Below the pieces are notes generated by a model. The model searched no databases and was not told the DNA's origin. It saw only the letters and a list, made by a program, of their open reading frames with translations. A DNA stretch of 62,251 nt, counting the filler, from Basidiobolus ranarum (taxonomy: Eukaryota): assembly GCA_040143965.1 (NCBI GenBank). It is 2 parts of 2 records of this genome, joined end to end, with 100 filler letters (N's around TTAATTAATTAA, not from the genome) between each part and the next. Parts side by side here need not be neighbours in the genome. Positions count along the whole stretch, not along the records: positions 1 to 31,109 come from JASJQH010006967.1; 1 more part is not named here. One strand, written 5' to 3'. This document shows positions 1 to 62,251 of this stretch, in pieces. A program made the position numbers and the translations under genes. Each line of letters begins with the position of its first letter. Position 1 is the first letter of the stretch.

Positions 1-41
1 AATAGCAAATAGTGTATGCATCGAACACACCTAACGACTGC

Positions 42-1779
42 TCATTTGTTCCCTAATTTAAGCCATTTGGGAAGCTTCGTTTTCTTGGTGTTATCTTTCT
101 TTTCATGTTCGGGCTCGTAGTCGGCTGGGACATGAATCTCCCTTGGTATAGGGGAAGGATTGCGAGGGGGCTTTGGGTCACTAATATCCATAGGATCTGA
201 GATAACTTCGGGTTGAATTGAAGGGAGATCCTCCATTAGTGACATCAACTCATCATTGAGATAGACTTCAGATTCGGAGGTGCTTTGAACAAAGGAGAAA
301 AACACCACTGAGGCAGGAGTCAGTCCAGCATCATAGAAGGTTTGACTGTGATCAGTCAACTTTCTTATTGGTGGAGTGACATACAAGTAAAATTCTCTCT
401 CACTCTCTTTCAAAGACTCTCTAACGAAAGAAATCAACTCGGAGATGGGTTGACGAGATAAGAAATTGGCTTGTAATTGCACTCGATTAGGAAAACGAAT
501 TCGAATCAAGGTACGAGGATATCTACGTTGTCTTTGTAAGTCTTCTTGTTCTCGCATCTGACGGGTTTTTAAGGGAGCATTGTCAGTCAAAGAGCGTTTA
601 GTACGTTGATCATTCATGATGGATTTCAATTCTGCGGGTGTTAGCTCGTAAAATGAATCAGGTAACTCAATCTTCGCCGCCATATTTTCATCAGATGAGG
701 GTCGAAATACTTTGACTTCGCGGGTAAACTCCTGTGGTTGTGTTTGGGCTTTCTCCTCTACAATAGAGGATGTTTGTGGAGTAGCTGATGATTGACTGGG
801 CAATGCAGTTTCAAGTGAATTCGAAAACTGACGTTTAGACTGAGGAAGGGGCTGTGTTTCTTCCTTTGGTGGTACCTTAGTTTGAGCTTGGACTGGAGGC
901 TGAGGCTCAAGTTGTTGTGTTGGTTCAATAGTTTGCGACTGAATTGGACCTGAAGTCTGCATTACGGGTTGAGACGACGTTTGTACAGTTTTATCAGCTG
1001 GTACTTCGGTTGGGGTTGAGTTGGTTGCTAAAATAGGTGAAGAGCATTCTTTTTCGATGTCTTGTAGTGATTTTTCTGTTTGTCTGTAAATCAAACGAAT
1101 CAATACATTGCCGGAGGTAATACCAGTAGATTGTAAAGTTGTATTCTTAAGTGCAGAAATAGTCCCGAATTCCTGATTCAAATATACACATACTGGCTGT
1201 AGATATACCTCAGCCTTGTTACTTTTTCCAAAAGAAAATCCTGTAGCAGGTTTAACAGTCTTTTTCGTTAAATTTCTAAAGTTGAAAACCAAATTGTCAA
1301 TCTTCTTATTAAAAAAGAGATTCAATAAATTCTTGATAGTAACCTATTTGAGGAAGCTTCAAAGGAAAGTAAAACGTCCCAGAAAGAGACGGAGGTAGGA
1401 AACTTCTGAATAAGTCTTCCTTCTTCCATCTGAAGAGCAACATTCACTTCGGTAGGAATTTTAGTTGCCTTTATCCGTACTAGTTCAAGTTTAGCACCAG
1501 CAGGTAAATTAGCGAAACGCACAGAAAGCGATAGGTCGAGGTTAGTTTTTCCGTACCTGTAATATATTACAAAAGAAAGCTAGGATCAACGCTGTTGAAA
1601 ACTCAGTAGACTAGGATTGAGTGAATGAGATAAACTCACTTTAAACCATACGAATCAACATCAGGATATTGTTGTTTCTCACACACAGCTAAAACAATAT
1701 TCTTCAAAGGCATAGCAGGAGTCGTCTTGACAAGCTGCTTCCGCCCTTGACCGAAAATGACGGATACATTAGAGGCCAT
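42..1779 (-). CDS. UBX4: TUG/ASPSCR1-like UBX domain protein (Cdc48/p97 cofactor), spliced
   Basis: ATG at 1779 gives MASNVSVIFGQGRKQLVKTTPAMPL (TUG-UBL1-like). Next exon has LSVRFANLPAGAKLELV. ORF 42..1325 has ELPDSFYELTPAE and a UBX domain RIRFPNRVQLQANF...FYLYVTPP, ending LPKWLKLGNK. Confidence 0.85.
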
Positions 1780-2412
1780 TTAAAATAGGTGTTTGATACA
1801 AAAGTGGCCAAGTTGGGTAAGAGGTTATAAGCTTGCATTTGATTTTTGTACGCAATTTGAATGTGATGACATCGATTATGGTTAACTTCGTGTGTGTAAT
1901 CAAGATGGGTATAGATATATAACCCAGATTATTAAGCTTCTAGAACATTTGATGGTTACCTATGCCTAGCTAACTCGTATCTTGGCATCACTTAGCCTAA
2001 TATTGCACTACTCGGTAAAAGCCGGTCGTTTCTGTAGCTTTTATTATGAAATAAAGTGTGCATTCACTACAAAAATCAACAAACCTCTAAGATGTAAATA
2101 TACGATGGACCAGACCAAGAAAACACCCGTCCACTGAACTGAAGAATGGAAATAATTGACAAATCAGAAAGTACAGGTACAAATACAAAATGCAGTTGCT
2201 TCATACAACCCAAACAGCAGGAAGTGAGGCATAAGAGTATCGTAGATGTGTGGAACCAAGGGATGTTATCTCAAAGCAGATGCGGCTCATTAAATGGTCT
2301 AGGATAAGGACAAAATATTGTACATCATGAATTATGGTTCAGAGGAAGCTTTCCATAGAAAATAAAGAACCATTCAATTATGACCGAGTAACAATAAATT
2401 AAGTATTGGCTT

Positions 2413-5400
2413 CTACTTTTTAGATTGCTTTTGCTTTTCTCTCTCCTCTTCTCGTAACTTTTTCTTGTCTGCTTTCTCGGCCAATTTAGCTGCCTTGGCC
2501 TCTGCCTTTTGCTTCTTCTTCTCCGCACGCTCTGCCATTGCTGCCTCATACTCAAGTCGCTTCTTTTTGTTGATTTTTGCATTCGCCGCAGATATATCTG
2601 CTGGTTTTTTGTCTCCGGCTCCGATGACCTTGGTCACTGGTGGATATCGCGGTTTAAATGGATTCCGCATTTTGGGTGAAAGAAATTCATCCTAATACAG
2701 CTTGTCAATGGGACTTACTATGTACATACGAACAAGTTAATAAAAATACCTCAACAAAATCTCCATTATTCTCCTCCAATTTCTTAGCATAGTAGATTCG
2801 GAGTAAACCAATGACGCCATCCGAACTCTTGATCGGAGGGAACGAAGGAGGCGGCGGGTATGGGACATCAGCTGAAATAGAGATAAATAACCATAGTGTA
2901 TGAATGCATATCATTATCGAACTTACGTGTGGGTGCACTAAAAATCAATCCGAGGGTTAATGGTAAAGCAAGAATGGAAGGCCCTGAAGTAAACAAACAT
3001 ACCTAGTAGATTGACTGGGGATATTTCTATTTTGTTTCTGGCCGAACCATAGCTTCGTGGGAACCTAGATGCACGAACGTTAAGAAATACAACAGGCTGC
3101 AGCACTTCTAATATAACTTACAGAAAGTGTACTGATGTTGAATTCTTTGTCCAAACCCAGTTCTTTGAACCCAAAGAAATCTTCTCCTAACTCTTCTCCA
3201 AAACCACCACTAGAGAGAGAGTAAAATTACAATGGTTTCAGGGTGATAGTATACAGTATGAAAATACCTTGCAAAAGCATCCTCACTGTCGAATATATGC
3301 TCATCAAGAGTAGGATCTCCATCAGTGTTTTGCTGAATAGAATTCAAATGCATCAGTATGTGGCTCATTTCGTTGTGAAGAAGGAGAGTATTTACCGTTA
3401 ATATATCTTGATAGCTAGCATCCAACCGTCGATGTAGATCATTCAAACGATTGTTGTATCTGAATACATCGTCTCTAACGTATCCCTCCAACGCATCGAC
3501 ACTACGGATCCCGTTTTCATAAAGAGAGTGCAGTATTATTTCCTAAAAGTAGGACGTTAGAGACAACAACTGGAGCACCCGATATACTTGAAAGAATTAC
3601 TTCAGCGCTCATTCCATGATTGTAACTGTCCATGTATGAACGAAGTGTCTTTCCAAGATTAAGGAAGAATTCAATCACAACGTCTGTAAGCAAAGCTAAG
3701 GCAATAGGCTGGGCAGCTTCAAATACAAAAACTCGAAGCTCAATAAAAAAGCAGTTGATGCAAGCTTGTTTTGTAACTAACCTTCAAATCCAGCATGTGC
3801 TAGAAGCTTGGTAGAAGCCCTTTCTAACATGGTATTTCCAATCTCTTTACTTATCAAAAGAGGAGGAAGTCCGACTCCATCAGGAGAGGGGGGCTCTTCT
3901 ATTTCAAAATCTTCATCCTTTTGAGCATCCGAGGCACGGGGATCAATCTAGGTAGAACATGCGAGAGTGAATGAATTAGGATCAGTAGGATCGAACATTA
4001 TGCAGAACTGAAGGCTTGCTTACGGGCATATTCATCTTTGCGTTCATAATTTTAGTATGAACAATACGTATTTTCTTGAGCTCTTCAATGTTGGTATCAA
4101 CCATACCAGACACACCCTGTTTGGAGAATCGGCACCCAGGATATAAGGCTATATTAGGAGCATCTTTGCTTTCGTTTGTGTCCTCTTCAAAAAGTCTATT
4201 CTGCTCATGGATGTCAAGAATAGGTTGGTAGACATCTGGGAATCCGGATTGTAAATGATACTCAGGAACAAAAACCTCTTTGACTTTTTTCTTTGGCCGT
4301 TTTTTAAAGGTTTTGGCAATAAATTCGAAACGGTCTTCCTCTTCGGACTCCTCAGCCGAGCCGTCAGACAAGACTAGCACACAGTCATGACTCGTAAGGG
4401 AACTTTCATAATGCTTCATTCCTTGGGGTGTGCGTAATAAGGCTTGCTGTTCGGAGAATGGACGAGTTCGTTGCACTTCCTGATGCTCTGCTTTTTCGGC
4501 ACGCAGTTTACGAGTTAGGGTCCGCCAGGTATGTAGCTGCGGCTCTTCAAAAACTTTGATGGTTTTCAGCTTTTCATGAGTAGTTTCTGATGGTTGAGTC
4601 TCCTCATCCTTGCTGGCGTTCTCTATAGATTCCGATGATTCTCTCTCGGTGGTAGCTACAGATTGACTTACACTGGTTGTATGGTTAGTATTTTCACTTT
4701 CGACTTTGGGTGTTTGCTCCTCTGGTTTTGTCTGACTCTCTTCCGTATCTTTTTTCTTTAGCTCTTCGTTTTGAGCCTTTTCAGCATCTACCTCAGCTTT
4801 GTCTCGAATCACGATATCTGGAACATTAGCGAGAAGCAGATTTGTTTTCTTCTTCATCGCATAAGCATGCTTACGATATATACTAGCAGGATCCGTATTG
4901 TAGGCTAGACAATTGGCGTATATCAGATTCAAGTCAACCGTAAACTCGGCTTTACTTTTGTATTGAAAAGTCTTAAGCTTTTTCCCCATGGTTCCCAAGT
5001 CCATTGGGTGCTTAACGATATCGAAATAATCCGGAGCCTCTCGCTTACTCACTTTATTCAAGAATGGTAGGGAGTGTTCTGTGTAGTTTCTGAGCTCATT
5101 TATGATCTTCTCGCAGCACTCATACAACTCCTCCTGCCCTACTTTCTCATCACTAGCCCATTTGGATCTATGTGGCCGCACGTCTGTCAGCAAACTTTTG
5201 ATTTCATGATCTGTAAGAGAGGTCATGTTTCTTTTGGAACTTATTGCCGTCAACAGATGCTATCAAAAGAAACCGGGTAAATAAACCTAACCATATCAAA
5301 ATCTCTATAAAACATAACTATGCCTTCATTCCACTGTTGATGTTGAGCAGTGGGTTTTTAACTTCTTCTTTTTCTTTTTCAGCCACTTGTGTAGGTTGAG

Positions 5401-6329
5401 CATCGATTGGTTCGGGATCTTTACTCTGTGTTTCTTCCTCTATCTTTAATTTTTCCTGTAGTATCGAGTTAGTCAAAAAATCAACATCGAAGCTTAGAAG
5501 ATTCAACGTGTTACCTCTATGAGTTGTTGCTCCGCTATAGCCGCCTGATCAAATTCAACTGTATAATAAACCGAATTTACTGGATATTCTTCGTCCTTTT
5601 TACGCTGAAAGCAAGCTATTAAAAATAACATTTACGAGAATTAGAAACGCAATGTACTTATAGTTATGACAGAATATTTCGTGACTTACGTATTTCCTCT
5701 AATTTTTTTGAGAAATCATCGTTGTATGTAGCAGGAGATGGTACTTGAGAAGAAATGATGACTGACTCTTCCTCCTCTTCATCGTAATCATCATCATAAT
5801 CCTCTTCGATCACCCTTCTTTTTTTCGTAGCCACATTTTCACCAAAAACACCATTAGTAGCGACAGTTTTAGATAGCGGCTCAGGGGTTATTTCGTCAAG
5901 GTCGATCAGAGGAAAAGAGCAACAGTTAAAGTTTTGAATGTTTCCCGAGTATAACTGCTCGTACAACATAGCTCGCGTACGAAATGCAGCTATACATTTA
6001 ATACTATAAGAATTATTATCCAGTCTCGGGAAGTCCTCTTTATTGGGAGTATCTTTTGAGGAGTTTGAAATAAGATCTGGTTCGGTTTCAGTTGTTATCA
6101 CGTCGAAATGTTTGGAAATGAGTGACTCTTCGGATTGAAGTTCAAGGCTTTTAGGTTCAAACTCTATTGCAAAGAATTTTTGCCAGGTATTTCGATCTTT
6201 GAGTGCCTCTTTGAAGTAGAAATATTCCACTTCGGTGAGGTAAAATTGTACTTCATTATTATTGTCTATTTGTTTTGCTGCTTCATAACTTATCTTCAAA
6301 AAAGACCGAGGAAAACTGGCGAACACCAT
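2413..6329 (-). CDS. SPT7: SAGA complex subunit Spt7 (bromodomain plus histone fold), multi-exon
   Basis: RSKWASDEKVGQEELYE followed by a bromodomain (HSLPFLNKVSKREAPDYFDIVKHPMDLG). Histone-fold-like exons at about 3200-3950. C-terminal PYPPPPSFPPI...IGLLRIYY motif. Joins ORFs 5664-6329, 5318-5506, 3982-5253, 3210-3491, 2705-2938 and 2413-2670. Confidence 0.9.
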
Positions 6330-6553
6330 GGTTCTCCCCTTTGCTCATTCCAAGGTTGAGAAAGTATTAAACGGAACCTGAGTTCGCGAGTCACTCTATT
6401 GTGCACGTGATACCTCATGGTTGAAAAATGGAAAATTGTGAAATCATTCCAGCATTTTTTGAAGATGATTCTCGATAAATAAGCCAAATAAGAAAAGGGG
6501 GCTAGAATTAGCGGAATTTAGGATTTGAATAATTATCGAACAATGGTTGGACT

Positions 6554-6574
6554 CTAACCCTAACCCTAACCCTA
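6554..6574. repeat. Interstitial telomere-like repeat (CTAACC)3+ / AACCCT boxes
   Basis: ctaaccctaaccctaacccta, about 225 bp upstream of the SPT7 start codon. Confidence 0.75.
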
Positions 6575-6930
6575 TATCTCAGTATTGTAAACACAAGATA
6601 ACAATGAAGGCTTGACTGTCACCATGGCGGATCAAAACTAGTTCGCTGGTAGAAAAGTGGCGGAGTTAATATCGTTCTCAAGGTGTGTGTTTCTGACGTA
6701 TTTACTCATTTGATTGCTTACATGTTTGTAATTCTGACTAACCTATATATAAAGATGCGCATTAAGACCTGTGATCACCCGCGCTTGCTACGGTACAGTG
6801 ATTGCTTCGTGTTGTGTAATATTGAATATACGACACGAGTCAAAACATTGGCTCTTGAGAGACAAATGAATCAGTGTACATCCAGCTACATCCAGCCAAT
6901 ACACAATTAATTTCAGATTTGCATGATTTC

Positions 6931-6959
6931 CCAATTGACGTCACCAATGAATTACGTAT
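6931..6959. promoter_or_regulatory. CRE palindrome TGACGTCA flanked by two CCAAT boxes
   Basis: ccaat-tgacgtca-ccaat-gaattacgta in the SPT7/PRB1 divergent intergenic region. Motif match only. Confidence 0.4.
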
Positions 6960-7486
6960 ATTTTTGGATAGCACTGAGGTAAACTGGATTGTAGGTTCAC
7001 TGATCAATTCGCGTGCCACTTCTCAGTGAATCAAGGAGACAATCAGGGGGTTTAGGATAGTGACAGTAATGACTGATTGGCTAACAATCAATCGACCTCT
7101 ACATTACGTACTTTTCCTTGTTTACTCGATTTGAGAGCAAGTTGAAAGCAAAATAAGAGTTGACAATGACACCACTGAAGTATATTAACAATGATATTAA
7201 CAATGCTCACCAGGTGCCAATATCACACGATCACTCACGTTGAGAATGTCTTACCACTTGTTCTCGCAGCAGTTATTACTTAGGAACCATTCCTATCTGA
7301 CTCCTAATTATCTCTATCTCATGACCCAATCAGAGTCTCACCTTATTAAACCCCCAGATGCATATAAAAGCCGAACATCACCTTCTTGGATTTTCAGATC
7401 ACATTTCATTTCCAGTCATATTTCTCTGGACACAAGCCTTCTGAGCCTATTTATTATTTTTCATAGTAGAATATCACTAGTTTGCA

Positions 7487-8758
7487 ATGGCCTGGAAAAC
7501 TAACATCATCTTTGCTACTCTCTACGCTACTGCATCGACTTTCGCATTCTACATTGAACAGCCTTATGCTCCCATCATCAGCTCCTTGGATGCTGAGATT
7601 ATTCCCAACTCATACATCGTTGTTCTTAAGGATGGTACCCGGGACTCTCTACTTAACCATCAGGCTTGGTTGACCTCCTTCTTACAAATTGCCAATATTA
7701 ACACTGAGGGTCAAGTCGTAACTAATCAAATCGATCACATTTACGACGCTAATGGATTCAAAGGTTATGCTGGACTTTTTCATGATGAAGTGATCGAACG
7801 CATTAGAGAGATGGACGATGTCGCTTACATTGAGCCCAACTCCATGGTATATGCTTCGGAATTGCAAAAGAATGCTCCTTGGGGACTGTCAAGAATTTCT
7901 CATCGTGAAGCCCTCTCTTTCGGTACTTACAATAAATACCTTTACGACAACAAGGGTGGTAATGATGTCACTGCTTATATCGTAGACACCGGTGTTAATG
8001 TTGAACATGAAGATTTTGAGGGCAGAGCTACTTGGGGAGCCACCATACCAGAGAACGATGAGGATAAGGATGGTAATGGTCATGGTACTCACGTTGCTGG
8101 AACTGTTGCTGGTAAGCGTTTTGGAGTTGCCAAGGGAGCTAAGATTGTGGCCGTAAAAGTTCTACGCTCCAATGGTTCCGGAACAATGGCTGATGTTGTT
8201 AAGGGTGTTACATGGGTAATCACTGCTCATCAACAGGCTGTGCTCGAAGCGCAACGTGCCGGTAAAACACACAAGGGTAGTGTTGCTAATATGAGTCTTG
8301 GTGGTGGTAAAAGCGTTGCCTTGAACGAAGCCGTTAATTCCGCCGTCGCTAATGGTGTCCACTTTGCTGTCGCTGCTGGCAACGACAACAGGGATGCCTG
8401 CAGTTATTCTCCTGCTTCTGCTGAAAGCGCAGTAACTGTTGGTGCAAGTGCTATCAATGACGAGAGAGCTTGGTTCTCTAACCATGGCAAGTGCGTTGAT
8501 ATCTTTGCTCCAGGTAAGGATATCATCTCCACATGGATTGGCTCCAAGGTCGCCACCAACACTATCTCCGGAACATCAATGGCCAGTCCTCACATCTGTG
8601 GTCTCCTTGCCTATATGCTTTCCTTTGAATCCAACAGTACCATTACACCTAAAGAACTCAAGAGCAAGCTTATTGAAGCAGGTACCAAAGATATTTTGCA
8701 GAAGTTGACTGGAGAGACACCTAATGTATTGGCCTACAATAACCCACCTGAAGCTTAA
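7487..8758 (+). CDS. PRB1: Vacuolar subtilisin-like serine protease (proteinase B/cerevisin, S8A with I9 propeptide), intronless
   Basis: Signal peptide, I9 propeptide (IIPNSYIVVLK), APWGLSRISHR, and catalytic motifs VDTG, GHGTHVAG and SGTSMASPH. Confidence 0.93.
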   Translation: MAWKTNIIFATLYATASTFAFYIEQPYAPIISSLDAEIIPNSYIVVLKDGTRDSLLNHQAWLTSFLQIANINTEGQVVTNQIDHIYDANGFKGYAGLFHDEVIERIREMDDVAYIEPNSMVYASELQKNAPWGLSRISHREALSFGTYNKYLYDNKGGNDVTAYIVDTGVNVEHEDFEGRATWGATIPENDEDKDGNGHGTHVAGTVAGKRFGVAKGAKIVAVKVLRSNGSGTMADVVKGVTWVITAHQQAVLEAQRAGKTHKGSVANMSLGGGKSVALNEAVNSAVANGVHFAVAAGNDNRDACSYSPASAESAVTVGASAINDERAWFSNHGKCVDIFAPGKDIISTWIGSKVATNTISGTSMASPHICGLLAYMLSFESNSTITPKELKSKLIEAGTKDILQKLTGETPNVLAYNNPPEA

Positions 8759-9574
8759 ATGTGAACCGTTGATTTTTAACCCGTTGTTTGTACAGAAGTT
8801 TTATGGTCCATATTGTTCACTTTTCTTTCCATGTTTGAATTATTTTTCATTCCTCGAACACAAATAAGACATTGACTTATTTCGAAATATAATATATAAC
8901 CACTAATTGGTATGTGTACTATTCACTAATAAAGCACCAATTGCATATCATCATTTGAAGGAGACAATACGCAAGAACATTTCTTAGAGTTGACCACATA
9001 CCAGTTAGGATTAATCTTAGACTACTACAGGGATTGATAAATGTTGCTTCAACTATCTGCTGAATTAATATATACAGATGCTGATATAGTAGCAAGTAAC
9101 CATTACTTGTTTCTTGCTGTTGATAAAACCTTGTTAGAGATTGCATGCCACAATGGTGTTAATATTAAAGTATATTTTCCATTAAATTTGTGCATTCGTT
9201 ATCAGAGTAATCTTCACAGAATACGGTAGACACTAAAGAACAACAGTGTAATGAACCGGACTTGACGAAACTGTCTAATAAGGAAAAAGGAATTTCTTCC
9301 AATCAGTGTAGATATTTGAGAAATTCCATGTTAAGACAAAACCAAAATTCCATAATATAATAACCATAAAACCCTAGGGAAGTAATTCATGAAATCTCAT
9401 TAAATCGGGGATTCGCATGGGTCAGTTAGTTAAATTCCAATGAATTTTTTTGACTTTATAAAAGATTATCAGCAACCAATTCCACTTTGTTATTCTTTTT
9501 GATTGGGATTTTTTGTATTTTAGTTTAACTTCAACTATAATTTTCTTTTACCTGGTACTTTTGTCACGTCGAAC

Positions 9575-12500
9575 ATGAGTTTAAACACGAACTCTTCAGT
9601 GAACCAGCCACCAGCCGGTTATACTACACCGCAAGTACCAACCATAACTCAGGAACGCCTCCGAGCTATTGTTATGGTACGCGTAATTTTCTTGACTCGT
9701 TCTGATGTGAACTTGTGGTTTACAATCTATTAGAAATGTCAAGTTTTATTGGTTACTTTGGTTATGTATCACTTGAACTAACTCTACCTACCTTAGACAA
9801 TACAAACAATGAAAGCTCGGGGTGCGACTGAGGAAACCGATCCTGAATACGCAAAGTTACTAAATTTTCTTAGAGCTTATAAAAAGCAACAGCTTCATCT
9901 ACAACAGCAACAACAATTGCAACACCAGTTACAGCATCAAACCCCTGATGATCCAGGTATCTATTCACATTCAACTGATAGTGACCAACAAGATCTACAA
10001 CCTCAAGAGCCCTCACAAACTCAACAGTTCGAACTTGAACAACTGCGAATGCTACAACAACAACTTGAACAACAGAATATGGAGAATCTAAAGCAACAAG
10101 AAAACGAACAACTCGCTTTACTTCAACGTCAAAAAGAACAAGAGGAAAAATTACGGCAACAACTCGCTTTGCAGCAACAACAAAAAGAGCAAAAATTACT
10201 CTTACAACTACAAAAGCAAAAGGAATTGGAGCAACGATTAAAGGAGCAACAAATGCAATTGCATCATCAACCACTTTCTCAGTCAAATTCACCACTTTCA
10301 CAATCTCCTTTACAAACTCAGTTACAGACACAGGCTTTTGCACAATCAGACCAGAGTCCTCAAGCAGCGCAAAAATCAGCAGAGGCAATGCATAAATTAC
10401 GGCAACTTCAACAGCTGCAGCAATTAAAACAACAATTACAACTGAAGCAGCTTCAACAATTCCAGCAAAAACAACTAGGTAACTATACGTATCACTTATG
10501 TGATCAAAATGGATTTCCAGAATTTCTATCAATATACTTAATGTAATGTTATACTAGGTGATGCTTCCAATCCTTCCAGTCCACAGTTATCGCAATCCCC
10601 AGTTAGGTCTCAGCTCCAACATCATGCTTTACAAGCTCAAGCACCCTATGTCAAGCCTATATTTACTTCGGAACAATTATCGGCGCTTAAATATCAAGTT
10701 TATGCTTTTCGACTGTTGTCGAAAAATCTACCACTATCAGAACATTTAAAGAAAGCCATATTTGAAGATTCCATTCCACAAGATGATGTAACTACTCCCA
10801 CCATTAGTAGCAGAATTGTAGAGGCAACTTTTCTTTATCATAAACCAACATCTGGTATTCTTTCGAACCAAAATCTTCATGGAAAATCTTCTATTGGAGC
10901 CAAAAAGTCATTACCTGGTTCTTTGAAATCACCGGCTAGTAATATTCAAGCATCACGTTTTCAACGGTTGCTTATATCGAACACACCTCCAGGTGGTTTG
11001 GACTCTATGTCACTCTTCATAGAAAGAGAGGAGCGGGTTAGAACAAGAACTCAGCGACGGTTGCTACAAGTAGAAGAGTATGTTGATAAGTTCAACCAGT
11101 CGGACTCCACTGATGAAAAAGTGCCTCTTAAAGCAATTATTCAGCTAAAATCCTTGAGGCTATTAGAAGAGCAGAAGAAACTCCGAGAAGAAATGGTTCG
11201 TGGTATGAAGAAAGCCGTAACTATGTCATCCTCTGCTGATAGAGCCGCTTTACGTAAGATGAAAAAACAATCACTTCGTGATGCACGTATTGCCGAAAGA
11301 TTGGAGAAACAGCAGAGAGCGGAACTAGAGCGGAGAGAGAAGCAAAGACATTTGGATCATCTACAAGGGATTATCACTCATGGCAGAGACTTGATGCAAT
11401 GGCATCGTACATTCCAAGCCAAACAAAGTAAACTTGGTAGAGCCGTAGTGCAGTATCATTCTCAAATCGAACGAGAGGAAATGAAACGGATTGAAAGGGT
11501 TTCCAAAGAACGTCTAAGAGCTTTAAGGGCAGACGACGAGGAAGCATATCTAAAACTAATCGATCAAACCAAAGATACACGTATTACCCATCTTCTTCAA
11601 CAAACAGATGTTTATCTGGATAGTCTATCAAAGGCCGTTCGGATGCAGCAGACAGATGCCCTTCATCAAGATCCAGTCACGCAGGGGGAAGTCGAGGCAA
11701 TGGACAATTATTTCGACAATGACGAAGATGATCATGATGATCCTGACGGTTCAAAATTGGATTACTACATGATTGCCCATCGAATTAAAGAAGACGTTGA
11801 ACAGCCAAGCATACTCATCGGTGGTAAGCTCAAAGAGTACCAAATCAAAGGCTTACAGTGGATGGTTTCTTTGTACAATAATCGACTCAATGGAATATTA
11901 GCGGATGAAATGGGTCTAGGAAAAACCATTCAAACTCTTTCGCTTATCACTTATCTTATTGAGAGGAAACATCAAAACGGCCCATTTTTAATTATCGTAC
12001 CATTATCTACTCTAACCAATTGGAATCTGGAGTTTGAAAAATGGGCACCTTCTGTCGTTAAAGTCGTGTACAAAGGACCTCCAAATGAACGTAAGGAGCT
12101 GTACCAAACGTATATCAAATACGGGAACTTCCAGGTTCTTTTAACTACTTTCGAATACATCATCAAGGACAAAAATATCTTGGGCAAGGTCAAATGGGTT
12201 CACATGATTATTGACGAAGGACATAGAATGAAGAATGTCAATTCCAAACTGACCTCCACTTTGAATCAGTACTATTCTACAAGATACCGCTTGATTCTTA
12301 CCGGAACACCACTTCAGAATAACCTACCTGAACTTTGGGCCTTGCTGAACTTTGTTCTACCGAAAGTATTCAACTCGGTCAAAAGCTTCGATGAATGGTT
12401 CAACACACCTTTTGCTAACACTGGAGGTCAAGATAAGATTGAGATCAATGAGGAAGAATCACTGCTGATTATCCGTCGTTTGCATAAGGTTCTAAGACCA

Positions 12501-14651
12501 TTCCTCTTACGAAGACTGAAGAAGGATGTGGAGTCCGAGTTGCCTGATAAAGTGGAGAAGGTCATCAAGTGTAAATTCTCTGCACTTCAGTCAAAACTGT
12601 ACAATCAGATGCGCAAACATGGGATGCTCTTTACCACCGGAGGGGAGAAAGGAACAACTGGTATTAAGGGTCTGAACAACACTATCATGCAACTACGAAA
12701 GATTTGTAATCATCCATTTGTCTTTGAGGATGTCGAGCGAATTATCAATCCATCCAAGCTCACGAATGACACCCTTTTCCGAGTTTCTGGTAAATTCGAA
12801 CTTCTTGACAGAATTCTGCCAAAGTTTGCGAATACTGGGCATCGTGTACTGATGTTCTTTCAAATGACCACTGTCATGAGCATTATGGAAGATTTCCTAC
12901 TTTATCGCGGATTTACTTATTTACGTTTGGATGGTACGGTCAAAGCGGACGATAGAACCACTCTCTTGAAAAAATTCAACGCCCCTGATTCTCCATTTCA
13001 AATCTTCTTGTTGAGTACTCGTGCTGGTGGCCTTGGACTCAATCTTCAAACTGCCGATACGGTGATTATATTTGACTCGGATTGGAATCCTCATCAGGAT
13101 CTCCAGGCGCAAGATCGAGCTCATCGTATTGGACAGACCAAAGAAGTACGAATTCTTCGGTTAGTTTCGGAAGGTTCCGTTGAGGAGACCATATTAGCCC
13201 GTGCACAGTATAAACTCGACATCGATGGAAAGGTCATTCAGGCTGGTAAATTTGATAACAAGAGTACTGCCGAGGAACGAGATGCATTTTTACGCGCTTT
13301 ACTCGAGGTAGACAATGATCAAGAGAGTGATTTTGAAGATGATGATAATGATGATGATCTTAATGAACTCATCGCTAGAAACGATGAAGAACTGAGCATT
13401 TTCAAACAGATGGATTTAGAACGGCAACGAGTGGCTGAAGAGAAATGGATAAATGATGGCAGACGTGGAAGAAAACCTGAGCGTCTTATCCAAGATTATG
13501 AGCTGCCAGAGGTCTATCGTATGGAACATGATTTGAAGGAAGAGGATGACATCGAATTTATGGGGCGTGGACAACGTTTAAAGGGAGATGTGCGTTATGA
13601 CGACGGCTTGACTGAAGAGCAATGGCTTAACGCCTTGGAAAATGATAAAGTGGATGTAAATGATGCCATCCGTGATAAATCAGAGCGAAAGCGCCGCCGA
13701 GAGGAGAGAAAAGTCAAACATGAGGATTCAAACAACGAAACCGAAGATTCCAATGAGAGTAAAAGCAAGAAACGAGCACGACTAGTTAAGGAAGAGTCTA
13801 AAGAAATTGAGGAGGATATTGGGGAAGTGAAAAGATCCAAGAGCCGTAGGAGATCGGAGCATGAAATACCGGTAAATCTCCATAACTTTCATCACACCAG
13901 CCTTTGACATACTGATCTAAATGATTATTCTGTAGAGAAAGAGAAGAAGGAGCGATAGACAGGTGGAGGATTCAGCCGATTCAGAGCAAACTCGACATGA
14001 TAGCAAAAGTTTACGACGAACTATGGAGGATCTTTATACTACCGTCGAAGACTGCACCGATCCTGCAGATGGCTCACGGAAAAGATCTCTTCTATTCATG
14101 GAACTCCCTAGCAAAAAAATATACCCACAATACTATTCGATGATTTCGCAGCCTATAGCTATGAATATCATCAAGAAACGTATGCGTAGTGGATACTATT
14201 CTAACGTCCGCCAGTTTCGAGATGACTTTAACTTGATGTTCAAGAATGCCCAAACCTTCAATCAAGAAGGCTCGTGGGTCTACACGGACGCCACTATCAT
14301 GAAGGTGAGTTACAAATGTTTAACTCAACAGCCATTTTCCATATTAAAACTTTATATATTTAGGATGCGTTTGATCAAAGACTTCAGTATCTATGTCCAA
14401 ACGAAGCATCGCTTGAAAGTATAGACAGGGATAATGATAGTTGTGAAGCATCCACTCCACGCACTCACAACTCTACCGGTGATCATTCAGAGGAGCGAGC
14501 ACCCAAGTTCTCAGGCTTCAAAATCCGTATAAAGCCTCCTAAAGCCCCCGAGGGGTACACGGAGACCAAAAAACGGAAAAAAGAAAAAAATCACCGAGAA
14601 GTGTTCAGTGGTAGCTCAGAAGAGTCAGATATTGGAATTTTGGAAGATTGA
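9575..14651 (+). CDS. SNF2/STH1 (snf21-type) chromatin-remodelling ATPase with polyQ, QLQ, HSA, helicase, SnAC and bromodomain
   Basis: ATG at 9575. Q-rich exon, QLQ (EQLSALKYQVYAFRLLSKNLPL), GILADEMGLGKT, DEGH, LSTRAGGLGLNL, QAQDRAHRIGQ, then a bromodomain exon. Last exon runs 14364-14651 (TGA). Confidence 0.95.
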
Positions 14652-14878
14652 AGAATGTTACTTATTTCGTCCCAGTGACAGTGATCGCAGCCCTAACCCT
14701 AAAGTATTTCAGATGGAATCAACTATAGATCATTTCTTATTTCCTTAACTTGTTGAGAGCTCCATGTAAAATCAGTACTGTATAATTACTTAATTCCTTT
14801 CTTTGTACAGCGAAATATAAGGTTCTGTAGAATTGGTCGATTCATGTGTTCGACTAATACAATGTGAAGTGTAGATAG

Positions 14879-14912
14879 GATACGCTTTACGATACGCTTT
14901 ACGATACGCTTA
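14879..14912. repeat. Short 12-bp tandem repeat (GATACGCTTTAC)x~2.8
   Basis: gatacgctttac gatacgctttac gatacgctta between convergent 3' ends. A further partial copy lies at about 14969. Confidence 0.7.
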
Positions 14913-15083
14913 GCATGGTGTCAAAATTTACTTCGAAATAAAGCTTGAAATGCCAGTGGATTTGTGATATACGCTTTACTATACAAGTTACTACAACTAC
15001 TGAATGAATGGAAATAAATGATGGCATGAGTGAGGTTTTGACTCATGAAATAGGCATACAATGCAACCAACAACAGAGCATAT

Positions 15084-16569
15084 TTAATGACCAAGTTCCT
15101 TTACGCGCATCTTATGTGCTTTAGGTCTCATCTCAGCCCACCACTCAGGAACCTGGGGAACAGCGCCGTTAGTATATTCACTAATTCTGTTGCAGTAATC
15201 GACTTCTCGGGTGCGGAATACGTGGAATTTCTTTCCTTTCCATTCAGAGGACTCTTGCTGATAGCTACACAGCATTTCCTCTGCAGAAGGTAAGCTCACC
15301 TTGCCTGATAATACCTTGGAAATAAGAGTGGCTTGATATTGAAACAATGGGAAAGGTGCAACCTTATTAGGAAGACCAACGAAAGAAAGAGTAGGATTTG
15401 GAATGTAAAAGATCTGTTCGTAAATGTTATGTACTTTGAATCCATTGGTTAAGATCTTCTCTTTCTTGATGAACTCCTCATCATCCGTGCAGAGTTGACT
15501 AATGAATGGAAAAGAATAAAGGTATCCAGTGGCAAAGATGATATGGTCCGGAATGCGGTCAAGCTTAGTGCCATCATCGAAATGAATCGTATCATTTTCA
15601 GCATCAAATTGGACTACTTTGGTCACTGTTCTTATTTTACTGGGATTGACTCCACTACCCTCACTGGTATCTACTGGTCGTCCCTTTTCAGTTACTGACT
15701 GATACACTTTATCTGCATGAAAAGTGATTTCTCGTGCAATTTCCAAACCAGAATATCCACCACCAATCACTAGAACTGACTAAACAAGAGCAACCATGAA
15801 TAAAGCGCAAGTCTTCATGTTCCAAAATAAACCACTCACTTGATCTACATAGCCTTGCGGTTTCTTGTATTGTCGTGAATGGCTCACTCGGTCAGGATTT
15901 GCTTTTACAAATTCCTTTAAACCAGGAACATCTGGTACATAAGGAACGGTGTAATGTCCATTGCAGACTATCACTGCGTCAAAGTATTCACATGTCGTTT
16001 CTTCTCCTTGTTGTACATATACACATTTCCATTTATCCTGGTCCCAGTAAACATCCAAGACTTTGGTGTTAAACTTGATGGATGGTAAAATACCCTGATT
16101 CTCGGCAAATTCTCTCAAATATTTCAAAACTGTGCTATGGTCGGGGAATAATGGAGTTCCTTCCGGGAAAGGGAACCCTTGAAAGCACATAACTGGTGCA
16201 GGAATATTAGTTTGAAGTGATTCGTAAATACTTCCTTTATCCAAAAATTGGGAATTTTCACCAAGTGGAAGTGTGCTAGGCAAGTGTACGGTGGAATTTT
16301 TAGTATCTTCATATTGCCTATAGGATAATAGATTTCAAGGAGAAAAACCTTTGTAAGAAAGATACTCTTTGTATATATATAAAAATGAAATATATGTATG
16401 CACTCATGTGTACAATGTTTAAACTCTCCTACCATGTACCGCCTACTCCAGAAGTTTGCTCAAACACAGTCATCTCCCACGAAGTACTTTCTTGGTTTAA
16501 AGTGTGAGCCGTGGCTAAACCAGCAGCACCAGCGCCGAGGACTGCAATCCGTTTTATGGGATTCTTCAT
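15084..16569 (-). CDS. FMO1: Flavin-containing monooxygenase (Fmo1/FMO GS-OX-like), spliced
   Basis: ATG at 16569 gives MKNPIKRIAVLGAGAAGL...FEQTSGVGGTW (FAD site). Also YESLQTNIP, VCNGHY, HSRQY, IGGGYSG (NADPH site) and FATGY. Confidence 0.9.
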
Positions 16570-17141
16570 TTCGCTCTTAATAGTCATTCTAGTATTAACT
16601 CAAAGTATGTGGAGAAATAGATAGAAAAATGTAGAATCATGTGTTCGTTGAGGTATTTATATACTCCTCTTAATCCATCGAAAGCGTCGCCCAACATATA
16701 TATAAGGAAACATTCAATTACTGGTGTTATAACTTCTACCCATGGGTGGGAACATCTACAAAGATCAATGTCATGGATAAACGAGATCTTGGAAATTTTA
16801 CATAAAATAGTCAATGAAAGATATGGAAGTCACATAACTATCACAGTTGGCTTCGGGACCAATGAACAATTTCCAAATTTTATTCTAGTGCCAGAGATCA
16901 TCACAAGCTACAATAAGTTAGAATTGTTGATTTTGGAACGCATAATGCTGAATTTATTATACTGCCCGCCCAATCCCCTTTAACCACATTTGAACGAACC
17001 TCACAGACACTTCTGGTTTCATGGTTGGCAAATGTATTTATAAATAAATATGTCCAGGAGGTACCTTTTGACTTCTACAATATATCCTCTCGTTCACCCC
17101 GTCTTCAAATCTGCTATCATCTATCAGAATATCCAACTACC

Positions 17142-18179
17142 ATGTCTTCCTCGCATTACTTGATTCAAATATTACCAGGATTGGAGGACATGGTGGCATT
17201 CGACAGTAGCCTTTTCTTCAAAGCCTCTACCACCGATTCTCATACCTACAATAGCGTTAAATCCAACTCCGATTCCAATTCTTTACCTTCCACACCCCCT
17301 TCCTACCCGCATTTAGAATCTTACTTCCCTGGTCACTCACCCTGCATTGAGGATGCTTCTTCAAATACTCTCACAGTTCAATCGAAATCCAATCCTACGG
17401 ATAGTCTGAGTGCAGTCACTACAAATCAAGTGAAGCTTGATATCAATTCAAATTCTCCCACTTTCTCCATTTTCGATCCAAAGCCCAAAAGTAAAGCTGG
17501 ACGTAAACGGAAAAGTGAAGTAGTTGATCAAGATGTTAGAGCCAAAGAAAGGTGATTTCTGAAGTATCTAGTCCACGAATATCTACTAACTGTTTCAAAA
17601 TCTATTAGAGTTATTCGTAATAGAGTGGCTGCTCAAGAGTCTAGAAATCGTCAAAGACTCTACGTAACCGAGTTGGAGCAGAAAAATCAATTACTAGGTG
17701 CGGAGAATAAGATATTGGAAAGTAGGCTGAGTACAGTGGAACAAGAAAAGTTATACCTGTCGAAGGCATTGGAGGCAATGACAGTCCAGCTTGTTATGTC
17801 CCAAACCCAAGCACAAATACAAATGGCTGAGATGACAAACTTCCTTTTTGACGGCTTTGGCGAGTCAGCAGTACTCACCAAGTTAGAATACGATAAAGGT
17901 ATTCATAATTCTCTGCAGCGGAAGCCGTCAACATATCTAAGGAACCTTCACGAGATGACTTCAACGAACTTCAATCATCCCAATATTGGGATACTTTGGT
18001 GGATCCTAATTTGGATTTTCTGCTATGGCCTCCAAGTCAATCCCAAACTTAATGAAGTCATCGATATCTCACCCTTAATGGAGATTTCTCGCAAAATACT
18101 TCAAGAACCTGTGAAGGAACTACATGAAGATCAGAGCTCCTCTCTATCTTTACCTAATCTATCTCTATGGCCAACTTGA
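17142..18179 (+). CDS. HAC1: Hac1/XBP1-type bZIP UPR transcription factor (unspliced form ends 18179; Ire1-spliced form ends 18052)
   Basis: A spliceosomal intron at 17552-17608 (GTGATT...TACTAAC...TAG) joins GRKRK...AKER to VIRNRVAAQESRNRQRLYVTELE and a leucine zipper, matching the Hac1/XBP1 basic region. An Ire1 splice structure follows. Confidence 0.9.
17848..17931 (+). other. Ire1-cleaved non-canonical intron structure (intron 17869-17915, 47 nt)
   Basis: Hairpin 1 is TTGGCGAGT-[CAG/CAGT]-ACTCACCAA. Hairpin 2 is TTCT-[CTG/CAGC]-GGAA. The closing stem is TTGACGGC/GCCGTCAA. 47 mod 3 = 2. Confidence 0.88.
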
Positions 18180-18927
18180 GTAGTGTATTCCATTGTATTT
18201 TTACTTCCCTTTATTGTTGTATTTCTATTTCGTTATTATCGAAAACTCGTTTATTGATCGACAATAAATCATCGAAATCACCCCTATTCATTGTATTTTT
18301 ATTTATTTCCAATGGTTAAGAGAATATCTTTCCTAGTTTCTCTAAATCAGGAACAGTCATGGCGAAGTATGTGGATATGAGGGTATAGATTTAGGCAATA
18401 CGGGTGCGGTCACACGAGCATGGTATCACAGATCATAGAGATCTCCAAGAGGCACGTGTAACGGTGGAACATGTAATGTGCACAGTAATTGACGTAATCA
18501 AAACTGAGCGATCCAGTAGTTGGATGTTGGCATTTGTTGAATAGGAAATCTTGGAAGAGTTTAGCGCAGATAATCTATGGTCTAACATGGATTTGGATAA
18601 TTTAGAAGATAATTGTAAGAGTTTGCTAGAGAACCAACAGCATATTGAAGCGAATGTCATTTGGCTACCAATTTCAATTCTCCTTAAACCTTTTGTGTGT
18701 CATCTTGGAGGGGCCCGAACCACGCAAATGATACGGAAAGGGACATGGCCATCGTATCTACTCGCAAGTGTGTGATAGGTATCTCGTGGGTACACACAAT
18801 GTTTCTTTTTGTAAGACTATTCATCCAAATCCTCATATAAATATCAAACAGGTGGCTGCAATCCTTAATGAATATTGTCCCTTCTTAGCTCTCTTCCATC
18901 CACCCTACCACTCCATATACCCTAATC

Positions 18928-19939
18928 ATGTTTACCTTGCCTACAGTTCACATTCAACTTGATCAAGATATAGTAGTTGCTCGAGGCTCTGCTACTGAAT
19001 CACAAGGATATTTTCTTAAAGGAGTCGTCAATTTGGAGCTTCATGAGCCTACGCGTATCAAGGATGTAACACTGGAATTGGTTGGTACAGTGAGCTTGTT
19101 CAGTACGAATAAAGGTAAAGATCCTGTGGATATCCAATGATTATTTTATACCTTACTTATGCCAATATATCATAGGTTGGTTGCACAAGGTGCTTGTAAA
19201 GCAAAAGTGGTCTTTGCTAGAAGGGCCAAAGGATGTAAAAGCGCGGGACGCTGATACTTATCCACATCCATTCAATATATTCCTTCCTGGTAGCTTGCCG
19301 GAAAGTGTAAACTTAGAGATGGGGAGTATTTCATACGTTTTGAATGTTCAAGTCAAAAAAGCTGCTTTTACAAGAGACGTAAATGTCAGTAAATCGGTGA
19401 CGCTACGCAGGGATTCCTTGATGAACAATGAAACTCTAGCCTCTCAAACTGAATTTGAATCCTCTCTTCAACATCTGATTCACTTTCCCGTCAAAAGTAT
19501 TCTTCAAGGGGAGTCGATTCCATTCCAAGTCGTACTAGATCACTTGATCAAACGCTCTATTGATACGGTGATGATATCTGTTCTGGAGAATGTCAAGTAT
19601 CGAAGTAGTGTCTCATCATCATATCAAACGGTTAAACAGATAGCGCAGTTCCAATTCAAGATTCAACCTGACGATTCATCCCTGGAAAAGCATCTAGTCT
19701 TGGACCTGAGCCATTGCCCTGTACGATTCAGCTGTAATACCACATACATTAAAGTCGAGCATGAATTAAATATTCAATTCAACGACTTGCAAAAGAATAT
19801 CAGCATTCCTATCTGGTTTGCTCCGAAAGAGCTTGGAACTGCTCACGATGAATTGCCTCCGTATTCGGAGATTCTTCCCGGTGATTTACCCTCCTATGAC
19901 TTAATCTCACAACTTCCCTTGCAAACGGCTGTGGCTTGA
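18928..19939 (+). CDS. Alpha-arrestin (arrestin N/C domains, PY motifs)
   Basis: LKGVVNLELHEPTRIKDVTLELVG, YPHPFNIFLPGSLPESV, GSISYVL and IKVEHEL, with C-terminal LPPY and LPSY motifs. Intron 19115-19175. Confidence 0.85.
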
Positions 19940-21446
19940 TGGTCCTTTTTTACTTTGCACTCTTCACCTTGGTTTTAGCTCTGATACTATTGTAATCTAC
20001 CCGGCTATATCCGGAACAGCTCTTTATCTTAGAATTGGCTAATCTAATTGACTCAATCCTATACTAAACCACTGATTAAAGAGTTTAGCCCCTTGCACCT
20101 GGTTCTTACTTGAGCCGATGCTTTGAAGCGATACTGCTCTAGAGCTACGGGTGCTTAATGCTACAGGTGATGATTAAATACGATGTGGATAATAGAATTG
20201 AGTGGTATTGAATTATAGCGTGGTGTTGAATGATAGTATGTGTGGATAGTGGCTCTCAGTTCTTGTAGATCACCATGGAAAGATAAACATCGAAGTTACT
20301 TGTTGATCTACATCAATATGTCTTAGGGATAAATATACAATTTATGTGAACTGATTTATGATGCATCATTGAATGGTAAAGATCCTACCCTAAGATAGGG
20401 TTGACGGATTAATGGGTGGATGGGTGGATAATTAGTAAGGTATCCGAGGAGGGTATCCGACTAAATTTACGAATGCATCTATTCAGTTCGGGTATTTTGT
20501 TAGTCCCATCATGGATGTAAGGCTGACACCCAGTGATCATTTGCTGCATTGGGTCACGATCAGTAGGGCTGCTGTAATTGGCTATGTTAGATATCAATAA
20601 CTTTATCTGTATCATAATGGACAGTAAATCAGATTCATCTCTTCAAGCTATGTAACGCAGCTAGATAAATGAAATGTTTATAAAGCGATGCTTACATTAA
20701 CATTAAGTCTATATCTTTCCTGTGTGTGCTTTCTGCATAACTCCACTTTGACAAACTATTGTTAACAATTACTGTTGGGGTTTCATTTATCATCCATTTG
20801 TTTCGTCCTACCATTTCCATTTCCACTTGTTCCTTTTCTTCCACTCAGTTCATAGGTTTGTCGCGTTGTTCTAAAACTTACTCCATTTAATTCTCTCCTT
20901 TTATCCCTTGTAAGCCATACTCATCACCTATCTGATGCAACTTTAACCCTTTAAAACTCAACCTCCTTTGGAATTCTCTTTCTCAACTGATTCTGAACGT
21001 TGTTCTATTAGAGATTGTTCAACCTTTAACCGGCCACGTCAAAGTACCTTCTCCAACCTGTACATTTCTACTTGGTTACTTCGACAAAGCCAGTATAATA
21101 TTCGACCCGCTAGATTGTATAATATTATTAGTCAACTTATAATATGTGGGTAAGAGCTAGCTTGGTTGGTTCCAGTATTGGTCGAAAGAATTTGGAAACT
21201 TCAACCAACTTTACACTTCAATCCACCGAATCCCAACGTAATAATAAGTCCACTTCTCTATATCGTATCATCACCAGACATTTTCCGCATTATAAAGGTA
21301 GTTTATAACTTCCATAGTTTGTCTTGTATCGTACGCTTGGTTGCTTAGTTTTGTTTTTTGCAAATGTTCCAGTTGCCGAGGGTGACGACTATGAAGAGAT
21401 ACGTGAGAATTTTAGTTACCTTAACGAAGTGCTCATATTGTCTATG

Positions 21447-22868
21447 GATGGAAAAAAATCATCGAAAAATATCGCGAAATGGTGGAAAATTTGGTATGAA
21501 GAAAATGGTGGTGTAAGTGTTTCACATAGAAGTGTGGGTTGAAAAAATGTGGTAATTGATGTTCAATTTCAGTCCATTCTAGTTAACGAGGAGCATCGAG
21601 ATTCTTACTTACGTGATGATACTAGTGGGGATGAATCTTCAGAGCTTTCTCAAAGCTCCATTCCTTTTGAAACTATACTGGACCCTGCTACTACTTATTT
21701 TGTTCAGGAACCTATCTCCATTTGCTATCCTGATGACACTTGCCCTATCGATAATGTTCACATATTACAGCAGCCAAATACAATCGCAACTATTAATCTT
21801 AAAGAGCATTCGACATTGGATACTGTCAGCCTAATCCCCACCATAGATCCACAAATTTTGACAAAAGCTCTCGATCAAGTAGACCAAACGCACCACATAT
21901 CGGGTCCTATAAATTTGGATTTCGAGTCAGAAATCAACAAACATGATGAGCCCTCTTTGGAGTCTAACCAAACTGAGACTTGGTGGTCTTCTCAAGGGTT
22001 GGGAGTAATGGGGAATTGGTTCGACAGTCCAGCCGTAACGAAAAAGAACAATCAAGATATTGGTATTTGGGAGATTCCGATTCAATTGATTGCACTCTTG
22101 ACGTATCCAGTCACAGAGAGTACGATTGCAAAGAAACCGACCTATGCTGGTTAGTTAGCATGACTGATTCACCGCACGCCATATGTTCTATTAATCACTC
22201 TCACATCTAGAACTTCGAGAGATCTCACAAGTATCTCAACGACGTAAAATTCTCTTGTTCTTGACTTGTTATGGGTTGATTATTCGATACGCTTCGTTAG
22301 ATTTGTTTCTTCTGCTACTTTTCATGTCTAATTGTGGTATATTATTCCTTATGAAAAACTCGGCCAAAGTAAATATGCAAATGGCTAAAAGGTAATTGCT
22401 TGTTACTCTCTAATTGGAAATGGTTTTAACGCGAACATCTTTACTTTCAGGACCGTTCGTCAACGTATAAATTGGGCTAAGCAATGGGCAGGTGGTTTCT
22501 TTCGTAAAAATACTTCAAGCAATTCTTCTCCCTCACGCCCATCCAGCATCGTAATATCTTCTGGAAAGCAAACGCCAAGTTCTTCACCAGGCGAAAGTCC
22601 CAAAACCAATCAATCGATTACATATCCTCCAGCAAAGCCACAAAAGCGATTTTTTTTAAAAGGCAAAAATCACACCATTTTGGATATGAGTAATCCTTGT
22701 TCGATTCCGGAAAATGGTTCTTCACAAACTATAGTAAAGCAGAGACGTAGATTTTTTAGTAAATCCAAAGACAAGCCTCCAAATCTACCACCAGTGGTCG
22801 AGACATCCGATATAGAGCCGGTTGATCCTAGATCATCTACGAATCAAGCATCTCCCAGTCGATTGTAA
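21447..22868 (+). CDS. Uncharacterised fungal membrane protein (hydrophobic hairpin plus S/P/K-rich tail), multi-exon
   Basis: In-frame splicing at introns 21513-21572, about 22151-22210 and about 22392-22450 gives MDGKKSSKNIAKWWKIWYEENGGSILV...GIWEIPIQLIALLTYP...RRKILLFLTCYGLIIRYASLDLFLLLLFMSNCGILFLMKNS...WAKQWAGGFFRK. The start codon is uncertain. Confidence 0.65.
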
Positions 22869-23262
22869 TCTCCAGACTAGTTCCTTCTCAATTTAGTTCT
22901 TCTGTATCTTTACTATCAAGCCCATTCTCTAGTAAGTCACATGCTGTAAAAGCACATGTAACGATGGCAGTTTGGCCACCTGAGCGTAGAGAATCTTAGG
23001 TAAACTAGTTTGAAGTGAAAATGAGGAATACAAGTTGTATATTTGTGTTGCATGTTCGCATTGTATATGGGTTCTTCTAAAAATAATTCGTTACACGGAT
23101 TCCACTGTTTCATAATTAAATCCTAAATCGTAAATCCATATCTTGATGAACGCTTTACTGGTTTATTCGAATTTAGAATAGCCGAATATGTTATTTATCA
23201 CTTATGTTGTGATCAGTTCAAAAATTGCATTCGTTCTCTACAAAAATATTTAGTTGTGTGCA

Positions 23263-24798
23263 CTAGTCCGACTCTATTCGAACACTTCGCAGGTCTTCTT
23301 TTTCAATGTCGGTTGGTAAATGCCTGTATATCTTCAAGTACCATACTGGCACACCAGCTAATATGATCCCTAGAGCAATCGCACCAACCCATAGATCCGG
23401 AATATAAGGGCTATTTGCTGATAATGGCACAACGAAAGGAATAACAAGTAAAATACATACAAGAAAGAAGAAGACGATAGCGATAGACCATACTCGGAAT
23501 GGTCGAGGAGCCTTTGGTTGTCGCACTCGTAAACACATGAGTCCAAATATAGCAACTCCATAGAATATCCATGTTGGAAATCGTAAAATTCCCACCACGA
23601 CATCAAATGCCTGCTCACTGGGAGGTGCGAATATGTAGATACTGGTAATCCCCCAGTTTAATAGAAGCGCATTAACTGGGGTTTGTAGTTTAGGGTGTAG
23701 CTTAAGAAAGGCTTCCTTGAATGGTATATAACCAGCCTCAGCAGCACTTAAAATTATCCTGGTTACGCTATACGTTACTGCACTTACTGAACCGTACAAT
23801 CCCAAACCCAAGAAAATCGGAAGGACTCGACTACCAAAAGTCTCGCCAAATATGATACGAGTATAAATGGCGCTGATAATATCGTTGGAATGGATCGCTA
23901 CTTCGTACGGAATCACAGTGAAGTAAGCAATGTTGGTCAGGATGTACAAAACAGACGTCACAATAACACCGGCTATACCCGCTCGCGGGAGTATTTTCCT
24001 GGCATTATTAATATCCCCCACACTAAATGTCAATATACCCCATCCATCGAATGACCAGAGGATTCTGTACAAAGATGAAATATAATTCCCAAATTGTGGT
24101 GAGGTATTCTTGAAAGGCTCCGACCAAATTTGAGTCTTGGGAACGTCGATAAGTCCGATGAACACGAAAAATCCACAACAACAAAAAATAGTCAAGAGAA
24201 GTAATTTCATCATACCAATAGCAATATGTATCCTTATGGCCAGTTTGATCCGAATCCCGTAAGTTAAAGTGACCAGGGAAATGGCAAGAAATGCAATTAT
24301 ACGACGGATCCACTCTGCCCATGTAATGCCCAAAAATCGGTCTTTACTCTCTTGGGAACCAAGTATTGCATAAAGTATGAATTCTGCAGAGACGGTGGAG
24401 TTAGCAGCAGCAGCTCCGGGTCGAATACATCTAGGAAAAGTCAATAACGAGTTTCTATGTTTTCTGAGTAAACCACGAAATACTCACAATATCATAGTCC
24501 AACAAAATAAGAATGGGATCAGCTGTTTTGTCCATTTGTACACAGAATCCAGGTAGGCTCGTTCCCCACCAGACCTTGGGATCATTGTCCCTAGCTCGAT
24601 ATATGATAGTGAGCCACAGAGTGATACTAGAGAGCCGATAAACCATAAAATTATGGCAGTTCCGGGTGCGCCGACCATGGCTAATATTTGTCCAGGTGAA
24701 GAAAATATGCCTGAGCCAATCATCTGGCTAACGATCATCATAAAGCCTTCAAAGGCTGACAACACGGGAATCCTTTCGATGACTGAAGGGCCTTCCAT
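23263..24798 (-). CDS. APC/LAT-family amino acid permease, MUP1-like (methionine permease)
   Basis: MIGSGIFSSPG, SYIELGTMIPRSGGERAYL, WSFDGW and PRPFRVW, with about 12 hydrophobic segments and one short intron near 24450-24490. Confidence 0.85.
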
Positions 24799-25004
24799 TT
24801 GTCAGCATCTAGTCTTGTTTGGAAATCGGTAAGGGCCCAAAGCAGTCTAGTTATATAATTTATAGCATCTCTCATGATGAAACGATTTCCTTTGAGTGAG
24901 GGGTTTCTATACTCTGATTAGGGGCTTCGATGAGATAAAGGTACGGATTTTGTTCCAGGGACTTGAAAATGATAGTGTTCTTTGGTTTAGGGAGATTCCG
25001 ACTA

Positions 25005-25143
25005 CTACTATAATAAGAAGTGTAGCTATAATAAAGCGTGTAGCCAGAACAAAAAGCTTAGTTATAATAAAAAGTGTAGCTATAATAACGAGCATAGCTA
25101 TAATAAAAAGAAAAGTGTGCTATTATAAAATGCGTACTATAAT
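25005..25143. repeat. Degenerate 18-bp minisatellite (AGCTATAATAAAAAGTGT), about 7-8 units
   Basis: agctataataaagcgtgt / agccagaacaaaaagctt / agttataataaaaagtgt / agctataataacgagcat / agctataataaaaag..., with more degenerate flanking units. Confidence 0.8.
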
Positions 25144-26021
25144 TGGTGCATGATGTAACCGTTAGTCTTGGCTTAGAGCAATTCTCCGATAATACAGAAT
25201 TGTAATTGCGAAATTACTCACTGCATGATTGGCTTGCCTCAATACGAGAGCCATATGAATCTCGGATGCCACTTCTGGATTGAAAAATCGGTTTCGTGCG
25301 AACAATCTATATCTCCTGATAATATAACGACTCCTATGTATTCCCTAAAGAATATTGCTTTGGAATATTATGATGCTGATTTCTTAAGTGATGGAACATT
25401 TCCATCTGATGTAAAGAACCGGGAAAGCTACATCCAGAAAGAATATTGTGTCAAGTCGCACTATTTTGGTCTACTGGTGTTCCTGTCATACTCCACGTGC
25501 TTGTTGGAATAAATCCTGAAATTCAGGCGAACAAAATGAATTACGCCTCTTCTAGCGTTGATGGTGCAATATTTTTCTAATCTAAATCGAGTGATCCAAA
25601 TTCTTATATCAGTTTAGCTTTTCAGATTTCGATCTAGCCAATGTTGGGCGAGTGGATGATTTACATGGAGCAATTTCACACCTCAAAGTCGACATCTCGA
25701 TGCTATGGCGAGAATATCTCTGATTCTATATATACCTAAAGCATTGCTAATAGAGTGGGATTCCTGTTGATGAACGTTCACTGAATTCCAAATATTGAAA
25801 GTTGCTAGATGTGTGAAGTTGCACATCTTACTTGTTTAAAGGTTAATTAGGGTAGAAATCATATTCTTTGAGGATAGAGCAGTCGTGTTTTCTGGAAATA
25901 CTAGGATATCACGCCATACTTCAAAGAATATGAAGCAGTACTCATCGTTATTCTCCACAATAAATTGCTTTCATTGATACATAAAAGGGCCAGGTATCAT
26001 ACCCAAGGGAAGATACTAGCT

Positions 26022-28584
26022 ATGCCTTCCAGAATAAGAACTTCTACCATTGACGAAAACAGGGAGAAGCCCTCAATCGACAACCACGCTGAGAAAAATG
26101 ATTTTGAAGAAATATTCAAATCAGAAGAAAAAGTCACCTCTTCTGACGAGAAAGATCCTGAACTAGATGGAATCCCCGAACTGGTCAAAGAAATTGTATC
26201 AATGGAAGATGATCCGACCCTCCCAACGTTAACTTTCAGGTAAGTAGTTTGCATGCCATGTCAGATATCTTCCATATATAACTAATGCTAGCAAATATCA
26301 GATTCTTTGTGCTTACTATAGTATTTGTGGGTCTTGGTGCCTTCGTCTCACAATTGAGTTGGTTTAGAACGACCTCAGCCCCGTACTCCTTGTTCTTTGT
26401 TCAAATCTGTACTCACTGGGCTGGCAGGTGGATGCATCAGATTCTTCCACCAAAGGAGATCAATATTCTGGGCTTCAAGTTCAATCTCAACCCCGCGCCC
26501 TTCTCCATTAAGGAACATGTTCTTATCACTCTTAGTGCTAGTGCAGGAGCTACCTCTAATTTAGGAGAAATTATCGTTTCGGTGAAGGATTTGTTTTACC
26601 ACGAGCATATGAATCCATTTGGGGCTATTGGTATGTACAACTACAACAAATGAATTCAATATTCTCAATCATTTGGTTAATCAAACTCCAGCTTTGATGG
26701 TGTCTACAATTTGGACTGGATACTCATTCGCAGCTCTTGCTAGAAATTTTCTGATTTATGACCCAGAGCTTGTCTGGCCAGCTGCCTTAATGCAAACTAC
26801 GTTATACCGTACACTACGTAGTGATGGTGTTCTCAATGATAGTTCTAAAAAGCAAATGAAGGTATTTTGGTTGGTTTTGGCTGGAGTATTTGTATGGCAA
26901 TTCTTCCCAGAATATATATTTCCCTTTACCTCGAGTTTGGCCGTTCTATGCTGGTTTGCGCCCTACAATGATAATGTCAAATTCGTTGGGTCTGGATTAG
27001 GAGGCATGGGTGTTCTAAATTTCACTTTAAACTGGTCTAATATCACTAGTTCGATCATGCTCTACCCCTGGTGGACCCAAGTAATAGGATTTGTAGCTTT
27101 CGTAATTAGTGTTTGGATCTTGGTTCCACTTTCATACTTTGGAAATCTATGGGGTGGACGTGACTTCCCCATTATGTCCAATCGTTTGTTTACTGCCAAT
27201 GGCGAGAAGTATCCCTTTCAAAAATTGATGACTGCAGATATGAAATTCAATCAGACAGCTTACGAAGAATACGGAGAAGTCCATATGGGCACTTATAATC
27301 TTTGGTAAGCTAACGGATTGTGATGTTCCCTTTGTGACTCGATGCTTATAGTGATTGATATTTTCAGGATCATTTTCTTTGGATACTGTACATTCATTTC
27401 TGCATTCATGTACATCGGGCTGTTTGCTGGCCCCAAACTCGTGAAAACTTTAAAGCGTCTTTACAGACGTGAACCGCGAGCCGAACCAGACAGGCTGAAC
27501 AAATTAATGGCTGCCTATCCTGAAGTTCCATTCTGGTAACTCCTGAACGCAATGGAATGATCCAGAGACATTTAATTAACTGGTTGATTATTATCCTAGG
27601 TGGTACGCAGTTCTATTTATATGCTGTTTCACTACCATGACCATCTTGATATTCACCCAGGACCTCTATATCCCTTGGTAAGAACTTTGCATATATGCTC
27701 TAAAATAAGGGACTAATTTCCAGATACTTGATAGGTGGACATATGTTGTTGGTGTTGTCATTGGCGGAGCGACAGTCATACCCATGGGGTATATATATGC
27801 AATCAGTAATTATCAAGTTGCTGTTGGAACATTTAATGAATTGGTCTATGGCTATTTGGCACCAGGCACTCATCCAGTAGGCTCACTTGTCTACCGAGTG
27901 GTTGCTGGACAATGCTGGTATCGTGCTCAAACCATTCTTCAGGATCAAAAGATTGGCCACTACATGCATATCCCACCACGCGCCACCTTTTTCTCTCAAT
28001 TATGGGGCAATATAATTGGCATACCCATCAATTATCTGGTCATTCGTTGGGTGATTGATAGCAAACGTGCCTTTCTGGATGGAACCCAAAAGGATCCACT
28101 TAATCAATGGACAGGCCAAAATCCCACCAGCTACAATAATTCGGCAGTCCAATATGGCTTGGTTGGACCCGCTCGTCTTTTCCAGTCAACCATCTACTCA
28201 CCACTTCTATGGGGATTCTTGGTCGGAGTGATAGTTCCTATCATCCTTTACCTCTTACACAAGAAGTTTCCCAAGGGGAGATTTGACCTCTGGAACGTTA
28301 CCATCTTTTCTTCCAACATGGAGATCTTTTACGGAAACGTGTCCAATGGTCCCCTGACGCAAATTCTTGGTGGATTTTTCTGTATGTTCTATCTCTTTAG
28401 GTATCGTCATGAAACTTGGAGAAAATACAACTATCTTGTAGGCGCAGCTGCTGACACCGGCTATAACCTTGCCCTAATGTGCATCTTCCTCTTTTTCGGA
28501 GCATTTGGTAGTGTTGCCATGCCTCATTGGTGGGGTAATGATCCAGTCTCTGTGGAAAAGTGCTATGGATCTAAAGCAGGTTAG
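26022..28584 (+). CDS. OPT-family oligopeptide transporter, multi-exon
   Basis: EDDPTLPTLTFR, LNPAPFSIKEHVLIT, YPEVPFWWY, DQKIGHYMHIPPR, WRKYNYLVGAA and WWGN motifs. Confidence 0.92.
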
Positions 28585-29053
28585 CATTGCTGTGTAATGT
28601 CGAATTCTTCCAACAATGAATGCACTAAGTAATGCCACTATATAATGCAAGCACATATCCTCTAATACCAACACTAAATTTTATGGCTCCGACTGTGAAA
28701 TCATGTCGATTCCTATGCATTTACATTAAATCAATAAAACTTATACAGCTTCCACCAATAAGCAATCAATGAAAGCCACACTGATATTTAACTACACTCC
28801 AAAGATTTTTCAAAACCTATTCATGTTTGAGAGCATTAAAGTAAGTGGAATTGGTGGTATCAGGAAATTCAGAATCATGTCATAGGTGCTATATGTCAGG
28901 TTCAAGGGATGCTAAATGCTATCCTCTGTGCATATACTTTATCTATGATATATGTAATGTATTGCCACTGAAAGAATTGAGACAGCTAAAGTTTTCCAGT
29001 AGCCAGTAAGCAAACTACTAGCCTCTGACTAACTCTAGGCCACTATATATATA

Positions 29054-29926
29054 ATGCAAAGGTTTCATAAGATGGAGCATTGCAAAGTGACAAAACCTTT
29101 CTGGGAGGCGACCGTTCGCCAAGGCCTGACCATGAAAGAGAGGATGTCTTTAATCAGAGAAATTCCTACGATGACAGGTGAATCGATATCCAATGCATTG
29201 GGAGTTCCGTATGACGTGAGGGCTTTTAAGTGCTATAATATTGCTCAAGCCTTTCTCTACACTACTGTGAAAGAAAGAATTGACGGATCAGAGACGATGA
29301 CAATCCCATATCTCGGAAAACGGTACTTGGGAGAGCGTATGATTAGCAAATATGCTTGCAAGCGTCATCATGACAAGTACTTCTATGATGTATCCATCAA
29401 AGGAAAGGAGGAACAAATTGAGATCGCTCATCGTCTAGTAGATCGCCTAATTGAAGCTCCTACGTTAGACGAATTCATTACGCTCTTAGAAAATGGTATC
29501 ACTGAAGGGTGGGTTCATTGGTCAATTGTGAATAGCAACACCCTGGGTTATTTCAAATCGAATAATAGGCTAATCAACTTGAGTCAAGAAGTTCCTCTTC
29601 GTGCCGACAAACTGAAGATATTTATCCTAGGCTGTACCACATTTTATGGCGAGTCCGATAATTCGCCATATGGAAAAATGGTGTGGAACAATGACAATGT
29701 GCTTATTGTTCCTTCGATAGTTGTATATAAGAGGTTCTTCGAGTCCGAAGATGTGTGGAACAACTTGTATGAAGAGTATCAGAAACGTAGAATGCATCAC
29801 TGTCGTGAAAAGGTGAATCGACATGGTCACTCCAATAGTCTACCTTCCTTCTGGGCATTTGGATGCCCAATGCTGGAAACAATGCAAGGAGCAGTTTCAG
29901 TAGAATTTTTCAAGACTACTGCTTAA
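29054..29926 (+). CDS. Hypothetical protein, 290 aa, intronless, no recognised domain
   Basis: Long uninterrupted ORF with globular-protein composition in an AT-rich region with no other long ORF. Confidence 0.6.
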   Translation: MQRFHKMEHCKVTKPFWEATVRQGLTMKERMSLIREIPTMTGESISNALGVPYDVRAFKCYNIAQAFLYTTVKERIDGSETMTIPYLGKRYLGERMISKYACKRHHDKYFYDVSIKGKEEQIEIAHRLVDRLIEAPTLDEFITLLENGITEGWVHWSIVNSNTLGYFKSNNRLINLSQEVPLRADKLKIFILGCTTFYGESDNSPYGKMVWNNDNVLIVPSIVVYKRFFESEDVWNNLYEEYQKRRMHHCREKVNRHGHSNSLPSFWAFGCPMLETMQGAVSVEFFKTTA

Positions 29927-30516
29927 AGCACGTGGGATGTTGTGGCTTGTAATATCTAGTGATTACATTTGTACACTAACTTTAGGTGCTATATATTGTA
30001 ATTGGCTACTTGTCTAAATCTACAAAATACTGCTTCTTACTACAAAAATAATCTTAGTTTAGGAAACTTCTACATTCATTCTCCACCTGGCTCAACTGTT
30101 CAAACCTTCCTACTTTTTGTATAGAATCTTATGGAATAAAGCTTACACCATAGTTGCTGACAAATCCACTTAGGGTTAGGTTAGCTGAGTATTGCCTTAT
30201 AAAAGTTTTGTCTACTTAACAGGTGGGACGGAAGAGAGAATAGCAGGAACTGGACACTTAGAAGATTGCTATCAAAGGCTAGATAAATGATGCACCAAAG
30301 CCATTACTGGAGCTTGCTTTAAAGAGCGATGTGAGAAAAAATTGAAGAACACAGAAATGGCGCCACAGGATCTTGTTTTAGAAGTGTACTAAGAAAATAC
30401 CAACTATATCTTCAAGTTAGGCGAAATACTTCGAAGCAGCAAGAGTATGGTGCATAGTATTCCTATAAAAGAGGGAAAATTTTATTCGAAATGCATTCAA
30501 GCATTTTCTTTTCATC

Positions 30517-30916
30517 ATGCCTTCCAAGGTCTTCTGTCTTCTTCTTTCTGTTTTAGGCGCTGCAAATCTTGTTACTGCAAATTATTACAACATTTCTTCT
30601 GCAGGTGGTTACATCGACGGAAGTAACATGGTAGGTTCATGACTTTCCTCAAAGTATTAAGGATTTATATTAACATGAAAAAATTCATTCTTCATGCTGA
30701 TAACAAGCAGGTATCCAATTGTTTGATGATTATAGTGACGATCTTACTAGTCCTTTCTTTGCGTAATCTTTATCCCTACAATGTGATCGTGCCAATCCCA
30801 GCTTCATCTCTTTCATGACCAGTGCTGGAATTTTCATGGTTGACTGCCCTATTCCTCAGCAGAGTGGTTACAAAAGTACTTATAGAGCCTCATGCAGCTG
30901 GTATAAGGCTAATTAG
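30517..30916 (+). pseudogene. Small secreted protein gene with an apparent premature stop
   Basis: TATAAAA at about 30464. Signal peptide MPSKVFCLLLSVLGAANLVTA. Putative intron 30635-30710. In that phase exon 2 has TAA at 30764-30766 and then stays open to TAG at 30916. Confidence 0.5.
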
Positions 30917-31109
30917 AATGGATCTGCAGGATGTAACTAATACATCAATCGTTCTCAGTTAAATTTGTAACCCTACGAGAAACATTCCACCGTGATGTAT
31001 AGGGGGATGAAAAGCACCAGATGGTGTGGACTTTATTTAGCTTAAATACTAATCTAAACAAAGTGACAATCAAGACATCAATCTTTTAAGATATTGTGAC
31101 AATACTGGA

Positions 31110-31209
31110 NNNNNNNNNNNNNNNNNNNNNNNNNNNNNNNNNNNNNNNNNNNNTTAATTAATTAANNNNNNNNNNNNNNNNNNNNNNNNNNNNNNNNNNN
31201 NNNNNNNNN
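31110..31209. other. Assembly gap (N run with TTAATTAATTAA linker)
   Basis: Ns flank a 12-mer that has stops in all six frames; this is an assembly artefact. Confidence 0.97.
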
Positions 31210-31210
31210 T

Positions 31211-31590
31211 ATATTATATCATTTCAATATTGGAGAGTAGTGTCCTAGGTAGATGTTTCTGAAAATCTTACGACAAGTAAGACATACTTGCTCAAATCTA
31301 GTATAATCACTTAAAATGGATATTTGTTTGAAATTCTACTTATTTTAAACAAATGATTCTTTTGAAATCATTATGTATTATATCATTGCAACATTGAAGA
31401 GTAGTGCTTTAGGTCAATGTTTCTGAGAATCTTACGACAAGTAAAACATACCTGCTCAAATCTAGTGCAATTACCTAAAGTAGCTTTTTGTGTAAAACTT
31501 GGCTTTCTTTTAATTGAATAGATCATCTTGAAATTTTATCATGTTTTTATAGATATGTTCCACAAGATTCTACGGCAAGTAAAACATGTT
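31211..31590. repeat. About 164-bp diverged tandem repeat abutting the gap (2 copies plus a partial one)
   Basis: tattatatcatt..gagtagtg..tagg..atgtttctga.aatcttacgacaagtaa.acatac.tgctcaaatctagt starts at both 31212 and 31376. The core tacggcaagtaaaacat recurs at about 31571. Confidence 0.8.
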
Positions 31591-32784
31591 TGAGAAACAT
31601 TTCAAAATCAAGTAACATATTGAAATACATTGCATATGATATATTTAGGTTGTGAAGGAGCTGACAATATTATTTATCAAAATATGCCTAGTATTATCAT
31701 ATGATCATTGGTACGTCAAGAAAACACTTTTTCAAGCTTGTTTCAAATTGCATGAAATTCCTTATTAGTTACTATTACTATTGAATCAAGAGCAGTATTT
31801 TCATATGAAACTGAAATTTTTCAACGTTACGTTATCTGAAACCTGTGTTATGTAAACACTCACCATTACGTTAAGAAGAGTCTCAATTATATATTAGCAA
31901 GAGTTCCAAATAAAGAATGCTCTCAATTTCGAATTTATTATCCTATTTAGGATAAAATTGGCTTAATCTATGATTCTGTAAACACCCATATAAAGTGCTG
32001 ATATTATGTCAGTATATATATGACTCAATCAATTTATATGTAAGGGATGTGAAACCCAAAGATACGTCAGTTGAGGATTACCACTTTGAGTACCAATCTC
32101 AATATATCCCCAAATTGTGATCTACTCGTGCACAACCTGATTGGTTCGAAAAGAGTGGAGGTAAAGGCCAGAAGCAGATTTAGTAGGCCCTAGATTGTCA
32201 ATACCTCGGGTAGAAATAACATGACTAATGGTTGATGAGGTTTTGATCGATTGCTACTTTCACCGAAACACATGTTCTCAATTTAAGGCTGTTCATTGTC
32301 TAGTGCATCCATCTCGGAAATGGTCACCTGATCATGGTGAGTCCACTTATTCGATATCATTCTCCAGATATCTAATGGTGAACTGGAAATACTTTGATGA
32401 TTCTCGGAAAATCAATGCAAGCCTGCTAGTTTGATATTAATGCATCTGTAGTGAATGGATTTACGAGTGAAGGGAATCCACCGTGTGTATCAGCGTTGTT
32501 CCAATTTTTCATTTCGCTATCTTTGCAGATGGTAGAAAAGGTATCCACTAACTCTTTCAAAACCTATATAAAGCTGCTTAATCTCGCTCCCTCCATTATA
32601 TTAGCTTTGTTTAATAGAACAAGTACAAGCCATATACAGTACTTATAAGTCCTATATTACGGTATTGGCTAGTCAGAGACTCATTTCATCATAAGATTGT
32701 ATTTTCGAGAGGTTATTGTATTATATTTACGAATCAATAATTTACCTAGTTTTAGTATTATACATAATTTTAGTGAGAATTTCC

Positions 32785-35700
32785 ATGCAATCGTCAATTT
32801 GTTCAGAGTTGTTACATCACTTGCCACTATCACAATATCTACGCCAAGTCTCACACCACCATAATTATTATCTAACTCCAGCTGTCCAGTCTGAGATTCT
32901 AATTGCTTTTCTTACTTCTCTATGCGCCAACAACGATGAATACCAATACATTCTATTCCCCGATAAAGATAACCCCGACGTAAGCGAGAGTGGTACAGAC
33001 AATCACGAACTTCCAGCAGCTCACCGACCAAATCACTGTGGACATTTATTTGGAGACGGGGAGGTCGTTTATCACTGCAGGTGATTTTAGTTAAGAATAT
33101 ACTTCATGTACAATTGAATCATTTTGTTAATACTTGACGGTATGCTACACAAGAACATGTGCTGTTAATAATACATGTTCCCGGTGCTTTCTATCCACCA
33201 ACCACCAAGAGCATGATACCCACTCTTCGATAAATCCAGGGGTTTCTGAACGTTGTTCTTGTGGAGATTCTGGCGAATACGATGGCCTATCTTGCTCACA
33301 TCACTCCACAAAATGCGACTCTTCTGATGAGTATTCATCAGTTGACTCCTTAATGGATACTAAACAAGTGCTACCGGACGATTTGTTAGAATCTGTGCGT
33401 AAAACAGTCGCTACAGTATTAGACTTCATATTGGAAACCTGTCTATTTTCTCCTCCAAGATGGAGCGCACAAGCCTTCGATCTTGAGAGCATAAAAAAGG
33501 AGGCACTTTTATCTGGGCGGTGCATTTCGCCTGACGAAGTTGAGCAAACTACCTACGCGTGTGTTCTCTGGAATGATGAATATTACAATTTTGATGAGGC
33601 TATCACTCAAATTCAAAGCGCAACTGGATGTTCAGATGAAATGGCCACTCAGACCATCAACAATGTTCACAATCATGTAAGTGGACTTGAATAGCATCGA
33701 ATTGTTTTCAATTGTTTCATATTTATAACTTGCACCAATTCTAGGGGCGGGCAATAGTTGATATATCTACAGATATTGAGCGTTTGATCAATATCGTCTC
33801 AACTTTATCTTCCATAGGTCTGCATGTTACAATCCGTTCAGGAAGGGATACATTTCGTGAAGAAGTTGTTGGTATGCTTCTGGATTGGTTGAAGGAGCTT
33901 TGTTCAACACAGCCTGGCGAGGTGTCGACTATACTAATGCAGATAGTTGGTGATCAGCTTAGAGAGACCTGGAAAAATGAATCTGTCGATATCAGAGAAG
34001 TACTGGAAGCGTTACACTTTATTCCCCAGGACATTGTTAAATTTGATCTACTATTACTGTATGACGCGTGCTTATGGAAGGAAGCAAAGGCTACGTTGAA
34101 GGAGTTTTACTTTTTGATCTTTGGAAGTACTTCGCATATGAGGCAATTTATCGGTACAGTACTCTATGAATCACATAGATAGTAGTAGACTTCTGAAATA
34201 CTCACCTATCTACAGCTTCCAGGTTTGCTCTTATCTACCCTCAGCTTTGTGAGAATATTTTGGTGTACAATCAGGAGTTCGAAGAGTCCATCATGCTATT
34301 CTCAGTGGAGATCTTCACCGTTCCTCTGCTATCTGCAACATTGGTACGTGAATACAACTTCATCACTACAATGCTGCTTATACTGCGCTCATATTTCCTA
34401 CACGATGAAATATTCCTGAAAGAGATTGCGGAATGCGATAATGTAATGGTCAATTGTGAATCCTTGGCCATGACTAATCGTAGGTGTTTTCATATCTTCG
34501 ATGATTTGAGATACTTGATGTACTCTGAAAACGTGAAATCAATCGTCCCTCTCCAACCACAGCTTCTCACACAATACATCCGGTTCATATCTATATTTCA
34601 AGGTATGAACCCTACCAAGCGATGTGTTGATGATCACGCCGAGTATGAAGCTGAGGCTACCGAAAACGCTATGAATGCTACGATATATGTGGCTGAACTA
34701 AATCGCAGCTTCTCCGGGTGTTACAAAAGTGATGGAAAAGTGCTAGGGGATGCCATTTTGCAAACGATTGACCGGATCTCCTTTTGGATGAATGCCTCCA
34801 GACCCGAGGGCTCTGTCTATCCCGTACCCAAGTTCAAACTCGAAAGAGGAGTGGCCATTATTGACTATCAGACTTATACTCAGTTTATTTCTCTCCATCA
34901 CCCGTTGCATTGGTACCTTAGCCAATTGCTAGAGAATGTGGAGTGTCTGGAAGAGGAGACGCTAAAGAAATACCACTGGAAAAGCTTGTTTGATTTGCTC
35001 ACAAGCTCAGTGTCAATTGAAGAAGCTTCTGGTGCCGATATAAAGCACCTGCTAATGCTGTTTGACCATCCCATCAGAGGTATGTGCACAGTGACCAGCC
35101 ATTGGATGAGCTTTTATTGATAATGTTTGATTTTGTAGTATGTGCCCTCCTTGCACAGAGCAATGCTGGAGTATGGAACAAAAATGGACCTACAACCAAA
35201 GAGCAGGTATGAGTTATCCTGCCTTTTTTGCTGGGTTTCTGGCCATACATTTGGCTAATTATATTGATTCTATCAGGTTGAGCAATTCTTGGATCCATCT
35301 TTAAGAGAAAACACCTATGATCTGGACTTGTTGCTCGTTCAGACTGCTTTTTCCGTCCTTCCTCCTGATCAAGTCATGTTGACCATTTTAGATAGGTATG
35401 CGTTGCTTGATTGGACCAATGGCAATGACTATTTAGATCTCAAATTATATGATGAATCACAGTTCTCGATTATGATTGAAGAGCTGCTCCACCTCTTGAT
35501 CTTATGTGTGGGTGATCGTTCCACCATCACCAAGATGCCAATAAGAGATAGGGTGATGCGGGAGATCATCCACCGCTGTGTACAGCCTATCGCGTATTCG
35601 GTACTTACAGAGCGTATTTCGGAGCGTTTTACAGAGCTTGAGGCTTTCGACGAGATCCTCAAAAACGTTACCGACTTTAAGCCCCCTAATGGTATTTACG

Positions 35701-38456
35701 ATCGAGGCCTATACACACTCAAACCGGAGTATTACGACCAAATCGATCCATATTTCATACACTATACTCGCCGGGACCGAGTTGAAGTCGAACAAGTGCT
35801 TGAAAATCGAAATCAGAAAATCAATCTATTGCGTGTCCCTAGACTGCCTCAACTCAATGATAGCGCCTTCTCTGGTCTCTTGGATCTAATGGAGTCGTCG
35901 TTATTTTACGAAACGATTACCCGAAGTATGCAATATGCGTTTCGATCAACAGAAAGAAGTACCAATATAGTAAACGAGGCTCTTTATCTGCTTACCATGA
36001 CGGTGACAAGCAGTGTCAAAGCAAACCAGAAACTTGCTGAATTTTCGACCCGTCCAATAAGAAATAGCAGTCAGAAACATGGAGGATATGAGGAAGTGTC
36101 TTTAATCGAGTTGTTGCTACAATATTCGAATACCAAATATTCTGATATCCATCACAAAGTGAAATTTATCTTACAAAAACTCGAACTCTCTAAGAACGAA
36201 TCCGTTGCTCATGCCATTATGGAATATGAAGCAAATATAGATGAGGACGATGAAAATACCTCAGAGTCTAACCGTCGAAAGAACACGGCTAGAAATGCCC
36301 AAGTTCGTATAGCAAACCAGTTCGCCGAAGCGCAGCTGCAATTTCTTGAGCAAAATAGAGGAACGTATGATCATACACTCATGGACATGGGTGATCATTT
36401 GAGGCCAAAGAGGCAACGCTTATGGGAAGACCTTGCCGGCCCCTGTATTGTTTGTAAAGAGGAGTTGGAGCGAAACAGTCAGTACGGAATGGTTGGGTTT
36501 CTTCAACTTTCCAACTCTGTCCGTTATGCGCCAAAGGATGATGAAAAGATGATACGAGAGTTGATTTGCTATACTGATTTGCTCGATAAGCCACCTAGTA
36601 ACACTGAAAGATTTCGTGATAATCTTTTCCGATCCAGTCGTGACGGAATTCACGCATCTTCGTGCGGGCATTTAATGCATCAAATTTGCTTCGAGAAATA
36701 CATCTCTTGTCAACCTACCGAACATCCTCGGACATCTCGAAAGGAACTTCTATGCCCACTTTGCAAAACTCTTGGAAATGTGCTGATTCCTATCCCTGAA
36801 CACAAGGAGGGAAAATTTGATGACTCCACGCCCAATGTTGAATTTGAGGCATGGATTGAAAATTCCTTTGTCTCAAAACTGACAGAGTCACTTGTAAGCA
36901 GTACCGATATACTCGCAAATAAGCCAGCTAAAACAGAAAATCTCGAGAACCAGTATCACCTCTACAGTAGCATGATAAATACTATTAACAATATACGCTC
37001 TGAATCAGCCGGAGAACGTATCCAAAACTTGAATGAACGCGAAATATTTGTAGAGATGTTGGCTAGCACAATAACAAACATCGAAATATCACATCGTGAA
37101 ACATCCAGCAAGAGCTCTGGTTCTTTGAACGAAACCTTCTTGCATCGTATCGATCGGTCTACTTGGACCATGCTGCATATATTATCCGACAACTTAAATA
37201 AGGCGAAAGTACCAGAAGAGCCATATTTGACGCAGAAGCTAGGAGCGACGGTCGATGCATTGCTAGCATATAAATGGAATGAAAATGATCAGGATAAATG
37301 GAACACCTCAAGTCCTGCTCTTTACGAAGATCCATTTACTCTGCTCGTTGGATTACATGAGTTTGCCATCTCATACAAGTTGGATTTGTTTTATTTAGTG
37401 CGTGTAATTTATTTACTACAATTGGTTCAAGTCATAATATCAACTTGGGAGACTGTGATTTTACGTGATGGTAACTCTTTCCCTGATTACTCAAAGGTGG
37501 AGGGATCATCTAGTGAAATGGAAATACAATCTGAACAGGAATTTATCAAACAAGTACTTTCAACCTCAGGAAAATCGGAGGCGCAAATCGTTTCTTTCTT
37601 TTCTATCGTGAAACAACCAGCTCTAAAGGCATCGATTCGCAAGAATTGCCTCCCTCTGTTAAGAAAAATGCTTATCCTACTCCAATCTTTCTTTGGATTT
37701 ATTCCTCCACACAGTCAAACGGAAGATGCCGACGAGGAGTTTGAGCGTTTGTGTAGATACTTGCGTATCCCAGAGATGCCCGAATCGTGCCAGATGAATG
37801 ATCTGGTTTTGGGATGGTGTAAACATATAGCTTTTCAGTGTAGAAACAGTCGATCTAAGATACTTCTACAATTCCCCGGAGTGTACAAATTGGTGGAGCT
37901 ACCCAATGATGTTGACACTCTCGTACGAGAGAGCGTCGTCACTGCCTGTCCTAACTGCCACAAGATATCCGAAAATCCAGCATTATGCTTACTGTGTGGA
38001 GAAATATTTTGCTATCAGAGCTCCTATTGCTTGGTTGATCAAACAGGTGGATGCTATCGACATATGAAACAGTGAGCATCTTTGAACCTTTTCATTTCAA
38101 GTCACATGCTGTTTATTTAACTGGTCAATGTTCATGTAGGTGTAGCAAAACGGTCGGTATATTTATGGTAATTAATCAAAGCGTAATTTTACTACTACGC
38201 GGGACTAGCGGGTGTATATTGGATGCGCCCTACCTTGACGTTCATGGCGAAGTTGATCTCGGTCTCACGTAAGACTCATAGTACACTTCATCTTAAGTAC
38301 TGCTTTTACTAAAATATACATCTGTCTCATAGCCGTGGCAATCCATTGTTTCTCAATCAACATCGCTACGACGAGTTAAAAAGAATCTGGCTTTCTCATG
38401 CCATACCTTCCTATATTGCGCGTAGAGAAGAGGAGAGCCAAGGAGTTTCTCAGTGA
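32785..38456 (+). CDS. UBR1: UBR1/Ubr11-family N-end rule E3 ubiquitin ligase (divergent), multi-exon
   Basis: UBR-box-like CGHLF...YHCRTC...CSCGD, ClpS-like VLWNDEY, SLHHPLHW, split RING (CIVCKE...SSCGHLMHQICF...CPLCKTLGN), PALCLLCG and APYLDVHGEVDLGL. Stop at 38454-38456. Confidence 0.9.
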
Positions 38457-39805
38457 ACCCCAATTCCCTTTGATAATCCACACAACTCGTGGCAAATTCT
38501 CACCTGACTCACCTTTTGATTCAATTATTCTTGTCACTGTTTCCATTTATGCTTTTTTTGAGCCAACTCTTTAGAATAAACTCGAGGAGATGGTTACGAT
38601 ATATCCTCAGTATAGCCGAAGTACCCACGAATTACCTCCCCCATTTGTAATTGAAACTGGGGCTACAAAGAGTAATGAATGCATGGCATGCATTGGATAC
38701 AGATTACTTCACTCAGCCTCCCATATTATTAGCGCAATCAATGTTTGGACTGGCCCTTCCTGAACATCCTGTTCCAATACCTGTAGGTAACCTAGGTGAT
38801 ACATTTGGGCACTGGTGGCTTTCCTGGTTGGGATATCTTTACCGCAAAATAGAACGTGTGCTAATTAATGATTTTGGAATTGATGAAATGCATTCTTTGC
38901 TTTAGCATAACCAAATTTAATCACTCCACCTTTGGTTAGTGCTACCACGCAATACCATGGGCATTTCTAGATTTGGATGTTTTATTGGATACAAACAAGG
39001 GTGGAGATATGGGCACCAGTTATGCAGCAAATTATACACCCAGATCCACTTTAAGCATGGTCAAGGTATTCATGCATCATACTCGACAAACCCCACCATT
39101 TATTATTGACAGTGCCTCATTGTTGCAGACCGCACGGTAATTTCTTTACATCCTTGTGGTGTTCGCTATTGCTTGCTCCACAACCATTGTTATGTACCTG
39201 TTGACTTAATGTTGGAGCATTATTTATCACCGATAGCCCCGGTAGATCTTTAATCTTGAGATGGGCTGGATGAGCTAGAATAATCACCTAGTCATGTAAA
39301 ATCCCCGATGGGATTATGTGTGAAAGTTATACTTGAATAGGATCTCTATTCTGGTGCCTTCATTGTGATCATTATATGCATTTTCGTAATGTTTATCTAT
39401 CGTCAATCCAGATTATTAAGTAATTATTGGATATCCTCTTTTACTCTTTGCGCTCCCTCCCTGTTCTCGATATTCCTTGGTCTCACCAACCTTTCTAAAC
39501 CAATCTGACCATTGCTTTGTCCATTGCTCGTCTCCTTTCCCTTCACTGAAGTTCTATTCAGTTAAAATATTGTAGTATCTCTATTTGTCATTGTTTTGGA
39601 GTAGAATTTTTCGAATTCATCTTAAGTGCTTAGACAACCCATTCATCGTGTCTGAAGCTAATAGTTTCAGAGTACAACCTATTTCTGAACAATCGATAAT
39701 TAAGTAGTAGTTATAGAACTTACTAGCTCTATATTTTTGTCTGCTCTTTTCTTTTGAATACCTTTATCCCCACTTTATTGAATTTGCCTCGGCTACATTC
39801 AACCA

Positions 39806-41601
39806 ATGGCCCATAAATCGAGTAATTCACAGGGCTCTCATTCTGGTCCTGCGATCGTCGGAGAACAATATAAAATCGGGAAGAAAATAGGTGAAGGTAG
39901 CTTTGGTGTTATTTACGAAGGTATAGATAAATCTTTTATTTTCGTTATTTTAGTTTGAAACAATATTTATCAGTTTGAGTCAATAGGTGTTCACCTTGCC
40001 AAAAATCAAGCTGTTGCCATCAAATTTGTATCTTTTTTATTTGAATTTTCAACCCTTTTCTTTATTAGATTTGGTTTTGTATTTTCCCTTGACTTCAAAC
40101 CTATTTAGGAACCACGTAAAAGTGATGCTCCTCAACTTCGAGACGAATATAGAACATATAAGATCCTCGCAGGAACTCGTAAGTCTTTTTTTATAAACTA
40201 TCAATCAGATGTACTTTTTGTCAAATGTACTAAGACTTTGCTTTTACTTAGCTGGAGTTCCTAGCGCTTATTATTTTGGCCAAGAGGGCATGCATAACTT
40301 TCTAGTCATCGATTTGCTTGGCCCTAGTTTAGAAGATTTGTTTGAAATGTGCCGTAGAAAATTTAGTGTCAAAACCGTGGCTATGCTGGCGAAGCAAATG
40401 GTTAGTATGGATGAGCTGTTGTCCTTTTTGGTTTTGAATTATTTTTTATCAAAAAGCAATTGCTAACAAGGAATTTAGTTAACAAGAGTGGAAGCGGTTC
40501 ATAATCACCATTTAATCTACCGAGATATTAAGCCTGATAACTTTTTGTCAGGCCGACTTAATACCAAACAATGCAATATGGTGTATTTGGTTGATTTTGG
40601 AATGGCTAAGCAATACCGTGATCCCAAAACTAAGCAACACATCCCCTATAGAGAACGAAAGAGCCTAAGTGGCACTGCTCGTTATATGAGCATAAATACC
40701 CATCTCGGTCGAGGTTTGTAATTTGATTCATTTCGGTCAAACTTTATAAGTTATAACTTAACTTTTCATTTTCTTTTTAGAGCAATCACGCCGTGACGAT
40801 TTAGAGTCCCTGGGCCATGTATTCTTTTATTTCTTGCGTGGCTCTTTACCCTGGCAGGGACTGAAGGCCGCTACAAATAAACAAAAGTATGAGCGAATTG
40901 GGGAAAAAAAGCAAACCACCCCAGTTAAAGAGCTATGTGAAGGATTCCCAGGTACATCTAATATCAAATGCTTTCAAATATGCTATACAAATTAAAAGCC
41001 ATCCACTAATGCCTCTTTTCCTTCCATTCTGTAGAACAATTTGCCACTTATCTAACTTACGTTCGTAAGCTTGGCTTTGAAGAGACACCCAACTACGATT
41101 ACCTTCGAGGTCTTTTCGATCAGGTTATATTGAAAGTTGGTCAAAAAGATGATGGCATTTATGATTGGATGCTTCTAGATGGAAGTAAACAGTTGGAGGT
41201 CAGTAGATCAGGAACGTTAATCTTCAAAACCTCATTTAACAATCTTCGTACAGAATGTTAGGGAAGCAAATTTGAAACCTATGGACCCATTGGATCCTGC
41301 TCGTATGACTACTCGTGCAACTACCTCCCAGCGTTATAGTGGCCACCCTCGTCAATCACCTCGTTACAGTAGCGATGCTGCTCGACCATCTGTGAACCGG
41401 GGGAATAATCACTCGACTAACGTTTCACAACCGGAGAATGTACTTGCTGTCAATTCAAACATGCAAAAATCAGCGTATCCCTTTGATGGTAACGCCCCAG
41501 CCTCCACACCAAATGCTGCCAACCCGACACCTAATCCCGAAGAGAAAAAAGGATTTTTTGGACATATTATGGATATTTTGGCCTGTCGTAGTTGCAGTTG
41601 A
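39806..41601 (+). CDS. Casein kinase I, Yck/Cki (gamma-like, Cys-containing tail), multi-exon
   Basis: [50 protein letters not shown] and LPWQGLKA. The C-terminal ILACRSCS fits a palmitoylated CK1. Confidence 0.95.
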
Positions 41602-42513
41602 AAATGGAATTTTTAACATCATCATCCGTATTTTATTTCCTCGATTTTACATAATAGGATTTAACGGTTCTATCGAACGTACAAGTATGCTCACCATTCC
41701 TCTCACTATTCACTATTATTTTTGATACTTTCACCGTCTTGGTTTTCTTTTCATCTTGTGTACAGATAGAGGTTCTTGAGAACCTAGATGTCCGAGTTTC
41801 GATGAGATAGGGACATCTTGTGCCTAATTTCTTACCATTCATCCGAATTGGGGGGGAGGAGGAGGGGAATTTTTTTAATATTTTTAAAGATGTTTTACCG
41901 CACTCACACTTACTCCTACGGTATTTTTGAAAATCAATGAACATCCGACCTTTCATGAACATTCAACAACATAACTCATTGCTGTTGCTTGATTTCCCCT
42001 ACTTTAAACGATCCACACACCGAAGAAATATATTAGTACGAATTGTGACCTTTACTTTTTTTTGGACCTTTCTTCCACCCTTCCTTTCTCTTCTGTTCTC
42101 CCCTCCCCTTTTCTTTGCTTTACCTATCACATATTACGTTGATTGACCACTGTTTCCCTTAAGAAAATCATCCATTGATTAAAGAAAATATGTTGATCTT
42201 ATATGATGAATTGGATCCATCCCAATTGGGCGCTAACTCTATTTTCAATCATATTAGAGTTTTAAAATGGATGTGTTAGTGATTGGTTTAAAGATATCAT
42301 TTGGTTGATACGAAACTGAATACTCTTATGGGTTGGTTTCATCTAGAATTTATATATCCATTCAAGTGGAATATGTTGCAAGCAAAATGGACACATTTAT
42401 ACAGGTAGAATCACACCAAGTAATCTTGAATCGAGAGAGGTCTTAGTCATAATCATAATGATGATGATGGGATTACGAAGTAGATTTAACTCCAATGAGT
42501 GGATTGTTGTGTA

Positions 42514-45500
42514 TCATGGATTAGGATATCCAGATGTTGAGTATTGGTATTGGTATTGATATTGATATGGATAAGGCTGTATATAAAATGGAGAAGAAAA
42601 AGAGAATCAGTTGAGCCACACATATATAGAATGAAATGGAAGAGATATACCGGTTGAACCATCATCATATTCTGTGAATATCCAGGTTGAGTGGGCCATG
42701 GATTCGTTGTGGATGAATAATGGGTGAAACTCGAACTTGGATAAATCGGGTTATGTGGATTAGGATTTATCTGGGAATTTGGTATTGTACTCGCATTGAT
42801 ACGTGTCTGTTTACTTGGTTGGGGATTCTCTTCAAGTGATACTCTTTTCTTATTCGCATCCATGGATTTGGTAGGTTGACGCATGAATGACTTGCTCTGA
42901 AAATAACTACTAACATCCACTCCACGTTCCAAAATAAAATCCAAATGACGTGTATGAATCCCTTGAAATGTTTCGGAAGGTAAATCCGCAGTGTTGTGTA
43001 GTAAATCTAATGCGATATTCAATGATTCAATGCAGGAATCTAATAAAAGATAAACCCATCAATACAATGATTAATACAGAGTTTAACACGAGTGAAACGA
43101 ATATTGGAATCAGCATCAGTTTCAGTATCAACATCAACATCCACATCCACATCACTCATACCATAATGAATATATTCAAAATTGAAATAATTTAACCAGA
43201 AATATTTCACATTGGAAAATTCTTTCGAATTCTCAATGTAAATTTCTCGTGCTTTGGAGATATTCTTTTGTGTCTAGTGAATGTGATATATTCAAATTTC
43301 ATGGTTATTTCTCAGACATATTAGATGAATATGAAAAAATGAAACTACTCACATAACAAACTAGATTGGCTCTTTGAACTGTGAGAAAAGCTTTGGTTGG
43401 TTTGTCGAGGTTATCAGCATTCAGTTGGCTAAGTAATATATTCTCGGCTACTGAGGGATCACTTGGATTTTGTCTACGCTCGAATTGAGCGAATCTCCAA
43501 ATGGTCTCGAGATGATTAGGAACTGAAAAAATGAAATACTTTATATGAAGGTACAAAACCAAATGAACACAGTATAGATGTACACATACCATACTGAAGA
43601 ATATCTTTATATCTTTTTCTGGCTGAATCGATATCTCCAAATTGTTCTTCAAAGATAGCCAAAGATAATCGAACTAATGGTTGACTAAAATTTCGAAACG
43701 ATTATTGTTCACGTATTACTGATAGAAATAAAATACTAAAAGGTTTACTCTTGAGGAAGAAAGCGAGTTGTGGCTCGTAGAAAAGCAATTTTCGCGTCAT
43801 CATAAAGAGTCTTCGAGATCAACCAAGTGGTGTATCGTTCCCAAAATTCTTCGTAAAGCGCCTAATGGAAATTATATGAGAAAAAAATGAAGTTCTTTTG
43901 TTGGAATTGATGATGGAACATACACAAGCGACCAAGCAACGTTCGAACAGAAATTGAATTCTAGTTGGATCGTTTTCAATTTGCTCAAAGTCAAGGTATT
44001 TGCGCCAGTTATCCAGCTGATGCTCATCCAGAGGTTTAACATGGAAATATGGACGCTTTATCTGTTATATAATCCATTTCGTAACCAAGAAAGTTAACTA
44101 TCAACCATTCCATTATAATATCGTCGTCAATACAAACCTCGGCTTCATAAATCCATCGGTTGTTTGTCTCCGTTTGGGTTTTAGTATATATCTCAAGACT
44201 TAGCTGGTGAATACGTCCTCTAACTTCTACCTCAATCTCTTCATCGCTCTAGATTAATCCACAAGTTTACAATTAGTCGAGTAGCTTTTATGCGATTCAT
44301 ACGAGTAAAATGCTAACTTTGGCTGGTAAGGTCGTTTCCTGGCCTTCATGGGTAGATTCCTCTACGAATTGCTTGTATTGTTCTAAGGGAACCAGTTCAG
44401 ATGTAGATCTGGTAGCTGAAAGTTGAGTGTAACTAAATATTAAGGATTTAGGATGAATGGAAAACATGTCGTAGGAAGTGAGGAGAGAAATTACCGCTCA
44501 AAGTAACGAGCGTACTGATGCATAGGTATCCGGATAACTCTCTCTAAGATGTTCATGACCTTATCATAAGCCTCGCGGGACTCCTCAAACTCCAGATACT
44601 TGTCCCAAAACACATGAGATAGAAAATCCAAACCAACAGCATCGGCCCCTTCTCCAAAAACACTATGAATCAAGTTCAAAAGTGTTAGCATATTGATACT
44701 AACAAGTAGAGTTACGGAGAGAGTGAACAGTAGAGATAAATGAAAAGAAAATAAATGGATTTTGAATGGATACATCGATTCGGACTCGGAATTCATTTCG
44801 TCAAACTTCCATATACATTCTTCGTGTAAAAGTAAGTGCGGTGAACGCTGAATCAATACGAAAGAAGAAACGCAATTGAAGGTGAGGAATCTAGTGGGTG
44901 TCCATCCAGAAACAATAAGCCAGCTCTCGTACTGTTGGTCGAAATGAAGAAGTGATATGTAGTTCAAGATACACCCGATATATGGGAAATATGAATAATA
45001 AGCAACATAATGGGTGTGAAAGTGTTGAAAATGCAATATTGAAATGAAGATATTCCATGACTTGTAAATACTTACGCTCGAATAGCTTCATCATCTGTGC
45101 TAGACTCCATTTTAAAGGAGCAATAATGTGACCAAAGTTCCACTGAATTTGGAATTGCTTCAACACTTCTTTTGTATATCTATTTGATAATTTGGTTATT
45201 GTTTGGAGGAAAAATGTTGAAACTAGACTCCCTTAAAACTTAGGCGGATAACAGAGAGTAAGTTTTACCTTTTCTGCACTTTCAGTACCACCAAGTGCTA
45301 ACTCATGATCAGCATACTTTTTCCAATATCCATAACATAATGGAAATTTGGCCAGAAATTTATCATATGCCAGTCGTAAATTTTGAATACTGGTAGAAGA
45401 AGAGTTGGTGCTTATTCCGTCTTCGATATTTTCTGCCAATTTAAGAATATACTCCCAGGCCGTAAAATCGTTTGGATGAACCTTCACCATTTCCCAGTAT

Positions 45501-45885
45501 TTTTCCCACTCACTTTGAAACGAGACTTGTCCAGAATTTTCTTCTTCTGTATTCTCCTCATTAGGAAACGAGGTACTTGCTACTTGAAGGTTTCGTATAA
45601 TTAATCACCAAACGAATAAGTAAATTCCAGAGGAAACCCAATGAAAATGGTGCAATTAGTTTCGAGTTTTTATGGTTGGTTTAAACAATACGAGAGTAAA
45701 ATATTCAAAGAGTATCGAATGGTTTCTTTGTCCTTCTAATGATGAGAAGGAAATAACTTCGTTTACTTTGAATTTGTATATATCTACCACGTAATCACAT
45801 ACTACTTTAAAGGCTTCTCTAACTAACCTTCTGAGTATTCGTAGTATACAGAGTTGTTAGGTTGCGAAGCTCCGTTGGCTGTCAT
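42514..45885 (-). CDS. PRP39: U1 snRNP HAT-repeat protein Prp39, multi-exon
   Basis: [61 protein letters not shown] and [11 protein letters not shown]. Probable ATG at 45885. The last exon [20 protein letters not shown] stops at 42514. Confidence 0.9.
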
Positions 45886-46347
45886 TCTTTAAATTCTATC
45901 TGTCCACTCAAGTATAGTCAAAGGTAAGTGCACAACTTCACGTTTATATCAAATATCATATCCAGTCACATTTCAAAGTTTGTTGACCAGATTTAGGTAG
46001 CTGAGCTATTTTTATGTCTGCTATCACTTAAATCCGAATTAAGTCAGGTTAGTATGGTAATTAATAACTCAATGAATCGACTGATGCTGGTACTATCTAT
46101 TACAATATGAAATTACTTAGAGGACAAGGTCACTCTATGATTTGAAAAAAAAAATAATTGGGAAGTATTAAAGTGCAATAATGGAGTTTACATTTATTTA
46201 GTCTCTTGACCAAATAATGAAGATACAGTTTGTTGATTGATTTACAAAGATATTTGATGAGATTTCAGTACACTAAATCCAAATTATAACTATCCACTTA
46301 AATCTTTGAATTGATGGCAAAGTAGATAATTTGGGACTATATGAACT

Positions 46348-47743
46348 TTAGAAAATTTGTCCAACCACCCAAAGATAAACCACTACCCATAAGGTGAGGG
46401 CGGGAGCAGCAAAGAGGTATGAATAGAACAGTAGTTGAGCCATTTCTTTTTCGTAGCTACCGACTGCTTGACATATGCTCATAAGATTAACAGCAGTGGG
46501 ACCACTACCGAGGAGCATCATAACCAAAACAAAAGCAGGGTCGCTACCAAGTGAGAAGAATCCGTGAGTGAGCAGAACAACACTAATGACAATTATAGGC
46601 ATTAGAAGCATTCGTTGGATGACAATTGCGCTTATAACTTTCTTGTACTCGGTGTGACCAGATAAACCATGGAGTTGAGCTCCAAGGCAAAGAAGAATTA
46701 AAGGTATGGATGCATTACCACAGGCATCAATGGCACGCATTACAGGGCGAAGTGCAGGAGACGACCCAAACAATAAACTCTTTAGACAGGGAATTAGTCC
46801 AACCAGTAGTCCAAGAAAAGTAGCACAAAGAGGAGGGTTGAACACTTTGCAAAGTGAAACATAGCATTTCTTAATCTTATTCATCCAATTCTGAATACCA
46901 CTGGGGATGGTAACTAGGATGTAACTGAGAAGACCAGCCTCCTCAGGAGCATATTCATAAGGATTCTTATCACCTCCGAACTGACTATCTCCATATGAGC
47001 TACCATAATCAGATAATACAGAGGGTGGTCTATCTTGTTTTTTGTACTGAGTTTGCTCGATAGGAAGAGTCGTCACACTGTCATCTTTGGTCAAAAGTTT
47101 GAGACCATAACTGAACCGAAGGAAGTTCCCAAGTATAGCAAACAGGACGATATATGAGATCCCTCTGACTTGAAAATTCTCCGGTGTATCTTCATCATCC
47201 TTGAATAGCATTTTGACAGCAGCACTACTCGCTATACTTTGAATCAACGGGATAGGCAGACTATTAGTGTTGGAAAACATGCTTGCCGCCATTGAAAATC
47301 TGGCCTGATTCTCGTTAAATCTGAAAAAGAAGGCGCAACTTTTGGAAACAAATGCTGAAATGATGATGAATATCAGAGAGTATGCTGGGATAGGCCAGAA
47401 TGTAAGAAAAGCTCTTGGAGAAACAGCGGAGGCAACATTGGAAAACAATAAGCATGGTGTAAGGAAATTAAGATTTAAATTTGAAATTGACTATAGTATA
47501 TTTAAATAGGCTTAGTGACTACCCTATCGTCAGATGTGTTATCATTTGAACTAACCTTCTGTAAGCTATTTGTTAATATGCCAGTTTTAGATAGATATAT
47601 GCCAATTCCACAGGTGATTGCAATTTGAAGAATCGCCTAAGGTTGTCATTAAATTGATAGATATTAGCTAACATTGATAGAAACTTAACAAGGTGGATAT
47701 ATCCTACCTCACCACTGGCCTTGATAAGTTGTATAACCTCCAT
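46348..47743 (-). CDS. Auxin-efflux-carrier/PIN-like (Mem_trans) transporter
   Basis: FLTPCLLFSNV, FSNTNSLP, RGISY, FNPPL, GNASIPLILLCLGAQL and GPTAVNL. The first exon MEVIQLIKASGE starts at 47743. Confidence 0.85.
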
Positions 47744-49183
47744 ATTGTAGAACAGATGTGTGATTTGGAAGTTTGCAGTCCTGACTTATATATGTGTTAT
47801 CCAAGAAACCTTAATTTGTTTAATGATTGGTAAATAGGCAATATTTCGATGACTGTCAAACATACTCAATCCGCGGTTAGCGATGATCGAGTGCTGCATG
47901 TATTTCATATCTATTTTGGGAGTGCTCAGGGTAGCTGATTAGTACAGAGCGAGGTAATCAGATAGATAATTAAGAACCTTGCCATTTCTGGTTACTTAAT
48001 AAGTCTTATTTAGAAGCGGATTGCTGTTCATGAAAAAGATATTTCCTTGGCATCAATTCCATTGAAATCAGGTATTTGATATACATAAGTTTAATTATTA
48101 CAAATGATATGAAACTGATGATAGGTATATCTTTCATGAGTAGCCTTTCGGTTACTTCATAGCGCATTTCTGTTCTCTACCAATTACAACAGCTATCCAA
48201 TCAGTATTGATAGTTAGAATGTATAGTACATAGGGTGACTCGATTAAGTTTAAGTAACCCTCTCTGAGATGAGGATTGTAAGTTTAAAGCCAGACAGAAT
48301 GGATCAATTACGTACTCGGATTTGGATTTGGATAATACATCACCACTAGATATTGATTCGAGAGGAATGAGAAAGGAATGTTCATGATTCGATGAAATAA
48401 GCCCATCTGATAGCGCACAGAACGCACGCGCAACGGATGATCGGTACGTTAAAAGCACACTACTAGATACGTAATTGTCTGATATTCGTCATAGCCAGTA
48501 TAAAACATCGCATTCTCTTTGATTATGAATGTGCATGTATCCTGAGTGAGTGAAGTTTAAACAGATATTTTTTACGCATGTATTTGTTCAGTACAGGGCC
48601 AGAATAACCACTGGGTTTATTAATGCTCTAATCAGTGAAATATCTACCTTCACAGTATATGACTCCTGAAACTTGTTGGGTATGCTGTTTACTTCCAGAA
48701 TGGAGACACCCCTATCGCTTATAGCTTCCACAGTTTGAGGTTGAAGTTGATGATATGCCGATGTACTTACCCATTTGTGCCACGCCTTTTAAATATTGGT
48801 ATATTATACTACCCAGGATTACTACGAGGACTTATGCTAAAAAATGTACGTGGTGTTGATTAGAGCAGTAGTCACATACACGCTTAACAGTCGGTTATTT
48901 GTTTTGATGTAGTGTTCAGTCATACTATTTGACACTGGATTCAACCATACGTTCGGGGTTTTTAAATCAACTCGGTAGCGGCGGGGTAATAATAACTGAT
49001 AAACTACCACATATTGCTCAAAACAAATCAAATAGCAGTCCAAAAAAGTACTGGCTAAATAACCCATCTTTACCAATAGGGTGACAATGAAAAATGAATT
49101 TTGAGATCACTAAGTCTACCCATAATGTTCACAAAATGTGCTATGAATATCAACGCACACCATTATTAACACCAAGATGATAT

Positions 49184-49218
49184 ATATGAATACTCTTTAC
49201 AATATGAATACTCTTTAC
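49184..49218. repeat. 18-bp direct duplication
   Basis: atatgaatactctttaca followed by atatgaatactctttac. Confidence 0.7.
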
Positions 49219-49490
49219 TACTGTAGCCGACTTGATACTTTGTTGTTGCTAATCATTTCTGATGAACTTGAGGTTTGACAATCCGTTTGTTGGCTACCAG
49301 CTGAGTTACCAAATGGATTGGTAACCTCCTGCAGCCCCCGGTTTCCCAATCAAATCAATCATCTGACTAAATATGGCTGCCGATGCAATAATACGCGATA
49401 TTGGTGTGAGATATTGCAATCCCTATATAACCTCATGTGCCCGCCCCTTTTGTATCTCATTCCTCTCATTCAGAATATATCCAGTATACC

Positions 49491-51518
49491 ATGAGAAAAG
49501 CTGCTAGCCTTCTTATTCTATCTTTGGCTATCACTAGCAGCTCTGTCTTCGCTCAAGACTTACCAGCTCAAATTCCCTCTGCTGCTGAAAATTTCTATTT
49601 CCATGCCAACTATGACTGGATCAAAAATACCAAACTCCCTAATGACCAGTCCATTTGGAACACTTTCTCTTCTCTCAACCAAGCGAACTCCGAGTTTCTC
49701 TTGACTACTTTGGAAAAGGCAGGAAACTCTTCTACCTCTAGTTTATTAGGGGATTTTTACGCCTCTGGCATGAATACTCGCCTTATTGAGAAAGCTGGCT
49801 TAGCCCCTATTAGAGGATTATTACGTCAAGTTGGAAGTGTTCGCACTCCTGATGACGTTGCCAAGGCTCTTGGTAAACTTCACAGTTTGACCCTTACAGT
49901 CCACGGTGGAAGTGCATTATTCGGTATTGCCTCTCAACCTGACAGTAAAAACTCCACTTGGACTTTGTCATATATGGGTCAAGATGGTCTTTCTCTCCCC
50001 AACAAAGACTATTATGTTGAAGCTAGTCAAGCTGAAACTCGTGAAAAATACCTCGCTCATGTGGAGAGTATCTTCAAACTAGCTAAAGCCAAGAACAGCA
50101 AGGCTAAGGCCAAGACCGTGTTAGACTTTGAAACACTCCTTGCCAAACATTCTCTATCTTCAGTGGAACAACGTGATGTTCATCGTGTATACAACAAGCT
50201 TAGTTTTAAGCAGCTTCGCTCCATTACCCCCTCTTTCCCTTGGTATACTTATTGCCAATCTTTGGGCTGGCGTAAGGGGCACTGTTTTGGGGATGGTGAC
50301 GTCATTATTGACAACCCTGATTTCTTTAAATTCTTCAACGGATTGTTTAAAAAGTTCCGTGCTGAAGACTGGCGTGTTTATTTGGAATGGCATGTTTTGG
50401 CCTCCAGTGCAGCCTATCTTGATCAAAGATTCAAATCCCAAGATTTTGAATTCTATGGTCGCACACTAAGAGGTCAGAGTGAACCTACCCCTCGCTGGAA
50501 GTTCCTGTTGGGAGAGATTGGATCTCAAATCCCAGATACAGTCAGTCAATTGTTTGTTAAAGACAAATTCAAGCCTGAAGCCAAGGCACAAGCGTTAGAG
50601 ATGGTCAAATTCATTCAAAAGGCTCTGGAAACACGTCTTGAAACGATCGAATGGATGGGCCCTGAAACTCGTAAAAGAGCGGTGGAGAAATTGAATGCTC
50701 TGAATGTGAAGATTGGATACCCAGATAAATGGGAGGATTATTCAGATATTAAGGTTTCTCGTAATCGTCCATTCATTTCCAACGTTCTTCGTGCGTCCTC
50801 TGCCAGTTTCAAGGAAGTACTCAAGTCGGCAAATGCCCCTACTGACAAGACCAAGTGGTTCATGACAGCTTATGAAGTAAATGCTTATTATGCCCCAGAT
50901 TTCAATGATATTGCCTTCCCTGCTGGTATCCTTCAGCCTCCATTCTTCTATGCTCCTGATGAGAAGAATCCTAAAGGAAATCCTGCTGCCAACTTTGGTG
51001 GTATTGGCGCTGTCATCGGTCATGAAATTACCCATGGTTATGATGATCAGGGCCGTAACTATAATTCCAAAGGTAACCTCGAAGATTGGTGGACTCCTAA
51101 GGATGCTGCCGAATTTGACAAACGTGCCAAGATTGTGATTGATTTATACAGCAGCTATGATATGTATGGCTCTAAAGTCAATGGGAATCTCACTCAAGGT
51201 GAAAATATCGCCGATATTGGTGGAGTTAAACTTTCTTATCTTGCTTTCCAAGAATGGCAGAAGAATAACCCTGGTGTTGTTGGAGTTGTCAATGGGCTTA
51301 CACCTGAGCAACAATTCTTCACCGCTTATGCTCAAGTGTGGAAGAACATTGTTCGTAAAGAAGAGGCTTTGTATCGTCTTCGTACCGATCCTCACGCACC
51401 GGGTATTTGGAGAGTCAATGGACCTTTATCCAACTTCAAGGAATTCTATGATGCTTTTGGTGTGAAGCAAGGAGATAAGATGTACCGCAGTGATTCGGAA
51501 AGAATTAACATCTGGTAG
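49491..51518 (+). CDS. Secreted M13 zinc metalloendopeptidase (neprilysin/PepO family), intronless
   Basis: Signal peptide MRKAASLLILSLAITSSSVFA. Motifs VNAYY, FPAGILQPPFF, GHEITHGYD (HExxH), GENIAD and DPHAP. Confidence 0.95.
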   Translation: MRKAASLLILSLAITSSSVFAQDLPAQIPSAAENFYFHANYDWIKNTKLPNDQSIWNTFSSLNQANSEFLLTTLEKAGNSSTSSLLGDFYASGMNTRLIEKAGLAPIRGLLRQVGSVRTPDDVAKALGKLHSLTLTVHGGSALFGIASQPDSKNSTWTLSYMGQDGLSLPNKDYYVEASQAETREKYLAHVESIFKLAKAKNSKAKAKTVLDFETLLAKHSLSSVEQRDVHRVYNKLSFKQLRSITPSFPWYTYCQSLGWRKGHCFGDGDVIIDNPDFFKFFNGLFKKFRAEDWRVYLEWHVLASSAAYLDQRFKSQDFEFYGRTLRGQSEPTPRWKFLLGEIGSQIPDTVSQLFVKDKFKPEAKAQALEMVKFIQKALETRLETIEWMGPETRKRAVEKLNALNVKIGYPDKWEDYSDIKVSRNRPFISNVLRASSASFKEVLKSANAPTDKTKWFMTAYEVNAYYAPDFNDIAFPAGILQPPFFYAPDEKNPKGNPAANFGGIGAVIGHEITHGYDDQGRNYNSKGNLEDWWTPKDAAEFDKRAKIVIDLYSSYDMYGSKVNGNLTQGENIADIGGVKLSYLAFQEWQKNNPGVVGVVNGLTPEQQFFTAYAQVWKNIVRKEEALYRLRTDPHAPGIWRVNGPLSNFKEFYDAFGVKQGDKMYRSDSERINIW

Positions 51519-51715
51519 ATGCCTTTATTAACTTTCACTGGATTTAAAAAGCTAGCATATAGCATATTTTTTGTAAAATCCACTTTGATGTACAAGTGTG
51601 TATGATATTGCTATAACTAACTGTATTAAAATAATTAATAAAATGCACATGTATTCTTTTAATATAACATCAAAATAATCCAGGTTTATTCCATTTGTAC
51701 CCAATCTTAGAACAA

Positions 51716-52432
51716 TTACAAAACGATACTTTTACACCATAGTTTTAAACGAAATGCGTCCACACCATTCAAATAATATCGATACAAACGCTTATCCCGT
51801 ACGAAACCAAGATTTTGATATAGACTTAGAGCACCTTTATTTGTATACTCTGTCTCTAAAACAATCTACAACCGCATAATGAAGTTAGTCACAATCATCG
51901 AAAAAAGGAGTAAAATGTAGAACTAAAATACCTCGTCTGCATTCTGCTCTTTCATCGCGTTAATAGCCATTTGAACCAAAGTTGTCCCTAGAGACCAAAT
52001 CAGCAAGAGAATGAAAAAAAAGAGTAAAGAAAAATCAAAAGTACCAATTTTACGTTTTCGATATTCCTTCGCTACTGCTAACATGGCGATATATCCTCGT
52101 AAAATATTTTTGTGTGCATCTAGTTTACAAATGACCACACCCACACATTTATCTTCATCCATAGTCTGATTAGAATGTATGAAAATAAAGTCAATTTTCA
52201 CAGAAAGTACAATAAATATAATGGAGATCTCTTTCAAAGTAAACAAGTAAAGCTTTCATACCAGAAAACAAAGATTTGGCCATTGATGTATAAAATATCT
52301 ATAAGTGTATACGGAATAAGGTTCGGACAGATCCTTTTCAATGAGTGAAACCATGGACGGTAATTGTAGCTCACTCTCGTAGGGAACATATTTTAACTCA
52401 TTTAGTGTTGTTAGCTCTGGTGTAGTTGACAT
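51716..52432 (-). CDS. NAA30: NatC catalytic N-alpha-acetyltransferase Naa30/Mak3
   Basis: [80 protein letters not shown]. Confidence 0.93.
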
Positions 52433-53289
52433 GATGGTAAAGGTTTGCCACTAAGGTCTGCCACACAGCAAGGTGAGAATATCTCGTCTTTTTAATCTAA
52501 AGTCTAGTCAAATTCATTAATTCAGTCTAACTGTAAACAAAAGTATAACCAATCTAATGATGGATAAATATATTCTAGTTGATCGAAGCATTTATATCGT
52601 TGGCACGGGATCTGAACTCTATTTTTAATTATCTCTCTGGTGTTCAACTATCAGGTGTACTGGTATGAGGCACAGGTTGGGACATACTAGTCCGTTTGCA
52701 TTTAACTTTGGTGACACAATATTTATTGCATGTTACGATCTGTTATGATCAGCTCTATTAATATAGAGCCTCTACAGAGAAACCTCACCAATCTTGACCT
52801 CGATGGGCCGTTACTATGGATATAGTGAACAGGATAGAAAGCCTCAATGAAACACTACACTTTATGCAATCATTTCGGGGAAAATGACTTTCGCCATGAA
52901 AGGATGTACAGTAACTATTTCGGGACTAATTTCAGTACCCAGTCCAATCCATTCACTCCTTTTATATGTAACTTCACTAGCTGAATTCTACTCTAATTCG
53001 ATTCCAGTCAATAAACCTGCTAAATTCTGGTTTGGAGTGACCCGCAAGGAACGCCTTTATTTGTATCAGCTGCTCATCATTCCCTAACTTCACAACTCTT
53101 CCTTTCACATTTCACTGCTTTCAACTTGCTACCTTTAATTGATATTTTTAAGCATTTGTCAGCAGTTCCAAGCACCCGGGTAGTTGCTTGTCTGAAAATA
53201 CGAACTAACCTCTACCGAAGATTAGCTCTATTTTATTGAACAGGCTCTTACATTGAATATTATTTGCTTTTATCTTTATTAAAGTCAAC

Positions 53290-56201
53290 ATGAGCGAACT
53301 AAAAGTGCTATATTTACCAGAGGTAAATGTATTGCAACAAACCTCTGAACCAATCTTTCCAATCCGTACTTCCTCTATACGTCGAAACCCTTCCACTAGA
53401 AGTGAAAGAAGATACGAAGACCCTTCAAACTTCCCTCCTATCCAAAGTTCTCCTCACCCAGGCTATGAAAGTGGTTCAGAGGGTCGAAGCAATGACTCTA
53501 CTTCCAAAAGACAACAGGAATCTTCTCTCAGTACTACTACACAAAGAAATTATTTTTCACGTAGTAGAAGGTGTATAGGGAATTACCAGCTCACCAAAAC
53601 TCTAGGGGCTGGTAGTATGGGTAAAGTGAAGTTGGGGGTTCATTACTCTACGGGACAAAAGGTACGCAGTGTGGTTCATGATGAAATTTTGTTTCAAACA
53701 GTTGTATATATATATAGATGGATATTAGAATGCCCTTTATTGATTTTACGCTATTGTTCAGGTTGCAGTAAAAATAATCTCACGGGCATTATGCTCAAAT
53801 AACGTCTCTGCTCAAGGGAAACCTCAGGGGAAACCAAGCAAAGATGATAACAAGGAGATTCGAATTATCCGTGAAGCGTCAATCATGTCACTACTGGTAC
53901 ACCCTAATATCGCAAAGCTAAAGGAGATTATGGTTCATCCAAATCACTACTACTTATTCCTCGAATATATCAGTGGTGGCCAGCTACTGGACTATATTAT
54001 TAGCCATGGAAAGCTTCAAGAGAAAAATGCTCGGAAATTTGCCAGGCAAATCTGTTCAGCCTTAGGTTGGTATGAGTTAAAGAGTTTCACGTATCCTTTC
54101 TAACTGAAATCTCAATTCAATAGATTACTGCCACAAGAACTCGATTGTCCATAGAGGTTGGTTGTCATTATCATTATTGAAGCATTTGCTTACATAATCG
54201 ACTTGCACCTACTGACTTGTTGTTTAAGATCTCAAGATTGAAAACATTCTCATAGGAAGTGACGGCTCCATCAAGATCATTGACTTTGGCCTCTCGAACT
54301 TATATTCTCCCCGCTCTCATCTTTCTACGTTCTGTGGTTCATTGTATTTCGCTGCTCCTGAACTGCTAAATGCACGATCCTACACTGGTCCTGAAATCGA
54401 TATATGGAGCATGGGGATCGTTTTGTACGTCCTAGTGTGTGGTAAGGTTCCATTTGATGACAAGAGCATGCCAGCTCTTCATGCGAAGATCAAAAGAGGC
54501 TATGTTGAATATCCTAACTGGCTCAGTAGTGGTAATTTCAACATTTCATTTGGTGTCTTGACCGTGCACTGACCATTTTTTGGAATAGATTGTAAGAATC
54601 TTCTATCTAGAATGCTTGTTACCAACCCTCTAGAACGAGCTAGTATGAGCGAAATCATTCATCATCCGTGGATGAACATCGGATATGAGGCTCCCGTTGA
54701 TAATTATCTTCCTCATCGTCAACCACTCACATCTTCACTCGATCCAAATGTCATCAGACGCATGACTGGATTTGAGTTTGGTGATGAAGATAGTATCCGA
54801 GCAGAGCTACTGGATATCATTGAGAGTGAGCCTTACAAAGAGCAATCGGTTTATTCACCGCATGGTGAGATTATCAGAAGTAATTTTAGTCATCCGCTTA
54901 TATCTATATATTATCTGGTGCAGGAGAAAATGAACCGCGAAAGAGAGCTCGAATACTCATCTCCATCAAGTGTATCTAAGAGCTCTCCTCGTAGATCCCC
55001 TCGTACATACCTCTCGCCACCGCCTTCAACCGAAAACCACGGTAGCGATGATGCTTCTGATGACTCAATCAAGGCCACCATTCAAGAATATATGAAATCC
55101 GAGACAGATGATATGGAGGAATATCCAATAGCTCCATCCTCTGATATTTCACCCAACAATGGAAAGTCGAGCCTTAAGAGTAAGGAATCCAAGTCAGGTG
55201 GTGTCTTCCGCCGTATCAGTCAAGCATTGCGACCTGGGAAGAGTAAACGAGAGAGAGAACGTCGACAAAAGATTGATGAGGAGGGTAATAATGATAAAGT
55301 CTCTCCAGTTCAACCACGAGGTGGTATATTTCGAAGTAAATCAGTACACACATCTCACTCTAAGAATCAAGTATCACCTTTTGACTCCTCCGAGAATCGT
55401 CGACCGATTCTTCCAAAACCAAGTAATGAAAGACTTAAAAAGAAACTATCCAGCCCTGTGCTTCGTACTACTAGCTTAAAAGAATCCTCTGACCGTAACC
55501 GTGGTGGACGTAGTGAGGAATTTAAGGAGAAGTGCCTTAAACCTACGACATCACCCTCAAAAACTTATAATAATGAATCCCGAGATGGTACTTCTGTAGG
55601 CAAGTCAGATCGAACTGCTGATGCTTACATAAAGCCAGTATTTCTCAAAGGACTTTTCTCTGTGGCTACTACTAGTACCAAGAAACCTGCTACTATTCGA
55701 CTGAACATCATTAAAGCGTTGGAACAGTTGGGTGTTGAATGGCATGAAGGGAAAGGCTATTTTGAATGCATCTGTAGACCGGATAAAAATACTTCTTCTA
55801 AACCCGCACGTGTGGCTAAAACCAATCTGTTATCGCCAGAAGACAAGAATAATGGAAGTCCTCAACATGGAATTCGCAGACATAAATCTCTGGTATCTCG
55901 CGGTAAACATGACAGTCACGTTGATAGTTATCGTATAGGGGAGGGTCCATCGTTGGAACCTTCCAATTGTAGTAAAAAGATGGAACTTGACTTAATCTCA
56001 AGAGAAAGTACCTCAGAAGAGGATGAAGAAGAAGCAATGGATTCTAATGAAAGCGAGGAAGGAGTTTTACGCTTCCAAATAATGATCGTTAAAGTACCCT
56101 TACTACTTGGTCTTCATGGAGTAAGGTTCAGAAGACTTGGTGGACATCCTTGGGAGTACAAAGAATTTTGCTCTCAGCTACTGAGATGGCTGAAGTTGTA
56201 A
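53290..56201 (+). CDS. KIN1: Kin1/Kin2 (MARK/PAR-1) Ser/Thr kinase with KA1 domain, multi-exon
   Basis: [75 protein letters not shown] and the KA1 segment [20 protein letters not shown]. Confidence 0.95.
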
Positions 56202-57266
56202 ATAATTTTCATTCAAATTTGTGATTGTTACTCTATTTATTGGTATATCAAATTTTCTTTATCTGTCACCTTTTTGATGTCCTCTACACAGGTCCTAATT
56301 CATCTCCGGTAGTTAGCACTTTGATAGTGACAAATTATTGCATGGTCCCAGAAATCTCACTTATTTACTAAAGTAATATAATATTTACACTCAACATAGT
56401 ATAGTAAACCTTACAAGCATAATTCAACAAATAAATCAATTGATTCTGCTGCTTGACAATATTCGCTTTATCATATGTTACGATGTTTCTTATCATCAGG
56501 AAACCAATCAATGTAACAGTGAATTGATTACAAACGAGCTTGTTTGAACTCAACGATCGAAGGAAGGTCAGCTTTTCGGGAAATTAATTCTCTATATATC
56601 TCAGGACTGTCTTCAGGTCAGTTAACTGTCTGATTTCTTCACTGCATCAGCTAAATTATTCACTTGCCTTGTTACTCATTACTAGCGCGAGTATCGGACA
56701 TTGTTCATTTACTCTATCTATTCCTCAAACGATTTCTCTCACACTTGCGATCTAGTAATGACTTTCAAAGGCTACTCTCTAATATTTGGTGGAGCTTTAG
56801 TAACATTTGGTGAGTTGAGTTCATCCCATTCTGCTCTGTTCAATTGGTCTAATATCTTGCATTTAAGCACTTGGTAATTACTGTGGACCTTTGAGTAATT
56901 CGTCGAGTATTTGTCAAGAAGTGAACTATAATACGATTGTCAACAATACAGAAGCTGCTGAAGCCAGTGTTAAAGGTGAGTTATTTGGCATCCTTTCAAA
57001 GTCCAAAGCATGATCTGATTTTCCGTAGCACTCCTCAATAAGATTAGTAGAGAAGGGTATGAAAGTGCTAATGCACCTTGCTTCTTGGCTATTCGAGAGG
57101 CGTTATGTTCTATCACCTATAGAAAATGTAACTCAGACACCCTGGTAATACATCCAGTATGTCCCCTTGTAAGGTTAGTACGGTAAATATTCCAGTTTCA
57201 AATGAATGTACAAGACTAAATACCTCAATGTAAAGAAATCGAGCAATCACTGTCTGTAATAATACT

Positions 57267-57936
57267 ATGACTTATCTTGACAAATCAATACTGGAAGATA
57301 ATATTGATGGCCAAGCATTCCAAAATTCTAGTGACTGTTTTGTATACTCTGCGGCAACATCAGCACCCAGCCCTAGTTTACCAACTCCAATCAAAGATGC
57401 GTTGGTTAACTCAACACTACAAACGCAAAATATCTATGAGGGAGTAAACGCAACTATATTGGATTTCTCATCAGTTGCTATGGAAAGCCTAGAAGATATT
57501 GATGCCAGTCTCGAGAGTTCAGCCACAAATATTTTGTTGCCAATGAAAGTCAATGAAGTCAAAAATGGGAAGTTTTCTGATCATGCACTAAGTTACAGGC
57601 TGGTATCTATTTTCGTATCAGTTATTTTAATTGGTGGTTTGATCTCAGTGGGAGTGGTACTGCTGCTCTGGAAGCTTCGTCGACGAAGGAATCTCATATA
57701 TGATCAGGTTTGGGAGGCCGATGAGGAACAAGAGGTTAAACAACTTGAAACTCGTCATCTCACAACCTCAGTAATATTATCTCCCACTTTTCTAGCTCGG
57801 CTCAGTCATGAGATTTTTGTAGTGGCGGTAAGTTCTTCGAATGACTCCCACTTCCGAGTCAGTCCCGGGCCTTACTAATATTTTCGCCAATTTTTAGGAT
57901 TCAGATGGAAGTGATATGGATACTGAGCCTGAGTAA
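57267..57936 (+). CDS. Hypothetical single-pass membrane protein
   Basis: S/T-rich N-terminal part, then TM LVSIFVSVILIGGLISVGVVLLLW followed by KLRRRR. An in-frame intron 57828-57897 leads to DSDGSDMDTEPE*. The 5' end is uncertain. Confidence 0.6.
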
Positions 57937-58039
57937 ATTAATCTTATTATGTATATTCCTCGTTCTCTTCACGTGATCCCATTGAATAAAAGTCGAGAGA
58001 AATTGTAGATTAAATGTGATTTTGGTTTATTTATTCGCA

Positions 58040-58295
58040 TTAGCCTTTTTTGCCAATAGCAAGGGCAGATCTCACGCACGTATAAGTAAAAACAGCAACA
58101 CCAGTGAGAGTAGCAAGTGGCTTGACAAGGCTCTTACTCTTGCTTGGTTGAATGTTAGTGTGGCCAATGAAACGACGCATGCAAGGATTTCGTAGGTTTA
58201 CCTTAACATCATAAAGATCATAAAAATCAATGACTGATCAAAGTTTATTGGAGTACGCTACTTACTTGAACACGAGCAGCAGAACGAATGAACAT
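58040..58295 (-). CDS. 63-aa microprotein with a mitochondrial-presequence-like N-terminus and a C-terminal hydrophobic helix
   Basis: Exon 58295-58266, intron GTAAGT...TTAAG at 58265-58202, exon 58201-58040. Product: MFIRSAARVQVNLRNPCMRRFIGHTNIQPSKSKSLVKPLATLTGVAVFTYTCVRSALAIGKKG*. TATAAA lies about 70 nt upstream. Confidence 0.7.
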
Positions 58296-59840
58296 TTTAT
58301 AAAAAACCGTTGTCAATAGACAGATGTAGATGGATGCAGATAACTGCAGCAGTACTCCACTACATTTATACGAAGTCGACTCTCCTCTAGATCCATCGAA
58401 TATCCTTAAGTGGCCACGGAGCATGTTACTTTCAACTTAAAATATCGACCGTTGACTCTCAACAATGCGCCACCGACAATATTCCGAAGAGACTCCATTT
58501 AGAAGTGAGTATAGAGTTGACTCAACATAATATTTAAGCATTTATTGGTTCGAGGCATTGAAGGGAAGGCTGTTGATTAGGCTAGTGTTGGTGAGTAATT
58601 TTAGATTGTGAATAGAATATCCTATTTTTGGATTCGATGACGTTGGTCATATCTACATGATGAAGAGCAGCGGGAAGAGAGTGGAAAGGGTAGTTACGTG
58701 GAAGCTCGCTAAGGAATGCCCCCGTTTACCGCTTGCAAATGTTGCATGTGGTAATGTAGAATTTGAAGGTTAATGTGATTAGAGTGGCATATTTTATGTG
58801 GTATTTTCTATCAAGCAGCAATCAGGATTTGCCTGAATGCATGCTAGATGCAAGCTATTTTTAGTTGGCATTCATCCTTAATGGTATCCTCTTTGCTTAT
58901 CATATTCGTATCCACGCATTCTCCTTGCTTTTCCCCTCTCCACAAGGTAATCCTGCTCATTTTATCCAAAGTACCAATAGAGAAGTATCATACCTCGTTT
59001 AAAGTATGCGTTGCTATGACATCATTTACATCGGACTTTCAATGGGTTGCCTTCAAGCACGAGGCAAAAAGAATAATAAGGATACTGCAACATAAATGAA
59101 TTGTTATTTTGCTCTAAATGCCACGGCAAATCCTTTCAAGCACAATGAACACTATGTTATCATTTCTGATTAAACAAAACATTATTCAACGGAAGTAACA
59201 AAATTACTGGCATAAATGATCTCATCGGGCTTGTGCTATAATGCTGTATGGTAACTTGATGGCCACATTTTACACTTATATATTATACAATGCAAATAAG
59301 TCAAGTAATCCTTTTTGCGTTAAAGGGGAAACCCCGGCACACCCATTACTTAGTGTGGTTAATCAGCCCTACCAGTAATATTGATCTCGTTATCTGCCAT
59401 ATTTTTGGTAATAATTTAACGATATGTCATTACAACACTCAAAGAGACCGTACAATGGCCTTCTTCACTGAGCTCTATAGCTCATCCTCCTGCAGTTTAG
59501 TACATTGCACAATATGTCCTTTGCTTTTTTAGAAAATGGCCACTCATCTTTGTTTTGACCATGAGCTCATCAGTCTACTCTGCACAATAGATGTCCAAAT
59601 TAACTAAGATTCGTTCGGTATATAAAATAGCGAACATCCCATCTATGTAGAACGTGTCTTCTGAATATCTAACTGCCCTCATATACTTCAGTCACACTTG
59701 GTAATATAAGAGAAGCTCATCAAGTTACTTTTCATAGATACTGTAGCTATTCATACTCTGGTTAACTTTAATCAGACTACGCTCTCGTGTACAAAAATAA
59801 AGAGCGTGTACAAAACAATCTAAAAATACCTCCAGAAACC

Positions 59841-61661
59841 ATGTCAGCATCCGCCCATCTGCCCGACTCTAGAGAGCAGAAAACTTCTGGTTATGTTTTG
59901 TTCTGCGCTTTCACTGCTATCTTGGGTGGATTTAATGCCGGGTATAACGCAGGCGTGCCCAATATTTCTCAGGATACCATTATAAATTGCATTCCTAATC
60001 CTAACTCCACCTCATTTTTTCCGGATTGCTTACCCATGTCTCCGTGGACTTGGTACGTTATGATATTCAAAGCATGATTTACGATTTCTTTCATAAACTC
60101 ACACTTAACATTTCATGTTATTTCAAATTCCATAGGGGATTCTCAGTGGGCGTATTCGCAATCGGGGGCTTAATAGGAAGTACGTTGGCTGGTAGTTTGA
60201 CCGCTCAATTTGGTCGTAAAAGAACACTCTTCTGGAATAATCTCCTTTTCATAATTGGCGGTTTGATTCTGGCAATGAGCACTTCCATCCCAGTTTTTAC
60301 CACGGGGAGAGTACTGGTAGGGATAGCAAGTGGAGTGGTTGGCGTAGCTATCCCAGCCTATCTGGCCGAAATTTCAACTGAAAAATTAAGAGGTTCTTTG
60401 GGAATTAGCTTGGAGCTTTCTCAAATGTTAGGGATATTTGTTTCACAAGGTCTCTGCATCCCATTCATTGGTATTCCTGGTTGGAGGTGGCTGATGGGTG
60501 GTACTATAGCACCAGCTTTGTTGCAAATGTGTTTATTGCCTTTTTGCAAAGAGACTCCTCGGTTCCTTATCCTTAAGGGTGATTTATCAAAAGCGAGAAC
60601 CTCTTTAGAGAGATTACGTCGCGGATACCATATCGAACTTGAGTTTCAGGAGATGATCGATTCACAAAAAGTACCGACCGCCTCTCGTGCGTCTCTTTGC
60701 TCCAGAAATTCCTGGGTCAGTCCGGTAATCCCCAAAAGTCCAATCAGTTTAAAGAGTCCAACAAGTCCCAGAAGCTCGGTCAGTTTCAAAATTCCTACGA
60801 GCCCTAAGAGTCCAGTAAGTCCAAAAGCTTCAATTAGGATGAGTAAAATCGGACCTACACTTGAGGCAGGAATAACTATAATAGAAACCATGAAGCCTCT
60901 CAATATCTTCCAAATTTTACGTGACCACAAATTACGCCGACCAGCTTTGGTTGGTATTACGTTATTTGCTTTTCAACCACTTTCTGGAATTATCGGTATA
61001 GTCTACTATTCGACGGCAATTTTTGAACGTGTCTTTGGTCCAAGAAAGGCAGAGTTTGTAACAGTCGGTATCGCTGCCATGAACATGATGATGACTTTCA
61101 TATCTGCTGTGGTGATCGAACGCGCTGGTAGAAAAACCTTACTTTTGATAAGTGAGGTTGGAATGATAATTTCATCGATAATCTTGGTATTTTCGTCGTT
61201 GAACTCTGTTGACTCTGCTGTGGTTGCTGGAGGTTCGTATTTCAATTCATATTTCAAAAATCGTGGTGTAAAATTATATTGCTATCATGATTAAATCATT
61301 TGTTTTAATCACTTATTTACACAACATTGATATATTACAGCCATCATGTTTGTAGCCTCTTTTGCAATTGGTTTAGGCCCAATTACAGTAGTAATGATTC
61401 CAGAGATGATGCCAACATCTGCCATTAGCGCAGTCGTCTCAATGGCCAACAATGTTGGTTGGATGTAAGTCACAATTTATTCAACATGGTATAATCAGTT
61501 GGAATTTAATCTTCTTCTTTCTTAGATGTACATTCTCCATAGGATTGCTTACACCTGTACTAAATGAAACATTGAATTCCTATACATTTTGTATCTTCGT
61601 GGTAATTAATACCATAGCGATTATATTCACCGCTTGTTTCGTTCCAAATATCCGTCATTAA
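59841..61661 (+). CDS. MFS sugar porter (GLUT-like), multi-exon
   Basis: LGGFNAGYNAGV, FGRKRTL, YLAEISTEKLRG, ETPRFL, QPLSGI, ERAGRKTLL and FAIGLGPI. Confidence 0.9.
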
Positions 61662-62115
61662 TACTAAAAAGTAGAATAATATCTCACTAGTTACTAATCT
61701 CTTTATTTCAAAAAAAGGAATCCTTCACTTTTATAAATACAAATCAGAGTCTAATGAATTTCAAAATCTTTTGTAATATATCTTTGGCTCTGAATAAACT
61801 TTGCTTGTGAAATAGAAAAGAAGTTAGTTGTGGTTTAACCATATCCTGATGAATATCTTATCATTTGTCATAATATTTGGAAAATCAACATCATTTTAAG
61901 TATATTCAATCTTCGAGCTAGTCTTCAAATATACATCATGTGCTTAATCTTAGTTATCTTTATTTCGTAACATATTGATAATATCGTCGACTCCACTGAT
62001 TGAAACTGTTGGAACAAAATTACTGAACTTGGCACAAAAATTATATAATGAAGGAGTGAGTATAAACTAAAAGTGAAATTAAAATTAATGCAGCATGGCA
62101 AGCCAAGCTCAATTC

Positions 62116-62250
62116 TTAACAATTACGTGGGTTACGAGCACACCACAAAGGTTGCAATGGTCTAGCTCCAATACCACGGTCGACTAAACGGGCTCTTTGT
62201 TCGTGAATACGGGGGAAAACATCACCAGTCTTGCGGTAAGTGCCATCCTC
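62116..62250 (-). CDS. 3' end of a beta-N-acetylhexosaminidase (GH20), truncated by the window edge
   Basis: EDGTYRKTGDVFPRIHEQRARLVDRGIGARPLQPLWCARNPRNC* resembles the C-terminus of fungal GH20 enzymes (R-L-x-x-R-G-x-x-A-x-P-x-Q-P-x-W-C). Confidence 0.75.
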   Translation of the reverse strand, partial: EDGTYRKTGDVFPRIHEQRARLVDRGIGARPLQPLWCARNPRNC

Positions 62251-62251
62251 A

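Follow-up and report, generated by a model that had tools for sequence, protein, structure and literature searches.

Does the fungus Basidiobolus ranarum carry a bZIP gene whose transcript is spliced by Ire1 rather than by the spliceosome? This question is raised by a 47-nt segment, nucleotides 17869 through 17915, within the 62,251-nucleotide stretch of DNA analyzed here (hereafter the window). The splicing of HAC1, XBP1 and bZIP60 by Ire1 is a textbook mechanism, and the introns removed measure 23-26 nt in metazoan XBP1, 252 nt in S. cerevisiae HAC1 and 23 nt in plant bZIP60. From the data presented below, the 47-nt segment is very probably an Ire1-type intron of a B. ranarum gene of the HAC1/XBP1 type.

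The host gene resides on the plus strand, and its parts are readily delineated. Coding exon 1, taken from the ORF listing, spans nucleotides 17142 through 17551 with its start codon at 17142. It is followed by a 57-nt GT-AG spliceosomal intron (17552-17608) that falls within the basic region, and by exon 2 (17609-18179 with the stop codon, coding part 17609-18176). Exon 1 must be included and the 57-nt intron removed to yield the known protein P0001: nucleotides 17142-17551 joined to 17609-18176 translate to this protein with identity across all 326 amino acids. P0001 is recorded by NCBI and UniRef as ‘hypothetical protein K7432_003127 [Basidiobolus ranarum]’ and is annotated in its unspliced form. 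The assignment of this DNA to an early-diverging fungus in the original prediction therefore holds, because the unspliced product is the NCBI protein of B. ranarum. That prediction had also asserted that GT-AG gene predictors are unable to model the intron, and the public gene model indeed presents the unspliced form, although such an annotation is to be expected whether or not splicing occurs.

On the product of exon 2 (17610-18176), the Pfam models bZIP_1 (1.4e-8, 35.1 bits, cut-off 27.6) and bZIP_2 (6.6e-8, 33 bits) place a bZIP domain at residues 2-50, and the bZIP_1 match agrees with the earlier proposal of a HAC1/XBP1-type bZIP gene. By this Pfam assignment, the portion of exon 2 that precedes the predicted 5′ Ire1 cut (17609-17868, plus strand) encodes the basic region, the leucine zipper and a linker, such that the splice site starts approximately 35 codons past the zipper, or 3′ of the bZIP. 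No Pfam family was matched by the N-terminal 136 residues or by the alternative-frame tail that splicing would create. The gene is best explained as the HAC1/XBP1 orthologue of B. ranarum.

The site itself, all on the plus strand, comprises two 7-nt loops brought together by an exon-exon helix. This closing helix consists of eight perfect pairs (17848-17855 with 17924-17931), as supported by a script check, by covariation and by pair probabilities of 0.7-1.0. The 5′ splice-site hairpin (17857-17881) is read from the sequence as a stem of 17857-17865 with 17873-17881 and a loop at 17866-17872, and the predicted 5′ cut follows the third base of this loop, between 17868 and 17869. The 3′ splice-site hairpin (17909-17923) has a 4-bp stem of 17909-17912 with 17920-17923 and a loop at 17913-17919, and the predicted 3′ cut again follows the third base, between 17915 and 17916. 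Between the two sites, a central hairpin is contained within the intron (17881-17910, core 17886-17891 with 17899-17904; pair probability of at least 0.99). The boundaries of the predicted intron (17869-17915) rest on this anatomy, on a motif scan and on the homologous segment that is missing from a relative described below. Its borders are non-spliceosomal, with CA at the start and TG at the end, and its length is 2 mod 3.

The loops, the closing stem and the 47-nt segment had all been given coordinates in the original prediction, and both the sequence and the script check reproduce them. Likewise the stems are located as described, but two imperfections had gone unstated: the nine nucleotides of the 5′ stem form 4 + 4 pairs around a C/A mismatch at 17861 with 17877, and the 3′ stem includes a G-U pair at 17912 with 17920. 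In addition, the 3′ strand of the 3′ stem is able to lengthen the closing helix instead. Both loops match the pattern CNGCNGN, in which the cut is preceded by C at -3 and G at -1 and followed by G at +3; this is the Ire1 loop consensus given in excerpts from PMC4438243 and seen also in the alignment of Rfam family RF04247. The consensus in those same excerpts includes a hairpin stem of at least five bases, a length that the B. ranarum stems, with 4 + 4 pairs at the 5′ loop and four at the 3′ loop, do not reach in an unbroken run.

Relatives of the gene were sought by scanning metagenome contigs with an alignment of eight proteins, an approach that uses a single pattern and is unable to find spliced or divergent forms. 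Nine loci of 1.1-1.6 kb were recovered, with 43-48% protein identity in the best segment, and no Basidiobolus-like contig is among them. These nine environmental contigs look like transcripts, because four of the nine carry AATAAA within about 20 nt of the end, none has an intron at the position of the 57-nt Basidiobolus intron, and one (L007) opens with a fragment of SSU rRNA. We also observed that three environmental contigs start with a fragment terminating precisely at the 3′ cut and fused to the 5′ UTR. Such fragments may represent abundant half-cleaved intermediates or circular ligation products.

In each of the eight loci with an unspliced copy, 4-5 pairs close the 5′ loop, 4 pairs close the 3′ loop, and the distance between the two is exactly 44 nt. 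Around both cuts, the flanks match the window almost base for base despite strong differences in G+C content, whereas the center of the intron is occupied by a hairpin of different sequence at the same place. This conservation extends to codon choice. When the Basidiobolus sequence is compared with the loci, codons for the same residue are also identical at 52 of 76 positions around the sites versus 47 of 168 in the bZIP, a difference whose significance is overstated by a pooled Fisher test because the loci are closely related and not independent; for L002 alone, the corresponding values are 12 of 17 and 10 of 31. The 5′ hairpin sequence is invariant, synonymous positions included, in all nine aligned sequences. 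Since it never varies, it has no say on structure either way.

Covariation was scored for the structure as originally proposed. Of the 189 cells of the alignment that this structure covers, 94.2% are paired, a share that falls to 28.6-46.6% if the 3′ side is offset by 1-3 columns, and none of 500 shuffles reaches the observed covariation score. Changes on both sides of a pair occur in five pairs, all of them in the closing helix (five of its eight pairs), where 97.2% of the cells are paired. The 3′ hairpin is paired in every cell of the nine sequences, and its changes are one-sided only. The central hairpin was left out of the scoring, as MAFFT splits its pairs across columns due to a 3-nt difference in length. 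Because the sampled diversity amounts to about three independent lineages (Basidiobolus, L001 and the remaining loci), the covariation is supportive rather than conclusive. An alignment of this kind had been suggested as a check, and it came out in favor of the intron: loops, stems and flanks are kept in the eight unspliced contigs, and the closing helix covaries.

One locus, L005, is a precisely spliced transcript of a relative, joined at bases homologous to the predicted Basidiobolus junction. Although it comes from a relative, it is the evidence here that comes closest to being direct. At about nucleotides 573-600, the exon sequences are as in the other relatives and a 44-nt segment is missing between the two loop positions. 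Four bases common to both borders allow five placements of this gap. A spliceosomal intron was considered as its source and rejected, as none of the five placements yields GT-AG or another spliceosomal pair. After the junction, the new frame remains open for approximately 150 residues and encodes an acidic tail rich in Asp, Phe and Glu. The contig also begins with an intron-containing fragment, and both forms were therefore present in that sample. The proposed intron boundaries are thereby upheld from two sides, by the same two loops in eight contigs and by the lack of the homologous 44 nt at the loop positions in L005.

An Rfam model for the intron gives a more qualified result. RF04247 (‘bZIP non canonical Hac1/Xbp1 intron’) aligns over its full length to exactly nucleotides 17848-17931, but with a score of 16.9 bits (E-value 8.1) that is well short of the gathering score of 41. 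Thus, the proposed search with Hac1/Xbp1 models finds the predicted site end to end and does not reach the threshold. RF04247 is not the best weak match in the Rfam search of the site, and no Rfam family attains its gathering score anywhere in the window. Among the nine contigs of relatives, five are matched by RF04247 at the same site with 21.2-25.3 bits. The deficit in score arises mainly because of a 24-26-nt insertion between the hairpins, the model treating the central part of the B. ranarum intron as a 26-nt insertion. RF04247 was presumably derived from the survey of Hooks and Griffiths-Jones (2011), and the Basidiobolus genomes are later than that survey.

Thermodynamic folding agrees with part of the proposed structure. 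For nucleotides 17840-17940, RNAfold yields a minimum free energy (MFE) of -30.9 kcal/mol, compared to -18.12 ± 2.76 kcal/mol for 200 shuffled sequences (z-score -4.63), none of which is as good. The canonical four-helix fold, at -25.7 kcal/mol, is 5.2 kcal/mol less stable than the MFE structure. Within the ensemble, the closing helix has pair probabilities of 0.7-1.0 and the central hairpin of at least 0.99, whereas the inner four pairs of the 5′ hairpin are formed at about 0.5 and the 3′ hairpin at no more than 0.01. RNAalifold lengthens the closing helix and the central hairpin and does not predict the 3′ hairpin. Therefore, the fold that had been put forward is borne out in its closing helix and in a stability far above that of the shuffled sequences, but not in its 3′ hairpin, which is disfavored. 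Given this disfavor, the models imply either that the 3′ hairpin would need the enzyme, or stacking on the closing helix, in order to form, or that the 3′ site would be recognized in some other context.

The latter option leads to an alternative in which Ire1 acts at the same boundaries and not via the twin-hairpin fold, either because the 3′ site lies in an open multiloop or because the RNA refolds on binding. With an open multiloop, the 3′ site would sit beside a closing helix lengthened to 11 bp and a long central hairpin, and the structure recognized would differ from that of XBP1. The longer closing helix (17848-17858 with 17921-17931) is indeed preferred by the MFE structure, by the ensemble and by RNAalifold, as is an extended central hairpin, with pairs that do not vary among the nine sequences. 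However, both small hairpins can form in each of the nine aligned sequences, with the 4-bp 3′ hairpin in immediate stacking contact with the closing helix, and both are covered by the Rfam alignment. Moreover, nearest-neighbor energies are uncertain for 4-bp stems in junctions. We consider this alternative unlikely, and it would leave the intron and its boundaries as described.

Excision of the 47 nucleotides shifts translation into an ORF listed at 17909-18052, as confirmed by translation of the joined exons and as had been claimed from the length of 17869-17915 being 2 mod 3. The product changes in length from 326 to 268 amino acids. The 3′ exon after splicing (17916-18052, plus strand, stop codon 18050-18052) contributes 44 residues, eight of which are acidic and two basic, and ten of which are F, W, Y or L. 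Such a composition is usual for an acidic activation domain, and we predict this function for the tail. In DNA of 39% G+C, chance makes a second frame of 44 open codons no more than mildly improbable, and this frame is weak evidence when taken alone.

Additional evidence comes from proteins related to P0001. P0002, a B. ranarum paralogue with 42% identity, and P0003, a homologue from B. meristosporus, were identified by a word-indexed search. In 1.84 billion representatives, a profile search returned 908 matches with E-values of 1e-3 or better, 103 at 1e-10 and six at 1e-30. When the three Basidiobolus proteins are aligned, no invariant run is longer than residues 220-228, which are encoded by the 5′ hairpin; this run exceeds any invariant run of the basic region. 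An alignment of 15 proteins, with identities down to 21%, retains only five invariant residues outside the bZIP, namely E222, A224 and L226 at the 5′ site and S238 and Q240 at the 3′ site.

We defined a 5′ signature as an acidic residue, a small residue, Ala, a small residue and Leu, and found it in 24 of the 150 best representatives; 18 of the 150 carry both the 5′ and the 3′ signatures. The spacings between the two signatures imply introns of 41, 44, 47, 50, 53, 59, 95 and 107 nt, lengths that are all 2 mod 3 by construction of the test, such that their phase is not independent evidence. For the B. ranarum paralogue (protein K7432_001058) the predicted intron measures 59 nt, and for the two B. 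meristosporus genes 47 nt each. Named members of this set belong to Basidiobolus and to many Kickxellales (Coemansia, Kickxella, Linderina, Martensiomyces and Dipsacomyces). A record from Coemansia is named after XBP1 function. Separately, in a protein atlas, one relative adjoins clusters of Zoopagomycota and a cluster named ‘Transcriptional activator hac1’, an observation that serves as a lead only.

The same DNA read without splicing (17916-18179, plus strand, stop codon 18177-18179) encodes a 102-residue tail that ends in Trp-Pro-Thr. This tail holds a hydrophobic segment of about 16-17 residues, encoded at 17985-18035, and the Kyte-Doolittle maximum of the whole protein (2.04) falls in it, at residues 263-277 of 326. 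The Basidiobolus homologues P0002, P0003 and P0004 have similar segments, whose counterparts in more distant homologues are weaker. A Trp column is kept near the end of the unspliced frame in the 15-protein alignment. Furthermore, Pro-Pro or Pro-Thr, followed by no more than one residue, forms the C-terminus of 11 of the 18 signature-bearing proteins, versus 14 of the 132 other representatives. These patterns suggest that the unspliced frame is under selection at the protein level, and the same unspliced layout is observed in Basidiobolus, in Kickxellales and in further relatives.

These features might also be expected if there were no splicing in Basidiobolus, with the stretch kept for the protein or for some other RNA role (localization, pausing or decay) and with the 326-amino-acid form as the only product. 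Consistent with this, the annotated protein is the unspliced form, its frame is conserved to the end, and the spliced form was not found in the protein databases searched. The last result is weak evidence, obtained by searching for the alternative-frame tail within longer entries among 5.8 billion proteins; a comparison of the spliced tail with 150 homologues likewise gave no significant similarity (best E-value 0.30). Annotation in unspliced form is expected either way, as predictors cannot model such introns. On the other hand, synonymous positions are preserved around the sites and not in the bZIP, compensatory changes occur in the closing helix, and the relative L005 is spliced at the homologous bases. 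We judge an absence of splicing in Basidiobolus to be very improbable.

To assess how often such a site would arise by chance, both strands of the window were scanned for two CNGCNGN loops, each with at least four closing pairs, located 15-700 nt apart. The site described here is the one occurrence of this strict twin motif, whereas 100 dinucleotide shuffles average 0.04 occurrences and four of the 100 contain one or more. Only the strict motif is informative, since a looser CNGNNGN loop gives twin sites at near the chance rate (4 in the window versus 2.08 expected). Mere coding sequence with two CNGCNGN words and some complementarity, as might be suspected from the counts for the loose motif and from the Rfam E-value, is exceedingly improbable given the uniqueness of the strict motif, the z-score of the fold, the position of the site directly after the bZIP on the coding strand, and its conservation and covariation in relatives.

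An Ire1-type intron at 17869-17915 would be expected to operate as follows. On ER stress, Ire1 would cut after the third base (G) of each 7-nt loop, at 17868/17869 and 17915/17916, while the 8-bp helix of 17848-17855 with 17924-17931 would keep both exons together after cutting. A tRNA-type ligase would then join the exons, and the frame would move by two bases. In consequence, a 102-residue tail with a hydrophobic segment would be exchanged for the 44-residue acidic, aromatic tail, and a 326-amino-acid form that is inactive or directed to the membrane would give way to a 268-amino-acid transcription activator. For B. ranarum, we infer that Ire1 is the nuclease, that the reaction depends on stress, that such a ligase takes part and that the spliced protein is active.

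A further, tentative proposal is that the unspliced frame may itself be a working part of the switch, as in animal XBP1u. In Basidiobolus, the hydrophobic segment lies about 50 residues before the stop codon, which is more than the 40 residues asked for in XBP1u-type targeting and far enough to leave the ribosome while the last codons are being read. The nascent segment would emerge, and the conserved Trp and the terminal aromatic-Pro-Pro-stop sequence could then cause the ribosome to stall at termination. The mRNA of the stalled ribosome would thereby be tethered to the ER membrane beside Ire1.

Comparison with known systems reveals both likenesses and differences. As compared via the Rfam consensus of RF04247, the B. 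ranarum site shares with metazoan XBP1 the conserved letters of the two 7-nt loops, the exon-exon helix on the outside, a location immediately 3′ of the bZIP and a swap of the C-terminus by frame shift. Animal XBP1 apparently has the same loop letters, and the same reading frame with respect to the loops. The B. ranarum intron differs in being 47 nt long and having its own central hairpin, in a 3′ hairpin of just four pairs, and in a spliced product that is shorter than the unspliced one (268 versus 326 amino acids). According to passages in PMC4891664, the unspliced product of XBP1 (XBP1u) is translated and relies on a hydrophobic region and translational pausing; a hydrophobic segment is likewise present in the unspliced form of B. 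ranarum. Those passages also describe an unspliced plant bZIP60 with a hydrophobic, membrane-directed segment that is removed by splicing, as predicted here; however, bZIP60u is described as a true transmembrane protein, whereas the B. ranarum segment of about 16-17 residues has a putative targeting role.

With S. cerevisiae HAC1, the B. ranarum gene shares cutting by Ire1 in two 7-nt loops, the joining of exons by tRNA ligase and the swap of the C-terminus, all of which are predicted for B. ranarum. In yeast, a long intron blocks translation by pairing with the 5′ UTR, as stated in PMC3154848 and PMC4891664. Pairing of this type was sought in B. ranarum and rejected. Silencing as in yeast is unlikely because the intron has no exact complement longer than 7 nt in the 152 nt upstream of the ATG, and the unspliced frame of B. 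ranarum, unlike that of yeast, looks translated and selected.

By intron length, the closest known case is HXL1 of Cryptococcus neoformans, for which sections of PMC3154848 report a 56-nt Ire1-dependent intron demonstrated by RT-PCR and an ire1 mutant. As described there, HXL1 resembles the B. ranarum gene in its intermediate intron length, in a short conventional intron upstream, in a CAG at the intron border and in being without yeast-type pairing of intron and 5′ UTR. HXL1 differs in that it belongs to Basidiomycota, in a very divergent bZIP compared to the recognizable, Zoopagomycota-wide bZIP family of B. ranarum, and in splicing that was tested experimentally, whereas the B. ranarum intron is predicted from sequence. 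Among early-diverging fungi, the closest known case is the likely Hac1 of Rhizopus arrhizus, whose noncanonical intron was seen in RNA-seq in 2024 (excerpted text of PMC10946435). The likeness, again as described in that excerpt, is of an early-diverging fungus with an unannotated noncanonical intron found by hand in a poorly conserved Hac1 orthologue; the organism belongs to Mucorales and not to Basidiobolus, and it is likened here by description. The mechanism as a whole, for HAC1, XBP1 and bZIP60, is covered in parts of PMC4891664, PMC4438243, PMC10946435 and PMC3154848. In a literature search that did not cover the Hooks and Griffiths-Jones (2011) survey, we found no publications on Ire1-type splicing or the UPR in Basidiobolus or Zoopagomycota.

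The intron is thus an expected, so far unannotated member of a well-known mechanism, and a variant of its RNA structure with intermediate length. As the public record gives the unspliced form only, the annotation lacks the predicted active UPR regulator of Basidiobolus, and the active form is probably missing likewise for the B. ranarum paralogue and for dozens of genes in Kickxellales. With this site, Ire1-type splicing would reach into Zoopagomycota, and the site points to an intermediate class of introns, of 41-59 nt with a central hairpin, that is missed by the Rfam model at its threshold. With a covariance model that permits the insertion, annotation of these introns would become automatic.

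The hydrophobic segment and the mostly Pro-Pro ends of the unspliced frame hint, at the level of sequence patterns, at XBP1u-like membrane targeting in early fungi. Because XBP1-like loops and frame are combined here with a conserved, apparently translated unspliced frame, these fungi are useful for asking whether XBP1u-style targeting is ancestral. For Aspergillus, this question (PMC7580959) and a function of the unspliced product (PMC7580959 and PMC13703316) have been raised only as speculation. If the proposal for Basidiobolus is true, nascent-chain membrane targeting would be ancestral to fungi and animals, and the yeast block by 5′ UTR-intron pairing would be a later replacement.

Three environmental transcript-like contigs from relatives of Basidiobolus open with a copy of the end of exon 1 together with the intron (L002:1-76, L003:1-112 and L005:1-63), and in each the copied segment terminates exactly at the predicted 3′ cut, with an ambiguity of 3 nucleotides in the placement of the L005 end. 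The copy is fused to 5′ UTR sequence belonging to the transcript that the contig represents. These fragments may derive from circular or ligated half-cleaved RNAs, or from template switching during which a cleaved 3′ end, being abundant, was used as the acceptor. Under both origins, the fragment ends point to real cleavage at the predicted base. However, contigs L004 and L007 are likewise chimeric at their 5′ ends. Chimeric starts are thus frequent among the assembled contigs, which weakens this argument. The L004 segment (L004:1-82) comes from the bZIP-coding part of this same gene and has an end that reads CNG and then NNGN, outside any hairpin, and the L007 segment (L007:1-33) is a fragment of SSU rRNA (Rfam RF01960, 23.1 bits).

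The two Basidiobolus species compared each carry two HAC1-type paralogues (P0001 and P0002 in B. ranarum; P0003 and P0004 in B. meristosporus), and all four retain the signatures of both splice sites. Predicted intron lengths are 47 and 59 nucleotides for the B. ranarum pair, and 47 nucleotides for each B. meristosporus gene. P0003 (K493DRAFT_296960) lacks five basic-region residues that are present in all other homologues, is without a precomputed bZIP Pfam match, and its gene model probably contains a mispredicted spliceosomal intron. In the models for P0074 and P0130 (Coemansia sp. and Dipsacomyces), the unspliced frame runs into the intron, after which the model changes to an extended acidic frame. 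It seems that gene prediction introduced a spurious conventional intron to arrive at the reading frame expected from Ire1 splicing.

Many homologues have unspliced frames that carry a conserved Trp and later end with an aromatic residue, Pro-Pro and a stop (C-termini of P0002, P0004, P0006, P0029, P0076, P0095 and P0116); the window gene closes with Trp-Pro-Thr (18150-18179). Comparison of window positions 17918-18049 with 18150-18176 revealed that Leu-Trp-Pro-Pro, the last four residues of the P0002 and P0004 unspliced frames, also occurs within the spliced-frame tail (17918-18049), which may be a coincidence. Among the 150 best representatives, Pro-Pro or Pro-Thr ends, followed by at most one further residue, are found in 11 of the 18 signature-bearing homologues versus 14 of the 132 others. 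Judging from sequence, the aromatic-Pro-Pro-stop may serve as a termination-stalling end.
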